A DNA stretch of 64,000 bases from assembly GCF_056746865.1 (NCBI RefSeq), contig NZ_CM163382.1. The stretch is one strand, 5' to 3'. Below the pieces are notes generated by a model. That model saw nothing but the letters and a program-made list of their open reading frames with translations. It had not been told where the DNA came from and did not search any database. The translations under genes were made by a program, and so were the position numbers. How positions within the stretch are numbered: position 1 is the stretch's first letter; every line of letters begins with the position of its first letter. This document shows, piece after piece, positions 1 to 64,000 of this stretch.

Positions 1-797
1 ATGAGGCGCTTAACCGCGAACTCAATCTTACCTGGCAAAATACGCGGCCCGATCATAATCCGATTGTCGCCGGTAACTGGCCGCCAAAAGCCGATGAAGT
101 GTCAATGGAAGAGGGGCTGGCGAAACGCTTAAACGTTGCCCTCGGCGATACCGTGACTTTTATGGGCGATACCCAGGAGTTCCGCGCTAAAGTGACCAGC
201 CTGCGCAAAGTGGACTGGGAAAGTCTGCGGCCTAATTTCTATTTTATTTTCCCTGAAGGGGCATTAGACGGACAACCGCAGAGTTGGCTTACCAGTTTCC
301 GCTGGGAGAATGGCAACGGCATGTTGACGCAACTCAACCGCCAGTTCCCTACCATTAGCCTGTTAGACATTGGCGCGATTTTAAAACAGGTCGGTCAGGT
401 GCTGGAGCAGGTAAGTCGGGCGCTGGAAGTGATGGTGGTGCTGGTCACCGCCTGCGGTATGTTGCTGTTGCTGGCACAGGTGCAGGTGGGAATGCGTCAG
501 CGTCATCAGGAGCTGGTGGTGTGGCGCACACTCGGTGCGGGCAAAAAACTGCTGCGCACGACATTGTGGTGTGAGTTCGCCATGCTCGGGTTTGTATCCG
601 GCCTGGTGGCCGCAATTGGTGCGGAAACGGCACTGGCGGTACTGCAATCGAAAGTGTTTGATTTCCCGTGGGAGCCAGACTGGCGATTGTGGATTGTTCT
701 GCCGTGCAGCGGTGCGCTGCTGCTGTCGCTTTGCGGCGGCTGGCTGGGTGCGCGACTGGTTAAGGGTAAGGCGCTATTCAGGCAGTTTGTGGGATGA
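1..797 (+). CDS. ybbP: ABC-transporter permease, C-terminal fragment (5' end lies upstream of window)
   Basis: Frame is open from position 3 with no stop; hydrophobic permease-like C-terminus; synteny upstream of selU. Confidence 0.75.
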   Translation, partial: EALNRELNLTWQNTRPDHNPIVAGNWPPKADEVSMEEGLAKRLNVALGDTVTFMGDTQEFRAKVTSLRKVDWESLRPNFYFIFPEGALDGQPQSWLTSFRWENGNGMLTQLNRQFPTISLLDIGAILKQVGQVLEQVSRALEVMVVLVTACGMLLLLAQVQVGMRQRHQELVVWRTLGAGKKLLRTTLWCEFAMLGFVSGLVAAIGAETALAVLQSKVFDFPWEPDWRLWIVLPCSGALLLSLCGGWLGARLVKGKALFRQFVG

Positions 798-804
798 TGA
801 CAGG

Positions 805-915
805 CGTTAGATTGCCTGATGCGCTACGCTTATCAGGCCTACGAGGATCGTGCAATATATTGATTTTGCAAGATTGTGTAGGCCGGATAAGGCGTTTACG
901 CCGCATCTGGCATGA
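805..915. repeat. REP/BIME-like palindromic units
   Basis: gcctgatgcgctacgcttatcaggcctac ... gtaggccggataaggcgtttacgccgcatc, typical REP consensus. Confidence 0.7.
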
Positions 916-1315
916 ACAGTGTGCATTTTGGCAATAAATATGAAACCAACTGTCATGTCGGTTTTTTTAAAGGCCGAAGGTGGTAAACCTTCGGCCTTAG
1001 CTACGTTTCCTCAGTTATTCAATAAACTGACGGATCAGTTCCAGCAGCGCGATTAGCGCCTTAAGAACGATGAGAACTGCCTCTCTCCAAATTAGAGCAC
1101 CAGAATCAGCACCACCTGTATCCTGACCAGGACTTAAAAGTACTTTTCCGCACTGCGGTAATCCCTTGAGGCAGTATCACTACTAGCGTCGGGATTGTAT
1201 CGCCAACATAGCTGTTTGAATATGTAGGCATCCTGACTTATAATTCATTTGCTAGATGAGGACTGTTTCATTTCTGCCCGGAACCACCAAGTCTTGGGCG
1301 GAAAAAATAAAAAAA

Positions 1316-1339
1316 CCGACTGTCATGTCGGTTTTTTTA
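1316..1339. terminator. Bidirectional rho-independent terminator (ccgac-tgtcat-gtcgg hairpin flanked by A- and T-tracts)
   Basis: Perfect stem with A-tract upstream and T-tract downstream; lies just downstream of the selU stop on the minus strand; a near copy occurs at 946-967. Confidence 0.6.
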
Positions 1340-1401
1340 TATCTGTATTCTGGTGCAACCATTCTGTTCTCACGACAATCGCCGTTTCAGAATACCGCCC
1401 A

Positions 1402-2511
<1,110 letters not shown>

Positions 2512-2564
2512 TCAAATCAGCTTGCGCGCTATTTTACGCGCCAACGCGCAAGGAAACTTGATTT

Positions 2565-3491
2565 TTAACTGCGTGGGTTGCCGAAAATTTCTAAAAATCC
2601 GCTGATTTCCGGCCTGCGCTGGGTAAACAAGGTCACAATATCTTCTACCGCTTTGCCGCTGCCAAATTTGCGCCATGCCAGACTCAATGGCGAAGGAGGG
2701 CGCATCGTTGGGATTACCCGGCTGACCAGTTGTTGATTATCGATCATTGACTGGCAAAGTGATTTTGGCAAAAAACCAATGCCAACGCCCGCCAGATGGG
2801 CGGCGATTTTCGTTTCCATATCGGGAACAATAATCTCTTTTTGCCCCGGCAATCGCCAGGCGACGCGTTTGGTTAGTGTTCGGGCGCTGTCTTCAATATT
2901 GACCGCCGGAAAGCGCCGCAACTGTGCTTCTGTTAGCGGCTCTTCAACGTTCGCCAGCGGATGATCCGCCGCCATGACAAAGCGCCATTGCACCGATCCT
3001 AAGGGATCAAGACTAAAGGTATTTGCCAGCGCCTCGGTTCCCGTGACGCCGATAGCCAGTGAAAAACCTTCGTACAATAGCGAGTCCCAGACGCCCATAT
3101 AGATTTGTCGGGAGATGTGAAACTGGGTAAACGGGTAACGTTCATTCAGCCACGCCAGCAGCTGGGCGACGGCCTGGGGGGTGTAGAGCAGGTTGTTGAT
3201 GACAATATTCACCTGGCGTTCCACGCCATCATTCACCTGTTGCAGCTCGCTGGGCATACTTTCCAGCCAGCTCAGCCAGTCTCTGGCCTGGGAAAGTAGA
3301 TGCTCGCCAGCCGCTGTCAACGTCACGCTGCGAGTCGTGCGGAAAAACAGCGCCACTCCGGTATTCTCTTCCAGAAGTTTAATGCGATAACTGATCGTCG
3401 CCGTGGTTTTACACAATCGTTCTGCCGCTTTTGAAAAACTTCCTGTTTCAGCAACCGCAATGAAAGTCCGCAAGGTTTCTGGATCGAACAT
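2565..3491 (-). CDS. allS: LysR-family transcriptional activator of the allantoin regulon
   Basis: 308 aa; N-terminal HTH of LysR type; divergent from allA. Confidence 0.9.
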
Positions 3492-3720
3492 CTTCAGGTA
3501 TCCCCTTTTAAATCCGCAAGTTGCGTGATTTTCTTATCCTCTGATTTATCAGTATTTTTACATGATAACCCTGTTCAATTTGTGGACTAAATCTAGTTTT
3601 GGAAAAATATTCCAACTTTTGTGTTGATGTTGTTCTCTTAAGGTTTTAGATTGCCTGTTATTGAAACCAAGCTGACCGGTCGGCGGTGGTTGAACGGAAT
3701 TATGTTATAAGGACAAAAAG

Positions 3721-4203
3721 ATGAAACTTCAGGTATTACCGTTAAGTCAGGAAGCCTTTAGTGCTTATGGCGACGTAATCGAAACGCAGAAACGGGATTT
3801 TTTCCATATTAACAATGGACTGGTGGAGCGTTACCACGATTTGGCGCTGGTTGAGATTCTTGAGCAAGACCGTACGCTTATCAGCATTAACCGCGCGCAA
3901 CCGGCGAATCTGCCGCTGACCATTCACGAACTCGAACGTCATCCGCTGGGTACTCAGGCCTTTATCCCGATGAAAGGTGAAGTGTTTGTGGTGGTCGTGG
4001 CGTTAGGTGACGACAAACCAGACCTGTCAACGCTGCGGGCGTTTATTACCAACGGCGAACAGGGGGTGAATTACCATCGTAACGTCTGGCATCATCCACT
4101 TTTCGCCTGGCAGCGCGTCACCGATTTTCTGACCATCGATCGCGGCGGCAGTGACAACTGTGATGTTGAAAGTATTCCTGAACAGGAACTCTGTTTTGCG
4201 TGA
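3721..4203 (+). CDS. allA: Ureidoglycolate lyase
   Basis: 160 aa; position and sequence match AllA. Confidence 0.9.
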
Positions 4204-4280
4204 CGCCTGCAACCGACTTGCATAAGATAAACTAATTGTTCATTGTTTATGCTCACTTGTAGGTCGGAGTTAACGTAGGT

Positions 4281-5096
4281 ATGACGGAAGTTAGACGGCG
4301 CGGCAGGCCAGGACAGGCGGAGCCTGTGGCACAGAAGGGCGCACAGGCGTTAGAGCGGGGAATTGCGATTCTGCAATATCTGGAAAAAAGTGGGGGAAGT
4401 TCGTCGGTTAGCGATATCTCTCTCAATCTGGATTTGCCGCTCTCCACGACCTTTCGCTTGCTGAAGGTTTTACAGGCAGCGGATTTTGTCTATCAGGACA
4501 GTCAGTTAGGCTGGTGGCATATAGGATTAGGTGTCTTTAACGTCGGTGCGGCGTACATCCATAACCGCGATGTCCTCTCCGTCGCCGGGCCGTTTATGCG
4601 CCGCCTGATGTTACTTTCCGGCGAAACGGTCAATGTCGCGATCCGTAACGGTAATGAAGCGGTATTAATTGGTCAGTTAGAGTGTAAATCGATGGTCAGG
4701 ATGTGCGCGCCACTGGGCAGTCGTCTGCCGCTGCATGCTTCCGGTGCGGGCAAAGCGCTGCTTTATCCGCTGGCGGAAGAGGAGTTGATGAGCATCATTC
4801 TGCAAACCGGTTTGCAGCAGTTTACGCCAACTACGCTTGTGGATATGCCCACCTTGCTGAAGGACCTGGAACAAGCGCGTGAACTGAGCTATACCGTAGA
4901 TAAAGAAGAGCATGTTGTCGGCCTGAATTGTATAGCTTCAGCAATTTACGATGATGTAGGTAGCGTTGTTGCCGCTATCTCCATCTCCGGGCCTTCATCA
5001 AGACTGACAGAAGATCGTTTTGTCAGTCAGGGTGAGCTGGTCAGAGACACCGCCCGCGATATCAGCACGGCGTTGGGACTGAAAGCACATCCATAG
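4281..5096 (+). CDS. allR: IclR-family repressor of the allantoin regulon
   Basis: 271 aa; IclR-type HTH plus effector domain. Confidence 0.9.
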
Positions 5097-5107
5097 TGTC
5101 TGTCGCA

Positions 5108-5133
5108 TCCCGCTCTGCGGAGCGGGTTTTTTT
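5108..5133 (+). terminator. Rho-independent terminator after allR
   Basis: cccgctctgcggagcggg hairpin followed by T7 tract. Confidence 0.7.
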
Positions 5134-5185
5134 GACAAAATTTGAAAGTTGGAAAATTTTTCCAATTAATAGAGGTAGGAATAAA

Positions 5186-6967
5186 ATGGCAAAAATGAGA
5201 GCCGTTGACGCGGCAATGTATGTGCTGGAGAAAGAAGGTATCACCACCGCCTTCGGCGTTCCGGGAGCTGCAATCAATCCGTTCTACTCAGCGATGCGTA
5301 AGCACGGCGGTATTCGTCACATTCTGGCGCGTCATGTGGAAGGTGCTTCGCACATGGCGGAAGGTTATACCCGCGCAACGGCAGGGAATATCGGCGTATG
5401 TCTGGGAACCTCGGGACCAGCAGGCACTGACATGATCACCGCGCTCTATTCCGCTTCTGCTGATTCCATTCCTATTCTGTGTATTACCGGTCAGGCACCG
5501 CGCGCCCGTCTGCATAAAGAAGATTTTCAGGCCGTAGATATTGAAGCAATTGCTAAACCGGTCAGCAAAATGGCGGTTACAGTTCGTGAAGCGGCGCTGG
5601 TGCCTCGTGTGCTGCAACAGGCATTTCACCTGATGCGTTCTGGTCGTCCGGGGCCGGTACTGGTGGATTTACCGTTTGACGTACAGGTTGCGGAAATCGA
5701 GTTTGATCCTGACATGTACGAACCGCTGCCGGTCTACAAACCTGCAGCCAGCCGTATGCAGATCGAAAAAGCGGTAGAAATGTTAATTCAGGCCGAACGT
5801 CCGGTGATTGTTGCCGGGGGCGGGGTAATCAATGCTGACGCAGCTGCACTGTTACAACAGTTTGCTGAACTGACCAGCGTTCCGGTGATCCCAACGCTGA
5901 TGGGCTGGGGCTGTATCCCGGATGACCACGAACTGATGGCCGGGATGGTGGGTCTGCAAACTGCGCATCGTTACGGTAACGCAACGCTACTGGCGTCCGA
6001 CATGGTGTTTGGTATCGGTAACCGTTTTGCTAACCGTCATACCGGTTCGGTAGAGAAATACACCGAAGGGCGCAAAATCGTTCATATCGATATTGAGCCG
6101 ACGCAAATTGGCCGCGTGCTGTGTCCGGATCTGGGCATTGTCTCTGATGCTAAAGCGGCGCTGACGCTGCTGGTTGAAGTGGCGCAGGAGATGCAAAAAG
6201 CGGGTCGTCTGCCGTGTCGTAAAGAATGGGTCGCCGACTGCCAGCAGCGCAAACGCACTTTGCTGCGCAAAACCCACTTCGACAATGTGCCGGTGAAACC
6301 GCAGCGCGTGTATGAAGAGATGAACAAAGCCTTTGGTCGCGATGTTTGTTATGTCACCACCATTGGTTTGTCACAAATCGCTGCGGCACAAATGCTACAT
6401 GTCTTTAAAGACCGCCACTGGATCAACTGTGGGCAGGCAGGCCCGTTGGGCTGGACCATTCCGGCGGCGCTGGGCGTGTGTGCCGCTGATCCAGAGCGCA
6501 ATGTGGTGGCGATTTCCGGTGACTTCGACTTCCAGTTTCTGATTGAAGAATTAGCCGTTGGCGCACAGTTCAACATTCCGTACATCCATGTACTGGTCAA
6601 TAACGCCTATCTGGGTCTGATTCGCCAGTCGCAGCGCGCGTTTGATATGGATTACTGCGTACAGCTCGCGTTCGAAAATATTAACTCCAGCGAAGTGAAC
6701 GGTTACGGCGTCGACCACGTAAAAGTAGCGGAAGGTTTAGGTTGTAAAGCGATTCGCGTTTTCAAACCGGAAGATATAGCACCAGCCTTTGAACAGGCGA
6801 AAGCCTTAATGGCGCAATATCGGGTACCGGTAGTCGTGGAAGTTATTCTCGAGCGTGTGACCAATATTTCGATGGGCAGCGAACTGGATAATGTCATGGA
6901 ATTTGAAGATATCGCCGATAACGCAGTGGATGCACCGACTGAAACCTGCTTCATGCACTATGAATAA
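5186..6967 (+). CDS. gcl: Glyoxylate carboligase (tartronate-semialdehyde synthase), ThDP enzyme
   Basis: 593 aa from ATG 5186 ([19 protein letters not shown]...) with an RBS upstream; the longer track ORF from 5096 is an N-terminal overcall. Confidence 0.92.
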
Positions 6968-6979
6968 GGGAGATAAATA

Positions 6980-7756
6980 ATGTTACGTTTCTCTGCTAAT
7001 TTATCGATGTTATTTGGTGAATATGATTTTCTCGCCCGTTTTGAGAAAGCTGCGCAGTGTGGTTTTCGCGGCGTTGAATTTATGTTCCCTTATGACTACG
7101 ACATTGAAGAATTAAAACAGGTGCTGGCGAGTAATAAACTCGAACATACGCTGCACAATTTACCGGCAGGTGACTGGGCGGCGGGCGAGCGGGGTATTGC
7201 CTGTATTCCTGGCCGTGAAGAAGAGTTTCGGGATGGCGTAGCAGCAGCGATTCGTTATGCCCGTGCGCTGGGTAATAAAAAAATTAACTGTCTGGTCGGT
7301 AAAACGCCGGCTGGTTTCAGCAGTGAACAGATTCACGCAACGCTTGTAGAAAACCTGCGTTATGCCGCGAATATGCTGATGAAAGAAGATATTTTATTAC
7401 TGATTGAACCTATTAACCATTTTGATATTCCTGGTTTCCATCTCACCGGAACTCGGCAGGCACTGAAACTGATTGATGATGTTGGTTGCTGCAATTTGAA
7501 AATACAGTATGACATTTATCACATGCAGCGGATGGAAGGTGAATTAACCAACACTATGACGCAATGGGCCGATAAAATTGGTCACCTGCAAATTGCTGAT
7601 AATCCGCATCGCGGCGAACCGGGGACCGGAGAAATTAATTATGATTATCTCTTTAAGGTAATCGAAAATTCTGACTACAACGGTTGGGTTGGGTGTGAAT
7701 ATAAACCCCAAACCACCACGGAAGCCGGTTTACGCTGGATGGATCCGTACCGTTAA
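6980..7756 (+). CDS. hyi: Hydroxypyruvate isomerase
   Basis: 258 aa; TIM-barrel sugar-isomerase-like; synteny gcl-hyi-glxR. Confidence 0.9.
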   Translation: MLRFSANLSMLFGEYDFLARFEKAAQCGFRGVEFMFPYDYDIEELKQVLASNKLEHTLHNLPAGDWAAGERGIACIPGREEEFRDGVAAAIRYARALGNKKINCLVGKTPAGFSSEQIHATLVENLRYAANMLMKEDILLLIEPINHFDIPGFHLTGTRQALKLIDDVGCCNLKIQYDIYHMQRMEGELTNTMTQWADKIGHLQIADNPHRGEPGTGEINYDYLFKVIENSDYNGWVGCEYKPQTTTEAGLRWMDPYR

Positions 7757-7855
7757 AACGTAACGCTATTCAGACAATGCTTTTTTAGGCCGCTAAGTTG
7801 GCAGGGGATCGTGTTGTCTGAATTCAGGAAAAGCGAAATTTAAAAGAGGTTAATT

Positions 7856-8734
7856 ATGAAACTGGGATTTATTGGCTTAGGCATTATGGGTACACCGATG
7901 GCCATTAATCTGGCGCGAGCCGGTCATCAACTGCATGTCACAACCATTGGTCCGGTTGCTGATGAATTACTGTCACTGGGTGCCGTCAGTGTTGAAACTG
8001 CGCGCCAGGTAACGGAAGCATCGGACATCATTTTTATTATGGTGCCGGATACGCCACAGGTTGAAGAAGTTCTGTTTGGTGAAAATGGTTGTACCAAAGC
8101 CTCGCTGAAGGGCAAAACCATTGTTGATATGAGCTCCATTTCCCCGATTGAAACTAAGCGTTTCGCTCGTCAGGTGAATGAACTGGGCGGCGATTATCTC
8201 GATGCGCCCGTCTCCGGCGGTGAAATCGGCGCGCGTGAAGGGACGTTGTCGATTATGGTTGGCGGTGACGAAGCGGTATTTGAACGTGTTAAACCGCTGT
8301 TTGAACTGCTCGGTAAAAATATCACCCTCGTGGGCGGTAACGGCGACGGTCAAACCTGCAAAGTGGCAAATCAGATTATCGTGGCGCTCAATATTGAAGC
8401 GGTTTCTGAAGCCCTGCTGTTTGCTTCAAAAGCCGGTGCAGATCCGGTACGTGTGCGCCAGGCGCTGATGGGCGGCTTTGCTTCCTCACGTATTCTGGAA
8501 GTTCACGGTGAGCGCATGATTAAACGCACCTTTAATCCAGGTTTTAAAATTGCGCTGCACCAGAAAGATCTCAACCTGGCACTGCAAAGTGCGAAAGCAC
8601 TTGCGCTGAACCTGCCAAACACTGCGACCTGCCAGGAGTTATTTAATACCTGTGCGGCAAACGGTGGCAGCCAGTTGGATCACTCTGCGTTAGTGCAGGC
8701 GCTGGAATTAATGGCTAACCATAAACTGGCCTGA
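7856..8734 (+). CDS. glxR: Tartronate semialdehyde reductase (2-hydroxy-3-oxopropionate reductase)
   Basis: 292 aa; N-terminal Rossmann motif GFIGLGIMG. Confidence 0.9.
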   Translation: MKLGFIGLGIMGTPMAINLARAGHQLHVTTIGPVADELLSLGAVSVETARQVTEASDIIFIMVPDTPQVEEVLFGENGCTKASLKGKTIVDMSSISPIETKRFARQVNELGGDYLDAPVSGGEIGAREGTLSIMVGGDEAVFERVKPLFELLGKNITLVGGNGDGQTCKVANQIIVALNIEAVSEALLFASKAGADPVRVRQALMGGFASSRILEVHGERMIKRTFNPGFKIALHQKDLNLALQSAKALALNLPNTATCQELFNTCAANGGSQLDHSALVQALELMANHKLA

Positions 8735-8903
8735 TACCCGCAATAAAAATGGCCGATATCAGAAAATGAATCGGCCAGCAATATTAAAAAAAGAAAGCAG
8801 CCAAAGATGTTGCTTCAGTATTAAAAATAATATTTTTATTTTATTTGTTCCTCATAGCTAGATTAAAACAGCGTTATTCGATACGTGAAATTAAGAGGGA
8901 TTT

Positions 8904-10358
8904 ATGGAACATCAGAGAAAACTATTCCAGCAACGCGGCTATAGCGAAGATCTATTGCCGAAAACGCAAAGCCAGCGGACCTGGAAAACATTTAACTATT
9001 TTACCTTATGGATGGGTTCGGTTCATAACGTTCCCAATTATGTGATGGTCGGCGGCTTTTTTATTCTCGGCTTGTCTACCTTTAGTATTATGCTGGCAAT
9101 TATCCTCAGCGCCTTTTTCATTGCCGCGGTAATGGTATTAAACGGTGCTGCGGGCAGTAAATACGGTGTGCCTTTTGCCATGATCCTGCGTGCTTCTTAC
9201 GGCGTACGTGGTGCACTGTTTCCCGGATTATTAAGAGGCGGGATTGCTGCCATTATGTGGTTTGGCCTGCAATGTTACGCTGGATCGCTGGCCTGCTTGA
9301 TTCTGATTGGCAAAATCTGGCCGGGATTTTTAACTCTCGGTGGTGATTTTACCCTGTTAGGGCTTTCTCTACCGGGCTTAATCACTTTCTTACTCTTCTG
9401 GCTGGTGAACGTCGGAATCGGTTTCGGTGGTGGCAAAGTTTTAAATAAATTCACTGCCATTCTTAACCCGTGCATCTATATCGTTTTCGGCGGTATGGCG
9501 ATTTGGGCGATTTCGCTGGTCGGGCTCGGTCCAATCTTTGACTACATTCCGAGCGGTATTCAGAAAGCAGAAAACAGTGGCTTCCTGTTCCTGGTGGTGA
9601 TTAACGCGGTAGTTGCGGTCTGGGCGGCACCGGCGGTGAGCGCATCCGACTTTACGCAAAACGCCCACTCGTTTCGTGAGCAGGCGCTGGGGCAAACGCT
9701 CGGTTTAGTTGTGGCCTATATTCTGTTTGCGGTCGCCGGGGTATGTATTATTGCCGGAGCCAGTATTCACTACGGCGCTGACACCTGGAACGTGCTGGAT
9801 ATTGTTCAGCGTTGGGATAGCCTGTTTGCCTCGTTCTTTGCGGTACTGGTTATTCTGATGACGACTATCTCCACTAACGCCACCGGTAATATTATTCCTG
9901 CTGGTTATCAGATTGCCGCTATTGCACCGACGAAACTGACCTATAAAAACGGCGTACTGATTGCCAGTATTATCAGCCTGCTGATCTGCCCGTGGAAATT
10001 AATGGAAAATCAGGACAGTATTTATCTGTTCCTCGATATTATCGGCGGAATGCTGGGTCCGGTAATTGGTGTCATGATGGCGCATTATTTTGTGGTGATG
10101 CGTGGGCAAATTAATCTTGATGAACTGTACACCGCACCTGGCGATTATAAATATTACGATAACGGTTTTAACCTCACTGCGTTTTCAGTAACTCTGGTGG
10201 CCGTTATTTTATCTCTTGGCGGTAAGTTTATTCCCTTTATGGAACCGTTATCTCGTGTTTCATGGTTTGTCGGCGTCATCGTCGCCTTTGCGGCCTACGC
10301 CTTATTAAAGAAACGTACAACAGCAGAAAAAACAGGAGAGCAAAAAACCATAGGTTAA
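8904..10358 (+). CDS. ybbW: Allantoin permease (NCS1 family)
   Basis: 484 aa; polytopic membrane protein; synteny before allB. Confidence 0.85.
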   Translation: MEHQRKLFQQRGYSEDLLPKTQSQRTWKTFNYFTLWMGSVHNVPNYVMVGGFFILGLSTFSIMLAIILSAFFIAAVMVLNGAAGSKYGVPFAMILRASYGVRGALFPGLLRGGIAAIMWFGLQCYAGSLACLILIGKIWPGFLTLGGDFTLLGLSLPGLITFLLFWLVNVGIGFGGGKVLNKFTAILNPCIYIVFGGMAIWAISLVGLGPIFDYIPSGIQKAENSGFLFLVVINAVVAVWAAPAVSASDFTQNAHSFREQALGQTLGLVVAYILFAVAGVCIIAGASIHYGADTWNVLDIVQRWDSLFASFFAVLVILMTTISTNATGNIIPAGYQIAAIAPTKLTYKNGVLIASIISLLICPWKLMENQDSIYLFLDIIGGMLGPVIGVMMAHYFVVMRGQINLDELYTAPGDYKYYDNGFNLTAFSVTLVAVILSLGGKFIPFMEPLSRVSWFVGVIVAFAAYALLKKRTTAEKTGEQKTIG

Positions 10359-10417
10359 TTAATCCCGATATTGAACATTGAGTTAAAAACCAATCTGTAT
10401 TTTACAAGGAGTTTGTT

Positions 10418-11779
10418 ATGTCTTTTGATTTAATCATTAAAAACGGCACCGTTATTTTAGAAAACGAAGCTCGCGTTGTAGATATCGCCGTTAAAGGCGG
10501 AAAAATTGCTGCTATCGGTCAGGATCTGGGCGATGCAAAAGAAGTTATGGATGCGTCTGGTCTGGTGGTTTCGCCAGGCATGGTTGATGCGCACACCCAT
10601 ATTTCTGAACCGGGTCGTAGCCACTGGGAAGGTTATGAAACTGGTACTCGCGCAGCGGCAAAAGGTGGTATCACCACCATGATCGAAATGCCGCTCAACC
10701 AGCTGCCTGCAACGGTTGACCGCGCTTCAATTGAACTGAAGTTCGATGCCGCTAAAGGCAAGCTGACTATCGATGCGGCACAACTCGGTGGCCTGGTGTC
10801 TTACAACATCGACCGTCTGCATGAGCTGGATGAAGTGGGCGTTGTCGGCTTCAAATGCTTCGTTGCGACCTGTGGCGATCGCGGTATCGACAACGACTTC
10901 CGTGACGTCAATGACTGGCAGTTCTTCAAAGGTGCGCAGAAGCTGGGCGAACTGGGGCAGCCGGTGCTGGTGCACTGCGAAAACGCACTGATCTGTGATG
11001 CACTGGGCGAAGAAGCGAAAAGTGAAGGTCGCGTAACTGCCCATGACTATGTGGCTTCGCGTCCGGTATTTACCGAAGTGGAAGCGATTCGCCGCGTACT
11101 GTACCTGGCGAAAGTTGCCGGTTGCCGTCTGCACATTTGCCATATCAGCAGCCCGGAAGGCGTTGAGGAAGTGACTCGTGCACGTCAGGAAGGTCAGGAT
11201 GTTACCTGTGAATCCTGCCCGCATTACTTTGTACTGGATACCGAACAGTTCGAAGAAATCGGTACTCTGGCGAAGTGTTCACCGCCGATCCGCGATCTGG
11301 AAAACCAGAAAGGCATGTGGGAAAAACTATTTAACGGTGAAATCGACTGCCTGGTTTCCGACCACTCACCATGCCCTCCGGAAATGAAAGCCGGCAACAT
11401 CATGGAAGCATGGGGCGGTATTGCCGGTCTGCAAAACTGTATGGACGTGATGTTCGATGAAGCGGTACAGAAACGCGGAATGTCTCTGCCAATGTTCGGC
11501 AAATTAATGGCGACTAACGCAGCAGATATTTTCGGTCTGCAGCAAAAAGGCCGTATCGCCCCAGGAAAAGATGCCGACTTCGTCTTCATTCAGCCGAATA
11601 GCAGCTATGTTCTTACCAATGACGATCTGGAATATCGCCACAAAGTCAGCCCGTATGTTGGCCGTACCATTGGCGCGCGTATCACGAAAACCATCTTACG
11701 TGGTGATGTGATTTACGACATTGAACAGGGCTTCCCTGTTGCGCCGAAAGGTCAATTTATCCTTAAACATCAGCAGTAA
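10418..11779 (+). CDS. allB: Allantoinase
   Basis: 453 aa; amidohydrolase metal-binding motifs (DAHTH). Confidence 0.9.
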
Positions 11780-11835
11780 TCTGGCCCCTGCAATGCCCGT
11801 CCTTGCGGCGGGCATTCTCCGGTTAAGGTGTGTTT

Positions 11836-13137
11836 ATGTTCAATTTTGCAGTCAGCCGCGAAAGCCTGTTATCAGGATTTCAGTGGTTTTTCTTTATTTT
11901 TTGCAACACTGTTGTGGTTCCTCCTACGCTACTTTCTGCTTTTCAGTTGCCGCAAAGCAGCCTGCTTACGCTCACGCAATATGCTTTTCTTGCTACCGCA
12001 CTGGCCTGCTTCGCTCAGGCGTTCTGCGGTCATCGTCGCGCTATTATGGAAGGGCCGGGTGGCCTGTGGTGGGGAACCATCCTTACTATCACCCTTGGCG
12101 AAGCATCGCGCGGGACACCGATCAACGATATCGCTACCAGTCTGGCGGTGGGGATTGCGCTCTCCGGCGTGCTGACGATGTTGATTGGTTTTAGCGGATT
12201 AGGTCATCGCCTGGCGCGATTATTTACGCCGTCGGTGATGGTCCTGTTTATGTTGATGCTGGGCGCACAGCTGACCACTATCTTTTTCAAAGGTATGCTC
12301 GGGCTGCCGTTTGGCATAGCCGACCCGAATTTTAAAATTCAGTTACCGCCGTTCGCGCTCTCGGTGGCGGTGATGTGCCTGGTACTGGCGATGATTATTT
12401 TCCTGCCGCAACGTTTTGCCCGTTACGGCCTGCTGGTCGGCACGATAACCGGCTGGTTGTTGTGGTACTTTTGCTTTCCTTCTTCGCATTCGCTCTCCGG
12501 TGAGTTGCACTGGCAGTGGTTCCCGCTCGGCAGTGGAGGTGCTTTGTCGCCGGGGATTATTCTGACGGCGGTGATTACAGGTCTGGTTAATATCAGCAAT
12601 ACCTACGGTGCGATTCGGGGCACGGATGTTTTTTATCCGCAGCAGGGCGCGGGGAATACGCGTTATCGTCGTAGCTTTGTGGCGACCGGATTTATGACGC
12701 TGATAACCGTACCGCTGGCGGTAATTCCATTTTCACCGTTTGTTTCATCCATTGGTTTATTAACCCAGACTGGCGATTACACGCGGCGTTCGTTTATTTA
12801 TGGCAGCGTTATTTGCCTGCTGGTTGCACTGGTTCCGGCACTCACTCGACTGTTTTGCAGTATCCCTTTACCCGTGAGTAGCGCGGTTATGCTGGTTTCT
12901 TATCTGCCTTTACTCTTTTCCGCGCTGGTGTTTAGCCAGCAAATCACGTTTACCGCTCGCAATATTTATCGACTCGCATTGCCGTTATTTGTCGGCATAT
13001 TTTTAATGGCATTACCGCCTGTGTATCTGCAAGACCTTCCATTAACGCTTCGTCCTCTGCTCAGTAACGGCTTACTGGTCGGGATTTTACTGGCTGTTCT
13101 TATGGATAATCTTATTCCGTGGGAACGCATCGAATAA
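11836..13137 (+). CDS. ybbY: Putative purine/uracil permease (NCS2 family)
   Basis: 433 aa from ATG 11836; polytopic membrane protein. Confidence 0.8.
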   Translation: MFNFAVSRESLLSGFQWFFFIFCNTVVVPPTLLSAFQLPQSSLLTLTQYAFLATALACFAQAFCGHRRAIMEGPGGLWWGTILTITLGEASRGTPINDIATSLAVGIALSGVLTMLIGFSGLGHRLARLFTPSVMVLFMLMLGAQLTTIFFKGMLGLPFGIADPNFKIQLPPFALSVAVMCLVLAMIIFLPQRFARYGLLVGTITGWLLWYFCFPSSHSLSGELHWQWFPLGSGGALSPGIILTAVITGLVNISNTYGAIRGTDVFYPQQGAGNTRYRRSFVATGFMTLITVPLAVIPFSPFVSSIGLLTQTGDYTRRSFIYGSVICLLVALVPALTRLFCSIPLPVSSAVMLVSYLPLLFSALVFSQQITFTARNIYRLALPLFVGIFLMALPPVYLQDLPLTLRPLLSNGLLVGILLAVLMDNLIPWERIE

Positions 13138-13158
13138 TTTGTTGAAAAAGGATTGATA

Positions 13159-14304
13159 ATGAAGATTGTCATTGCGCCAGACTCGTTTAAAGAGAGCTTA
13201 AGTGCAGAAAAATGTTGTCAGGCAATTAAAGCCGGGTTTTCGACCCTCTTTCCCGATGCGAACTATATCTGTTTGCCGATAGCGGATGGCGGCGAAGGGA
13301 CGGTGGATGCGATGGTCGCCGCGACGGGCGGCAACATCGTGACGCTTGAAGTCTGCGGGCCGATGGGCGAAAAAGTGAATGCTTTTTATGGCCTTACCGG
13401 CGACGGGAAAACAGCGGTGATTGAGATGGCGGCAGCAAGTGGTCTGATGCTGGTCGCGCCTGAAAAGCGTAATCCGTTGCTGGCCTCCAGTTTTGGTACG
13501 GGGGAGTTAATTCGTCATGCGCTGGATAACGGCATTCGCCATATTATTCTCGGCATAGGCGGCAGTGCGACGGTCGACGGTGGTATGGGCATGGCGCAGG
13601 CGCTTGGTGTGCGTTTCCTTGATGCCGACGGTCAGGTGCTGGCGGCTAACGGCGGCAATTTAGCACGCGTGGCAAGTATTGAGATGGATGAATGCGATCC
13701 GCGTCTGGCGAACTGCCATATTGAAGTAGCATGTGATGTTGATAACCCGCTGGTGGGGCCACGCGGTGCGGCGGCGGTGTTTGGTCCGCAAAAAGGGGCA
13801 ACGCCGGAAATGGTCGAAGAGCTGGAGCAGGGACTGCAAAATTACGCCCGTGTTTTACAACAGCAAACTGAAATCAACGTCTGCCAGATGGCGGGCGGCG
13901 GCGCGGCGGGCGGGATGGGCATTGCGGCGGCGGTATTCCTCAATGCGGATATTAAACCGGGTATTGAGATTGTACTGCGGGCGGTCAACCTGGAGCAGGC
14001 GGTGCAGGGCGCAGCGCTGGTGATCACCGGGGAAGGGCGCATCGACTCGCAAACGGCAGGCGGTAAAGCACCGCTGGGCGTGGCGTCGGTGGCGAAGCAG
14101 TTTAATGTCCCGGTGATTGGGATTGCTGGCGTATTGGGTGATGGCGTGGAAGTGGTGCACCAGTACGGCATTGACGCGGTGTTCAGCATTTTGCCACGTC
14201 TGGCACCTTTAGCCGAAGTGCTCGCCAGCGGTGAAACCAATCTCTTCAACAGCGCACGAAATATTGCCTGCGCCATTAAAATAGGTCAGGGAATTAAAAA
14301 CTGA
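13159..14304 (+). CDS. glxK: Glycerate 2-kinase
   Basis: 381 aa from ATG 13159 ([14 protein letters not shown]...); glycerate kinase family. Confidence 0.9.
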
Positions 14305-14316
14305 CTCTTGCCATTA

Positions 14317-14347
14317 GAGCGGATGCATTTTATCCCGCATCCGTTTT
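14317..14347 (+). terminator. Rho-independent terminator after glxK
   Basis: gcggatgc...gcatccg hairpin followed by T-tract. Confidence 0.6.
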
Positions 14348-14433
14348 TTACCTGAATTTACCGCAAAAAAAGCCACGGTATAAACCGTGGCAAAATCCAA
14401 CATAGCTAAAAATAATCAGGCGAGTGGTATGAC

Positions 14434-15219
14434 TTAAATCTCTACGTCGCGGTTGCAATCTTTCGAGTAAATATAACTAAACGCTTCACCACGCCCTACG
14501 CCATAACCGGCCTGTAAGGAATAAGCGCCCATGAAGATGTAATCGCCTTTTTTCACCGGGATCCAGTTATTGTCGAGGTTATAAACCCCCTGACCGGAAA
14601 GAATATAGGCACCGTGTTCCTGGACGTGAGTTTCGATATAACCGTGGCTGGCACCTGGCGCAAAAGAGAGGATATGCATGTTCATATCAAAACCTAACTC
14701 TTTGGGCAGAAAATCTAGCAGAATAACATCGTCCATGCCTTCATAATGAATGCGTTCGAGTTCGCTGGCATTGCCAGAAACCAGCCACGGTGCATGGCCT
14801 TCTACCGGAACATAGCGGCGCTTATATAAAAAGATTTGGCTGTCTTCGGCCTGGGCGTTAACAAACGTCATTAAGGAGCCTGGTGGGCAATAAAGATAGC
14901 CACCTTCGCTTAAGGCAAATGTTTTGCCTTCAGCTTTGGCAGTGATATTTCCAGAGATCACATACAGGAACGTTTCAATGCCTTCGCCACCGAAGCCCTG
15001 TTGGTTGCCACCGTTTTGATGCAGTGTGACCAGATAATCAACAAAAGAGGCACCCAGCTTTGGCGTGGAGAGGATTGTCGCGTCACAATTTTCAAAGCCC
15101 GGAATAATATTTTTTACCAGACCATCCGGGGTTAAAAGTGCGAAATTACCGTGTTTAACAATCGCACGGTTAGCCAGTAAATCATCGCGGTAACCGGTGA
15201 CGTTATTTAAATATCCCAT
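14434..15219 (-). CDS. allE: (S)-ureidoglycine aminohydrolase (cupin)
   Basis: 261 aa; matches YlbA/AllE. Confidence 0.85.
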   Translation of the reverse strand: MGYLNNVTGYRDDLLANRAIVKHGNFALLTPDGLVKNIIPGFENCDATILSTPKLGASFVDYLVTLHQNGGNQQGFGGEGIETFLYVISGNITAKAEGKTFALSEGGYLYCPPGSLMTFVNAQAEDSQIFLYKRRYVPVEGHAPWLVSGNASELERIHYEGMDDVILLDFLPKELGFDMNMHILSFAPGASHGYIETHVQEHGAYILSGQGVYNLDNNWIPVKKGDYIFMGAYSLQAGYGVGRGEAFSYIYSKDCNRDVEI

Positions 15220-15229
15220 TTATGACTCC

Positions 15230-16465
15230 TTATTTCTGCCAGGCAAGTTGATAAAGCATGAGTGCCAACGTTTTGACCCCTTCGGCAAGGTCGGTAATAT
15301 TGGTGCGTTCCGCCGGGTTATGGCTGATCCCGTTGATGCTGGGGATAAAAATCATGCAGGTTGGTACGCGAGGCGCGAAAATTTGCGCGTCGTGCCCGGC
15401 ACCACTGTGCATCACCCGGTAATTCAGTTTTTCACTTTCACACAATTCTATCAGGGTGGCGACCAGTTCCTTGTTCATCGGCACGGGTTCTTCGTCCATC
15501 CATAAATCGATATCAATACCAATGTCCATTTCATCGCAAATCGCCCGCATGTCGTTTTCTAACTGTTGGGTGAAATCGCGCAGCACGGCAGCATCGGTAT
15601 GGCGACAATCAATGGTGAACGTGGTTTTACCCGGCACCACATTCACCGTATTCGGGCGCGGCTCCACCTTACCAAAGGTCAGCACCAGCGGGTCGCCCAT
15701 CTTTTTCGCTTTTTCGACAGACTGATGGCAAATGCGACTGAAAGCGTAAACCGTATCACGACGATAACCCATCGGCGTGGTGCCTGCATGGTTTGATTCG
15801 CCGTTCAGCGTCACCGTATAGCGACGCTGCCCGACAATTGCATTCACCACGCCAATTGATTGACCATTACTTTCCAGCACACAGCCCTGTTCGATATGCA
15901 GTTCGACAAAGGCTTTAATATCCTGACGCGGAGTTAGTGGGGCGTTCGGCAGAGTAAATCCGCAAGCCTTCATCGCATCGACAAAACTATTTCCTTTGGC
16001 ATCACAGATATTCCGCACGTCGTCAGGATTCGCCAGCCCAAAGATATTTTTACTGCCCCAGAAGACATACGGGAAGCGGCTGCCTTCTTCTTCTGCCATC
16101 GCCACCACTTCGACCGTACGTAACGGCGCGCCGTATTGCGTTTTCAGCCAGTCAATTGCCAGCCACGCCGCCAGCGCGCCGAATTGCCCGTCGAGGTTAC
16201 CGCCGTTAACCACGGTATCGATATGCGAACCGCTCAGAACCACTTCTTGTGGATATTCGGTGCCACTCAGGCGACCATATAAATTCCCCACTTCATCGAA
16301 ACGTGTTTCCAGCCCGCTTGCTGCCATTCTTTTTTTAAATTGCTGCTGAGTTTCCAGCCATTCCGGCGAATAAAGTAAACGGGTCATCCCACCCGTTGGG
16401 TCAGCGCCAAAAGAGGAAAGCCAGGGCAGCGTTTCTTCTATGGCTTGACGGAAATGTGTAATCAT
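15230..16465 (-). CDS. allC: Allantoate amidohydrolase (M20 peptidase family)
   Basis: 411 aa from MITHFRQAIEE...; the track ORF is 6 codons longer. Confidence 0.88.
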   Translation of the reverse strand: MITHFRQAIEETLPWLSSFGADPTGGMTRLLYSPEWLETQQQFKKRMAASGLETRFDEVGNLYGRLSGTEYPQEVVLSGSHIDTVVNGGNLDGQFGALAAWLAIDWLKTQYGAPLRTVEVVAMAEEEGSRFPYVFWGSKNIFGLANPDDVRNICDAKGNSFVDAMKACGFTLPNAPLTPRQDIKAFVELHIEQGCVLESNGQSIGVVNAIVGQRRYTVTLNGESNHAGTTPMGYRRDTVYAFSRICHQSVEKAKKMGDPLVLTFGKVEPRPNTVNVVPGKTTFTIDCRHTDAAVLRDFTQQLENDMRAICDEMDIGIDIDLWMDEEPVPMNKELVATLIELCESEKLNYRVMHSGAGHDAQIFAPRVPTCMIFIPSINGISHNPAERTNITDLAEGVKTLALMLYQLAWQK

Positions 16466-16486
16466 AAGAAAGTCCTGTCTCAATAA

Positions 16487-17536
16487 TTATTGCGCAAAGG
16501 GATTTTTCGTTTCGTATGACGTGTTATAAAGCGCGTCAGAAATTAAATACTGGTAAATATCATCAACAATTTCGATGCCTTCGACGGCGGCTTTGCGTTG
16601 TTTAATATCCTGATCCTGTCCGGGATAATAAACCTGGTTAAAACCGGGCGCGGGGGTTATGGCATTTAATTCGCGCATGGTCTGGCTAAGATGTTGACGG
16701 AATAGTTCGCTGGAGGAGAAAAAGTTCGGGTTAATAACGATATGTAATTGCCCCAAATTACGCCCGGCGTGTAAATCGTCATACATCGAACTAACCTGTC
16801 GCCCGAACGGTAAGCCGAGTAAGACGCCTGAGAGGACGTCAATCATCATCATCAGGCCATACCCTTTCGGTCCGGCGGCAGGGAGCAGGGCGTTAACTGC
16901 AAATGGATCGGTTGTTGGTGCTCCGTTTTTATCGACCGCCCAGGTATCCGGGATAGACATATTACGCGAGCGGGCGTCGAGCACTTTTCCCCATGCCTGT
17001 ACGGTAGTCGCCATATCAAAGGTAAGGATCTCGTCGCCTTCTCCCGGCGCGGCAAAGGCCAGTGGGTTAGTACCGTAGTAAATTTCCGCGCCGCCAAACG
17101 GCACCACCATTGGATCGGACTGGCACATCGAAATGCCAATTAATCCTGCGCGGGCTGCCTGCTGCACAAAATAAGAGATTGCGCCGCTGTGACCCATCCG
17201 GCTGATACCGACCACCGCAACGCCATTTTGCTGGGCGGTTTTGATGGCATGTTCCATACCCATTTTCGCCGCGACCTGTCCGGCAGCATTGTCGGCATGT
17301 AAAATTGCCGAACACGGCCCGGTTTCTTCAAGACGAAATTCCGGTTCACGGTTGGTGCCGCCTTTTGAAATGCGTTCCGCGTAGTATTCCACGCGCACCG
17401 CGCCATGAGAGTGGATCCCTCTGGCATCGGCGTAAACCAATACTTCAGCCACGGTTGCAGCGTGCTCACGTTTTAACCCAGCCTGGCAGAGTTTATTCTC
17501 GATTAGCTGGCGGAGTGTTTCCCGACTGATTTTCAT
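16487..17536 (-). CDS. allD: Ureidoglycolate dehydrogenase
   Basis: 349 aa; Ldh_2 (malate/L-lactate dehydrogenase-like) family. Confidence 0.88.
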   Translation of the reverse strand: MKISRETLRQLIENKLCQAGLKREHAATVAEVLVYADARGIHSHGAVRVEYYAERISKGGTNREPEFRLEETGPCSAILHADNAAGQVAAKMGMEHAIKTAQQNGVAVVGISRMGHSGAISYFVQQAARAGLIGISMCQSDPMVVPFGGAEIYYGTNPLAFAAPGEGDEILTFDMATTVQAWGKVLDARSRNMSIPDTWAVDKNGAPTTDPFAVNALLPAAGPKGYGLMMMIDVLSGVLLGLPFGRQVSSMYDDLHAGRNLGQLHIVINPNFFSSSELFRQHLSQTMRELNAITPAPGFNQVYYPGQDQDIKQRKAAVEGIEIVDDIYQYLISDALYNTSYETKNPFAQ

Positions 17537-17852
17537 CTGTCTTCCTTTTTAACGACGGTGTGAAGCATGACTGCAATTAACATACAGGGAAAATATCTGG
17601 ATTATGTGATCCAGACAGGCAAAAAAATATAGTTAGAATTTATTTGATAATCCGCTCGCTTTTAACCTGGTTTTTAAAACAACCACGCTTATTAAAAAAT
17701 AACACGTAATAGCATGGCGGTTATTTGAATTCTTTTGTTAATAATCCCTGTGTGATATTCATCACCTTATTTTCCCGTTCTCATCGATACCGTAATCGCC
17801 ACATTAACACTGCTCGTGCAATTGCCATGGGTGCAATTTTTAAGGAGTTGTT

Positions 17853-19520
17853 ATGATCCACGCCTTTATTAAAAAAGGGTGTTTTCAGGATTCTGTCAGT
17901 TTAATGATTATTTCACGAAAACTCAGCGAATCAGAAAATGTTGATGATGTTTCCGTAATGATGGGTACGCCCGCCAATAAAGCGTTATTAGATACCACAG
18001 GTTTCTGGCATGACGATTTTAATAACGCCACGCCGAACGATATTTGCGTGGCAATTCGTAGCGAAGCGGCGGATGCGGGGATCGCGCAGGCGATTATGCA
18101 ACAGCTTGAAGAGGCGCTAAAACAACTGGCGCAGGGTTCAGGCAGCAGCCAGGCGTTGACGCAGGTGCGTCGCTGGGACAGTGCCTGTCAGAAATTACCC
18201 GATGCCAGTCTGGCGCTGATTTCAGTGGCTGGCGAGTATGCGGCGGAGCTGGCTAATCAGGCGCTGGATCGCAACCTCAACGTGATGATGTTCTCCGATA
18301 ACGTCACGCTGGAAGATGAAATCCAGCTCAAAACCCGCGCACGCGATAAAGGCTTGCTGGTGATGGGGCCGGACTGCGGTACGTCGATGATTGCCGCCAC
18401 GCCGCTGGCTTTTGCTAACGTGATGCCGGAAGGCAATATTGGCGTCATTGGCGCTTCCGGTACCGGGATTCAGGAGCTGTGTTCGCAGATTGCGCTGGCA
18501 GGTGAGGGAATTACCCACGCGATTGGTCTTGGCGGGCGCGACCTCAGCCGTGAAGTGGGCGGCATCAGTGCGCTAACGGCGCTGGAAATGTTAAGCGCCG
18601 ACGCGAAAAGCGAAGTGCTGGCATTTGTTTCAAAACCACCTGCCGAAGCTGTGCGTCTGAAAATTGTTAATGCCATGAAAGCAACCGGCAAACCGACGGT
18701 GGCGCTGTTTTTAGGTTATACCCCGGCGGTGGCCCGCGACGAGAATGTCTGGTTTGCCTCCTCGCTTGATGAGGCCGCACGCCTGGCTTGCCTGCTTTCA
18801 CGCGTCACGGCGCGACGTAACGCAATAGCACCTGTCAGCAGCGGATTTATTTGCGGTTTGTATACCGGCGGTACGCTGGCTGCTGAAGCGGCGGGATTAC
18901 TTGCCGGACACCTTGGCGTGGAAGCCGACGATACCCATCAACATGGCATGATGCTCGACGCCGACGGACATCAGATCCTCGACCTGGGCGATGATTTTTA
19001 CACCGTCGGGCGTCCCCATCCGATGATCGACCCGACCTTACGCAACCTGTTAATTGCCGATCTCGGCGCTAAACCGCAAGTGCGCGTGTTGCTGCTTGAT
19101 GTCGTGATTGGCTTCGGTGCGACTGCCGATCCTGCCGCCTCGCTGGTGAGCGCCTGGCAAAAAGCCTGTGCCGCGCGTCCAGACAATCAACCACTGTATG
19201 CCATTGCCACGGTGACAGGCACCGAACGTGACCCGCAATGCCGCTCGCAACAAATCGCCACGCTGGAAGATGCGGGGATCGCGGTCGTGAGTTCGCTGCC
19301 GGAAGCCACCTTGCTGGCGGCAGCGTTAATTCATCCGCTCTCGCCTGCCACACAGCAACACACACCGTCATTACTGGAAAACGTCGCCGTGATTAACATC
19401 GGATTACGCAGCTTTGCGCTGGCGCTACAAAGCGCCAGCAAACCGGTTGTGCATTACCAATGGTCGCCAGTCGCCGGCGGCAATAAAAAACTGGCTCGTT
19501 TATTAGAACGTTTGCAATAA
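17853..19520 (+). CDS. fdrA: FdrA protein (CoA-ligase/succinyl-CoA-synthetase-like fold)
   Basis: 555 aa; recognised as FdrA. Confidence 0.85.
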   Translation: MIHAFIKKGCFQDSVSLMIISRKLSESENVDDVSVMMGTPANKALLDTTGFWHDDFNNATPNDICVAIRSEAADAGIAQAIMQQLEEALKQLAQGSGSSQALTQVRRWDSACQKLPDASLALISVAGEYAAELANQALDRNLNVMMFSDNVTLEDEIQLKTRARDKGLLVMGPDCGTSMIAATPLAFANVMPEGNIGVIGASGTGIQELCSQIALAGEGITHAIGLGGRDLSREVGGISALTALEMLSADAKSEVLAFVSKPPAEAVRLKIVNAMKATGKPTVALFLGYTPAVARDENVWFASSLDEAARLACLLSRVTARRNAIAPVSSGFICGLYTGGTLAAEAAGLLAGHLGVEADDTHQHGMMLDADGHQILDLGDDFYTVGRPHPMIDPTLRNLLIADLGAKPQVRVLLLDVVIGFGATADPAASLVSAWQKACAARPDNQPLYAIATVTGTERDPQCRSQQIATLEDAGIAVVSSLPEATLLAAALIHPLSPATQQHTPSLLENVAVINIGLRSFALALQSASKPVVHYQWSPVAGGNKKLARLLERLQ

Positions 19521-19529
19521 GGGGTTCCC

Positions 19530-20789
19530 ATGTTTACATCAGTGGCGCAAGCCAATGCTGCGGTTATCGAACAAATTCGTCGTGCTCGTCCACACTGGCT
19601 GGATGTGCAACCGGCTTCTTCACTTATCAGCGAACTAAACGAGGGCAAAACACTGCTTCACGCCGGGCCGCCAATGTGCTGGCAGGAGATGACCGGACCC
19701 ATGAAAGGGGCATGTGTGGGCGCATGTCTGTTTGAAGGCTGGGCGAAAGATGAAGCGCAGGCGCTGGCAATGCTGGATCAGGGGGAAGTGAACTTCATTC
19801 CTTGTCACCATGTGAATGCCGTCGGGCCAATGGGCGGCATTACTTCTGCCAGTATGCCGATGCTGGTGGTCGAGAACGTGACCGACGGCAACCGGGCGTA
19901 CTGCAACCTCAACGAAGGTATCGGCAAAGTGATGCGTTTTGGCGCTTACGGCGAAGATGTCCTGACTCGCCATCGCTGGATGCGCGATGTGTTAATGCCA
20001 GTATTAAGCGCGGCGCTGGGGCGCATGGAGCGCGGTATCGATCTCACCGCGATGATGGCGCAGGGCATTACCATGGGCGATGAGTTCCATCAACGCAATA
20101 TTGCTTCCTCAGCACTGTTAATGCGTACGCTGGCCCCACAAATTGCTCGCCTCGATCATGATAAACAGCACATTGCGGAAGTGATGGATTTCCTCAGCGT
20201 GACCGATCAGTTCTTCCTCAACCTCGCGATGGCCTACTGCAAGGCGGCGATGGATGCTGGCGCGATGATCCGCTCAGGCAGCATCGTCACGGCTATGACC
20301 CGCAACGGCAATATGTTCGGGATTCGGGTCAGCGGGCTGGGCGAACGCTGGTTTACTGCGCCTGTAAACACTCCCCAAGGTCTGTTTTTCACCGGTTTCT
20401 CGCAGGAGCAGGCGAACCCGGATATGGGCGATAGCGCAATTACCGAAACCTTTGGTATTGGCGGAGCGGCGATGATCGCAGCGCCTGGCGTAACGCGCTT
20501 TGTCGGTGCGGGTGGCATGGAAGCGGCCAGAGCGGTATCTGAAGAGATGGCGGAAATCTTCCTTGAACGCAATATGCAGTTGCAGATCCCCGGCTGGGAT
20601 TTTCAGGGCGCGTGCCTGGGGCTGGATATTCGTCGCGTGGTAGAAACCGGCATTACGCCACTCATCAATACCGGTATCGCCCATAAAGAGGCGGGGATCG
20701 GGCAGATTGGCGCAGGCACTGTGCGGGCACCGCTGGCGTGCTTTGAACAGGCGCTGGAAGCACTGGCTGAAAGCATGGGGATTGGTTGA
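19530..20789 (+). CDS. ylbE: DUF1116 protein, apparently intact
   Basis: 419 aa uninterrupted ORF; synteny fdrA-ylbE-ylbF. Confidence 0.8.
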
Positions 20790-20799
20790 GGAACGCACA

Positions 20800-21615
20800 A
20801 TGACGATCATCCATCCTCTGCTTGCCAGCCGTAGTGCACCGAATTATCGCCAGTCCTGGCGGTTAGCGGGCGTGTGGCGGCGGGCGATTAACCTGATGAC
20901 GGAAAGCGGTGAATTGTTAACACTGCATCGTCAGGGTAGTGGTTTCGGCCCCGGAGGATGGGTGCTTCGCCGCGCGCAATTCGATGCGTTATGCGGTGGA
21001 TTATGCGGCAATGAACAACCGCAGGTTGTGGCACAAGGGATTCGCCTCGGACGTTTCACGGTTAAACAGCCACAGCGTTATTGTTTGCTGCGTATTACGC
21101 CGCCTGCGCATCCTCAACCGCTTGCAGCTGCATGGATGCAACGCGCGGAGGAAACCGGGCTTTTCGGGCCACTGGCGTTGGCGGCAGGCGATCCGCTTCC
21201 TGCTGAATTACGCCAGTTTCGCCACTGTTTTCAGGCCGCGCTCAATGGCGTGAAGACCGACTGGCGGCACTGGCTGGGCAAAGGTCCGGGATTAACGCCG
21301 AGTCATGATGACACGCTGAGCGGAATGCTGCTGGCGGCCTGGTATTATGGCGCTTTAGATACGCGCTCCGGTCGCCAGTTTTTTGCCTGTTCCGACAATC
21401 TTCAACTCGTTACCACAGCGGTGAGCGTCAGTTATTTACGTTATGCCGCGCAAGGATATTTCGCCTCGCCACTCCTGCACTTTGTCCATGCTCTGAGTTG
21501 CCCGAAACGTACCGCTGTTGCGATTGATTCGCTGCTGGCGCTGGGGCATACGTCAGGGGCAGATACGCTGCTGGGGTTCTGGCTTGGTCAACAATTATTA
21601 CAAGGAAAACCATGA
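20800..21615 (+). CDS. ylbF: Uncharacterized protein YlbF (DUF2877-like)
   Basis: 271 aa from ATG 20800 ([12 protein letters not shown]...); track ORF from 20707 overlaps ylbE and is likely overextended. Confidence 0.75.
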
Positions 21616-22505
21616 AAACACTGGTTGTGGCTCTTGGGGGCAACGCCTTACTCCAGCGCGGTGAGGCGCTGACGGCGGAAAATCAATATCGCAATATCGC
21701 CAGTGCTGTACCCGCGCTGGCACGCCTGGCCCGTTCTTATCGGCTGGCGATTGTTCACGGCAACGGGCCGCAGGTGGGGCTGCTGGCATTGCAGAATCTG
21801 GCGTGGAAAGAAGTGGAACCGTATCCGCTGGATGTGCTGGTGGCGGAAAGCCAGGGGATGATTGGCTATATGCTGGCGCAGAGCTTGAGCGCACAGCCGC
21901 AGATGCCGCCTGTCACGACGGTGCTGACGCGCATTGAAGTTTCGCCTGATGATCCGGCATTTTTACAGCCAGAGAAGTTTATCGGTCCGGTTTATCAGCC
22001 AGAAGAACAAAAGGCACTGGAAGCGGCTTACGGCTGGCAGATGAAACGTGATGGTAAATACTTGCGCCGGGTGGTGGCGTCTCCGCAACCGCGTAAAATT
22101 CTCGACAGCGAAGCCATCGAGTTGTTGCTCAAAGAGGGGCATGTGGTGATTTGCAGTGGTGGTGGCGGTGTGCCTGTGACGGACGACGGAGCAGGGAGCG
22201 AAGCAGTGATTGATAAAGATCTCGCCGCTGCGTTGCTCGCCGAGCAGATTAACGCCGATGGGCTGGTGATCCTCACCGATGCTGACGCGGTTTATGAAAA
22301 CTGGGGAACGCCGCAGCAACGCGCCATTCGCCGTGCCACACCGGATGAGTTAGCGCCATTTGCCAAAGCCGATGGTTCGATGGGGCCGAAGGTAACGGCG
22401 GTGAGTGGCTATGTCAGAAGCCGTGGCAAACCTGCGTGGATTGGGGCGTTATCGCGGATTGAAGAGACGCTGGCGGGCGAAGCGGGGACCTGTATTTCGC
22501 TGTAG
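21612..22505 (+). CDS. ybcF: Carbamate kinase-like protein
   Basis: 297 aa; amino-acid-kinase fold ([13 protein letters not shown]...); start overlaps ylbF stop. Confidence 0.85.
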
Positions 22506-22509
22506 TCGT

Positions 22510-22620
22510 AGGCATTAGACATTTGTGCCTGATGCGACGCTTGACGCGTCTTATCAGGCCTACAATGGGTACCGGAGCGTTAAGCCGGATAAGGCGTTCA
22601 CGCCGAATCCGGTAAGAATA
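22510..22620. repeat. REP/BIME palindromic units
   Basis: gcctgatgcgacgcttgacgcgtcttatcaggcctac ... gccggataaggcgttcacgccgaatccggtaag. Confidence 0.7.
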
Positions 22621-22631
22621 TGTGCACCAGG

Positions 22632-23699
22632 TTAACTGAACTTACTCTGCGCCCAAATCACGCCGCTGGCATACTCTGGCGGCAGCAGCGGGATTAAGGC
22701 TTCCAGCGTCGCGGTCAGACGCGATGTGTCGCTGTCGGTCAAATTCAGATGCCCCACTTTACGGCCCGGACGGACTTCTTTGTCGTACCAGTGCAGATGC
22801 ACCAGCGGCAATTTCAGCCAGTCATAATTCACATCGCTACCAATCAGGTTGATCATCACCGACGGACTATTCACTACCGGTTGCGGTAACGGCAGATCGG
22901 TAATCGCCCGCAGATGCAGCTCAAACTGGCTGATGCTGGCACCGTTTTGTGTCCAGTGACCGCTGTTATGCACACGCGGAGCCAGTTCGTTGATCAGCAG
23001 ACCTTGCGGGGTGACAAAACACTCCATCGCCATCACGCCCACATAGCCCAGCTCCTGCATAATCGCCGACAGCATCTCTTCGGCTTGCGCTTGCTGCTGC
23101 GCATTGGCCTGCGGGAAAGCGACGCTGGTACGCAAAATACCGTCCTGATGCAGGTTATGCGTCAGCGGATAAAACACGGTGCTACCATCAAAGCCGCGCG
23201 CGCCAACCAGCGACACTTCGCCAGAGAAGTTAATGCCCTGCTCGACAATACATTCGCCGTAACACTCTGCCGGTAACTGTTCGGTTTCATCGGCACGTAA
23301 ACGCCATTGACCGCGACCGTCATAGCCACCAGTGCGACGCTTAACAATCGCCAGCTCACCTAAACGATCAAACACCGCAGGCCACTCGCTGCGATCGGCA
23401 AGTAACTGCCACGGTGCGGTCGGCAGGTGGAGCTTATCGAAAAGCTGTTTCTGAGTCAGACGGTCGGCAATAATCGGGAACACATCGCGGTTCACAAAGG
23501 CCGGATGGCGCGCCAGTTCGCGGGTTAATGCGGTTTCCGGCCAGCGTTCGATCTCAGCGGTAATCACGCTTTGTTGAAAAGGCACCGCCGCCGGTTCAGC
23601 GTCCAGTCCGACCGGCCAGACAGCAATGCCTAACGGTTCGCCTGCCTGACGCAGCATACGGCCTAACTGCCCGTTACCGAGGACGCAAACCTGTTTCAT
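22632..23699 (-). CDS. purK: N5-carboxyaminoimidazole ribonucleotide synthase
   Basis: 355 aa; ATP-grasp; start overlaps purE stop. Confidence 0.92.
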
Positions 23700-24205
23700 G
23701 CCGCACCTCGCGGGTCCGGGTTTTCCAGCACTTCATCAGTTTGTGCTTTGCGCCAGTCATTCAGACGCTGGTGCAGTTCTTTATCATGAGTCGCAAGAAT
23801 TTGTGCTGCCAGTAATGCCGCGTTTGCCGCGCCAGCTTTACCAATCGCCAGCGTACCCACCGGAATGCCGCGTGGCATTTGTACGATGGAGTAGAGGCTA
23901 TCGACACCGCTCAGTGCGGCGCTCTGTACTGGCACGCCCAGCACCGGCACCAGCGTTTTGGCGGCAATCATACCTGGCAGGTGCGCTGCGCCGCCTGCGC
24001 CCGCAATAATCACCTGATAACCGTTCTCTTCGGCGCTTTCGGCGAAGCTGAACAGTTTATCGGGGGTGCGGTGAGCAGAAACCACTTCAACGTGGTGCGG
24101 GACATTCAGGATTTCGAAGATTTCGGCGGCGAACTGCATGGTAGCCCAGTCGCTTTTGGACCCCATCACGATGGCGACACGCGCCGGATTATTGCGGGAA
24201 GACAT
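23696..24205 (-). CDS. purE: N5-CAIR mutase
   Basis: 169 aa from [16 protein letters not shown]... Confidence 0.92.
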
Positions 24206-24322
24206 GCGTCTTAAAACTCCTGTGGTGCACAACTCTCGGCTTTAGAGGGCACAGAGAATAGCACGGAAAGAGAGCAAGGAAAACGGTTGCGTGGCTGTGA
24301 AATCAGCAAAGTTGCGGGTTTT

Positions 24323-25045
24323 TTAAAACGGAAAATGAATCAGCTCAACGTCATCCGCCGTGACTTTCACCATTGAACCTTCAGTATGCCAGGCTCCCAG
24401 CACGACGCGGAAAGCAGGTTGCTGATTGGCGATAAGTTCATGTACTGCCGGGCGATGGGTATGCCCGTGAATCAGCCATTGCACCTGATGTTTTTCCATC
24501 GCACTGACTACCGCGTTTTGGTTAACGTCCATGATCGCCAGCGATTTACTGCTGTTGGCTTCTTTGCTGTTCGCTCGCATTCGCGCGGCAATGCGTTTGC
24601 GCACAAACAACGGCAGGGCGAGGAATAGCGTTTGCAGCCAGGGTTTGTGGACTTTGGCGCGAAAAGCCTGATAACCGGCGTCATCGGTGCACAGCGTGTC
24701 GCCATGCATAATCAATACCCGGCGACCATACAGTTCGAGCACCTTTTCTTCCGGCAATAACGTCATGCCGCTTTCACGGGCAAAGCGTTTGCCGAGCAGA
24801 AAATCACGGTTGCCATGAATGAAATAACAGGGAACACCGGAATCGGACACCGCTTTGATCGCTGCCGCCATCTGGCGATGGAGTGGGTTGGGATCGTCGT
24901 CGCCAATCCACGCTTCAAACAGATCGCCAAGAATATACAGCGCGTCGGCCTTGCGGGCTTCCCCCGCTAAAAAACGCAGAAAACCGGCGGTGATCGCCGG
25001 TTCTTCCGCGCAGAGATGAAGATCTGCAATAAAGAGTGTCGCCAC
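24323..25045 (-). CDS. lpxH: UDP-2,3-diacylglucosamine hydrolase
   Basis: 240 aa; calcineurin-like phosphoesterase motifs (DLHL, GNRD, GHTH). Confidence 0.92.
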
Positions 25046-25047
25046 GA

Positions 25048-25542
25048 TTACTCGCTAACGGTCACGCTTTCAATGATAACGTCTTCTTTTGGCACGTCCT
25101 GGTGCATACCGCTACGACCGGTTGCAACACCTTTGATTTTGTCTACCACGTCCATGCCTTCAACCACTTCAGCAAACACGCAGTAGCCCCAACCTTGCAG
25201 GCTTTCGCCAGAGAAGTTCAGGAAGTCGTTATCAACCACGTTGATGAAGAACTGTGCAGTTGCAGAGTGCGGTGCCTGAGTACGGGCCATTGCCAGCGTA
25301 CCACGGGTATTTTTCAGACCGTTGTTGGCTTCGTTTTTGATCGGTTCTTTGGTGGCTTTTTGTTTCATACCCGGTTCAAAACCGCCGCCCTGAATCATAA
25401 AGCCGTTGATAACACGGTGGAAAATGGTGTTGTTGTAAAAACCTTCGCGGCAGTAGTCCAGGAAGTTTTTAACTGTTTCAGGTGCTTTATCGTCAAAAGT
25501 TTTGATGACAATATCGCCGTGATTGGTGTGGAAAGTAACCAT
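25048..25542 (-). CDS. ppiB: Peptidyl-prolyl cis-trans isomerase B (cyclophilin)
   Basis: 164 aa cyclophilin. Confidence 0.92.
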
Positions 25543-25715
25543 TTTTGCATCCTGTTCCGTTTGATTGGTGCTTCAACCCGGTTCGGGTCATATATAGGGT
25601 GGTGTTATAGCATAACCGCACGATCGGATCATCACGCAATGTATGCTGATTCGCGCGGGAAATATGGGTATTATACGCAACTCAATTACCCACACATGTC
25701 TAAACGGAATCTTCG

Positions 25716-27101
25716 ATGCTAAAAATCTTCAATACTCTGACACGCCAAAAAGAGGAATTTAAGCCTATTCACGCCGGGGAAGTCGGCATGTACGTGTGTG
25801 GAATCACCGTTTACGATCTCTGTCATATCGGTCACGGGCGTACCTTTGTTGCCTTTGACGTGGTTGCGCGCTATCTGCGTTTCCTCGGCTATAAGCTGAA
25901 GTATGTGCGCAACATTACTGATATCGACGACAAAATCATCAAACGCGCCAATGAAAATGGCGAAAGCTTTGTGGCGCTGGTGGATCGCATGATCGCCGAA
26001 ATGCACAAAGATTTTGATGCTTTGAACATTCTGCGCCCGGATATGGAGCCGCGCGCGACGCACCATATCGCAGAAATTATTGAACTCACTGAACAACTGA
26101 TCGCCAAAGGTCACGCTTATGTGGCGGACAACGGCGACGTGATGTTTGACGTACCGACCGATCCGACATATGGCGTGCTGTCGCGTCAGGATCTCGACCA
26201 GCTGCAGGCAGGCGCGCGCGTTGACGTGGTCGACGACAAACGCAACCCGATGGATTTCGTTCTGTGGAAGATGTCGAAAGAGGGCGAACCGAGCTGGCCG
26301 TCGCCGTGGGGCCCGGGCCGTCCAGGCTGGCACATTGAATGTTCGGCAATGAACTGCAAGCAGCTGGGGAACCACTTTGATATCCACGGCGGCGGTTCTG
26401 ACCTGATGTTCCCACACCACGAAAACGAAATCGCTCAGTCCACCTGTGCGCATGATGGTCAGTATGTGAACTACTGGATGCACTCCGGGATGGTAATGGT
26501 TGACCGCGAGAAGATGTCCAAATCGCTGGGTAACTTCTTCACCGTGCGCGATGTGCTGAAATACTACGATGCCGAAACCGTGCGTTACTTCCTGATGTCG
26601 GGCCACTATCGCAGCCAGCTGAACTACAGCGAAGAGAACCTGAAGCAGGCGCGTGCGGCGCTGGAGCGTCTCTACACTGCGCTGCGCGGCACCGATAAAA
26701 CCGTTGCGCCTGCGGGTGGCGAAGCGTTTGAAGCGCGCTTTATTGAAGCGATGGACGACGATTTCAACACCCCGGAAGCCTATTCCGTGCTGTTTGATAT
26801 GGCGCGTGAAGTAAACCGTCTGAAAGCAGAAGATATGGCAGCGGCAAACGCGATGGCGTCTCATCTGCGTAAACTTTCCTCCGTATTGGGCCTGCTGGAG
26901 CAAGAACCGGAAGCGTTCCTGCAAAGCGGCGCGCAGGCAGACGACAGCGAAGTGGCTGAGATTGAAGCGTTAATTCAACAGCGTCTGGATGCCCGTAAAG
27001 CGAAAGACTGGGCGGCGGCAGATGCGGCGCGTGACCGTCTTAACGAGATGGGGATCGTGCTGGAAGATGGCCCGCAAGGGACCACCTGGCGTCGTAAGTA
27101 A
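25716..27101 (+). CDS. cysS: Cysteine--tRNA ligase
   Basis: 461 aa; class I motifs HIGH (CHIGHGR) and KMSKS. Confidence 0.95.
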
Positions 27102-27136
27102 TTGCGCTATTGCCGGATGCGAGTTTTCGCATCCGG

Positions 27137-27658
27137 TTATCGTCTGCGCCACCACAACATTCCCATCAGTAGCATCCCCGGCAACCACACCCACATCAAT
27201 TCAGAAATAATCACCTGATGCCCGTACGGTGTGCTGTAACGAGACAATGCAAACGGCGCGACTTTAATCACCTGCCAGGGAGCGAAAAAGCGTTCATCTG
27301 ACCACGGCCACAGCCAGCCAACCCCTTTACCGCCAGTGGTTACCGAATCCAGCAAGCTGTGCGATAGCAACGAGACGGTTAAAAACAGCCAGCAGCGAAT
27401 CAGCCCAGCCCTGAACCATCGGCGTCCAATCAGCACACATAACAGCGGGACAACAAACGCAAACACCAGCGAATGGGTAAACCCGCGATGACCAAAAACA
27501 TTGCCGTAAGCAACGCCAAATTTAAACGACAAGACGTCGGCATCGGGCAGCATCGCCAGGATGATTCCGGCAAATAACAGGCGCGGAGGGATGACTTTCG
27601 AACCCAACCCTAAACCAATGCAAAGGGGAACGGCGGCGTGCGTAATAACGGTTGGCAT
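27137..27658 (-). CDS. ybcI: Inner-membrane metal-dependent hydrolase-like protein
   Basis: 173 aa; hydrophobic, His-rich. Confidence 0.8.
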   Translation of the reverse strand: MPTVITHAAVPLCIGLGLGSKVIPPRLLFAGIILAMLPDADVLSFKFGVAYGNVFGHRGFTHSLVFAFVVPLLCVLIGRRWFRAGLIRCWLFLTVSLLSHSLLDSVTTGGKGVGWLWPWSDERFFAPWQVIKVAPFALSRYSTPYGHQVIISELMWVWLPGMLLMGMLWWRRR

Positions 27659-27765
27659 GATGGTCCCTTCGGCAAAATGTCGATGCTATCAGCATGGATG
27701 AACGGGGCGTAGAGGGCAAAAGTCTGAAAAGAGAACCGGCCTGTTGATACAGGCCGGGGAAGGGA

Positions 27766-27978
27766 TCAGGCAACAACCTGTACGCTGTGACCGGCAAAAC
27801 TCACTGTCTGACCGGCGACGATTTTGCAGCGTTTGCGCGTTTCAACCGCACCGTCGACTTTTACCTGGCCTTCGGCAATCGCGATTTTCGCCTGCGCGCC
27901 GCTTTCGCTCCAGCCTTCCAGTTTCAGCAAGTCGCACAGCTCAACGTGCGGATGTTTACCTAAAGAAAATGTCGCCAT
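27766..27978 (-). CDS. ybcJ: S4-like RNA-binding protein
   Basis: 70 aa from MATFSLGKHPHVEL...; upstream of folD. Confidence 0.8.
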   Translation of the reverse strand: MATFSLGKHPHVELCDLLKLEGWSESGAQAKIAIAEGQVKVDGAVETRKRCKIVAGQTVSFAGHSVQVVA

Positions 27979-27979
27979 G

Positions 27980-28846
27980 TTACTCACCCTGTGGATCATG
28001 ATATTCAACGCACGCCTGTAGCGTGTTTTCAATCAGCGTGGCAACCGTCATCGGGCCAACGCCGCCGGGAACAGGCGTAATGTATGAGGCGCGTTTAGCC
28101 GCGTCTTCAAACACGACGTCGCCCACAACTTTGCCATTTTCCAGACGGTTGATGCCGACATCAATCACAATTGCGCCTTCTTTGATCCAGTCACCGGGAA
28201 TAAAGCCTGGCTTACCGACGGCAACGATCAATAGATCGGCATTTTCTACGTGGTGACGCAGATTTTTAGTGAAACGGTGAGTCACGGTGGTGGTGCAACC
28301 TGCCAGTAGCAGTTCCATGCTCATCGGGCGGCCAACGATATTCGATGCGCCAATCACCACGGCGTTGAGGCCGAAGGTATCAATGTTGTAACGCTCAAGC
28401 AGCGTGACAATACCGCGCGGGGTGCAGGGACGCAGACGCGGCGCGCGCTGGCACAGGCGACCGACGTTATAAGGATGGAAACCGTCTACGTCTTTGTCCG
28501 GGTGAATTCGTTCCAGCACTTTGACGTTATCAATACCCGCCGGTAACGGCAGTTGAACCAGAATGCCATCGATGGTGTTGTCGGCATTCAGCGTATCGAT
28601 AAGCTCCAGCAGCTCCGCTTCGCTGGTGGTTTCCGGGAGGTCGTAAGAGCGGGAGACGAACCCGACTTCTTCACAAGCCTTGCGTTTGCTTGCGACATAA
28701 ATTTGCGATGCAGGGTTACTACCCACCAGCACAACGGCCAGTCCTGGTGCCCGCAGTCCGGCTGCAATACGCGCCTGAACTTTTTGAGCAACTTCAGAGC
28801 GCACCTGCTGCGCAATCGTTTTACCGTCAATAATCTTTGCTGCCAT
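27980..28846 (-). CDS. folD: Bifunctional methylenetetrahydrofolate dehydrogenase/cyclohydrolase
   Basis: 288 aa; recognised as FolD. Confidence 0.95.
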
Positions 28847-29316
28847 CAGAGAGAGGATTCCATCTGTTACGTAGGTCGAAGGGGATGCGCCTATTTTGTC
28901 AGAAGCGGGGCGCGCTGTCAGGTTTCGTTTCAGATTTATCGCGTGAAGCGACCTCGTGCGAAGGTGAGGCGCACTGTCGCTGAGATTGAAAGCTTCATTT
29001 TTCGTCCATGATGGCGTTGTAAATCTGGAACTGACTTATTTCCTTGTCAAAGGATTAAGATAATTTAAGAAATACCTGACAATATAAAAAGAATTTTCGG
29101 CCTGGTAATTTACCGCTTCAGGTCTATATTTGTGTTGAATATATTTTGCGCGGAAGTATTCATCTAACGGGGCTCTCTATTTTTTAGAATAGAGTGCATA
29201 TTTTCAATTAAGACATTCTTAGAGGATAAAAAGGAATTTACTACTATCAGTGTCTTAAATAAAGTAATCGGTTATATACGGATGTGGAGTCGATAAATGA
29301 GATTGAAGGAATATAT

Positions 29317-29859
29317 ATGAAATTAAGATTTATTTCGTCTGCGCTGGCCGCCGCACTATTCGCCGCTACGGGTAGTTATGCTGCCGTTGTAGATGGCGGT
29401 ACAATTCACTTTGAAGGCGAACTGGTGAATGCTGCCTGTTCAGTGAATACTGACTCGGCAGACCAGGTTGTCACACTCGGTCAATATCGTACCGATATTT
29501 TCAATGCTGTTGGTAATACCTCTGCATTAATTCCATTCACTATACAGTTGAACGACTGCGATCCTGTCGTTGCCGCTAATGCTGCCGTTGCATTTTCTGG
29601 TCAGGCGGATGCAATCAATGATAATTTATTGGCCATTGCATCCAGTACTAATACAACAACAGCAACGGGTGTCGGTATTGAAATACTTGATAATACATCC
29701 GCAATTCTCAAACCTGATGGGAATAGCTTCTCAACCAACCAGAACTTGATCCCCGGGACCAACGTTCTTCATTTTTCTGCACGTTATAAAGGCACCGGTA
29801 CAAGTGCATCAGCAGGGCAAGCAAATGCTGACGCGACTTTTATTATGAGATACGAATAA
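29317..29859 (+). CDS. sfmA: Type 1-like fimbrial major subunit
   Basis: 180 aa from ATG 29317 with signal peptide; fimbrial-subunit C-terminus. Confidence 0.85.
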
Positions 29860-30078
29860 TCAAAACCACGTTGTTTTGAATTATATATCACGTCTTATAA
29901 CAAAGTAATGTACCGGTTGTCTGAAGCGGTATGGTGGCAATGTAAATCGAAATCATATTCACTTTGTATCATGCCGCTTTATTAAATGAAAAGGGAATGA
30001 TGTGTTGTAAGAAACCAAAGCAATCATTTCTTTATATTTCTTATTTTTGCCGTCAGGAATACACAAGGCGTATTAACT

Positions 30079-30771
30079 ATGATGACTAAAATAAAGTTAT
30101 TGATGCTCATTATATTTTATTTAATCATTTCGGCCAGCGCTCATGCTGCCGGAGGGATCGCATTAGGTGCCACGCGTATTATTTATCCCGCTGATGCTAA
30201 ACAGACTGCGGTATGGATTAGAAATAGCCATACCAATGAGCGCTTTCTGGTCAATTCATGGATTGAAAACAGCAGCGGTGTAAAAGAAAAGTCATTCATC
30301 ATTACACCGCCACTGTTTGTTAGTGAACCCAAAAGCGAAAATACTTTGCGTATTATTTACACCGGTCCACCGCTGGCGGCAGATCGTGAGTCTCTGTTCT
30401 GGATGAATGTTAAGACGATCCCTTCGGTAGATAAAAATGCATTGAACGGCAGGAATGTTTTGCAACTGGCGATTTTATCGCGCATGAAATTATTTCTCCG
30501 TCCAATTCAATTACAAGAATTACCCGCAGAAGCGCCGTACACACTCAAGTTTTCGCGATCCGGTAACTATATCAATGTTCATAATCCATCACCTTTTTAT
30601 GTCACCCTGGTTAACTTGCAAGTGGGCAGCCAAAAACTGGGGAATGCTATGGCTGCACCCAGAGTTAATTCACAAATTCCCTTACCCTCAGGAGTGCAGG
30701 GAAAGCTGAAATTTCAGACCGTTAATGATTATGGTTCAGTAACCCCGGTCAGAGAAGTGAACTTAAACTAA
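30079..30771 (+). CDS. sfmC: Periplasmic fimbrial chaperone (PapD-like)
   Basis: 230 aa; signal peptide; chaperone fold. Confidence 0.88.
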
Positions 30772-30801
30772 CCGAATCATCTGACAATATCAGAGCTAAT
30801 T

Positions 30802-33411
30802 ATGAAAATACCCACTACTACGGATATTCCGCAGAGGTATACCTGGTGTCTGGCCGGAATTTGTTATTCATCTCTTGCCATTTTACCCTCCTTTTTAAGC
30901 TATGCGGAAAGTTATTTCAACCCGGCATTTTTATTAGAGAATGGCACATCCGTTGCTGATTTATCGCGCTTTGAGAGAGGTAATCATCAACCTGCGGGCG
31001 TGTATCGGGTGGATCTCTGGCGTAATGATGAGTTCATTGGTTCACAGGATATCGTATTTGAATCGACGACAGTAAATACAGGTGATAAATCAGGTGGGTT
31101 AATGCCTTGTTTTAATCAGGCACTCCTTGAACGAATTGGCCTTAATAGCAGTGCATTCCCCGAGTTAGCCCAGCAGCAAAATAATAAATGCATTAATTTA
31201 CTGAAAGCTGTACCTGATGCCACAATTAACTTTGATTTTGCAGCGATGCGCCTGAACATCACTATTCCTCAGATAGCGTTGTTGAGTAGCGCTCACGGTT
31301 ACATTCCGCCTGAAGAGTGGGATGAAGGTATTCCTGCTTTACTCCTGAATTATAATTTCACCGGTAACAGAGGTAATGGTAACGATAGCTATTTTTTTAG
31401 TGAGCTCAGCGGGATTAATATTGGCCCGTGGCGTTTACGCAACAATGGTTCCTGGAACTATTTTCGCGGAAATGGATATCATTCAGAACAGTGGAATAAT
31501 ATTGGCACCTGGGTACAGCGCGCCATTATTCCGCTGAAAAGTGAACTGGTAATGGGAGACGGCAATACAGGAAGTGATATTTTCGATGGCGTTGGATTTC
31601 GTGGTGTACGGCTTTATTCTTCCGATAATATGTATCCTGATAGCCAGCAAGGGTTTGCCCCAACGGTACGTGGGATTGCCCGTACGGCGGCCCAGCTAAC
31701 GATTCGGCAAAATGGTTTTATTATCTATCAAAGCTATGTTTCCCCCGGCGCTTTTGAAATTACAGATTTGCACCCGACATCTTCAAATGGCGATCTGGAT
31801 GTCACCATCGACGAGCGCGATGGCAATCAGCAGAATTATACAATTCCGTATTCAACAGTGCCGATTTTACAACGCGAAGGGCGTTTCAAATTTGACCTGA
31901 CGGCGGGCGATTTTCGTAGCGGTAATAGTCAGCAATCATCGCCTTTCTTTTTTCAGGGTACGGCACTCGGCGGTTTACCACAGGAATTTACTGCCTACGG
32001 CGGGACGCAATTATCTGCAAATTACACCGCCTTTTTGTTAGGGTTGGGGCGCAACCTCGGGAACTGGGGCGCAGTGTCGCTGGATGTAACGCATGCGCGC
32101 AGTCAGTTAGCCGACGACAGTCGTCATGAGGGGGATTCCATTCGCTTCCTCTATGCGAAATCAATGAACACTTTCGGCACCAATTTTCAGTTAATGGGTT
32201 ACCGCTATTCGACACAAGGTTTTTATACCCTTGATGATGTTGCGTATCGTCGAATGGAGGGGTACGAATATGATTACGATTATGACGGTGAGCATCGCGA
32301 TGAACCGATAATCGTGAATTACCACAATTTACGCTTTAGCCGTAAAGACCGTTTGCAGTTAAATATTTCACAATCACTTAATGACTTTGGCTCGCTTTAT
32401 ATTTCTGGTACCCATCAAAAATACTGGAATACTTCGGATTCAGATACGTGGTATCAGGTGGGGTATACCAGCAGCTGGGTTGGCATCAGTTATTCGCTCT
32501 CATTTTCGTGGAATGAATCTGTAGGGATTCCCGATAACGAACGTATTGTCGGACTTAATGTTTCAGTGCCTTTCAATGTTTTGACCAAACGTCGCTACAC
32601 CCGGGAAAATGCGCTCGACCGCGCTTATGCCTCCTTTAACGCCAACCGTAACAGCAACGGGCAAAATAGCTGGCTGGCAGGTGTAGGTGGGACCTTACTG
32701 GAAGGCCACAACCTGAGTTATCACGTAAGCCAGGGCGATACCTCGAATAATGGGTATACGGGTAGCGCTACGGCAAACTGGCAGGCCACTTACGGTACGC
32801 TGGGGGTCGGGTATAACTACGACCGCGATCAACATGACGTTAACTGGCAGCTGTCTGGCGGTGTGGTCGGGCATGAAAATGGTATAACGCTGAGCCAGCC
32901 TTTAGGGGATACCAATGTTTTGATTAAAGCGCCTGGCGCAGGCGGTGTACGCATTGAAAATCAAACTGGCATTTTAACCGACTGGCGCGGCTATGCGGTG
33001 ATGCCGTATGCCACGGTTTATCGGTATAACCGTATCGCGCTTGATACCAATACGATGGGGAATTCCATCGATGTTGAAAAAAATATTAGCAGCGTTGTGC
33101 CGACGCAAGGCGCGTTGGTTCGTGCCAATTTTGATACCCGCATAGGCGTGCGGGCGCTCATTACCGTTACCCAGGGCGGAAAACCGGTGCCGTTTGGATC
33201 ACTGGTACGGGAAAACAGTACCGGAATAACCAGTATGGTGGGTGATGACGGGCAAGTTTATTTAAGCGGTGCGCCATTGTCTGGTGAATTACTGGTTCAG
33301 TGGGGAGACGGTGCAAACTCACGCTGCATTGCGCACTATGTATTGCCGAAGCAAAGCTTACAGCAAGCCGTCACTGTTATTTCGGCAGTTTGCACACATC
33401 CTGGCTCATAA
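30802..33411 (+). CDS. sfmD: Outer-membrane fimbrial usher
   Basis: 869 aa usher. Confidence 0.9.
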
Positions 33412-33423
33412 AGGAAATTATCA

Positions 33424-34431
33424 ATGAAGATAATCTGCAGATTATTATTGGCAATGGCATGTTTGTGTCTGGCAAACATATCCTGGGCTACTGTTTGTGC
33501 AAATAGTACTGGCGTAGCAGAAGATGAACACTATGATCTCTCAAATGTCTTTAATAGCACCAATAACCAGCCAGGCCAGATTGTTGTTTTACCGGAAAAA
33601 TCCGGCTGGGTAGGTGTGTCAGCAATTTGTCCACCCGGCACGCTGGTGAATTATACATACCGTAGTTATGTCACTAACTTTATTGTTCAGGAAACTATCG
33701 ATAATTATAAATATATGCAATTAAATGATTATCTATTAGGTGCGATGAGTCTGGTTGATAGCGTGATGGATATTCAATTCCCTCCGCAAAATTATATTCG
33801 TATGGGAACAGATCCTAACGTTTCGCAAAACCTTCCGTTCGGGGTGATGGATTCTCGTTTGATATTTCGTTTAAAGGTTATTCGTCCCTTTATTAACATG
33901 GTGGAGATCCCCAGACAGGTGATGTTTACCGTGTATGTGACATCAACGCCTAACGATCCGTTGGTTACACCTGTTTATACCATTAGTTTTGGTGGCCGGG
34001 TTGAAGTACCGCAAAACTGCGAATTAAATGCCGGGCAAATTGTTGAATTTGATTTTGGTGATATCGGCGCATCGTTATTTAGTGCGGCAGGGCCGGGGAA
34101 TCGACCAGCTGGTGTCATGCCGCAAACCAAGAGCATTGCGATCAAATGTACGAATGTTGCTGCGCAGGCTTATTTAACAATGCGTCTGGAAGCCAGTGCC
34201 GTTTCTGGTCAGGCGATGGTGTCGGACAATCAGGATTTAGGTTTTATTGTGGCCGATCAGAACGATACGCCGATCACGCCTAACGATCTCAATAGCGTTA
34301 TTCCTTTCCGTCTGGATGCAGCTGCGGCAGCCAATGTCACACTTCGCGCCTGGCCTATCAGTATTACCGGTCAAAAACCGACCGAAGGGCCGTTTAGCGC
34401 GCTGGGGTATTTACGCGTCGATTATCAATGA
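33424..34431 (+). CDS. sfmH: Fimbrial adhesin-like tip protein
   Basis: 335 aa; signal peptide; FimH-like position. Confidence 0.8.
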   Translation: MKIICRLLLAMACLCLANISWATVCANSTGVAEDEHYDLSNVFNSTNNQPGQIVVLPEKSGWVGVSAICPPGTLVNYTYRSYVTNFIVQETIDNYKYMQLNDYLLGAMSLVDSVMDIQFPPQNYIRMGTDPNVSQNLPFGVMDSRLIFRLKVIRPFINMVEIPRQVMFTVYVTSTPNDPLVTPVYTISFGGRVEVPQNCELNAGQIVEFDFGDIGASLFSAAGPGNRPAGVMPQTKSIAIKCTNVAAQAYLTMRLEASAVSGQAMVSDNQDLGFIVADQNDTPITPNDLNSVIPFRLDAAAAANVTLRAWPISITGQKPTEGPFSALGYLRVDYQ

Positions 34432-34441
34432 GGTACGGAGA

Positions 34442-34957
34442 ATGAGAAGAGTGCTCTTTAGCTGTTTCTGCGGGCTACTGTGGAGTTCCAGTGGATGGGC
34501 AGTTGACCCTTTAGGAACGATTAATATCAATTTGCACGGTAACGTTGTTGATTTCTCCTGTACCGTAAACACAGCGGATATTGATAAGACGGTAGATTTA
34601 GGCAGATGGCCTACGACACAACTACTGACCGCTGGCGATACCACGGCACTCGTCCCTTTTAGCCTGCGGCTGGAGGGATGTCCTCCGGGTTCAGTCGCGA
34701 TTTTATTTACGGGAACGCCGGCATCCGATACCAATCTGCTGGCTCTGGATGATCCCGCAATGGCACAAACCGTCGCCATCGAATTACGTAATAGCGATCG
34801 CTCCCGGCTCGCACTGGGGGAGGCGAGCCCGACTGAGGAAGTAGATGCAAATGGCAATGTCACACTAAACTTTTTTGCCAATTATCGAGCGTTAGCCAGC
34901 GGTGTTCAGCCAGGTGTGGCGAAAGCGGATGCGATATTTATGATCAATTATAATTAA
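34442..34957 (+). CDS. sfmF: Minor fimbrial subunit
   Basis: 171 aa from ATG 34442 (MRRVLFSCF...); track ORF from 34247 overlaps sfmH and is overextended. Confidence 0.8.
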   Translation: MRRVLFSCFCGLLWSSSGWAVDPLGTININLHGNVVDFSCTVNTADIDKTVDLGRWPTTQLLTAGDTTALVPFSLRLEGCPPGSVAILFTGTPASDTNLLALDDPAMAQTVAIELRNSDRSRLALGEASPTEEVDANGNVTLNFFANYRALASGVQPGVAKADAIFMINYN

Positions 34958-34959
34958 TA

Positions 34960-35592
34960 TTATATTAATTCATATAATTTGGCGTAGTCGATAAGCTCTA
35001 CAATTGAATGCAATCCTAGCTTGCCATAAATATTAGATTTATGCGCACTAACTGTTTTATTGCTAAGTAATAACTTATCGGCAATTTCTTTATTAGATAA
35101 TCCGCTGACCAGATAACGTAATATCGTCACTTCACGATTAGATAGCACAGTGATCGTTGAACTATTCGTGCTACATTTATTGCTTTTTATATAGTTGAGC
35201 GTTTCGCTGGGAAAAAAAGTGTATCCGGAGAGGATCATCTGAACGGCATGAAAAATATCATTCTGATCATTGCATTTACTGACAAAACCGTTAGCACCAG
35301 CTTGTATCGCTCTGCCAGCATAAAAGCATTCTGATTTCGATGATAAAAATAATACTTTCACTGTGCTCTGGATTTGTTTGATCCTTTTCAGGAAGGTAAA
35401 ACCGTCTGTTCCGGGCAAGTCTATATCCATAATGATTAAATCAACAGGACGGGTTCGGAGATAATCGATGGTTATGCGATAATCATCCGTTTTCAGGACA
35501 ATTTGCAATTCACTGTTTTTTTGCAACAGAACTTCAATAGACATTCTGATGATAGGATGAGTATCCATAATGATCACCGACGTTGGTTTCAT
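34960..35592 (-). CDS. fimZ: LuxR/NarL-family response regulator
   Basis: 210 aa from MKPTSVIIMDTHPII...; receiver domain plus LuxR HTH. Confidence 0.88.
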   Translation of the reverse strand: MKPTSVIIMDTHPIIRMSIEVLLQKNSELQIVLKTDDYRITIDYLRTRPVDLIIMDIDLPGTDGFTFLKRIKQIQSTVKVLFLSSKSECFYAGRAIQAGANGFVSKCNDQNDIFHAVQMILSGYTFFPSETLNYIKSNKCSTNSSTITVLSNREVTILRYLVSGLSNKEIADKLLLSNKTVSAHKSNIYGKLGLHSIVELIDYAKLYELI

Positions 35593-35776
35593 AGTTACCA
35601 GTCTCATAGGATCGGACAATTTTCCGTTAGGGCGGGAAATTGTACTTTGATACATGAAAATACGGGTTTTCTTGATTCAGACGCGCAGCGGTGTACGTTT
35701 GTTTGCCGCTATAGCGAAATAAATCAGAAAATCAGACGCGGTCGTTCACTTGTTCAGCAACCAGATCAAAAGCCAT

Positions 35777-35812
35777 TGACTCAGCAAGGGTTGACCGTAT
35801 AATTCACGCGAT
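35777..35812 (+). promoter_or_regulatory. argU promoter (ttgacc-17 bp-tataat)
   Basis: ggttgaccgtataattcacgcgattacac immediately upstream of the tRNA. Confidence 0.55.
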
Positions 35813-35834
35813 TACACCGCATTGCGGTATCAAC

Positions 35835-35911
35835 GCGCCCTTAGCTCAGTTGGATAGAGCAACGACCTTCTAAGTCGTGGGCCGCAGGTTCGAATCCTGC
35901 AGGGCGCGCCA
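35835..35911 (+). tRNA. argU: tRNA-Arg (anticodon TCT, reads AGA/AGG)
   Basis: 77-nt cloverleaf GCGCCCTTAGCTCAGTTGGATAGAGC...TCTAA...GGTTCGAATCCTGCAGGGCGCGCCA. Confidence 0.95.
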
Positions 35912-35926
35912 TTACAATTCAATCAG

Positions 35927-37090
35927 TTACGCCTTCTTTATATCCTCCATAATTCCAGAGTGGGACATATTTGGGACATTATCACCAAAAATGTCGTCTA
36001 TTTTCCTCGCATGCTCTGTCAAATGATTAGGCGCAAGGTGAGCATACCTACGAACCATTTCTATGGACTCCCATCCGCCCATTTCCTGAAGCACTGATAA
36101 TGGGACGCCTGACTGAATCAGCCAGCTTGCCCAGGTGTGTCTGAGGTCATGGAAACGGAAATCTTCAATTCCTGCACGACGACAAGCTGATAGCCATGAT
36201 GTCTTGCTGTCGATGCGCATCTTCCTGACCGCAGGCGTTGATGTTCCATCTGCTCGCTTAGCCGCCTTGGTATGTACAAACACCCATTTGTGATGCTTGC
36301 CTATTTGATCACGCAACACTTTACAGGCGGTATCGTTCAGCGCCACACCAATGGCGCGGTTTGATTTGCTCTCTTCTGGATTCACCCAGGCAACTCGTCG
36401 CTGCATGTCGATTTGTTGCCATTCCAGATTTATGATGTTCGACTTTCTCAGACCAGTTGCCAGCGCAAACTTGACGACAGATTTCAGTGGTTCGGGGCAC
36501 TCATCAATAAGGCGTTTTGCTTCCTCCTTTTCCAGCCATCTGACTCGCTTGTTTCTGACCGCTGGTATCTTGATGACAGGCGCTTTTTCCAGCCACTTCC
36601 AGTCGCGTTCTGCAGCACGGAGAATGGCCTTTATCATGGCAAGATGCTTTGCCTTTGTCTGAGTTGATACTGGCTTTGGTTCATAAACAGGCAGTTCTTT
36701 ACCTTTCCTGATGGCGGCCTGAACTTTCTGTTTCCATATTTCTTTCGTCTTTCTGTTATGCATTCTGCTTACAGCAGAGTAAATCTTTGCCTCCGAGATA
36801 TCTTTAAGCCTTATACCCTCAAAATGTTCAAGCCAGAACTCAATCCGGCTTTTATCTGAATCGAGAGATTTTTTATCAGCTTTTTCCTCAAGCCATCTTA
36901 GGCAGGCCTCTTCAAAAGTGACATCAGGTAAATCCCCTAGCTTTTCTACTCGCCAGAGTTCTGCTTTTCGCTTGTCGTGCAACTCCTGAGCTTGCCGCTT
37001 GTCCTTTGTGCCAAGAGATTCCTTAATTCGTTTCCCGCCCGGGAGCGAATACGAGGCATACCATATTTCATTTCTGCGGAAGAGTGACAT
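35927..37090 (-). CDS. intD: Tyrosine integrase (DLP12 IntD type)
   Basis: 387 aa; C-terminal catalytic R..HxxR..Y region; adjacent to tRNA. Confidence 0.9.
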
Positions 37091-37317
37091 TTTCTTTCCT
37101 CTGTTATGCCATCACCCGCGCTCACCTGGACAGTATGCAGCGGAGACTGAAGCGCCGCAATGCAGGCTTGCCGTGTTGTGAGGTAAGGAGATTTTGGCTT
37201 GGTTGGATCTTTACGTGTTGCCTGTAGGCGGCCTGTTCGTATCCAGTTGGTGGCGGTTGGTCTGGATATCTTAAGAAACTGACAGGCCTCATCGAGTGTG
37301 AGGCTGTATGATTCCAT
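36946..37317 (-). CDS. Excisionase-like HTH protein (AlpA/Xis family), overlapping int start
   Basis: Track ORF 36946-37347; likely start [31 protein letters not shown]; exact 3' boundary uncertain. Confidence 0.55.
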
Positions 37318-37567
37318 GGTTACCTCTGCTTTTTGAACGCATGTCACGTAACTTCTTAATGTGTTCTGCCGTTTCGATCTCTTCTGCTATCCGATCTGCA
37401 TCAGCTTTATTCACAGGTTCAAAGTCATGATTAAAGCGGAACATGCTGGCGATACATGTTCTGCCTTTTCGGATGTAGTGAACTTTGTTGTGGGTAGAAC
37501 GCAGGATTTTGCAGGGAGTGCCGTGGTGGTCGACGTACCAGGTGTTAGGAAAAATGATTCTGAACAT
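37289..37567 (-). CDS. Hypothetical phage protein
   Basis: 92-aa ORF in early-left operon; no recognisable motif. Confidence 0.35.
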   Translation of the reverse strand: MFRIIFPNTWYVDHHGTPCKILRSTHNKVHYIRKGRTCIASMFRFNHDFEPVNKADADRIAEEIETAEHIKKLRDMRSKSRGNHGIIQPHTR

Positions 37568-37614
37568 TTTTACACCTCAGTTGGACGATGTTGAAATTTG
37601 CTGCTTTGAGGCCA

Positions 37615-37833
37615 TCATAGTCCCCATTGTTTGTTCTTAAGTTCGATCTCCTCCTGGCAACTTGCACAAGTCCGACAACCCTGAACAGCCAGGCGTCTTC
37701 GCTCATCTATCGGATCGCCACACTCACAACAATGAGTTGCGGATACAGTCTGGTAGTTCAGACGACGCATTTTTATTGCTGTATTGCGCTGTAATTCTTC
37801 GATTTCTGATGCTGAATCAATGATGTCTGCCAT
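37615..37833 (-). CDS. TraR/DksA-family C4 zinc-finger protein
   Basis: 72 aa; CxxC-x17-CxxC (CCECGDPIDERRRLAVQGCRTCASC). Confidence 0.7.
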   Translation of the reverse strand: MADIIDSASEIEELQRNTAIKMRRLNYQTVSATHCCECGDPIDERRRLAVQGCRTCASCQEEIELKNKQWGL

Positions 37834-37925
37834 CTTCCATTAATCCCTGAATTGTTGGTTAATACGCTTGAGGATGAATGCGAACAATAAAAAAGGAGCC
37901 TGTAGCTCCCTGATGATTTTGCTTT

Positions 37926-38243
37926 TCATGTTAACCGTTCCTTAAAGACGCCGTTTAACATGCCGATCGCCAGGCTTAAATGAGTCGGTGTGAATCCCAT
38001 CAGCGTTACCGTTTCACGGTGCTTCTTCAGTACGCTACGGCAAATGTCATCGACGTTTTTATCCGGAAACTGCTGTCTGGCTTTTTTGATTTCAGAATTA
38101 GCCTGACGGGCAATGCTGCGAAGGGCGTTTTCCTGCTGAGGTGTCATTGAACAAGTCCCATGTCGGCAAGCATAAGCACACAGAATATGAAGCCCGCTGC
38201 CAGAAAAATGCATTCCGTGGCTGTCATACCGGGTCTCTCTCAT
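37926..38243 (-). CDS. Hypothetical phage protein
   Basis: 105-aa ORF (possibly starting internally at MTPQQENAL). Confidence 0.35.
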   Translation of the reverse strand: MRETRYDSHGMHFSGSGLHILCAYACRHGTCSMTPQQENALRSIARQANSEIKKARQQFPDKNVDDICRSVLKKHRETVTLMGFTPTHLSLAIGMLNGVFKERLT

Positions 38244-38415
38244 CTGCTTCTGCTTTCGCCACCATCATTTCCAGCTTTTGTGAAAGGGATGCGGCTAACG
38301 TATGAAATTCTTCGTCTGTTTCTACTGGTATTGGCACAAACCTGACTCCAATTTGAGCAAGGCTATGTGCCATCTCAATACTCGTTCTTAACTCAACAGG
38401 AGATGCTTTGTGCAT
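38224..38415 (-). CDS. Hypothetical small phage protein
   Basis: 63-aa ORF upstream of exo in same orientation. Confidence 0.35.
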   Translation of the reverse strand: MHKASPVELRTSIEMAHSLAQIGVRFVPIPVETDEEFHTLAASLSQKLEMMVAKAEADERDPV

Positions 38416-38566
38416 ACCGCCTCCCGTTTATTATTTATCTTCTCAGCCAGCCGCTGTGCTTTCAGGGGATTTCTGATAACAGAAAGGCCGGGAAATACCC
38501 AGCCTCGCTTTGTAATGGAGTAGACGAAAGTGATCGCGCCTACCCGGATATTATCGTGAGGATGCG

Positions 38567-39247
38567 TCATCGCCATTGCTCCCCAAATACAAAACCAATT
38601 TCAGCCAGTGCCTCGTCCATTTTTTCGATGAACTCCGGCACCATCTCGTCAAAACTCGCCATGTAATTTTCATCCCGCTCAACCACGACATAATGCAGGC
38701 CTTCACGCTTCATTCGTGGGTCATAGTTGGCAAAGTACCAGGCATCTTTTCGCGTCACCCACATGCTGTACTGCACCTGGGCCATGTAAGCCGACTTTAT
38801 GGCCTCGAAACCACCGAGCCGGAATTTCATGAAATCCCGGGAGGTAAACGGGCATTTCAGTTCAAGGCCGTTGCCGTCACTGCATAAACCATCGGGAGAG
38901 CAGGCGGTGCGCATACTTTCGTCGCGATAGATGATCGGGGATTCAGTAACATTCACGCCGGAAGTAAACTCAAACAGGGCTCTGGCGTCGTTCTCGTACT
39001 GTTTTCCCCAGGCCAGCGCCTTAGCATTAACTTCCGGAGCCACACCGGTGCAAACCTCAGCCAGCAGGGTGTGGAAGTAGGACATTTTCATGTCAGGCCA
39101 CTTCTTTCCTGAGCGGGGCTTTGCTATCACGTTGTGAACTTCTGAAGCGGTGATGACGCCGAGCCGTAATTTGTGCCATGCATCATCCCCCTGTTCGACA
39201 GCTCTCACGTCGATCCCGGTACGCTGCAGGATAATGTCCGGTGTCAT
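38567..39247 (-). CDS. exo: Lambda-type 5'-3' exonuclease (Red alpha)
   Basis: 226 aa, near-identical to lambda Exo as I recall it ([40 protein letters not shown]...). Confidence 0.95.
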
Positions 39248-40029
39248 GCTGCCACCTTCTGCTCAGTGGCTTTCTGTTTCAGGAATCCAAGAGCTTTCAC
39301 TGCTTCGGCCTGTGTCAGTTCTGACGATGCGCGAATGTCGCGGCGAAATATCTGGGAACAGAGCGGCAATAAGTCGTCATCCCATGTTTTATCCAGGGCG
39401 ATCAGCAGAGTGTTAATCTCCTGCATGGTTTCATCGTTAACCGGAGTGATGTCGCGTTCCGGCTGACGTTCTGCAGTGTATGCGGTATTTTCGACAATGC
39501 GCTCGGCTTCATCCTTGTCATAGATACCAGCAAATCCGAAGGCCAGACGGGCACACTGAATCATGGCTTTATGACGTAACATCCGTTTGGGATGCGACTG
39601 CCACGGTCCGGTGATTTCTCTGCCTTCGCGGGTTTTGAATGGTTCGCGGCGGCATTCATCCATCCACTCGGTAACGCAGATCGGATGATTGCGGTCCTTG
39701 CGGTAAATCCGGCATGTGCAGGATTCATTGTCCTGCTCAAAGTCCATACCATCAAACTGCTGGTTTTCATTGATGATGCGGGACCAGCCATCAACGCCCA
39801 CCACCGGAACGATGCCATTCTGCTTATCAGGAAAGGCGTAAATTTCTTTCGTCCATGGATTAAGGCCGTACTGGTTGGCAACGATCAGTAATGCGATGAA
39901 CTGCGCATCGCTGGCATCACCTTTAAATGCCGTCTGGCGAAGAGTGGTGATCAGTTCCTGTGGGTCGACAGAATCCATGCCGACACGTTCAGCCAGCTTC
40001 CCTGCCAGCGTTGCGAGTGCTGTACTCAT
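39244..40029 (-). CDS. bet: Lambda-type single-strand annealing protein (Red beta)
   Basis: 261 aa, near-identical to lambda Bet ([59 protein letters not shown]...). Confidence 0.95.
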
Positions 40030-40034
40030 CCGTT

Positions 40035-40331
40035 TTATACCTCTGAATCAATATCAACCTGGTGGTGAGCAATGGTTTCAACCATGTACCGGATGTGTTC
40101 TGCCATGCGCTCCTGAAACTCAACATCGTCATCAAACGCACGGGTAATGGCTTTTTTGCTGGCCCCGTGGCGTTGCAAATGATCGATGCATAGCGATTCA
40201 AACAGGTGCTGGGGCAGGCCTTTTTCCATGTCGTCTGCCAGTTCTGCCTCTTTCTCTTCACGGGCGATCTGCTGGTAGTGACGCGCCCAGCTCTGAGCCT
40301 CAAGACGATCCTGAATGTAATAAGCGTTCAT
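40035..40331 (-). CDS. gam: Lambda-type Gam (RecBCD inhibitor), 98-aa form
   Basis: [60 protein letters not shown]... matches lambda GamS. Confidence 0.93.
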
Positions 40332-40406
40332 GGCTGAACTCCTGAAAATGGCTGTGAAAAAATCGCCCGCGGAATGCCAGGCTGATTCGGAAAACAGGAA
40401 AGGGGA

Positions 40407-40697
40407 TTAGTGATTCAGACCGTTGCCGCGTCCGTCGAGAAAAACTTCCACGAGCAAGTCACGGGTATAAGTGCGCTCAATGCCGCGATGCAGATAAAGT
40501 CGTCCGCGTAAATTAGCTGATGCAGTCCAGGTACCATCTTTGCGTTTGACCAGCATTCCTGGCATGACCGCACCGCGATTAACGGTCTGCGTTCCGTAAT
40601 GTTGATGAACCATAAAAACTCCTGCCCGTAAGCTGGGCTGCTGAACATATAAAGACTTCTGCGCGTATTCAGGCGGTGGATGGCCGCCGGTTGTCAT
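40407..40697 (-). CDS. Hypothetical protein, first ORF downstream of the putative pL
   Basis: 96-aa ORF with GAGG RBS; no recognisable N/kil/cIII motif. Confidence 0.4.
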   Translation of the reverse strand: MTTGGHPPPEYAQKSLYVQQPSLRAGVFMVHQHYGTQTVNRGAVMPGMLVKRKDGTWTASANLRGRLYLHRGIERTYTRDLLVEVFLDGRGNGLNH

Positions 40698-40879
40698 AAC
40701 TAAGCCGCCTCGTTGAAGCGACTAAGGTATGAAATGTTGAGTTGATTTCAGCTGGTCACACCGACGTTCACGCGTCCGTTTCATCCCTCGCACTCCCCGA
40801 AGCCTGCTGAAATTCAAGCTGCGGATCTAAGCGGTCATCGCAACGGTGAATCAGGTAGTTGCCGTATCGTTGTGTTGTT

Positions 40880-40970
40880 GCGATGAACTTATTTAAAACT
40901 ATAGTTGTTTTATCGTCAACAACAAAAGTTGTTTTATTGGTTGTTTTAGATATAACTGGTTGTATTTAGG
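40880..40970. promoter_or_regulatory. Putative OL/pL operator-promoter region
   Basis: Repeated TGGTTGT/ACAACAA half-sites (caacaacaaaagttgtt, ttattggttgtttt, taactggttgtat) shared with the cI-cro intergenic region. Confidence 0.55.
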
Positions 40971-41057
40971 ATGGATTTATTTTGTGACTTGAATCGCATA
41001 GCGATAACTGAAGCGAGGTTATGGTGGTTTTTTTAACGGTGTGTGTGATGAGGGGAG

Positions 41058-41087
41058 GGCAAAAGAAAACCCGGCACGGTGGCCGGG
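41058..41087 (-). terminator. Rho-independent terminator ending the cI-distal operon (tImm analogue)
   Basis: cccggcacggtggccggg hairpin followed on the minus strand by a U-rich tract, directly after the 310-aa gene stop. Confidence 0.7.
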
Positions 41088-41095
41088 TAGCATCA

Positions 41096-42028
41096 CTATT
41101 CGATTTTTTTAACCATGTAGTTACGTCGTGATGTTCCTAATCTTTCATTGTGAATCTCAGAAACGCTTACTACGAGCGATATTCGTTCACCAACTTTATA
41201 TTTACTTTGAATTTCTCCTAACATATCAATCGGATAAGAAGCCTTTATTTTTCCAAGCTCGCTTGCAATCTCCAATTTCCCGTACATGGATAAAATAGCA
41301 AGTTCGCCTGATATATGCTCATCCGGTAGCTGAATGACCTTCGTTAAAGCTAAGCGAGCATTCAGTTTTTTTATATCTTCTGAAGAAATTGACACTTGTC
41401 TGGTACCATCACTTAAAGGTCCAATCCAAGTAAGATCAAAGTTAAGACTATATTTTTCGCACTCATTTATGATGTTTTTTAGGTTAGCTGTTGATTGCGA
41501 ACCAATTTCGGCAATTTTAGCCGTGAATGTTTCTTCATCAATGGATGAGAGTAGTGCAAAAATCTCCTTAACAGCATGACTGGATACTGTTTCGATGAGC
41601 TCGCAAGAACCAGTAGAAAAAGTAACACCTAACTTCGTCGAACCTGGACGCAAGTCTGCCAATCTCATGTCTAATGATTTTTTAACATCAATCGGCACAC
41701 GACTAGAATCTTTCCCAGATCCAAGTCGGTAAACTGCTTTCTGTACAAGGGATGCGAGATTACCTGAAATTACAGATAGAATATCTAACGGAATAGACCC
41801 GAAATCGACCAAAACACCTTTTAATCTCAACTCCATGAAATCACGTAAAGGATGTTGGTTATCGATTGCACGTTGTCTCTCTCGGAGATCGCTCAGATGG
41901 GAGTCAAGTGATCTAAATATAATGTCATCAGCAAATGATCTCCCCTTATTTTGAGCAAGCAGATCCACATCGCGTTGAATGAACGCAATTCGCTCCTTGA
42001 GGGAGTTGAATGTTTTTTCTTCGCTCAT
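41096..42028 (-). CDS. Hypothetical protein, distal gene of the rexAB-position operon
   Basis: 310 aa; AT-rich; start overlaps stop of upstream 157-aa gene (ATGA); no recognisable family. Confidence 0.6.
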   Translation of the reverse strand: MSEEKTFNSLKERIAFIQRDVDLLAQNKGRSFADDIIFRSLDSHLSDLRERQRAIDNQHPLRDFMELRLKGVLVDFGSIPLDILSVISGNLASLVQKAVYRLGSGKDSSRVPIDVKKSLDMRLADLRPGSTKLGVTFSTGSCELIETVSSHAVKEIFALLSSIDEETFTAKIAEIGSQSTANLKNIINECEKYSLNFDLTWIGPLSDGTRQVSISSEDIKKLNARLALTKVIQLPDEHISGELAILSMYGKLEIASELGKIKASYPIDMLGEIQSKYKVGERISLVVSVSEIHNERLGTSRRNYMVKKIE

Positions 42029-42498
42029 AACATTACCCTCACGAGGCCTTTAGGATTCTCCTTCCGATCAAAACCAAACCACCCTCTCCAGTAACTTCGC
42101 CTTTCACTATAATCGATTTCTGGATGATTTTCAGGCAGCAAAAGAACGTCAATGCTGTAGTTTTCTTTAATAAAATCTCTATTTAACAATGAGCTGACCA
42201 ATGGCATCAGCGTGTTTGGCAAAGAGTTTAGGGCCAAATAATCGACGACCACGAGTATATCTATGTCATCAGGTTCAGGTTTCTCTGTAGTGAATGAACC
42301 ATCGATCCACACTTCAGAGAAACATAGACACTGCTGATTAACAAGTTTAAATTGCTCAATAAGCTGTATAAAATTACAGTATAGCATACTTCTTCTAACG
42401 GATTTTGGGAAGGTGTCGACACAAAGAGACTTGATGCCATCACTATCCATATCATGAAATCCTGCTGTAAGAAGAGGTGGGAAGCTAGGCTTTTCCAT
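42025..42498 (-). CDS. Putative minimal nucleotidyltransferase-fold protein, proximal gene of the rexAB-position operon
   Basis: 157 aa; GS-x9-DxD motif (WIDGSFTTEKPEPDDIDILVVVD) typical of the Pol-beta NTase superfamily; AT-rich. Confidence 0.55.
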   Translation of the reverse strand: MEKPSFPPLLTAGFHDMDSDGIKSLCVDTFPKSVRRSMLYCNFIQLIEQFKLVNQQCLCFSEVWIDGSFTTEKPEPDDIDILVVVDYLALNSLPNTLMPLVSSLLNRDFIKENYSIDVLLLPENHPEIDYSERRSYWRGWFGFDRKENPKGLVRVML

Positions 42499-42579
42499 CC
42501 TAAGTCCTTGTTTATGCCATATAGTGTTCTATTTAATATTCTTGAAAAGAGTGTGCCTTAAAAAGCTACAGGCTAATTA

Positions 42580-43269
42580 TTAACCATGCTTCCTGTACGT
42601 CTGCGGCATGCTCCCAATAACCTTACCGAAGATGAACACCCGGTTCATCTCGTCTTTCTCGATCGGGTCCCACGGTGAGTAGCTTTTGTTATCAGAGATG
42701 ACCAGCAGCTTATCCTTCATCATTTGCAGGCGCTTTACATGGGCTGTGTCGTCGTACAGAAACGCATAGATACCATCACCGTCGAAAGATTTAACTGTGA
42801 TATCAACGAACAGCAGATCACCTGGTTCGATCGTTCCTGACATGCTGTCACCACGCACGTTAATGATGCGGATATTTTCCGCCTTCCTACCATCGAACAT
42901 GTGACGAGCATCGTCAAACGAGTACTCAACCGAGCGTAGAACTTCTACAAACTCACGGTTGATGACTCCCGGCCCAGCACTGACTTCTATATCAAGAACG
43001 TCAATCTTGAAGTATTTGGAATGGCTGACAGTTGATTGTATTGGTTGCACTGTACTGTCTGACATATTTCCAACGCCAGAAGATAACCATTCTGCGCGCA
43101 CACCCAAAGCGTTCGCGATCTCCACGATTTTAGTTGTTTGATTAGCTTTCCCTGTTTCGATTTTCTGAATAGCAGCCTGGCTAACCCCGACCAAATCCCC
43201 AAGCGCCTTTTGTGTAAGGCCTCGCGCTAATCTGGCTTCTTTAAGTCTTTCTGAGAGTGTTGTTTTCAT
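42580..43269 (-). CDS. cI: CI-like prophage repressor (HTH plus S24 LexA-like autopeptidase)
   Basis: 229 aa from MKTTLSERLKEARLARGLTQKALGDLVGVSQAAIQKIE; C-terminal S24 region (GDSMSGT ... K); divergent from cro. Confidence 0.85.
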   Translation of the reverse strand: MKTTLSERLKEARLARGLTQKALGDLVGVSQAAIQKIETGKANQTTKIVEIANALGVRAEWLSSGVGNMSDSTVQPIQSTVSHSKYFKIDVLDIEVSAGPGVINREFVEVLRSVEYSFDDARHMFDGRKAENIRIINVRGDSMSGTIEPGDLLFVDITVKSFDGDGIYAFLYDDTAHVKRLQMMKDKLLVISDNKSYSPWDPIEKDEMNRVFIFGKVIGSMPQTYRKHG

Positions 43270-43274
43270 AGTCC

Positions 43275-43373
43275 AAATGTACAACCAAGGTTTTATTCCA
43301 TCAAACGAAAATGGTTGTTGACTAAAAACAACCATAGTTTTAATCTTGATTCAAATTAACCACGGAGGTTGTT
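43275..43373. promoter_or_regulatory. Putative OR/pR/pRM operator region
   Basis: Inverted repeat ATGGTTGT-n9-ACAACCAT (43311-43335) plus further ACAACCA/GGTTGTT half-sites between divergent cI and cro. Confidence 0.6.
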
Positions 43374-43604
43374 ATGAACCCAGCTATCAAAACAGCGATC
43401 AATATCGTTGGTTCACAAAAGAAACTGGGCGCTGCTTGCGAAGTTTCACAGCAGGCCGTCTATAAGTGGCTTCACAACAAAGCAAAGGTATCCCCTGAAC
43501 ATGTCGGCAGCATTGTTACGGCTACTGGTGGAGTAGTGAAGGCATACCAGATTCGCCCGGATCTTCCGAAGTTGTTTCCACACACCGAAAAGAACGCAGC
43601 TTAA
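43374..43604 (+). CDS. Cro-like HTH regulator (YdaS-like)
   Basis: 76 aa; HTH KKLGAACEVSQQAVYKWL; first gene rightward of the operators. Confidence 0.7.
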   Translation: MNPAIKTAINIVGSQKKLGAACEVSQQAVYKWLHNKAKVSPEHVGSIVTATGGVVKAYQIRPDLPKLFPHTEKNAA

Positions 43605-43673
43605 ATTTCCATTTCACGCTCTTTAACAATAAGCAATCAACTTAACAGTCAATTCAAACTAAAGGAGTCAATT

Positions 43674-44213
43674 ATGCAACCACTTCCATACCAACAGACT
43701 AGCGGATTTAGCCCGACTGCGGTGATAAATCGTTCTCAAACAAAACAGGTGCCAGGCCACGAAAAAATCCGTGATGCCGTCCGCGCCTGGTCGGCTGTAG
43801 ATAATCAGGATGTCGTTGCCACACTCATTGTGAATGAGTATCGGGAGCAGGGCGGCGGCACCATCGATTTCCCTGATGATGTCAGCCGTGCACGCCAGAA
43901 GCTGTTCCGCTTCCTCGATAACAAATTCGATTCTGAAAAATACCGAAATAACGTGCGTGAACTGACCCCGGCAATTCTGGCGGTACTACCGCTGGAATAT
44001 CGCGGTTACCTGGTTGAGCAGGATAGCTTCATGGCTAGGTTGGCTGAAATGGAAAAGGAACTCAGTGAGGCAAAACAGGCTGTCATTCTCAACGCACCAC
44101 GCCACCAGAAACTGAAGGAAATTAGTGAAGGTATTGTATCGATGTTTCGTGTGGACCCAGATCTGGCTGGTCCATTGATGGCGATGGTTACTACCATGCT
44201 GGGGGCGATATGA
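43674..44213 (+). CDS. CII-position regulatory protein (YdaT/CII-like family suspected)
   Basis: 179 aa; position between cro and O; family assignment from memory, not verified. Confidence 0.45.
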   Translation: MQPLPYQQTSGFSPTAVINRSQTKQVPGHEKIRDAVRAWSAVDNQDVVATLIVNEYREQGGGTIDFPDDVSRARQKLFRFLDNKFDSEKYRNNVRELTPAILAVLPLEYRGYLVEQDSFMARLAEMEKELSEAKQAVILNAPRHQKLKEISEGIVSMFRVDPDLAGPLMAMVTTMLGAI

Positions 44214-44299
44214 CAGGTTCAGAAATGGCGAAAGCCGGTCTGCTGGAACAGAACCGACTTTCAGGTGCAAATCGTAACACACTCATTGCGGGAGGAATT

Positions 44300-45229
44300 A
44301 TGGCAAACACTGCTGAGATATTCAATTTTCCAGTGCCGGATGCGGCACAAAAGGAGCCGCGCGTGGCAGATCTCGATGATGGTTATACGCGCATTGCAAA
44401 TGAGTTGCTGGAAGCTGTGATGCTGGCCGGATTAACACAGCACCAGCTTCTGGTCTTCCTGGCTGTCATGCGCAAAACATATGGCTTTAATAAAAAACTG
44501 GATTGGGTGAGCAACGAGCAACTTTCCGAATTGACCGGGATATTGCCGCACAAGTGTTCTGCTGCAAAAAGCGTTCTGGTAAAGCGTGGGATTCTTATTC
44601 AGAGCGGGCGGAATATCGGCATTAATAATGTGGTCAGTGAATGGTCAACATTACCCGAATCAGGTAAGAAAAATAAAGTTTACCTGAAAGAGGTAAATTT
44701 ACCTGAATCAGGTAAGAAAAGTTTACCCAAATCAGGTAAAGGCGTTTACCCGAATCAGGTAAACACAAAAGACAAACTAACAAAAGACAATATAAAACCT
44801 TTTTCGTCCGAGAATTCTGGCGAATCCTCTGACCAGCCAGAAAACGATCTTCCTGTGGTGAAACCGGATGCTGCAATTCAGAGCGGCAGCAAGTGGGGGA
44901 CAGCAGAAGACCTGACCGCCGCAGAGTGGATGTTTGACATGGTGAAGACTATCGCACCATCAGCCAGAAAACCGAATTTTGCTGGGTGGGCTAACGATAT
45001 CCGCCTGATGCGTGAACGTGACGGACGTAACCACCGCGACATGTGCGTGCTGTTCCGCTGGGCCTGCCAGGACAACTTCTGGTCCGGTAACGTGCTGAGT
45101 CCGGCCAAACTCCGCGACAAGTGGACCCAGCTCGAAATCAACCGGAACAAGCAACAGGCTGGCGTGACAGTCGGCAAACCAAAACTCGACCTGACAAACA
45201 CTGACTGGATTTACGGGGTGGATCTATGA
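44300..45229 (+). CDS. O: Replication initiator O (lambda-like C-terminus, divergent iteron-binding N-terminus)
   Basis: Start at ATG 44300 (MANTAEIFNFPVP) with GGAGG RBS; C-terminal ~110 aa match lambda O (PENDLPVVKPDAAIQSGSKWGTAEDLTAAEWMFDMVK...). Confidence 0.85.
   Translation: MANTAEIFNFPVPDAAQKEPRVADLDDGYTRIANELLEAVMLAGLTQHQLLVFLAVMRKTYGFNKKLDWVSNEQLSELTGILPHKCSAAKSVLVKRGILIQSGRNIGINNVVSEWSTLPESGKKNKVYLKEVNLPESGKKSLPKSGKGVYPNQVNTKDKLTKDNIKPFSSENSGESSDQPENDLPVVKPDAAIQSGSKWGTAEDLTAAEWMFDMVKTIAPSARKPNFAGWANDIRLMRERDGRNHRDMCVLFRWACQDNFWSGNVLSPAKLRDKWTQLEINRNKQQAGVTVGKPKLDLTNTDWIYGVDL
44640..44770 (+). repeat. Origin iterons (ori) inside the O gene
   Basis: Four or more direct repeats of tacc(c/t)gaatcaggtaa(g/a), giving the repeated LPESGK peptide; followed by an AT-rich stretch. 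Confidence 0.75.
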
Positions 45230-45927
45230 AAAACATCGCCGCACAGATGGTTAACTTTGACCGTGAGCAGATGCGTCGGATCGCCAACAACATGCCGGAA
45301 CAGTATGACGAAAAGCCACAGGTACAGCAGGTAGCGCAGATCATCAACGGTGTGTTCAGCCAGTTACTGGCAACTTTCCCGGCGAGCCTGGCTAATCGTG
45401 AGCAGAACGAACTGAACGAAATCCGCCGCCAGTGGGTTCTGGCTTTCCGGGAAAACGGGATCACCACGATGGAACAGGTTAACGCAGGAATGCGCGTAGC
45501 CCGTCGGCAGAATCGACCATTCCTGCCATCCCCCGGACAGTTTGTAGCCTGGTGCCGGGAAGAAGCATCCGTTATTGCCGGACTACCAAACACCAGCGAG
45601 CTGGTTGATATGGTTTACGAGTATTGCCGGAAGCGTGGCCTGTATCCGGATGCAGAGTCTTATCCGTGGAAATCAAACGCGCACTACTGGCTGGTTACCA
45701 ACCTGTATCAGAACATGCGGGCCAATGCGCTTACTGATGCGGAATTACGGCGCAAGGCTGCCGATGAACTGACTTGTATGACCGCGCGAATTAACCGTGG
45801 TGAGGCGATACCTGAACCAGTAAAACAACTTCCTGTCATGGGCGGTAGACCTCTAAATCGTGCACAGGCTCTGGCGAAGATCGCAGAAATCAAAGCGAAG
45901 TTCGGACTGAAAGGAGCAACTGTATGA
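45226..45927 (+). CDS. P: Replication protein P (DnaB helicase loader)
   Basis: 233 aa, near-identical to lambda P. Confidence 0.92.
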   Translation: MKNIAAQMVNFDREQMRRIANNMPEQYDEKPQVQQVAQIINGVFSQLLATFPASLANREQNELNEIRRQWVLAFRENGITTMEQVNAGMRVARRQNRPFLPSPGQFVAWCREEASVIAGLPNTSELVDMVYEYCRKRGLYPDAESYPWKSNAHYWLVTNLYQNMRANALTDAELRRKAADELTCMTARINRGEAIPEPVKQLPVMGGRPLNRAQALAKIAEIKAKFGLKGATV

Positions 45928-46226
45928 CGGGCAAAGAGGCAATTATTCATTACCTGGGGACGCATAAGAGCTTCTGTGCGCAGGACGTTGCTGCGGTAAC
46001 AGGCGCAACAGTAACCAGTATAAATCAGGCTGCGGCTAAAATGGCACGGGCAGGAATCTTGGTCGTTGATGGTAAGGTCTGGCGAACGGTGTATTACCGG
46101 TTCGCTACCAGGGAAGAACGGGAAGGAAAGGTGAGCACGAATCTGATTTTCAAGGAGTGTCGCCAGAGTGCCGCGATGAAACGAGTGTTGGCAGTGTATG
46201 GAGATATGAACTTAAACTTGCTGTGA
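45924..46226 (+). CDS. ren: Ren (Rex-exclusion resistance) protein
   Basis: 100 aa, matches lambda Ren (MTGKEAIIHYLGTH...). Confidence 0.88.
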   Translation: MTGKEAIIHYLGTHKSFCAQDVAAVTGATVTSINQAAAKMARAGILVVDGKVWRTVYYRFATREEREGKVSTNLIFKECRQSAAMKRVLAVYGDMNLNLL

Positions 46227-46474
46227 CGGTTTTCATCGGTAACACACCATGTAATCTAGCAGTCAGCTTAGAAATAGGAGCGGCAGTTAAAGATTTTTCA
46301 GTTAGTAGAAAATTACTGTTATTGCAGGGATCTAATCACCGGAGAGTCGTTCCATTTGTCTTATGATTACCTGAAGTCCGTTAGTTCGTTGGTAATCACC
46401 GTTTTTGTTAGAGAAGTAAGCATCGCTGACAAAATATTCTCAACGATGCCTGCTTTATTGCTACTACAAATTAA

Positions 46475-47977
46475 TTAAATTGCATCTGCAAACTCTGGGG
46501 TTTTTCGCTCAGGTATAATTGATGAGTTGCTGTTGTCACTTTTTTTATTTTCATGATTACGAATAGCCAATGACTCATTAAAGTCTTTTGCGACTGCTGT
46601 CTCAATAAATTCAATTTCTGAATCAGAGTGTTTTTTAACAGCTTCTTTGATCTCATCCAGAGTAACATAGAAAAACTCTTTTCTACGATTTACAAGATTG
46701 ACTCTCTTTTTATCGAAGACATCATGTAGTTTTTTTTCTAATGATGGAGCGTCCTCCGAATAAATCATGGCATGTACATCAAAAATAAAAGGAACAGATG
46801 CATCACCGAGCTCATTTACACGGTCTTGCGGATCAAGACGTCGTGTCATGCCTATTTTATAAACATTCTCCCCAAAAGAACCTATGTTCGAAATAATATA
46901 AACATGACCTTGTTTGGTTTGTTGTGCCATGGATAATGCTCTTTGATGCTTTGATTCAGCCTGCGACAAACTCTGTTCTAGTTCGGCAATGCGATTTTCG
47001 AGGCGCTGCTTCATGTCACCAGTAACTTTTTCCATTTCCTTTCTTGCAGCTTCAATTGCTTTTTTATAACGGCGCTCTTCTGCCTCTGCGTCTTGCATGG
47101 CCTTTTCTATTTCTCGTTGTGCACGCTCCTCCTCTCTCATTTGTGCCCTTATTTCTGCCTGTTCTTCTTTTTCTTTCTGTTTTTGCTCACGATATTCATG
47201 GGTAAGCCACAATTCCTCAAGTTTTTTATTGAGGTATTTAGTGTTTATATATATGTGATTTTGCTCGTTTAGTTTATTTATGGCCTCAAATGCCTTTGTG
47301 ATGCGTTCTTCCATTTTAGTGATGTTTTTCCACGTGCAATTGCTAATTGCAGCATCACATTCATTATTAAATGCTCTAGTAGTTAGCCTGATATTTCTGT
47401 CTGTCATTTTTTTACCCTCTGCTCGAGAGCCTTCAACAGTCCATTGGGTTGTACAATATACTGCGCCAGAGTGGGTTTTATCCCGCAGCATTAATTTCTG
47501 TTCATCCCTGATGGATTTTATTTTGTTTTTAAATTGCTCTGAATCTTCAAAATTAAAATGAGGTTCGTAAAATCCTAGTTCGGCTAGCTCAACATCTTCT
47601 GAATAAATAGAAATTTGCCTTACTAGTTTATCATATATTTCTTTCTTCTCTTTATAAGTTCTTCTTAGCTCTTGGATTTGTTTATTGATACCATCCATTT
47701 TTTCAATGGTGTTTGTTAGTTCATTATTGGCATTTTCTTTTACTTTTAGGGATTCTTCTTTTATTATGGAGCATTCTTGCTCTGTTTTCTCAATAAGCTT
47801 CTTACATTCTTCTTCTACATTAAAATAATCTGCAAAGCGAGATTTGTATTCTTCATTTTTTTGATTGCTATCACTTAATTCTAATTGTATTTTTTTGATG
47901 CGTTTGATTGCAGCTATATAAAGAACAAGAACAACCAATAAAAATATGATTGCAAGTAATAGAGGAGTTTGAGTCAT
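46475..47977 (-). CDS. Membrane-anchored coiled-coil protein with C-terminal T5orf172/GIY-YIG-like domain (DUF4041-like middle region)
   Basis: 500 aa; N-terminal TM helix (LLLAIIFLLVVLVLYIAAI); long E/K/R-rich coiled coils; C-terminal GHVYIISNIGSFGENVYKIGMTRRLDPQDRVNELGDASVPFIFDVHAMIY; antisense to flanking phage genes; strongly AT-rich. Confidence 0.7.
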   Translation of the reverse strand: MTQTPLLLAIIFLLVVLVLYIAAIKRIKKIQLELSDSNQKNEEYKSRFADYFNVEEECKKLIEKTEQECSIIKEESLKVKENANNELTNTIEKMDGINKQIQELRRTYKEKKEIYDKLVRQISIYSEDVELAELGFYEPHFNFEDSEQFKNKIKSIRDEQKLMLRDKTHSGAVYCTTQWTVEGSRAEGKKMTDRNIRLTTRAFNNECDAAISNCTWKNITKMEERITKAFEAINKLNEQNHIYINTKYLNKKLEELWLTHEYREQKQKEKEEQAEIRAQMREEERAQREIEKAMQDAEAEERRYKKAIEAARKEMEKVTGDMKQRLENRIAELEQSLSQAESKHQRALSMAQQTKQGHVYIISNIGSFGENVYKIGMTRRLDPQDRVNELGDASVPFIFDVHAMIYSEDAPSLEKKLHDVFDKKRVNLVNRRKEFFYVTLDEIKEAVKKHSDSEIEFIETAVAKDFNESLAIRNHENKKSDNSNSSIIPERKTPEFADAI

Positions 47978-48276
47978 TCGTGCTATTCCTTACGGACAAT
48001 TTAAGACGTTTTGTATTAAATCCTGTTCAATGTGTATGCGGGTGATTGCTACCGCTTACAATCTTCATAATTATCAGTTAGATAGACTCGCTAGTAAATA
48101 ATTTCATTTTTTGCAATATTCTTATTGAATATTTCAATTTATGAAATGAACTCTTTATCCTTTCAAGGTGAAAGGTTTCTTCTTCGGAAATATTTGCTCT
48201 CGTGTGACGTATAAAGACCTTTGATTTTCAAAAATCAGTAGGGAATAATATAGTTACTGTCGGCCTGAACACCCGG

Positions 48277-48375
48277 TGGTGGGGTTGCGCTAAACGGGGA
48301 CGTTTATGCGCACACACAATCCAAACTCTCATCTCCATTCACAGATGCAGAAATGCACCTACGATTTTTTACATT
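48277..48375 (+). repeat. Direct repeat copy 1 (~90% identical to 50221-50315)
   Basis: gcgctaaacggggacgtttatgcgcaca...cacagatgcagaaatgcacctacgatttttt. Confidence 0.85.
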
Positions 48376-48467
48376 CGGTGTTTTACTTCGACAGCCAGAA
48401 TTGGGAGTCTCTATTCGTCTGGCGGCTAAAGGTGATATGGAAATCGTTATGTTTTGGCCTGAGGTAG
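48306..48467 (+). CDS. YlcH-like small ORF, divergent paralogue (within direct-repeat copy 1)
   Basis: 53-aa ORF MRTHNPNSHLHSQMQKCTYDFLH... homologous to the 33-aa ORF at 50240; possibly non-functional. Confidence 0.3.
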   Translation: MRTHNPNSHLHSQMQKCTYDFLHSVFYFDSQNWESLFVWRLKVIWKSLCFGLR

Positions 48468-48789
48468 TTGTAACTGTTGTAGCAGCTATGGATGTGATCA
48501 TCATGGTGTCCATTTACTGGGGTTGACGACATGATTTATCCGGCGCTATATTCTGTGCGTTGCCGCAAAATCGGCACACGGGATTGGCGTCCCGGGATAC
48601 TACTCAACGCATACCGCGTTAAGCGGTTTTTTTGTGCGCTAAGCACGGCTATGCCCAAATTATGGTGGGCTGTGTGAGGGCTTCTTCGGAAGCGCCGGGT
48701 TTGAGTAGCCGGTTACGCCAACCTTACACAGTTCACCACCAGTCGATTGGCGTCGTTGGTGGTGATGGTTAACCTGATGAGGTGATACT

Positions 48790-49398
48790 ATGACTACTCA
48801 ATTAGCATTCCACAAAACGACGTTTACCCCGATTTGCCACAATAACAGAATTTGGCTTACTGCCACTGAAGTTGGTTTAGCACTGGAATATGCGGACGAT
48901 AAAGCAGTTCAGCGCATTTACTCTCGGCACTCAGATGAATTCACAGATATGATGACAAGGGTGGTCAAAGTGACCACCCCTCGTGGAATGCAGGAGTCTC
49001 GAGTATTTAGCCTTCGCGGAGCCCATTTGATCGCCATGTTTGCTCGTACTCCTGTGGCCAAAGAATTCCGCCGCTGGGTTCTGGATATTCTCGATCGAGA
49101 AGTTCAACAATCCCCAATCACAAAACAATTCACTGATAACGAACTTTGCACACTCGCCTGGTTATGGCGAGCAAGTGATACGATGTTAACCGCCTGCCAG
49201 AACGTTACGCCCCTTCTTCAGGTCGCAGAGCATCGCGAAGCAGGTAGATTCACTTCAATCGAACAAGAATATCCTCGGATACTCAACAGGGCGCGAGAAA
49301 TCCTTGCCAGAGAAACGGCGCATGTAAAATTCCAACCGTGGCAGGATGATAAGTGGAGTCGTGTGTTACCATATTTCCGTCAGAATCTGTTGCAATAA
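48790..49398 (+). CDS. Bro-N/antirepressor-like protein
   Basis: 202 aa; N-terminal Bro-N-like region (LAFHKTTFTPICHNNRIWLTATEVGLALEY...SRVFSLRGAHLIAMFARTPVAKEFRRWVLDIL). Confidence 0.6.
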   Translation: MTTQLAFHKTTFTPICHNNRIWLTATEVGLALEYADDKAVQRIYSRHSDEFTDMMTRVVKVTTPRGMQESRVFSLRGAHLIAMFARTPVAKEFRRWVLDILDREVQQSPITKQFTDNELCTLAWLWRASDTMLTACQNVTPLLQVAEHREAGRFTSIEQEYPRILNRAREILARETAHVKFQPWQDDKWSRVLPYFRQNLLQ

Positions 49399-49416
49399 AG
49401 TCACTAGTTAGAAATA

Positions 49417-49458
49417 CTGCCAGCATTCTGCGATGACGGAAGTGCTGGCATTTTTTTT
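49417..49458 (+). terminator. Rho-independent terminator after the Bro-N gene
   Basis: ctgccagcattc...gtgctggca hairpin followed by T8. Confidence 0.7.
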
Positions 49459-49633
49459 GGTAATGTGCGAGTCCATTTCATAAAATACGGGTACTGGAAC
49501 TGGACGATATAATCTAAAAGATACCATTATCAGTAGCATTAAAATCGCTATGTGCCGATACGGATATAAATTATATTGATTGTTCACATACCTTATTGGA
49601 TATTACTGAGGGGTGTTTATATAAGGTGTAACG

Positions 49634-50143
49634 ATGATGTGGAACTTTGACAGTGCCGACTTAAGTGCAATAGCAGCAGGCATTTCTGCGTTTGGCACAT
49701 TAGCCGCAGCGGGGTCGGCGCTTGCAAGTTGGTGCACGTCAAAAAAAGCGCTGCAGCTACAAAATAGAGTTTACCTTTATGAGTCTTTAAAGGCTTGCGC
49801 TGAGAGAGCCAATTCATCAGCTAAAGATAAGCGCGGATCTGAATGGAGCGTTAATGATGCAGCGGATATCATCAGGTGCCTAGTACGGGCGATGGAGCTC
49901 ATCAAGCAGGATAGCCAGCAGAAAGAAGGTAATCAGGCATTAATGTTGAAACAGTACTTTGTTAATCTGCTAATAATGGAACTGTACGAGGAAGTTCATA
50001 ACGGTGATGCGGCTGATTCTGTTTTTAAAAGTACGGAACCTACACAAGTACTTGATAACTTATGGAGCAAATGGCAGGAGGCTATAGCTTTTTTTGATAT
50101 TTGGAATTACCCAGTTGCGACTGAGGAAGACTTGGCAGACTAA
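49634..50143 (+). CDS. Hypothetical protein with N-terminal hydrophobic helix
   Basis: 169 aa; AT-rich upstream region; no recognised family. Confidence 0.5.
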   Translation: MMWNFDSADLSAIAAGISAFGTLAAAGSALASWCTSKKALQLQNRVYLYESLKACAERANSSAKDKRGSEWSVNDAADIIRCLVRAMELIKQDSQQKEGNQALMLKQYFVNLLIMELYEEVHNGDAADSVFKSTEPTQVLDNLWSKWQEAIAFFDIWNYPVATEEDLAD

Positions 50144-50220
50144 TTTTCAGCACATTTGATTTCCAATAATCAACCAGCCATAATCATGCCATTGGAGCTT
50201 GAACAACTCCGGTGACTTCT

Positions 50221-50315
50221 GCGCTAAACGGGGACGTTTATGCGCACATACAATCCAAACTCTCTTCTCCCTTCACAGATGCAGAGATGCACCTGCGATT
50301 TTTTGCATCCAGCGT
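50221..50315 (+). repeat. Direct repeat copy 2
   Basis: See copy 1. Confidence 0.85.
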
Positions 50316-50341
50316 TTGACCTCTGCGGAGGTGAAGCGTGA
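50240..50341 (+). CDS. ylcH: Small protein YlcH-like (33 aa)
   Basis: [33 protein letters not shown]; stop overlaps the ybcN GTG start. Confidence 0.5.
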
Positions 50342-50793
50342 ACCTCCCACAAGACGGCATCAAATTGCATCGTGGTAACTTCACCGCTATCGGCCAGCAG
50401 ATCCAGCCTTATCTGGAGGAAGGCAAATGCTTTCGCATGGTGCTTAAACCGTGGCGTGAGAAACGCAGTCTTTCCCAGAATGCACTCAGCCACATGTGGT
50501 ACAGCGAAATCAGTGAATACCTCATCAGCAGGGGTAAAACGTTCGCCACTCCAGCTTGGGTAAAAGATGCTCTCAAACACACATATCTCGGTTATGAAAC
50601 CAAAGACCTGGTTGATGTCGTAACCGGTGAGATCACCACTATCCAGTCGTTACGCCATACCTCCGATCTTGATACCGGAGAGATGTATATCTTCCTGTGT
50701 AAGGTTGAAGCCTGGGCGGTGAATATTGGCTGCCACCTGACTATTCCGCAGAGCTGCGAGTTCCAGCTGCTGCGCGACAAGCAGGAGGCGTAA
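50338..50793 (+). CDS. ybcN: DLP12-type YbcN (putative DNA base-flipping protein)
   Basis: 151 aa; position upstream of ninE-ybcO-rusA. Confidence 0.75.
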
Positions 50794-50963
50794 TGGCTAC
50801 ACCGCTTATTCGTGTCATGAACGGACACATCTACAGAGTACCAAATCGTCGTAAGCGTAAACCTGAGCTGAAGCCATCCGAAATACCAACACTGCTCGGA
50901 TATACCGCCAGCTTGGTTGATAAAAAATGGTTGCGACTGGCAGCAAGGAGGAATCATGGCTGA
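50793..50963 (+). CDS. ninE: NinE-like protein
   Basis: 56-aa [59 protein letters not shown]; start overlaps ybcN stop. Confidence 0.65.
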   Translation: MATPLIRVMNGHIYRVPNRRKRKPELKPSEIPTLLGYTASLVDKKWLRLAARRNHG

Positions 50964-51246
50964 TTTGAGAAAAGCAGCGCGTGGTCGGGAATGCCAGGTA
51001 AGAATCCCTGGCGTATGTAATGGCAATTCTGAGACGTCTGTACTGGCACATATCCGGCTGGCTGGATTGTGCGGTACCGGTATCAAACCGCCAGACCTGA
51101 TTGCCACCATTGCATGTTCTGCCTGCCACGACGAAATCGACCGCCGCACGCATTTTGTTGACGCTGGATATGCAAAAGAATGCGCGCTGGAAGGTATGGC
51201 GAGAACGCAGGTTATCTGGCTGAAAGAGAGGGTAATTAAGGCGTGA
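50956..51246 (+). CDS. ybcO: YbcO-like (DUF1364) Cys-rich protein
   Basis: 96 aa from [23 protein letters not shown]...; multiple Cys. Confidence 0.7.
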
Positions 51247-51605
51247 ATACTTACCACATCACACTACCCTGGCCTCCGAGCAATAATCGCTATTACCGCC
51301 ATAATCGCGGGCGCACGCACGTCAGCGCAGAGGGGCAGGCATACCGCGATAACGTCGCCCGAATCATTAAAAACGCAATGCTGGATATCGGCCTGGCTAT
51401 GCCTGTGAAAATCCGCATTGAGTGCCACATGCCGGATCGCCGTCGCCGTGACCTGGATAATCTGCAAAAAGCCGCTTTTGACGCACTCACTAAAGCAGGT
51501 TTCTGGCTGGATGATGCTCAGGTCGTTGATTACCGCGTTGTGAAGATGCCTGTTACCAAAGGTGGGAGGCTGGAACTGACCATCACCGAAATGGGGAATG
51601 AATGA
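51243..51605 (+). CDS. rusA: Holliday-junction resolvase RusA
   Basis: 120 aa [18 protein letters not shown]... Confidence 0.9.
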
Positions 51606-51742
51606 TGTTTGAGTTTAATATGGCAGAACTTCTTCGCCACCGCTGGGGGCGTCTGCGCTTATATCGTTTCCCCGGCTCTGTTTTGACCGATTACCGAATA
51701 CTGAAGAATTACGCCAAAACACTGACAGGAGCAGGAGTATGA
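51602..51742 (+). CDS. ylcG: YlcG-like small protein
   Basis: 46-aa [29 protein letters not shown]... overlapping rusA stop. Confidence 0.55.
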
Positions 51743-51827
51743 AGTCAGAGATAACAATCAACTAATACTGTTTTGTTGATTTTTGCTTGTAATTGGCGTT
51801 CTGGTCTGAGTTTTGTGGAGTAAGTTG

Positions 51828-52211
51828 ATGCGTGATATTCAGATGGTTCTTGAGCGTTGGGGAGCGTGGGCGGCTAATAATCATGAAGATGTGACCTGGT
51901 CGTCCATTGCCGCCGGTTTTAAGGGATTAATTCCTTCAAAAGTAAAATCTCGCCCGCAATGTTGTGACGATGACGCGATGATCATTTGCGGGTGCATGGC
52001 CCGTCTGAAAAAGAACAACAGCGATTTGCACGATTTATTAGTAGATTATTATGTAGTCGGTATGACATTCATGTCACTGGCAGGTAAGCATTGCTGCTCT
52101 GATGGTTATATCGGGAAAAGGTTACAAAAGGCTGAGGGCATAATTGAAGGGATGTTAATGGCATTAGATATCCGGTTAGAGATGGATATCGTTGTTAATA
52201 ACTCTAATTAA
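51828..52211 (+). CDS. quuD: Late-gene antiterminator Q (QuuD type)
   Basis: Cys-rich ([12 protein letters not shown] ... CC); last gene before the late-promoter region; start could be 51813. Confidence 0.7.
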
Positions 52212-52400
52212 TATGCCAATTGTTTACTAAAAATTATTAAAAATGGGGCGTTGAGACGCCCCCAAAAATAAAGGGTAATATATAACAGAAGGTTTATATA
52301 GTTAGAAGCAAGGTTGTGCTTCTAAAGGAAGTGGCTTGAGGGAGCCACTTATATGTTGGGGAGGCAACGCCTCCCGCAACATATCTTTTTCGTAATCAGA
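52212..52400. promoter_or_regulatory. Late promoter/qut/terminator region with clustered hairpins
   Basis: Hairpins ggggcgttgagacgcccc, gaagcaaggttgtgcttc, gtggcttgagggagccac, ggaggcaacgcctcc. Confidence 0.55.
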
Positions 52401-53483
52401 TTAGAACTGGTAAACCAGACCTACAGCAACGATGTCATCAGTATCAATACCAGCTGTTTTGGTAAACTTACTATCGTCAATTAAGTTGATTTTGTAATCA
52501 ACAAAAGTGGACATGTTTTTATTAAAGTAGTAAGTAGCACCGACATCGACATACTTGACTAAGTCTCGGTCACCATGAACACCAAGGTCTTTACCTTTTG
52601 ACTGAAGGTAAGCAACAGATGGGCGCAGACCGAAGTCAAACTGATATTGTGCTACTGCTTCAAAGTTTTGTGCTTTGTTTGCAATATGGTTATTACCAAA
52701 AACGGTCATATTCTGAGTTTCAGAATATGTGGTAGCCAGATAGATATTGTTCGCATCATATTTCAGGCCTGCAGCCCATACTTCCGCATTTTTGCCGGAG
52801 GCATTGAATTTGCTCTTACCATAGGCGACCTGACCGTCAGTGCGATCTGATTTAGCATAGGTTGCACCCACGCCGAATCCTTCATACTCATAAGTAGTGG
52901 AGAAACCGAAACCATCACCATTGGCTTCAGTTACGTCAGTGCGGTCATTTTTACCCTGATACTGAGCAGCAAAGTTCAGGCCATCGACCAGACCAAAGAA
53001 GTCGTTGTTACGATAAGTTGCAACACCAGTAGTGCGACCAGTCATGAACACATCTGTTTGGGTCCAGGTATCACCACCGAATTCTGGCAGGACGTCAGTC
53101 CACGCACCGATGTCGTATGCTACACCGTAGTTACGGCCGTAATCGATTGAGCCGTAATCACCAAATTTCAGGCCTGCAAATGCAAGACGGGTTTTGTCTT
53201 TGGAAGAACCTTGAGATTCAGCGCGGTTGCCTTTGAATTCATATTCCCACTGACCGAAACCAGTCAGTTGATCGTTGATTTGGGTTTCACCTTTGAAGCC
53301 AAGACGGGCATAAGTAGTATCACCATCATCTGCATCATTAGAGGAGAAGTAGTGCTTAGCATTAACTTTCCCGTACAGATCCAGCTTGTTACTGTCTTTA
53401 TTATAAATTTCAGCTGCCTGAGCAGACATCGCCATCAGTACTGATGCAGCTACAGCAGAAATTGCCACTGTTAATTTTTTCAT
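52401..53483 (-). CDS. nmpC: General porin (OmpC/OmpF/NmpC family), uninterrupted
   Basis: 360 aa; signal peptide [23 protein letters not shown]; C-terminal ...GLVYQF. Confidence 0.88.
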
Positions 53484-54056
53484 CGTGAGCCCTTTTTTTT
53501 GAACTATTATTAAAAAATGATGTCACTGCGCGATAAATATTCATCTAATCAATGTGATTATTTCAAGATGTAAGTTTTGGTTTCTCGTTTAATTTGTGAA
53601 GTAGATCTCTATTTTTATCTGAACTTTTTTCTATCGAATCCTATTCATGGCTCTTGGCTGAATAAAAATAAATCTATTAGCCAATTTATATTAATGGCTG
53701 TTATTTATAAGTGCTCTATAATTTGAAGGTTCAATTTAAATTGGCTAAAAATAACGCTGGAAATTATTTGTTGGTTATTTGTTGAGATTTGCTTATGTAT
53801 TTGTAGTGGTGTTTTCAATACTCGGTAGCATTCTCGCAAATATCATTTAGTGGTTTACGTACGTAAAAAATTGGTTATGCTGTTAAGAGTGGTTACTTCG
53901 TCACACAGCTTAAACCCGCCGTCGAGCGGGTTTTTCCATTTTTTGAGTCTCGATATTAGCTGATAACCCAATACCTGAGTTATTCACTGACTCCGAGTCT
54001 GTTACGTTTCGTAGTATTCCCTCAATTTACACCCGCTTTGTCTGCGAGGTGGGGTT

Positions 54057-54272
54057 ATGAAATCCATGGATAAGTTAACAACGGGTGTCGCCTATGGCAC
54101 CTCAGCAGGTAGTGCCGGGTACTGGTTTTTACAGCTGCTCGATAAAGTCACGCCCTCACAGTGGGCAGCAATAGGTGTGCTGGGTAGCCTGGTATTTGGC
54201 CTGCTGACGTACCTGACAAACCTTTATTTCAAGATTAAAGAAGATAAGCGCAAGGCTGCGAGAGGTGAATAA
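54057..54272 (+). CDS. essD: Holin (phage 21 S-like)
   Basis: 71 aa; hydrophobic; first gene of lysis cassette. Confidence 0.85.
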
Positions 54273-54769
54273 TGCCTCCATCATTACGAAAAGCTGTTGC
54301 TGCTGCTATTGGTGGCGGGGCTATTGCTATAGCATCTGTGTTAATCACTGGCCCAAGTGGTAACGATGGTCTGGAAGGTGTGAGACATAATCCTTACAAA
54401 GACATAGTTGGTGTATGGACTGTATGTTACGGGCATACAGGAAAAGACATCATTCCCGGTAAAACGTATACCGAAGCAGAGTGCAAAGCCCTCCTGAATA
54501 AAGACCTTGCCACTGTCGCCAGACAAATTAACCGGTACATCAAAGTCGATATACCGGAAACAACGCGCGGCGCTCTTTACTCGTTCGTCTACAACGTGGG
54601 TGCTGGCAATTTCAGAACATCGACGCTTCTTCGCAAAATAAACCAGGGTGATATTAAAGGCGCATGTGATCAGCTACGGCGCTGGACATACGCTGGCGGT
54701 AATCAATGGAAAGGACTGATGACTCGCCGTGAGATTGAGCGTGAAGTCTGTTTGTGGGGGAAACAATGA
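54272..54769 (+). CDS. rrrD: Endolysin (T4 lysozyme-like)
   Basis: 165 aa; N-terminal SAR-like hydrophobic segment; GH24 lysozyme-like sequence. Confidence 0.88.
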
Positions 54770-55233
54770 GCAGAGTAACCGCGATTATCTCCGCTCTGGT
54801 TATCTGCATCATCGTCTGCCTGTCATGGGCTGTTAATCATTACCGTGATAATGCAATCGCCTACAAAGAACAGCGCGATAACAAGGCCAGTGAACTGGAG
54901 AAGGCGAACGCCACCATTACTGACATGCAGCAGCGCCAGCGTGATGCTGATGCACTCGATGATAAATACACGAAGGAGTTAGCTGATGCGAAAGCTGAAA
55001 ATGATGCTCTTCGGCGCAAGCTTGATAATGGTGGTCGGGTGCTCGTCAAAGGAAAATGCCCTGTGCCATCCTCAGCCGAAACCTCCAGCGCCTCCGGCAT
55101 GGGCAATGATGCCACCGTCGAACTCTCTCCAGTTGCTGGACGAAACGTTCTCGGTATCCGGGACGGAATTATCCGCGACCAAACAGCATTGAGAACGCTT
55201 CAGGAATACATCAGGACGCAATGCCTTCGATGA
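54754..55233 (+). CDS. rzpD: Spanin Rz (i-spanin)
   Basis: 159 aa; N-terminal TM, coiled coil; overlaps endolysin stop. Confidence 0.85.
54986..55192 (+). CDS. rzoD: Spanin Rz1 (o-spanin lipoprotein), embedded in +1 frame of Rz
   Basis: [21 protein letters not shown] lipobox; Pro-rich. Confidence 0.8.
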
Positions 55234-55724
55234 TAGCGATAATTTTACTCATCATCCTTCACATCTGGCTCTGTAGACAGGGTGGTGCTCACTTCTGGAG
55301 TGAATCCAGATTAAACATCTCATTGCTGATGCTTGATATTGAGCATTTTGCGCGCGGTAAGGGGCTGCGTTGAGATAAGAGCCAGTCATTACAAATACCA
55401 GGATTTAGCCTCGCATTCGCGGGGCTTTTTATTGCCATTACAAAAGCCACTTCCTACAGAGTGGCTTTGATAATGGCTTATACCCTACACGGGATAACTT
55501 AACTGATATCCCTTTTAAAGGATAAAGGTATTCAAGCCTGACACATCATGCGCTGTATCGTCGCCGTATTCCCGTATTAACAGAGACCGTAGCCCGACGG
55601 GGAACTCCTTCTGCGCGAGTGTGCGGGAATAATCAATAACGATGCACACCGGGGTTACCGGGTACACATATTTCATCATGCCAGCGAGTCCGGTTCTGGC
55701 ACGGAAGAAACCGGACGTTATGAT

Positions 55725-56135
55725 TTAGTGCGGAAATATTTGTGTAGTGTTCTGAATGTTCTCAGTAAAGAGTAATGAATTATCAAAGGTATAGTAATAC
55801 CTTTTGTTTTCGTGGATATTTGTAATCCATCTGAAAACCCCTGCTGTAGCAAGATTTTTCCTGTATTCGTAAAATGATAACTCTCCTGATTTGAATCCTT
55901 TTAAGGTGGCTTCTATAAGGCATTTATTTTTTGAAAATCTTACATTTACAACCTTACTCTGTCCTTTTATTAAAACCGTATTATCGTTTTCAAGAACAAG
56001 ATGAATATTCTCTGTGGCTAAATAGTAAATGTAATGTGAGACATTGTGACGTTTTAGTTCAGAATAAAACCAGTGATAGTTTAAATTATTTCGCACTTTA
56101 TCGAATATTTGTTTAAAAATGGCAACCTGAGCCAT
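55725..56135 (-). CDS. ybcV: YbcV-like (DUF1398) protein
   Basis: 136 aa from [14 protein letters not shown]...; AT-rich; antisense to lysis and head genes. Confidence 0.6.
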
Positions 56136-56192
56136 TGTAGTACCTTCCATGTGATATGAAGGTACCTAGTCTGCACGATTATCTAAATTGCT

Positions 56193-56426
56193 TCAATCTG
56201 GTCTGACCTGCTTTCTGAGCAATTCAGTAATGTCACTCTTTTCTTTGTTTGCTTCAGGCGAAACTCTTTTTTCTGAGCACAGTCTTCGGCGGCAGGCTTC
56301 AATGACCCAGGCTGAGAAATTCCCGGACCCTTTTTGATCAAGAGCAATGTTAATTTGTTCAATCATTTGGTTAGGAAAGCGGATGTTGCGGGTTGTTGTT
56401 CTGCGGGTTCTGTTCTTCGTTGACAT
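56193..56426 (-). CDS. Small ribbon-helix-helix-like DNA-binding protein (YlcI-like)
   Basis: 77 aa; basic N-terminus; C-terminal ...VIEACRRRL. Confidence 0.45.
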   Translation of the reverse strand: MSTKNRTRRTTTRNIRFPNQMIEQINIALDQKGSGNFSAWVIEACRRRLCSEKRVSPEANKEKSDITELLRKQVRPD

Positions 56427-56623
56427 GAGGTTGTCCCGTATTCAGTGTCGCTGATTTGTATTGTCTGAAGTTGTTTTTACGTTAAGTTGATGCAGATCAA
56501 TTAATATGATACCTGCGTCATAATTGATTATTTGACGTGGTTTGATGGCGTAGATGCACGTTGTGACATGCAGATGATAATTATTATCATTTTGCGGGTC
56601 CTTTCCGGCGATCCGACAGGTTA

Positions 56624-56635
56624 CGGGGCGGCGAC
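56624..56635 (+). other. cosN: lambda cohesive end GGGCGGCGACCT
   Basis: Sequence acg-GGGCGGCGACCT-cgcgggttttcgctatttatgaaaattttccgg matches the lambda genome termini as I recall them; cosB repeats follow toward Nu1. Confidence 0.85.
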
Positions 56636-56814
56636 CTCGCGGGTTTTCGCTATTTATGAAAATTTTCCGGTTTAAGGCGTTTCCGTTCTTCTTCGTCGTA
56701 ACTTAATGTTTTTATTTAAAATACCCCCTGAAAAGAAAGGAAACGACAGGTGCTGAAAACGAACTTTTGGGCCTCTGTCGTTTCCTTTCTCTGTTTTTGG
56801 CCGTGGAATGAACA

Positions 56815-57334
56815 ATGGAAGTCAACAAAAAGCAGCTGGCTGACATTTTCGGTGCGAGTATCCGTACCATTCAGAACTGGCAGGAACAGGGAATGCCCGT
56901 TCTGCGAGGCGGTGGCAAGGGTAATGAGGTGCTTTATGACTCTGCCGCCGTTATAAGATGGTATGCCGAAAGGGATGCTGAAATTGAGAACGAAAAGCTG
57001 CGCCGGGAAGTTGAAGAACTGCGGCAGGCCAGCGAGACAGATCTCCAGCCAGGGACTATTGAGTACGAACGCCATCGACTTACGCGTGCGCAGGCCGACG
57101 CACAGGAGCTGAAAAATGCCAGAGACTCCGCTGAAGTGGTGGAAACCGCATTCTGTACTTTCGTGCTGTCGCGGATCGCAGGTGAAATTGCCAGTATTCT
57201 CGACGGGATCCCCCTGTCGGTGCAGCGGCGTTTTCCGGAACTGGAAAACCGACATGTTGATTTCCTGAAACGGGATATCATCAAAGCCATGAACAAAGCA
57301 GCCGCGCTGGATGAACTGATACCGGGGTTGCTGA

Positions 57335-57360
<26 letters not shown>
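56815..57360 (+). CDS. nu1: Terminase small subunit Nu1
   Basis: 181 aa, near-identical to lambda Nu1. Confidence 0.95.
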
Positions 57361-61041
<3,681 letters not shown>

Positions 61042-61061
<20 letters not shown>

Positions 61062-62373
61062 TCTCCCGCATATTGCCAGCATGGCCTTTAATGAGCCGCT
61101 GATGCTTGAACCCGCCTATGCGCGGGTTTTCTTTTGTGCGCTTGCAGGCCAGCTTGGGATCAGCCGCCTGACGGATGCAGTATCCGGCGACAGCCTGACT
61201 GCCGGAGAGGCACCCGCGGCGCTGGCGTTATCCGGTGATGATGACGGACCACGACAGGCCCGCAGTTATCAGGTCATGAACGGCATCGCCGTGCTGCCGG
61301 TGTCCGGTACGCTGGTCAGCCGGACGCGGGCGCTGCAGCCGTATTCGGGAATGACCGGTTACAATGGCATTATCGCCCGTCTGCAACAGGCTGCCAGCGA
61401 TCCGATGGTGGACGGCATTCTGCTCGATATGGACACACCGGGCGGGATGGTGGCGGGAGCATTTGACTGTGCTGACATCATCGCCCGTGTGCGAGACATA
61501 AAACCGGTATGGGCGCTGGCCAACGACATGAACTGCAGTGCAGGTCAGCTGCTTGCCAGCGCCGCCTCCCGGCGTCTGGTCACGCAGACTGCCCGGACAG
61601 GCTCCATCGGCGTCATGATGGCTCACAGTAATTACGGTGCTGCCCTGGAGAAACAGGGCGTGGAAATCACGCTGATTTACAGCGGCAGCCATAAGGTGGA
61701 TGGCAATCCCTACAGCCATCTTCCGGATGACGTCCGGGAGACACTGCAGTCCCGGATGGACGCAACCCGCCAGATGTTTGCGCAGAAGGTGTCGGCATAT
61801 ACCGGCCTGTCTGTGCAGGCTGTGCTGGATACCGAGGCTGCAGTGTACAGCGGTCAGGAGGCCATTGATGCCGGACTGGCTGATGAACTTGTTAACAGCA
61901 CCGATGCGATCACCGTCATGCGTGATGCACTGGATGCACGTAAATCCCGTCTCTCAGGAGGGCGAATGACCAAAGAGACTCAATCAACAACTGTTTCAGC
62001 CACTGCTTCGCAGGCTGACATCACCACCGTGGAGCCTGCGAAGGAGGGCGAAAACGCCAGCGCGGCGCAGCCGGATGTGAACGCACAGATCACCGCAGCG
62101 GTTGCGGCAGAAAACAGCCGCATTATGGGGATCCTCAACTGTGAGGAGGCTCACGGACGCGAAGAACAGGCGCGCGTTCTGGCAGAAACCCCCGGAATGA
62201 CCGTGGAAACGGCCCGCCGCATTCTGGCCGCAGCACCACAGAGTGCACAGGCGCGCAGTGACACTGCGCTGGATCGTCTGATGCAGGGTGCACCGGCACC
62301 GCTGGCTGCAGGTAACCTGGCATCTGATACCAATAAAGAATTACTTAATACACCTGAAGCTTTACCGGTATAA
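61042..62373 (+). CDS. C: Head maturation protease / minor capsid protein C
   Basis: GTG start at 61042 (V/MTAELRNLPHIASMAFNEPLMLEPAYARVFF) as in lambda C. Confidence 0.85.
61966..62373 (+). CDS. nu3: Scaffolding protein Nu3 (in-frame internal start within C)
   Basis: Internal ATG at 61966 (MTKETQSTTVSATASQ...) in the C frame, as in lambda. Confidence 0.7.
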   Translation: MTKETQSTTVSATASQADITTVEPAKEGENASAAQPDVNAQITAAVAAENSRIMGILNCEEAHGREEQARVLAETPGMTVETARRILAAAPQSAQARSDTALDRLMQGAPAPLAAGNLASDTNKELLNTPEALPV

Positions 62374-62382
62374 GAGGCAGTT

Positions 62383-62715
62383 ATGGCGACAAAAGAAGAG
62401 TTTAACCATTACCAGCCGCTGGGTAACAGTGATCCGGCTCATACAGCAATTGCGCCTGGCGGATTGAGTGCGAAAACGCCTGCAATGACCCCACTGATGC
62501 TGGATGGCACTACCCGTAAGCTGGTTGTGTGGGATGGCACCACCGACGGTGCAGCCGTTGGCATTCTGGCGGTTGCTGCTGACCAGACCAGCACCACACT
62601 GACGTTCTACAAGTCCGGCTCGTTCCGTTATGAGGATGTGCTCTGGCCGGAGGCTGCCAGCGACGAGACGAAAAAACGGACCGCGTTTGCCGGAACGGCA
62701 ATCAGCATCGTTTAA
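62383..62715 (+). CDS. D: Head decoration protein D
   Basis: 110 aa; lambda gpD-like (...[36 protein letters not shown]). Confidence 0.93.
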
Positions 62716-62770
62716 TCTTCCCCTTCATCAACAAAGGCCGCCTGTGCGGCTTTTTTTATGGAAATAATTT

Positions 62771-63796
62771 ATGTCTGTATATACAACTGCAGAATTACTG
62801 GCATCGACCCAGCATCACTTTAAGTTCGATCCGCTGTTTCTGCGCCTGTTTTTCCGTGAAACCTATCCTTTCACCACGGAGAAAGTCTATCTCTCACAAA
62901 TTCCGGGACTGGTAAACATGGCGCTGTACGTTTCGCCGATTGTTTCCGGTGAGGTTATCCGATCCCGTGGCGGCTCCACCTCTGAATTTACGCCGGGTTA
63001 TGTCAAACCCAAGCATGAGGTGAATCCGCAGATGACCCTGCGTCGCCTGCCGGATGAAGAACCGCAGAACCTGGCTGACCCGGCTTACCGTCGTCGCCGT
63101 ATTATTCGGCAGAATATGCTGGATGAAAATCTGGCGATTGCCCAGGTCGAAGAGATGCAGGCAGTTTCTGCCGTGCTTAAGGGCAAATACACCATGACCG
63201 GTGAAGCCTTCGATCCGGTTGAGGTGGATATGGGCCGCAGTGAGGCGAATAACATCACGCAGTCCGGCGGCACGGAGTGGAGCAAGCGTGACAAGTCCAC
63301 GTATGATCCGACCGACGATATCGAAGCCTACGCGCTGAACGCCAGCGGAGTGGTGAATATCATCGTGTTTGATCCGAAAGGCTGGGCGCTGTTCCGTTCC
63401 TTCAAAGCCGTCAGGGAGAAGCTGGATACTCGTCGCGGCTCTCATTCCGAGCTGGAGACAGCGGTGAAAGACCTGGGCAAAGCGGTGTCCTACAAGGGGA
63501 TGTATGGCGATGTGGCCATCGTCGTGTATTCCGGACAGTACGTGGAAAACGGCGTCAAAAAGAACTTCCTGCCGGACAACACGATGGTGCTGGGGAACAC
63601 TCAGGCACGCGGTCTGCGCACCTATGGCTGCATTCAGGATGCGGACGCACAGCGCGAAGGCATTAACTCCTCTGCCCGTTACCCGAAAAACTGGGTGACC
63701 ACCGGCGATCCGGCGCGTGAGTTCACCATGATTCAGTCAGCACCGCTGATGCTGCTGGCTGACCCTGATGAGTTCGTGTCCGTACAACTGGCGTAA
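62771..63796 (+). CDS. E: Major capsid protein E
   Basis: 341 aa; lambda gpE-like. Confidence 0.95.
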   Translation: MSVYTTAELLASTQHHFKFDPLFLRLFFRETYPFTTEKVYLSQIPGLVNMALYVSPIVSGEVIRSRGGSTSEFTPGYVKPKHEVNPQMTLRRLPDEEPQNLADPAYRRRRIIRQNMLDENLAIAQVEEMQAVSAVLKGKYTMTGEAFDPVEVDMGRSEANNITQSGGTEWSKRDKSTYDPTDDIEAYALNASGVVNIIVFDPKGWALFRSFKAVREKLDTRRGSHSELETAVKDLGKAVSYKGMYGDVAIVVYSGQYVENGVKKNFLPDNTMVLGNTQARGLRTYGCIQDADAQREGINSSARYPKNWVTTGDPAREFTMIQSAPLMLLADPDEFVSVQLA

Positions 63797-63800
63797 TCGT

Positions 63801-63814
63801 GGCCCTTCGGGGCC
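63801..63814 (+). other. Hairpin ggcccttcggggcc between E and FI
   Basis: Perfect GC stem with short loop; function (attenuator or RNA stability) not determinable here. Confidence 0.4.
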
Positions 63815-63837
63815 ATTTTCTCTATGTGGAGGAGTCC

Positions 63838-64000
63838 ATGACGAAAGGTGAACTGATTGTCCGTCTCCGGTCGCTGGGTGAGCAACTGAACCGTGATGTC
63901 AGCCTGACGGGGACGAAAGAAGAACTGGCGCTCCGTGTGGCAGAGCTGGAAGAGGAGCTTGATGACACGGATGACGCTGCCGGTCAGGATACCCCTCTCA
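63838..64000 (+). CDS. FI: DNA-packaging protein FI, N-terminal fragment (continues beyond window)
   Basis: MTKGELIVRLRSLGEQLNRDVSLTGTKEELALRVAELEEELDDTDDAAGQDTPL matches the lambda FI N-terminus. Confidence 0.85.
   Translation, partial: MTKGELIVRLRSLGEQLNRDVSLTGTKEELALRVAELEEELDDTDDAAGQDTPL

Follow-up and report, generated by a model that had tools for sequence, protein, structure and literature searches.

Lysogeny by phage PA-2 brings with it expression of the phage-borne porin Lc and an IpeX-mediated reduction of the host porins OmpC and OmpF. Reviews describe IpeX as a 167-nt RNA from DLP12 and PA-2 that is transcribed together with the porin, from the porin promoter of the phage, and later processed; they disagree on whether it needs Hfq. 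The reduction of OmpC and OmpF by IpeX is post-transcriptional, and published genetics assigned this inhibition to exactly the sequence shared by DLP12 and PA-2, which in PA-2 is the 3' end of lc. IpeX RNA has since been measured in clinical isolates, and a survey of REP sequences lists ipeX among its REP-containing entries. The porin itself has likewise been followed in several strains: its channel conductance is cited in the literature, NmpC protein was present in 89% of the outer-membrane proteomes of uropathogenic E. coli (UPEC), nmpC was among the genes most strongly induced at 37 °C relative to 23 °C in strain CFT073 at both the RNA and the protein level, and NmpC has been linked to heat resistance in strain AW1.7. 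In K-12, the prophage DLP12 (qsr') is defective, and its nmpC gene is split after codon 346 by an IS5 element (annotated IS5B).

The window analyzed here, a 64,000-nt stretch of DNA, closely matches the chromosome of E. coli strain 118UI, with 9 mismatches over 50 kb. Up to a tRNA-Arg(tct) gene at 35835–35911, it carries chromosomal genes (the allantoin cluster, purEK, and the sfm fimbriae); past this tRNA gene lies a lambdoid prophage with an integrase, exo/bet/gam, a repressor, cro, replication genes, and a nin region, followed by Q, the porin, the lysis genes, terminase, and portal. The insertion site is this tRNA-Arg gene (argU), the same site that DLP12 occupies in K-12. The prophage carries an intact NmpC/Lc-type porin gene as antisense cargo in the interval that separates Q from the lysis genes, the position between a lambdoid Q and S-R-Rz that characterizes the NmpC/Lc module. 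The locus is very probably a classical lysogenic-conversion module of the PA-2/DLP12-type lambdoid phages, carried intact by a prophage at argU. The coordinates of its features are collected in Table 1.

Table 1. Features of the porin locus and its flanks, in window coordinates
Feature	Position	Strand	Basis and remarks
Q antiterminator, QuuD type, 127 aa	51828–52211	+	Pfam Phage_antitermQ, 180.8 bits
Structured porin 3' UTR, putative IpeX equivalent, ~167 nt, 4–5 hairpins	52234–52400	−	Probable ends
Intrinsic terminator of the porin/IpeX transcript	52245–52262	−	Terminator scan; GGGGCGU-CUCA-ACGCCCC, then AUUUUUAAU
Candidate terminator for rightward transcription leaving Q	52351–52390	+	Putative; largest hairpin, then CUUUUU
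Porin gene, NmpC/Lc lineage	52401–53483	−	Signal peptide, residues 1–23, at 53415–53483; mature protein 337 aa
AT-rich (29% GC) porin control region	53484–53851	−	Composition; ~98% identical to K-12, 94% to PA-2
Candidate sigma-E-like promoter toward the lysis genes	53500–53527	+	Pattern search, TGAACTA-N16-TCACT; fits a +1 at ~53532
CRP-binding site, ATTTGTGAAGTAGATCTCTAT	53592–53612		J02580 misc_binding mapped by alignment; identical here; depositor's annotation
Candidate late promoter pR' with short leader and terminator tR'	53852–53940	+	Conservation, terminator scan
Candidate −35 element of pR', TTTACG	53854–53859	+	Followed by a 16-nt spacer
Candidate −10 element of pR', TATGCT	53876–53881	+	Followed by a 30-nt leader
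Candidate tR' hairpin, then T-run	53912–53933	+	Also in terminator scan
P21-type lysis cassette: S holin/antiholin, SAR-type lysozyme, Rz	54057–55233	+	Pfam Phage_holin_2_1, Phage_lysozyme, Phage_lysis
S21 holin	54057–54272	+	Pfam
Rz1 ORF embedded in the lysis cassette	54986–55192		ORF list

The porin is encoded by a single unbroken ORF of 360 codons with an ATG start, as the original prediction of a general porin with a signal peptide had it. The protein matches Pfam Porin_1 over all 337 positions of the profile (504.7 bits against a cut-off of 23.7) and phrog_410 over its full length (741 bits); it passes the NCBIfam threshold for the OmpC subfamily (521.2 vs 484), and its scores fall below the PhoE and OmpF equivalog cut-offs. 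Residues 1–23 have the same sequence as the signal peptide marked in the PA-2 lc record. Residues 24–360, the mature protein, align over their full length with solved OmpC, OmpK36, PhoE, and OmpF chains (E ~1e-137), beginning at residue 1 of the solved mature OmpC chains, and both the PEFGG motif of the constriction loop and the C-terminal YQF are kept in the translation and in the alignment to 2xe2. By homology to these solved porins, the product would form a trimeric 16-strand barrel with channel conductance. OmpC, OmpF, PhoE, and Salmonella OmpD share its fold family, length, PEFGG motif, and C-terminal Phe; in contrast to these chromosomal porins, it is prophage-borne and does not lie at the ompC locus, and its L4/L5-type insertions are shorter in the alignment than those of OmpC. 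An identical protein, WP_000737271.1, is named 'porin OmpC' by RefSeq in strain 118UI. PADLOC matched the porin to no defence system.

On either side of the porin, the phage genes are those of the known module. Q is 99.5% identical to K-12 quuD, and the same CDS is annotated by RefSeq in strain 118UI; its relationship to phage 21 Q is distant, with an alignment to the Q21 chains in the PDB over 80 aa (E = 7.6e-8). The reading of the lysis cassette matches the K-12 and phage 434 annotations.

Compared with K-12 DLP12, the window prophage has the same argU site and the same order Q-porin-S-R-Rz, and the two are collinear over the K-12 quuD-nmpC-essD segment once IS5 is removed; the gap 3' of the porin is 100% identical, the 5' gap 98–99.6%, and S 99%. 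Unlike DLP12, the window prophage keeps its recombination, immunity, replication, terminase, and portal genes, and it lacks bor, which is present in K-12. PA-2 Lc (J02580) shows the same module in the same orientation with an identical signal peptide and an identical (100%) 3' segment, and its upstream region is 94% identical, both annotated CRP sites included; its S leader carries a 16-bp insertion relative to the window. That the K-12 copy is disrupted by IS5 had been stated correctly, as the annotated split shows; the suggestion that an uninterrupted gene is therefore noteworthy did not hold up. The locus has matches in 3,333 of the 5,426 complete E. coli genomes (2,464 of them with at least 80% of the locus), and 43 phage records match as well, among them J02580, the PA-2 lc entry of 1986. 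About half of the complete genomes carry the porin gene with its IpeX region. The K-12 IS5 junction, by contrast, is found in just 280 of the 5,426 genomes, mostly laboratory strains, so the uninterrupted gene is the usual state.

The present allele departs from both reference genes in its interior. The window porin has 360 aa, whereas K-12 NmpC and PA-2 Lc are both 365-aa alleles, and its DNA is 85.5% identical to the reconstructed K-12 nmpC and 86.5% identical to PA-2 lc. This divergence is unevenly distributed: codons 1–90 are identical to K-12 nmpC at the DNA level save for one base, codons 91–355, which represent another allele, carry dense synonymous changes, and the last porin codons, together with the 3' gap, are again identical to K-12. 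Amino-acid changes and indels relative to K-12 nmpC fall in a few blocks, at surface loops where OmpC also has insertions. Judged from this pattern, the allele is a recombinant mosaic in which flanks ~98–100% identical to K-12 enclose an old, divergent surface-loop core; conserved ends around a divergent loop core are what is expected of an exposed porin. Among viral contigs, 21 distinct porin proteins fall into three main groups, namely the present 360-aa allele, a 360-aa allele 94% identical to it, and the 365-aa NmpC/Lc type, and 87 of the 89 complete porin ORFs in these contigs, spanning the 21 protein variants, are full length.

Downstream of the porin, the 189-bp gap to Q (52212–52400) folds into 4–5 hairpins with a free energy of −63.4 kcal/mol (z = −9.3; none of 200 shuffles was as good), which bears out the predicted hairpin cluster at the porin 3' end. 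On the minus strand, the distance from the porin stop codon to the intrinsic terminator (52262–52245 plus the U-run; −13.9 kcal/mol, z = −3.8) is ~167 nt, in agreement with the published length of IpeX. Variation in the cluster offers modest support for a conserved 3' structure: among 34 variants from viral contigs, all 15 common polymorphisms are either unpaired or pair-preserving (11 lie in unpaired or loop positions, and 4 keep their pairs through A-U/G-U or G-C/G-U exchange), and only rare variants break pairs. A scan of 51000–56500 with Rfam 15 at E<=1 gave no match within 52212–52400, a result that says little on IpeX, and ipeX is absent from the RefSeq feature table of K-12. The sole match of the scan was a sub-threshold hit to STnc560 at 55305–55496 (19.9 bits vs 55). 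Since Rfam gave no matching family, membership was assigned through sequence identity and the literature, by which the hairpin cluster is the IpeX-bearing 3' UTR and terminator segment of the porin gene, with predicted IpeX ends.

The cluster may serve a further purpose. Its largest plus-strand hairpin (−21.3 kcal/mol, z = −5.9) is followed by CUUUUU, so transcription that runs rightward out of Q may end here too, and the cluster would then act as a two-way insulator. Whether insulation is all that it does, as a terminator stack or a set of REP-like palindromes with no regulatory RNA role in this strain, is another matter, and we consider this unlikely. Terminator-like hairpins on both strands would suit such a function, as would the listing of ipeX in the REP survey. 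Against it, the published inhibition of OmpC and OmpF belongs to a sequence that is 100% identical here, and IpeX RNA is detectable in clinical isolates; moreover, insulation and an RNA role are not mutually exclusive. To our knowledge, there is no clear base pairing of IpeX with ompC, and we know of no such target, a point that would favor insulation alone.

The 573-bp gap upstream of the porin (53484–54056) is 34% GC overall and 29% GC in its proximal 368 bp. Scanning for consensus sigma-70 sites revealed no promoter for the porin in 53484–53851 and none in either intergenic region; with regard to the transcription signals of its own that mark a moron, the porin has a terminator and no promoter site by consensus scan. 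The pointers to a porin promoter are the annotated CRP site and published expression. The second 'CRP site' annotated in PA-2 maps to 53888–53908, inside the leader of the candidate pR'-tR' module. At the proximal end of the gap, a published reporter fragment of the DLP12 lysis operon (−121 to +650) is defined by primers (PMC7918800) that map to 53411–54181, which would place the published lysis-operon +1 at ~53532 on the plus strand. The proximal end of the gap thus appears to overlap the published rightward sigma-E start of the lysis operon, and the distal ~200 bp likely hold the late promoter, the terminator, and the S leader. With a sigma-E-type start and a late-promoter module both within it, the gap would be a shared divergent control region. 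The description of this region as ~570 bp of AT-rich DNA was therefore accurate, whereas its attribution to the porin alone was too broad, since the distal part likely serves the phage late genes.

This composition could also be read to mean that the gene, though uninterrupted, is silent: with its AT-rich upstream DNA silenced, e.g., by H-NS, the porin would ordinarily contribute nothing and persist only by riding with the prophage. Low GC content, the lack of a consensus promoter, and the low expression of NmpC at 23 °C are all compatible with silence, and an intact nmpC in E. coli B is reportedly quiescent. We nevertheless regard a silent gene as quite improbable, given the presence of NmpC in most UPEC outer-membrane proteomes, the strong induction of both mRNA and protein at 37 °C in CFT073, the near-universal retention of a full-length ORF across the 21 variants in viral contigs, and the concentration of amino-acid changes in surface loops, as for an exposed and selected protein.

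The late promoter of phage lambda is placed immediately downstream of Q. The late switches of lambda, 21, and 82 (Q, pR', a sigma-dependent pause, and tR') resemble the window in that a Q gene is combined with a short promoter-leader-terminator unit that precedes the lysis genes and is linked to the Q type; in the window, however, the candidate unit stands 1.67 kb from Q, with antisense cargo between the two. The evidence for this unit comes largely from comparison between phages. PhiR40_1, whose Q is 82% identical and is followed by another antisense gene, shares with the window only 53876–53935 and the start of S in the interval between Q and S. A 21-mer taken from the 53876–53935 block had exact matches at 120 loci in viral contigs, and a QuuD-type Q (85–100% identical) was found upstream wherever enough upstream DNA was present. 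Two layouts were observed at these loci: Q, the antisense porin, the block, and S 181–198 nt further on; or Q, an unrelated antisense insert of 0.6 kb, the block, a 1.66-kb stretch of forward genes (a DNA methylase among them), and S. Across contexts, conservation begins exactly at the −35 TTTACG and ends with the T-run, and the conserved spacer reads CGTAAAAAAT. Phages of the ev087 type, whose Q is 88% identical with a different C-terminus, lack the 53876–53935 block; hence, the module appears specific to the closer Q types. In phages with a related Q and another C-terminus, similarity stops 24 nt before the Q stop codon, so the window has nothing downstream of Q in common with them.

A bounded promoter-leader-terminator unit that is tied to the Q type and stands before the forward late genes is the basis for placing the late promoter at 53852–53940. 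The late promoter and its terminator are thus most likely located in this module, not in the hairpin cluster, and the module is a candidate target of Q, on which its activity would presumably depend. Literature searches found no mapped DLP12 late promoter. The Q21 binding element (GCAAATGAGCAACA) was not enriched, with 6 matches at <=3 mismatches against 9.2 expected by chance, and the window unit lacks it, unlike that of phage 21; transfer of this element was rejected because the Q of the window is only distantly related to Q21. It had been proposed that the hairpin cluster overlaps the late-promoter region, and a late promoter directly after Q within the cluster, from which Q-modified polymerase would cross the porin gene antisense to reach S, would reproduce the lambda arrangement and fit a cluster that abuts the Q stop codon; this is very improbable, since 52212–52400 yielded no promoter-like site on either strand and is instead the 3' end of the porin transcript, identical to IpeX-bearing DNA, the phages with another Q C-terminus share nothing downstream of Q, and the conserved block travels with the Q type after the antisense cargo. 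Each of the three alternatives (a silent gene, a late promoter at Q, and a cluster that only insulates) is less well supported than the replacement of host porins.

From the published work on expression and on IpeX, porin replacement emerges as the most likely mechanism. Leftward transcription of the porin, opposed to the phage late operon, would begin in the gene's own AT-rich control region, where its promoter is provisionally placed. The porin precursor would shed the 23-aa signal peptide and assemble in the outer membrane as a porin of the general diffusion type, and the same transcript would carry the ~167-nt multi-hairpin IpeX segment at its 3' end and stop at its own terminator. IpeX, in turn, would lower host OmpC and OmpF after transcription, as published work indicates. 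With the porin expressed and OmpC and OmpF reduced, the lysogen would swap host porins for the phage porin, which would change permeability and remove OmpC as a receptor for related phages. That the gene may be expressed from the lysogen and alter outer-membrane permeability or the availability of phage receptors had been anticipated from the sequence; expression in lysogens, with its consequences for the porin make-up and for receptors, is established in the literature on PA-2 Lc and IpeX, UPEC proteomes, 37 °C induction, and strain AW1.7. In lysogens, porin expression may further be under catabolite and temperature control, as suggested by the literature and by the CRP annotation of J02580. 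The module would occupy a cargo slot between Q and the target of Q; since the candidate late promoter stands just upstream of S, late transcription need not cross the porin gene.

The same slot is filled differently in related phages. A lipocalin follows the related Q in ev087, and an ORF of phrog_3152 follows it in PhiR40_1 and in ~20 viral contigs, replacements of the kind seen for morons. Together with the mosaic structure of the gene, these examples lead to a tentative suggestion, which we hold to be possible and on the whole rather doubtful. The gap between a QuuD-type Q and the displaced late promoter would be a dedicated antisense cargo slot, and the porin an exchangeable allele cassette: its two ends, one comprising the 5' leader plus codons 1–90 and the other the IpeX 3' end, would be invariant anchors on either side of an old, highly diverged loop-coding core that recombination among prophages reshuffles. 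Selection on the core would come from phages or immunity, and the ends would be kept for regulation at the RNA level.

The feature is already known and very common, with the module described since the 1980s and IpeX since 2006, and the practical consequences concern how such loci are named and annotated. The RefSeq name 'ompC' for the prophage porin is a naming trap that may mislead studies of resistance through OmpC loss or of phage receptors. The hairpin cluster should be annotated as an IpeX-bearing 3' UTR, not as a phage late promoter, and the 573-bp upstream region as a shared divergent control region that likely includes the late promoter and terminator. More broadly, the module represents textbook lysogenic conversion, in which replacement of the host porins by a prophage porin affects permeability, phage susceptibility, and surface antigens.

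Directly after related Q genes, other phages carry different antisense cargo: a lipocalin in phage ev087 and a phrog_3152 protein in PhiR40_1. A phrog_3152 ORF after Q is also found in approximately 20 viral contigs (e.g., L017 and L022). In the second layout, where a 0.6-kb antisense insert follows Q, a DNA methylase lies downstream of the block containing the candidate late promoter and terminator, the same position that stx occupies in Stx phages. The sequenced laboratory phage 434 isolate 434B (comparison locus L005; OL657227) possesses a Q-nmpC::IS5-S region of the K-12 type, which looks like a segment acquired from DLP12, a cryptic prophage of K-12. Its depositors label this region as 434 non-homology.

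Besides the porin, the prophage has a second antisense cargo gene, encoding a DUF4041 protein that matches the PADLOC model PD-Lambda-1 over its full length and is followed by a gene for a P22AR C-terminal-domain protein. Where rexAB would lie, with the repressor on one side and kil/gam on the other, there are two genes that both match the candidate defence system PDC-M63.

Features of the slot after Q in other phages (L006 and L007, comparison loci) and of the prophage in the window
Feature	Location	Strand	Details
Lipocalin (Blc-like, Pfam Lipocalin_2)	L006 747-1271, phage ev087	antisense	slot after Q
phrog_3152 protein	L007 627-1073, PhiR40_1	antisense	slot after Q; unknown function
Match to PDC-M63 subunit B	within 41096-42498	minus	310 aa; E = 4e-42
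Match to PDC-M63 subunit A	within 41096-42498	minus	157 aa; DUF6932; E = 7e-43
DUF4041 protein, nin region	46475-47977	minus	500 aa; PD-Lambda-1, E = 2e-198
P22AR C-terminal-domain protein	48790-49398		after DUF4041 gene
ORF embedded in Rz, other frame	54986-55192	plus	68 aa; lipoprotein-like signal (…VVGC)

At the lysis end, the ORF embedded in Rz is the Rz1 o-spanin expected at this place; it is unannotated in the record of the near-identical strain 118UI. K-12 DLP12 and phages 434 and ev017 all have bor in the interval from Rz to ybcV, but the window lacks it (gap at 55233-55725). The sole content of this gap is a weak, sub-threshold match to Rfam STnc560 (55305-55496), which reaches 19.9 bits where the gathering cut-off is 55.

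In many genomes, the prophage porin is named by PGAP as 'ompC: porin OmpC' (e.g., NZ_CP032515.1 663327-664409) because it passes the OmpC-subfamily model, and two ompC genes can therefore seem present in one genome.

Follow-up and report, generated by a model that had tools for sequence, protein, structure and literature searches.

What lies between the lysis cassette and the cos site of this lambdoid prophage, and does the apparently empty DNA downstream of Rz conceal a gene? We addressed this in a 64,000-nt stretch of contig NZ_CM163382.1 (assembly GCF_056746865.1), referred to here as the window, and all coordinates are window positions. An earlier note on the same DNA had reported that the interval following Rz and Rz1 (55234–55724, 491 bp) is without any ORF of at least 60 aa, and had suggested that it is another moron slot that might hold a short lipoprotein gene or a degraded bor. 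The ORF listing agrees with the first statement, the largest ORFs in the interval being 54, 53, and 50 aa. This absence is not unusual: when the interval was shuffled by mononucleotide, 16% of the shuffles likewise contained no stop-free run of 60 codons. Comparisons with related phages show that the ~490 bp gap is a mosaic spacer linking lysis cassette and packaging genes in a lambdoid prophage resembling DLP12. It has three parts: an HK620/Sf6-type module, an empty insertion site with an adjoining hairpin, and a conserved 167-nt element (Table 1). The locus overall is ordinary, and the one unannotated conserved element is mildly interesting.

Table 1. Features of the interval from Rz to cos in the window; a dot denotes a feature without an assigned strand.
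Feature	Coordinates	Strand	Remarks
Rz (i-spanin)	54766–55233	+	Start as annotated in an identical E. coli genome
Rz1 (o-spanin lipoprotein), embedded in Rz	54986–55192	+	68 aa; lipobox VVGC read from the sequence
HK620/Sf6-type module	55014–55432		Rz 3′ half, Rz1, 50-aa ORF, and intrinsic terminator (which stretches to 55434)
orf50, conserved 50-aa ORF	55221–55373	+	Hypothetical protein in a public E. coli record
Predicted intrinsic terminator	55407–55434	+	Stem-loop 55407–55426, then TTTTTATT (terminator scan)
Empty moron insertion junction	55433–55434	.	Comparison with HK620 and phi330
Second hairpin	55443–55468	.	Arms AAAGCCACT / AGTGGCTTT, 8-nt loop (read from the sequence)
ORF MMKYVYPVTPV...	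55515–55679	-	54 aa; judged not to be a gene
Conserved lambdoid element	55549–55715	+	167 nt; core 55549–55656, variable middle hairpin, 3′ hairpin with loop GGTGGAAGAAA
Long imperfect hairpin	55555–55645	+	RNAalifold consensus
3′ hairpin	55690–55714	+	Stem CCGGT/ACCGG, 15-nt loop; GGAAGAAA conserved in all copies
DUF1398 (YbcV/YdfO-like) gene	55725–56150	-	Start in public annotation 56135
YlcI/YnfO (DUF3950) gene	56193–56426	-	77 aa; PF13132, NF041551
cosN cohesive-end sequence GGGCGGCGACCT	56626–56637	+	Read from the sequence

Homology to lambda, DLP12, and 434 breaks cleanly at 55013, within Rz, and resumes at 55549. The 3′ half of Rz from 55014 is HK620/Sf6-type and not lambda/DLP12-type, and the match to HK620 extends over 54766–55432 at 95.5%. 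Apart from Rz1, no lipoprotein-like ORF lies near the gap. The conserved 50-aa ORF downstream (orf50), which is absent from the earlier description, has a start codon overlapping the Rz stop codon, an AGGA sequence 5 nt upstream, and a hydrophobic N-terminal half. It matches phrog_11822 (E 1.8e-36), and 42 of 44 phage records carry it at full length with 90–100% identity, including Sf6 gp65 and epsilon34 gp67. Its variable sites comprise 5 synonymous and 9 non-synonymous ones, with synonymous changes only in codons 1–22, and it could possibly encode a small membrane protein. The module ends with a strong predicted intrinsic terminator, in which 6 of the 8 stem pairs are G-C, the loop has 4 nt, and TTTTTATT follows directly; it is kept with the module in HK620.

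The window thus shares the Rz 3′ half, orf50, the terminator, and the following hairpin with the post-Rz regions of HK620, Sf6, and phi330, but differs from HK620 and phi330 in that the KilA-N/hkbL moron is missing and its site is empty. In these two phages hkbK (KilA-N) and hkbL are inserted exactly at 55433/55434, with the terminator on one side and the next hairpin on the other: the match to HK620 stops at 55432, and phi330 homology, which covers 55434–55667, starts just past the stop codon of its hkbL-like gene. To the right of the moron the homology found in HK620 is a 32-nt match at 55459–55490. The hairpin following the junction is terminator-like mainly on the minus strand, where it has a UUUUGU tail, and weakly on the plus strand. 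The stem at this position in HK620 and phi330 is different (AAGCCCA / TGGGCTT), and pairing has therefore been kept through changes in both arms.

The description of the interval as a moron slot is borne out by several other comparisons. In lambda, DLP12, 434, and 24B, bor is situated between Rz and the conserved element, and the Rz stop codon is merely 10 nt from the element in 33 related loci, compared with 264–504 nt where an insert is present. Presence or absence at fixed junctions is seen for bor, for KilA-N/hkbL, and for DUF1398/ybcW/ylcI, such that bor, orf50 with its terminator, and KilA-N are found as inserts to the left of the element, and DUF1398, ybcW, and ylcI to its right. The GC content of the DUF1398 gene (31.5%, vs 49.6% for the window) also fits a moron. 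A promoter scan around the locus gave 4 sites, with about 4 expected by chance, and none upstream of either minus-strand gene.

In favour of a decayed bor in the gap is the presence of bor at the corresponding place in lambda, DLP12, 434, and 24B. Neither a protein nor a DNA remnant of bor or of a lom-type gene was found anywhere in the window, however. A tblastn search of the whole window with lambda Bor gave a best E value of 7.3, for a match outside the gap, and a blastn search with lambda 46428–46867, containing the bor region and its promoter, returned nothing. The ORF listing contains no Bor/Iss (PF06291)-type ORF, i.e. one of ~97 aa with a lipobox signal peptide, and no lipobox was seen by eye in the small ORFs of the gap. 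In addition, a direct repeat (TGTTTAGGGTTTGTTTA) that lies upstream of bor in lambda, DLP12, and 24B, and that is recognizable as a PhoP box, is absent from the window locus. A decayed bor, or some other short lipoprotein gene, in the gap can thus practically be dismissed. The sequence comparisons show a clean replacement of the ancestral bor segment, of which nothing is left. We also considered the conserved element as a bor promoter and rejected this, as the upstream direct repeat in lambda sits between bor and the element.

In its overall organization the window resembles lambda and DLP12 (Rz-bor-ybcV(lambdap78)-ybcW-ylcI-cos), with the same order of lysis cassette, antisense DUF1398 and DUF3950 genes, cos, and nu1, and with ~83% identity over 55549–56217, which includes the element and the DUF1398 gene. 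It differs in that the HK620-type module replaces bor, its direct repeat, and the lambda-type Rz 3′ half, in that ybcW is absent, and in that the YlcI-like protein has a longer and different C-terminal tail (77 vs 64 aa in total). The two antisense genes are both present on the minus strand ahead of cos, as previously described. Both had been called AT-rich, which is correct for the DUF1398 gene but not for the 77-aa gene, whose GC content is 44.4%. The DUF1398 gene product aligns to the whole of PF07166 (E 6.5e-43, profile positions 1–119 of 119) and to YdfO in PDB 2HH8 (E 9.8e-70). The 77-aa protein belongs to PF13132 (E 5e-21, 74.6 bits with a cut-off of 25) and also scores above the cut-off for NF041551 (35.7 bits, cut-off 30). 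It has a conserved N-terminal 50 aa with a strand-helix-helix pattern followed by a variable C-terminal tail, and in its structural model (mean pLDDT 66) the chain is extended before residue 19, with helices at 19–32 and 34–54. The best matches of the model to PDB folds include the RHH proteins ParD and Arc at E values of 3.6 or worse, and the protein matches a HicB-like PHROG at E 0.007; the label 'RHH-like' is plausible but unproven. PADLOC found no defence-system match for the DUF1398 and DUF3950 pair. The sequence at 56626–56637 is the cohesive-end sequence of lambda, matching the left end of that genome, and nu1 is at 56815 as read from the sequence.

A minus-strand ORF starting MMKYVYPVTPV, previously noted as a possible product of ~58 aa, is present in the gap but is 54 aa long. 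It is labelled a hypothetical protein in the annotation of phage Kati and in several genome annotations, its frame is free of stop codons over the core of the element in 64 of 70 variants, and a real small gene co-transcribed with the DUF1398 gene might be imagined. Neither start codon nor length is conserved, however: the same frame in related copies gives ORFs of 22–121 aa, mostly with GTG starts lacking a Shine-Dalgarno sequence, and in lambda, DLP12, and 24B it is stopped or shifted even though the DNA downstream is still conserved. Non-synonymous changes outnumber synonymous ones, near the neutral expectation in a by-eye reading of the alignments and translations. The ORF has no match in Pfam, PHROG, or NCBIfam, and is not called in the annotation of the identical E. 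coli genome. In protein databases it falls into 56 clusters of 42–79 aa, nearly all labelled Escherichia or Shigella and hypothetical, and no longer parent protein was found among 5.8 billion proteins. A functional gene here is very improbable. We judge the ORF to be a chance open frame over a conserved element and an artefact of its conservation, and the automated small-ORF calls at this locus in Kati and several genomes are probably spurious.

A total of 432 phage records contain the conserved element, lambda, 434, and Stx phages among them. The lambda copy runs from 46868 to about 47040, and that of DLP12 is within the borD-ybcV intergenic region. Its left edge never departs from 55549 and its right edge falls near 55715 among 73 unique copies, which have no fewer than five kinds of flanking sequence on each side. 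The element is a few hundred nucleotides upstream of the small-terminase gene, regardless of whether this is Nu1-type or 24B-type, and in lambda, 434, DLP12, and the Shiga-toxin phages it is kept as a separate block where the lysis module gives way to the packaging module. Identity among the copies is nowhere below about 80%, and all of them belong to phages of Escherichia, Shigella, or Salmonella; in a scan of one genome per species the element was found only in Escherichia, along with chance matches elsewhere.

No reading frame is at once open and conserved in both start and length across 70 variants of the element, and the element is probably non-coding as far as its sequence variation can tell. 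Plus-strand ORFs overlying it (vb_24B_26 of 24B, and a 10-codon ATG...TAA mini-ORF) were discarded, as their starts, stops, and lengths are not conserved. A search with every Rfam family gave no gathering-level match in 53000–57500; the sole Rfam match in the gap, to STnc560 at 55305–55496, reaches 19.9 bits where the threshold is 55 (E 0.59) and was rejected. Also rejected were the prophage anti-sRNAs and Pas sRNAs, the anti-sRNAs being located elsewhere and the papers on these RNAs making no mention of the element region. The element is not part of cos, as it is 1.5 kb from cosN in lambda and is also found beside non-lambda terminases, and it does not correspond to a sigma-70 promoter, as the promoter scan places none in the core. 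One weak plus-strand promoter match (9 of 12 positions) at 55696–55724 overlaps the 3′ hairpin. Literature searches covering lambdap78, ybcV, borD, and lambda late-transcript features yielded nothing about the element.

The pattern of variation in the element shows signs of pairing in the plus-strand RNA. The RNAalifold consensus is -22.5 kcal/mol for the plus strand vs -7.6 kcal/mol for the minus strand, and contains a long imperfect hairpin built on two helices (55555–55561 with 55639–55645, and 55567–55577 with 55621–55631) and topped by two small apical hairpins (55593–55602 and 55609–55619). Standard pairs account for 98.7% of the pair cells over 31 pairs, a value from the same alignment used for deriving the structure. 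Compensatory changes are seen at four pairs, among them double transversions from C-G to G-C and from G-C to U-A. In the 3′ hairpin the pair 55692/55712 covaries, being G-C in 25 sequences, U-A in 8, and G-U in 9. None of 500 shuffles reached the observed pairing or covariation score, although relatedness among the copies can beat this control; because the copies are so similar and come from phages of only three host genera, the covariation rests on few independent events. One-sided changes leave G·U pairs in 167 cells on the plus strand vs 5 on the minus strand, and part of this asymmetry could reflect strand-biased C-to-T and A-to-G mutation and not RNA selection. Within the core, 10 of 46 paired columns are variable, compared with 28 of 52 unpaired columns, and a natural 9-nt deletion in Stx2_EH0787, the one deletion examined, is confined to an apical hairpin. 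Single-sequence folding energies are no better than those of shuffles (z -0.48 for the plus strand and -0.88 for the minus strand). A brute-force covariation scan of column pairs was too noisy for use.

The account that best fits these observations is that the gap is a mosaic in which bor was replaced, and that the element acts as a sense-strand RNA with a cis-acting 3′ role; taken as a whole, we put this at somewhat under an even chance. The element would act in the sense strand of the late operon, with the long imperfect hairpin and the 3′ hairpin forming directly 3′ of the lysis cassette. Its most likely role would be that of a cis-acting 3′ structure that determines how the lysis part of the long late transcript is processed or how stable it is, either as a barrier against 3′ exonucleases or as a site for a double-strand nuclease. 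In both lambda and the window the element is hundreds of nucleotides from Rz, and a 3′-end role for the lysis mRNA would be indirect there. More specifically, we tentatively propose, without regarding it as probable, that 55549–55715 is an undescribed cis-acting structured RNA that governs the late transcript where the lysis and morphogenesis genes meet, through its processing, its stability, or read-through.

A second explanation is an element with no function of its own. As an old imperfect palindrome or spacer remnant it could serve as a passive patch of homology (a 'linker') for recombination among lambdoid phages, which would explain the many flank combinations; sharp edges with shuffled flanks are expected from homologous exchange within a shared patch, the non-significant folding z-scores agree with this, and identities of at least ~80% among copies restricted to enterobacterial lambdoid phages fit recent common ancestry. 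It counts against a neutral patch that paired columns are more conserved than unpaired ones, that two-sided compensatory transversions occur in two separate helices, that one-sided changes almost all preserve pairing on one strand, and that the single deletion examined affects the apical hairpin only, and the element is present even in the most compact Rz-to-terminase spacers. We consider this explanation unlikely.

Quite unlikely, in our estimation, is a minus-strand role, in which the element would form the 3′ UTR and terminator of the antisense moron transcripts (DUF1398, ylcI), insulating the lysis genes from antisense transcription. Read in that orientation it starts 10 nt past the DUF1398 stop codon in the window, lambda, and DLP12, and contains a composite hairpin and then a conserved run, CGTTTTTGATTAT; the minimum-energy folds of about half the variants have a stem ending 0–4 nt before this U run, and the hairpin at 55443–55468 could provide a second minus-strand terminator. 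But the stems preceding the U run are long-range and vary among variants, the run is interrupted in the window copy (TTATT), and about 85 conserved nucleotides downstream of it are left unexplained by a terminator. The minus-strand consensus fold is also weak compared with that of the plus strand, with A·C mismatches in 12% of pair cells, and many compact loci carry the element while none of the minus-strand genes tested has a homolog on its right.

Little is at stake in the status of the gap as such, beyond settling a gap in the prophage map. The element could be of broader relevance, in that lambda, 434, DLP12, and the Stx phages, which are of medical importance, all carry, right after the lysis cassette, an unannotated and sharply bounded stretch of 167 nt whose variation hints at selection for a hairpin in the sense strand. 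Should it prove functional, one of the most thoroughly studied genomes would gain a new regulatory feature, and the element would also be a fixed landmark defining two moron slots, with bor, KilA-N, and orf50 on the left and DUF1398, ybcW, and ylcI on the right.

The RNase III sites of lambda at sib and in the N leader are stem-loops that set the stability or processing of mRNA segments in polycistronic operons. Like these and other intercistronic or 3′ stem-loops, the element is predicted to form a long imperfect sense-strand hairpin directly past the final gene of a functional block, its stem being conserved and its tip variable, but it lacks sequence similarity to known sites and is not in Rfam. 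A further comparison is with AgvB and AsxR (PMC4104026), convergent prophage small RNAs of the moron site that follows the late promoter, which are Hfq-binding, 51–60 nt long, and located between Q and the lysis genes. The element differs from these in its position after Rz, its length of ~167 nt, and its lack of an Rfam family, but all are short conserved non-coding elements at fixed positions in lambdoid prophages, beside moron slots and convergent terminators.

Within the window lies an intact E. coli prophage, lambdoid and DLP12-like. Many E. coli chromosomes contain positions 55200–55760 at 100% identity, and at least part of this segment is matched in 3461 of 5426 complete genomes. As the earlier note had claimed, an ORF listing finds no ORF of 60 aa or more in the gap between the Rz stop codon and the DUF1398 gene (55234–55724), which is unremarkable because no stop-free run of 60 codons occurs in 16% of shuffles of the same 491 bp either. 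A plus-strand 50-aa ORF (orf50, 55221–55373), annotated in an identical E. coli genome, had been overlooked; the minus-strand ORF beginning MMKYVYPVTPV is present at 55515–55679, at 54 aa rather than the ~58 aa first proposed. In NZ_CP032515.1 the locus tags pass from RS03140 to RS03150 between orf50 and the DUF1398 gene with RS03145 absent, which suggests that a feature formerly called in the gap has since been withdrawn.

Features of the lysis-to-terminase region and predicted structures (window positions)
Feature	Position	Strand	Remarks
Antiterminator gene			first in local order; annotated quuD in identical genome
ompC/nmpC-like porin gene	52401–53483	minus	intact
Holin	54057–54272		
Lysozyme	54272–54769		
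Rz	54766–55233		
Rz1	54986–55192		embedded in Rz
Intrinsic terminator	55407–55434		strong (predicted)
Helix 1	55555–55561 with 55639–55645	plus	part of long hairpin, RNAalifold consensus
Helix 2	55567–55577 with 55621–55631	plus	part of long hairpin, RNAalifold consensus
Two small apical hairpins			RNAalifold consensus
Middle hairpin			variable in sequence and length; consensus
3' hairpin	55690–55714		conserved loop motif GGAAGAAA; consensus
DUF1398 gene	55725–56150	minus	
YlcI/YnfO gene	56193–56426	minus	
cosN	56626–56637		
nu1	56815–57360		followed by large terminase gene

In lambda, DLP12, 434 and Stx phage 24B, bor lies directly after Rz on the minus strand. Window homology to these four ends at 55013, midway through Rz, and restarts at 55549, and the loss of bor, judged from these alignments, is a clean module replacement rather than decay. 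The suggestion that the gap might hold a degraded bor was not borne out: neither tblastn with lambda Bor nor blastn with lambda 46428–46867 gives a match anywhere in the window, and the direct repeat TGTTTAGGGTTTGTTTA found upstream of bor in lambda, DLP12 and 24B, presumably a PhoP box, is absent from it.

Positions 54766–55432 are a 95.5% match to HK620, and the HK620-type module that took the place of bor holds the 3' half of Rz with Rz1, orf50 and the terminator. orf50 starts 13 nt ahead of the Rz stop codon with an AGGA 5 nt upstream, and its product has a hydrophobic N-terminal half and a match to phrog_11822 (E 1.8e-36). Of 44 phage records, 42 have the ORF at full length, 90–100% identical, among them Sf6 gp65 and epsilon34 gp67. 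Eight DNA variants differ at 5 synonymous and 9 non-synonymous sites, with no non-synonymous change in codons 1–22, and orf50 may be a real small membrane protein, on thin evidence. HK620 and phi330 carry a KilA-N gene (hkbK) and hkbL after the terminator, whereas the window has neither at 55433/55434; phi330 homology restarts at 55434, immediately past the phi330 hkbL-like stop codon, and 55433/55434 is therefore an unoccupied insertion site. A hairpin just beyond it (55443–55468) is shared with HK620 and phi330, with a stem of AAGCCCA/TGGGCTT there versus AAAGCCACT/AGTGGCTTT in the window; both arms differ, so pairing has been kept through the changes. Of the two strands, the minus strand gives this hairpin the better U tail.

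The restart at 55549 opens a conserved 167-nt element (55549–55715) that matches lambda (46868 onward), DLP12, 434 and 24B. Viral contigs and reference phages yielded 73 unique copies. The element is present in 432 phage records and, in a scan with a single genome for each bacterial species, only in Escherichia. Its left edge is invariant, its right edge lies near 55715, and at least five unrelated sequences flank it on each side. The Rz stop codon is 10 nt before it in 33 loci, and elsewhere 264–504 nt intervene, made up of bor, the orf50 module or other sequence; its right side leads straight into cos and nu1, into a small terminase gene of the 24B type, or into DUF1398/ybcW/ylcI. Given this spacing and the interchangeable flanks, the element behaves as a fixed landmark with one slot for accessory genes (morons) on each side. 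In three viral contigs (L084–L086, minus orientation) a 339-aa ORF with PLSVPVALPDL-like repeats stands in place of its right part and is continuous into the conserved core (55549–55656); either recombination has made a further junction within the element or the contigs are assembly chimeras.

No conserved reading frame is apparent in the aligned copies. Of 70 variants, 64 keep the frame of the 54-aa ORF free of stops over the core, but its usual start is a GTG without a ribosome-binding site, it gives anything from 22 to 121 aa, and a stop or frameshift breaks it in lambda, DLP12 and 24B, where the DNA past the stop is still conserved. Non-synonymous changes outnumber synonymous ones, near the neutral expectation (alignments and translations read by eye), and plus-strand frames are equally inconsistent (5–207 aa). 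A search of 5.8 billion proteins returned no longer parent protein, only 56 short hypothetical proteins (42–79 aa) that nearly all carry an Escherichia or Shigella label. The element begins with an ATG in 59 of 73 copies, opening a mini-ORF of 10 codons (55548–55580, plus strand; M R C/R/G/S I V A V F P Y/H). An invariant TAA closes this mini-ORF, which spans the 5' arms of both helix 1 and helix 2. It lacks a Shine-Dalgarno sequence and is in a different frame in lambda; in compact phages, where its ATG is 9 nt past the stop codon of Rz, the hairpin could be melted by ribosomes re-initiating there.

The RNAalifold consensus energy is −22.5 kcal/mol on the late-operon sense strand versus −7.6 on the other. 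Standard pairs occupy 98.7% of 1482 pair cells, scored on the alignment from which the structure was derived and at low sequence diversity; the observed values were reached by none of 500 shuffles, and slid controls gave 32–57% pairing. Both-sided changes occur at four pairs, including double transversions (C-G to G-C, G-C to U-A), and 10 of 46 paired core columns vary versus 28 of 52 unpaired. One-sided changes are almost always G·U on the plus strand (167 cells, versus 5 on the minus strand), an asymmetry that could come partly from strand-biased mutation. A natural 9-nt deletion in Stx2_EH0787 takes out one apical hairpin only. Single-sequence folding z-scores were not significant.

The anatomy of the locus is observed directly; as to mechanism, we infer that the element may act in cis as a sense-strand RNA structure on the 3' side of the lysis cassette, affecting processing or stability of the late transcript. 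We favour this statement as a whole while giving it somewhat less than an even chance. The interchangeable flanks could also be read as those of a functionless conserved patch serving as a recombination linker, a doubtful account beside the paired changes on both arms. A role on the minus strand, as terminator or insulator of the antisense morons, is unlikely: a conserved U run does follow a composite hairpin on that strand, and the folding energies and G·U changes lie with the other. At 55637 (plus strand) the window has T versus A in 71 of 73 copies, a change within the conserved A run that turns TCAAAAA into TCAATAA, and the minus-strand U run of the putative terminator is therefore interrupted. 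With the frame of the 54-aa ORF so inconstant, a real small protein gene is highly improbable, and a degraded bor still more so, to the point of being negligible.

No Rfam family matches the gap, and our literature searches found no description of the element. The lambda, 434, HK620 and K-12 records give it no functional annotation; hypothetical-protein ORFs are drawn across it in some phage records. The whole locus is ordinary lambdoid mosaicism, and the element looks to be an unannotated case of something familiar in phage operons, a conserved structured non-coding element.

Both antisense genes before cos proved to be of the kinds first guessed, although only the DUF1398 gene is AT-rich (31.5% GC versus 44.4% for the YlcI/YnfO gene). 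The former matches PF07166 (E 6.5e-43) and YdfO (PDB 2HH8, E 1e-69), and the latter DUF3950 and the YlcI/YnfO family. The YlcI-like protein has a strand-helix-helix pattern in its conserved N-terminal 50 aa, helices at 19–32 and 34–54 in an AlphaFold model (pLDDT 66), and a HicB-like PHROG match (E 0.007); ParD and Arc, both RHH proteins, are among its best PDB fold matches, none of which is significant (E 3.6 or worse), and the label 'RHH-like' is plausible, not established. Neither protein matches known defence systems.

The porin gene (360 aa, OmpC/NmpC-type) is a moron between the antiterminator and holin genes, and is intact whereas the K-12 DLP12 copy (nmpC) is split by IS5. Convergent prophage small RNAs have been reported at the spacer before holin in other lambdoid prophages (PMC4104026); the 570-nt pre-holin spacer here (53484–54056) has no Rfam match. 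Gathering-level Rfam matches are found to isrK (48561–48633, plus; 58.7 bits) and, 25 nt downstream, C4 antisense RNA (48658–48743, plus; 74.8 bits), a known phage-associated RNA pair, upstream of the late region. Others are ES036/CssrF (835–877, minus), AgrB antisense RNA (1252–1340, plus), STnc480 (14361–14427, plus) and a tRNA (35835–35908, plus) that may mark a prophage or island boundary. Between cos and nu1, a near-perfect inverted repeat (56731–56793) draws a spurious mir-578 match (E 0.56), and we take it to be the terminase-binding repeats of lambda cosB, a known feature.
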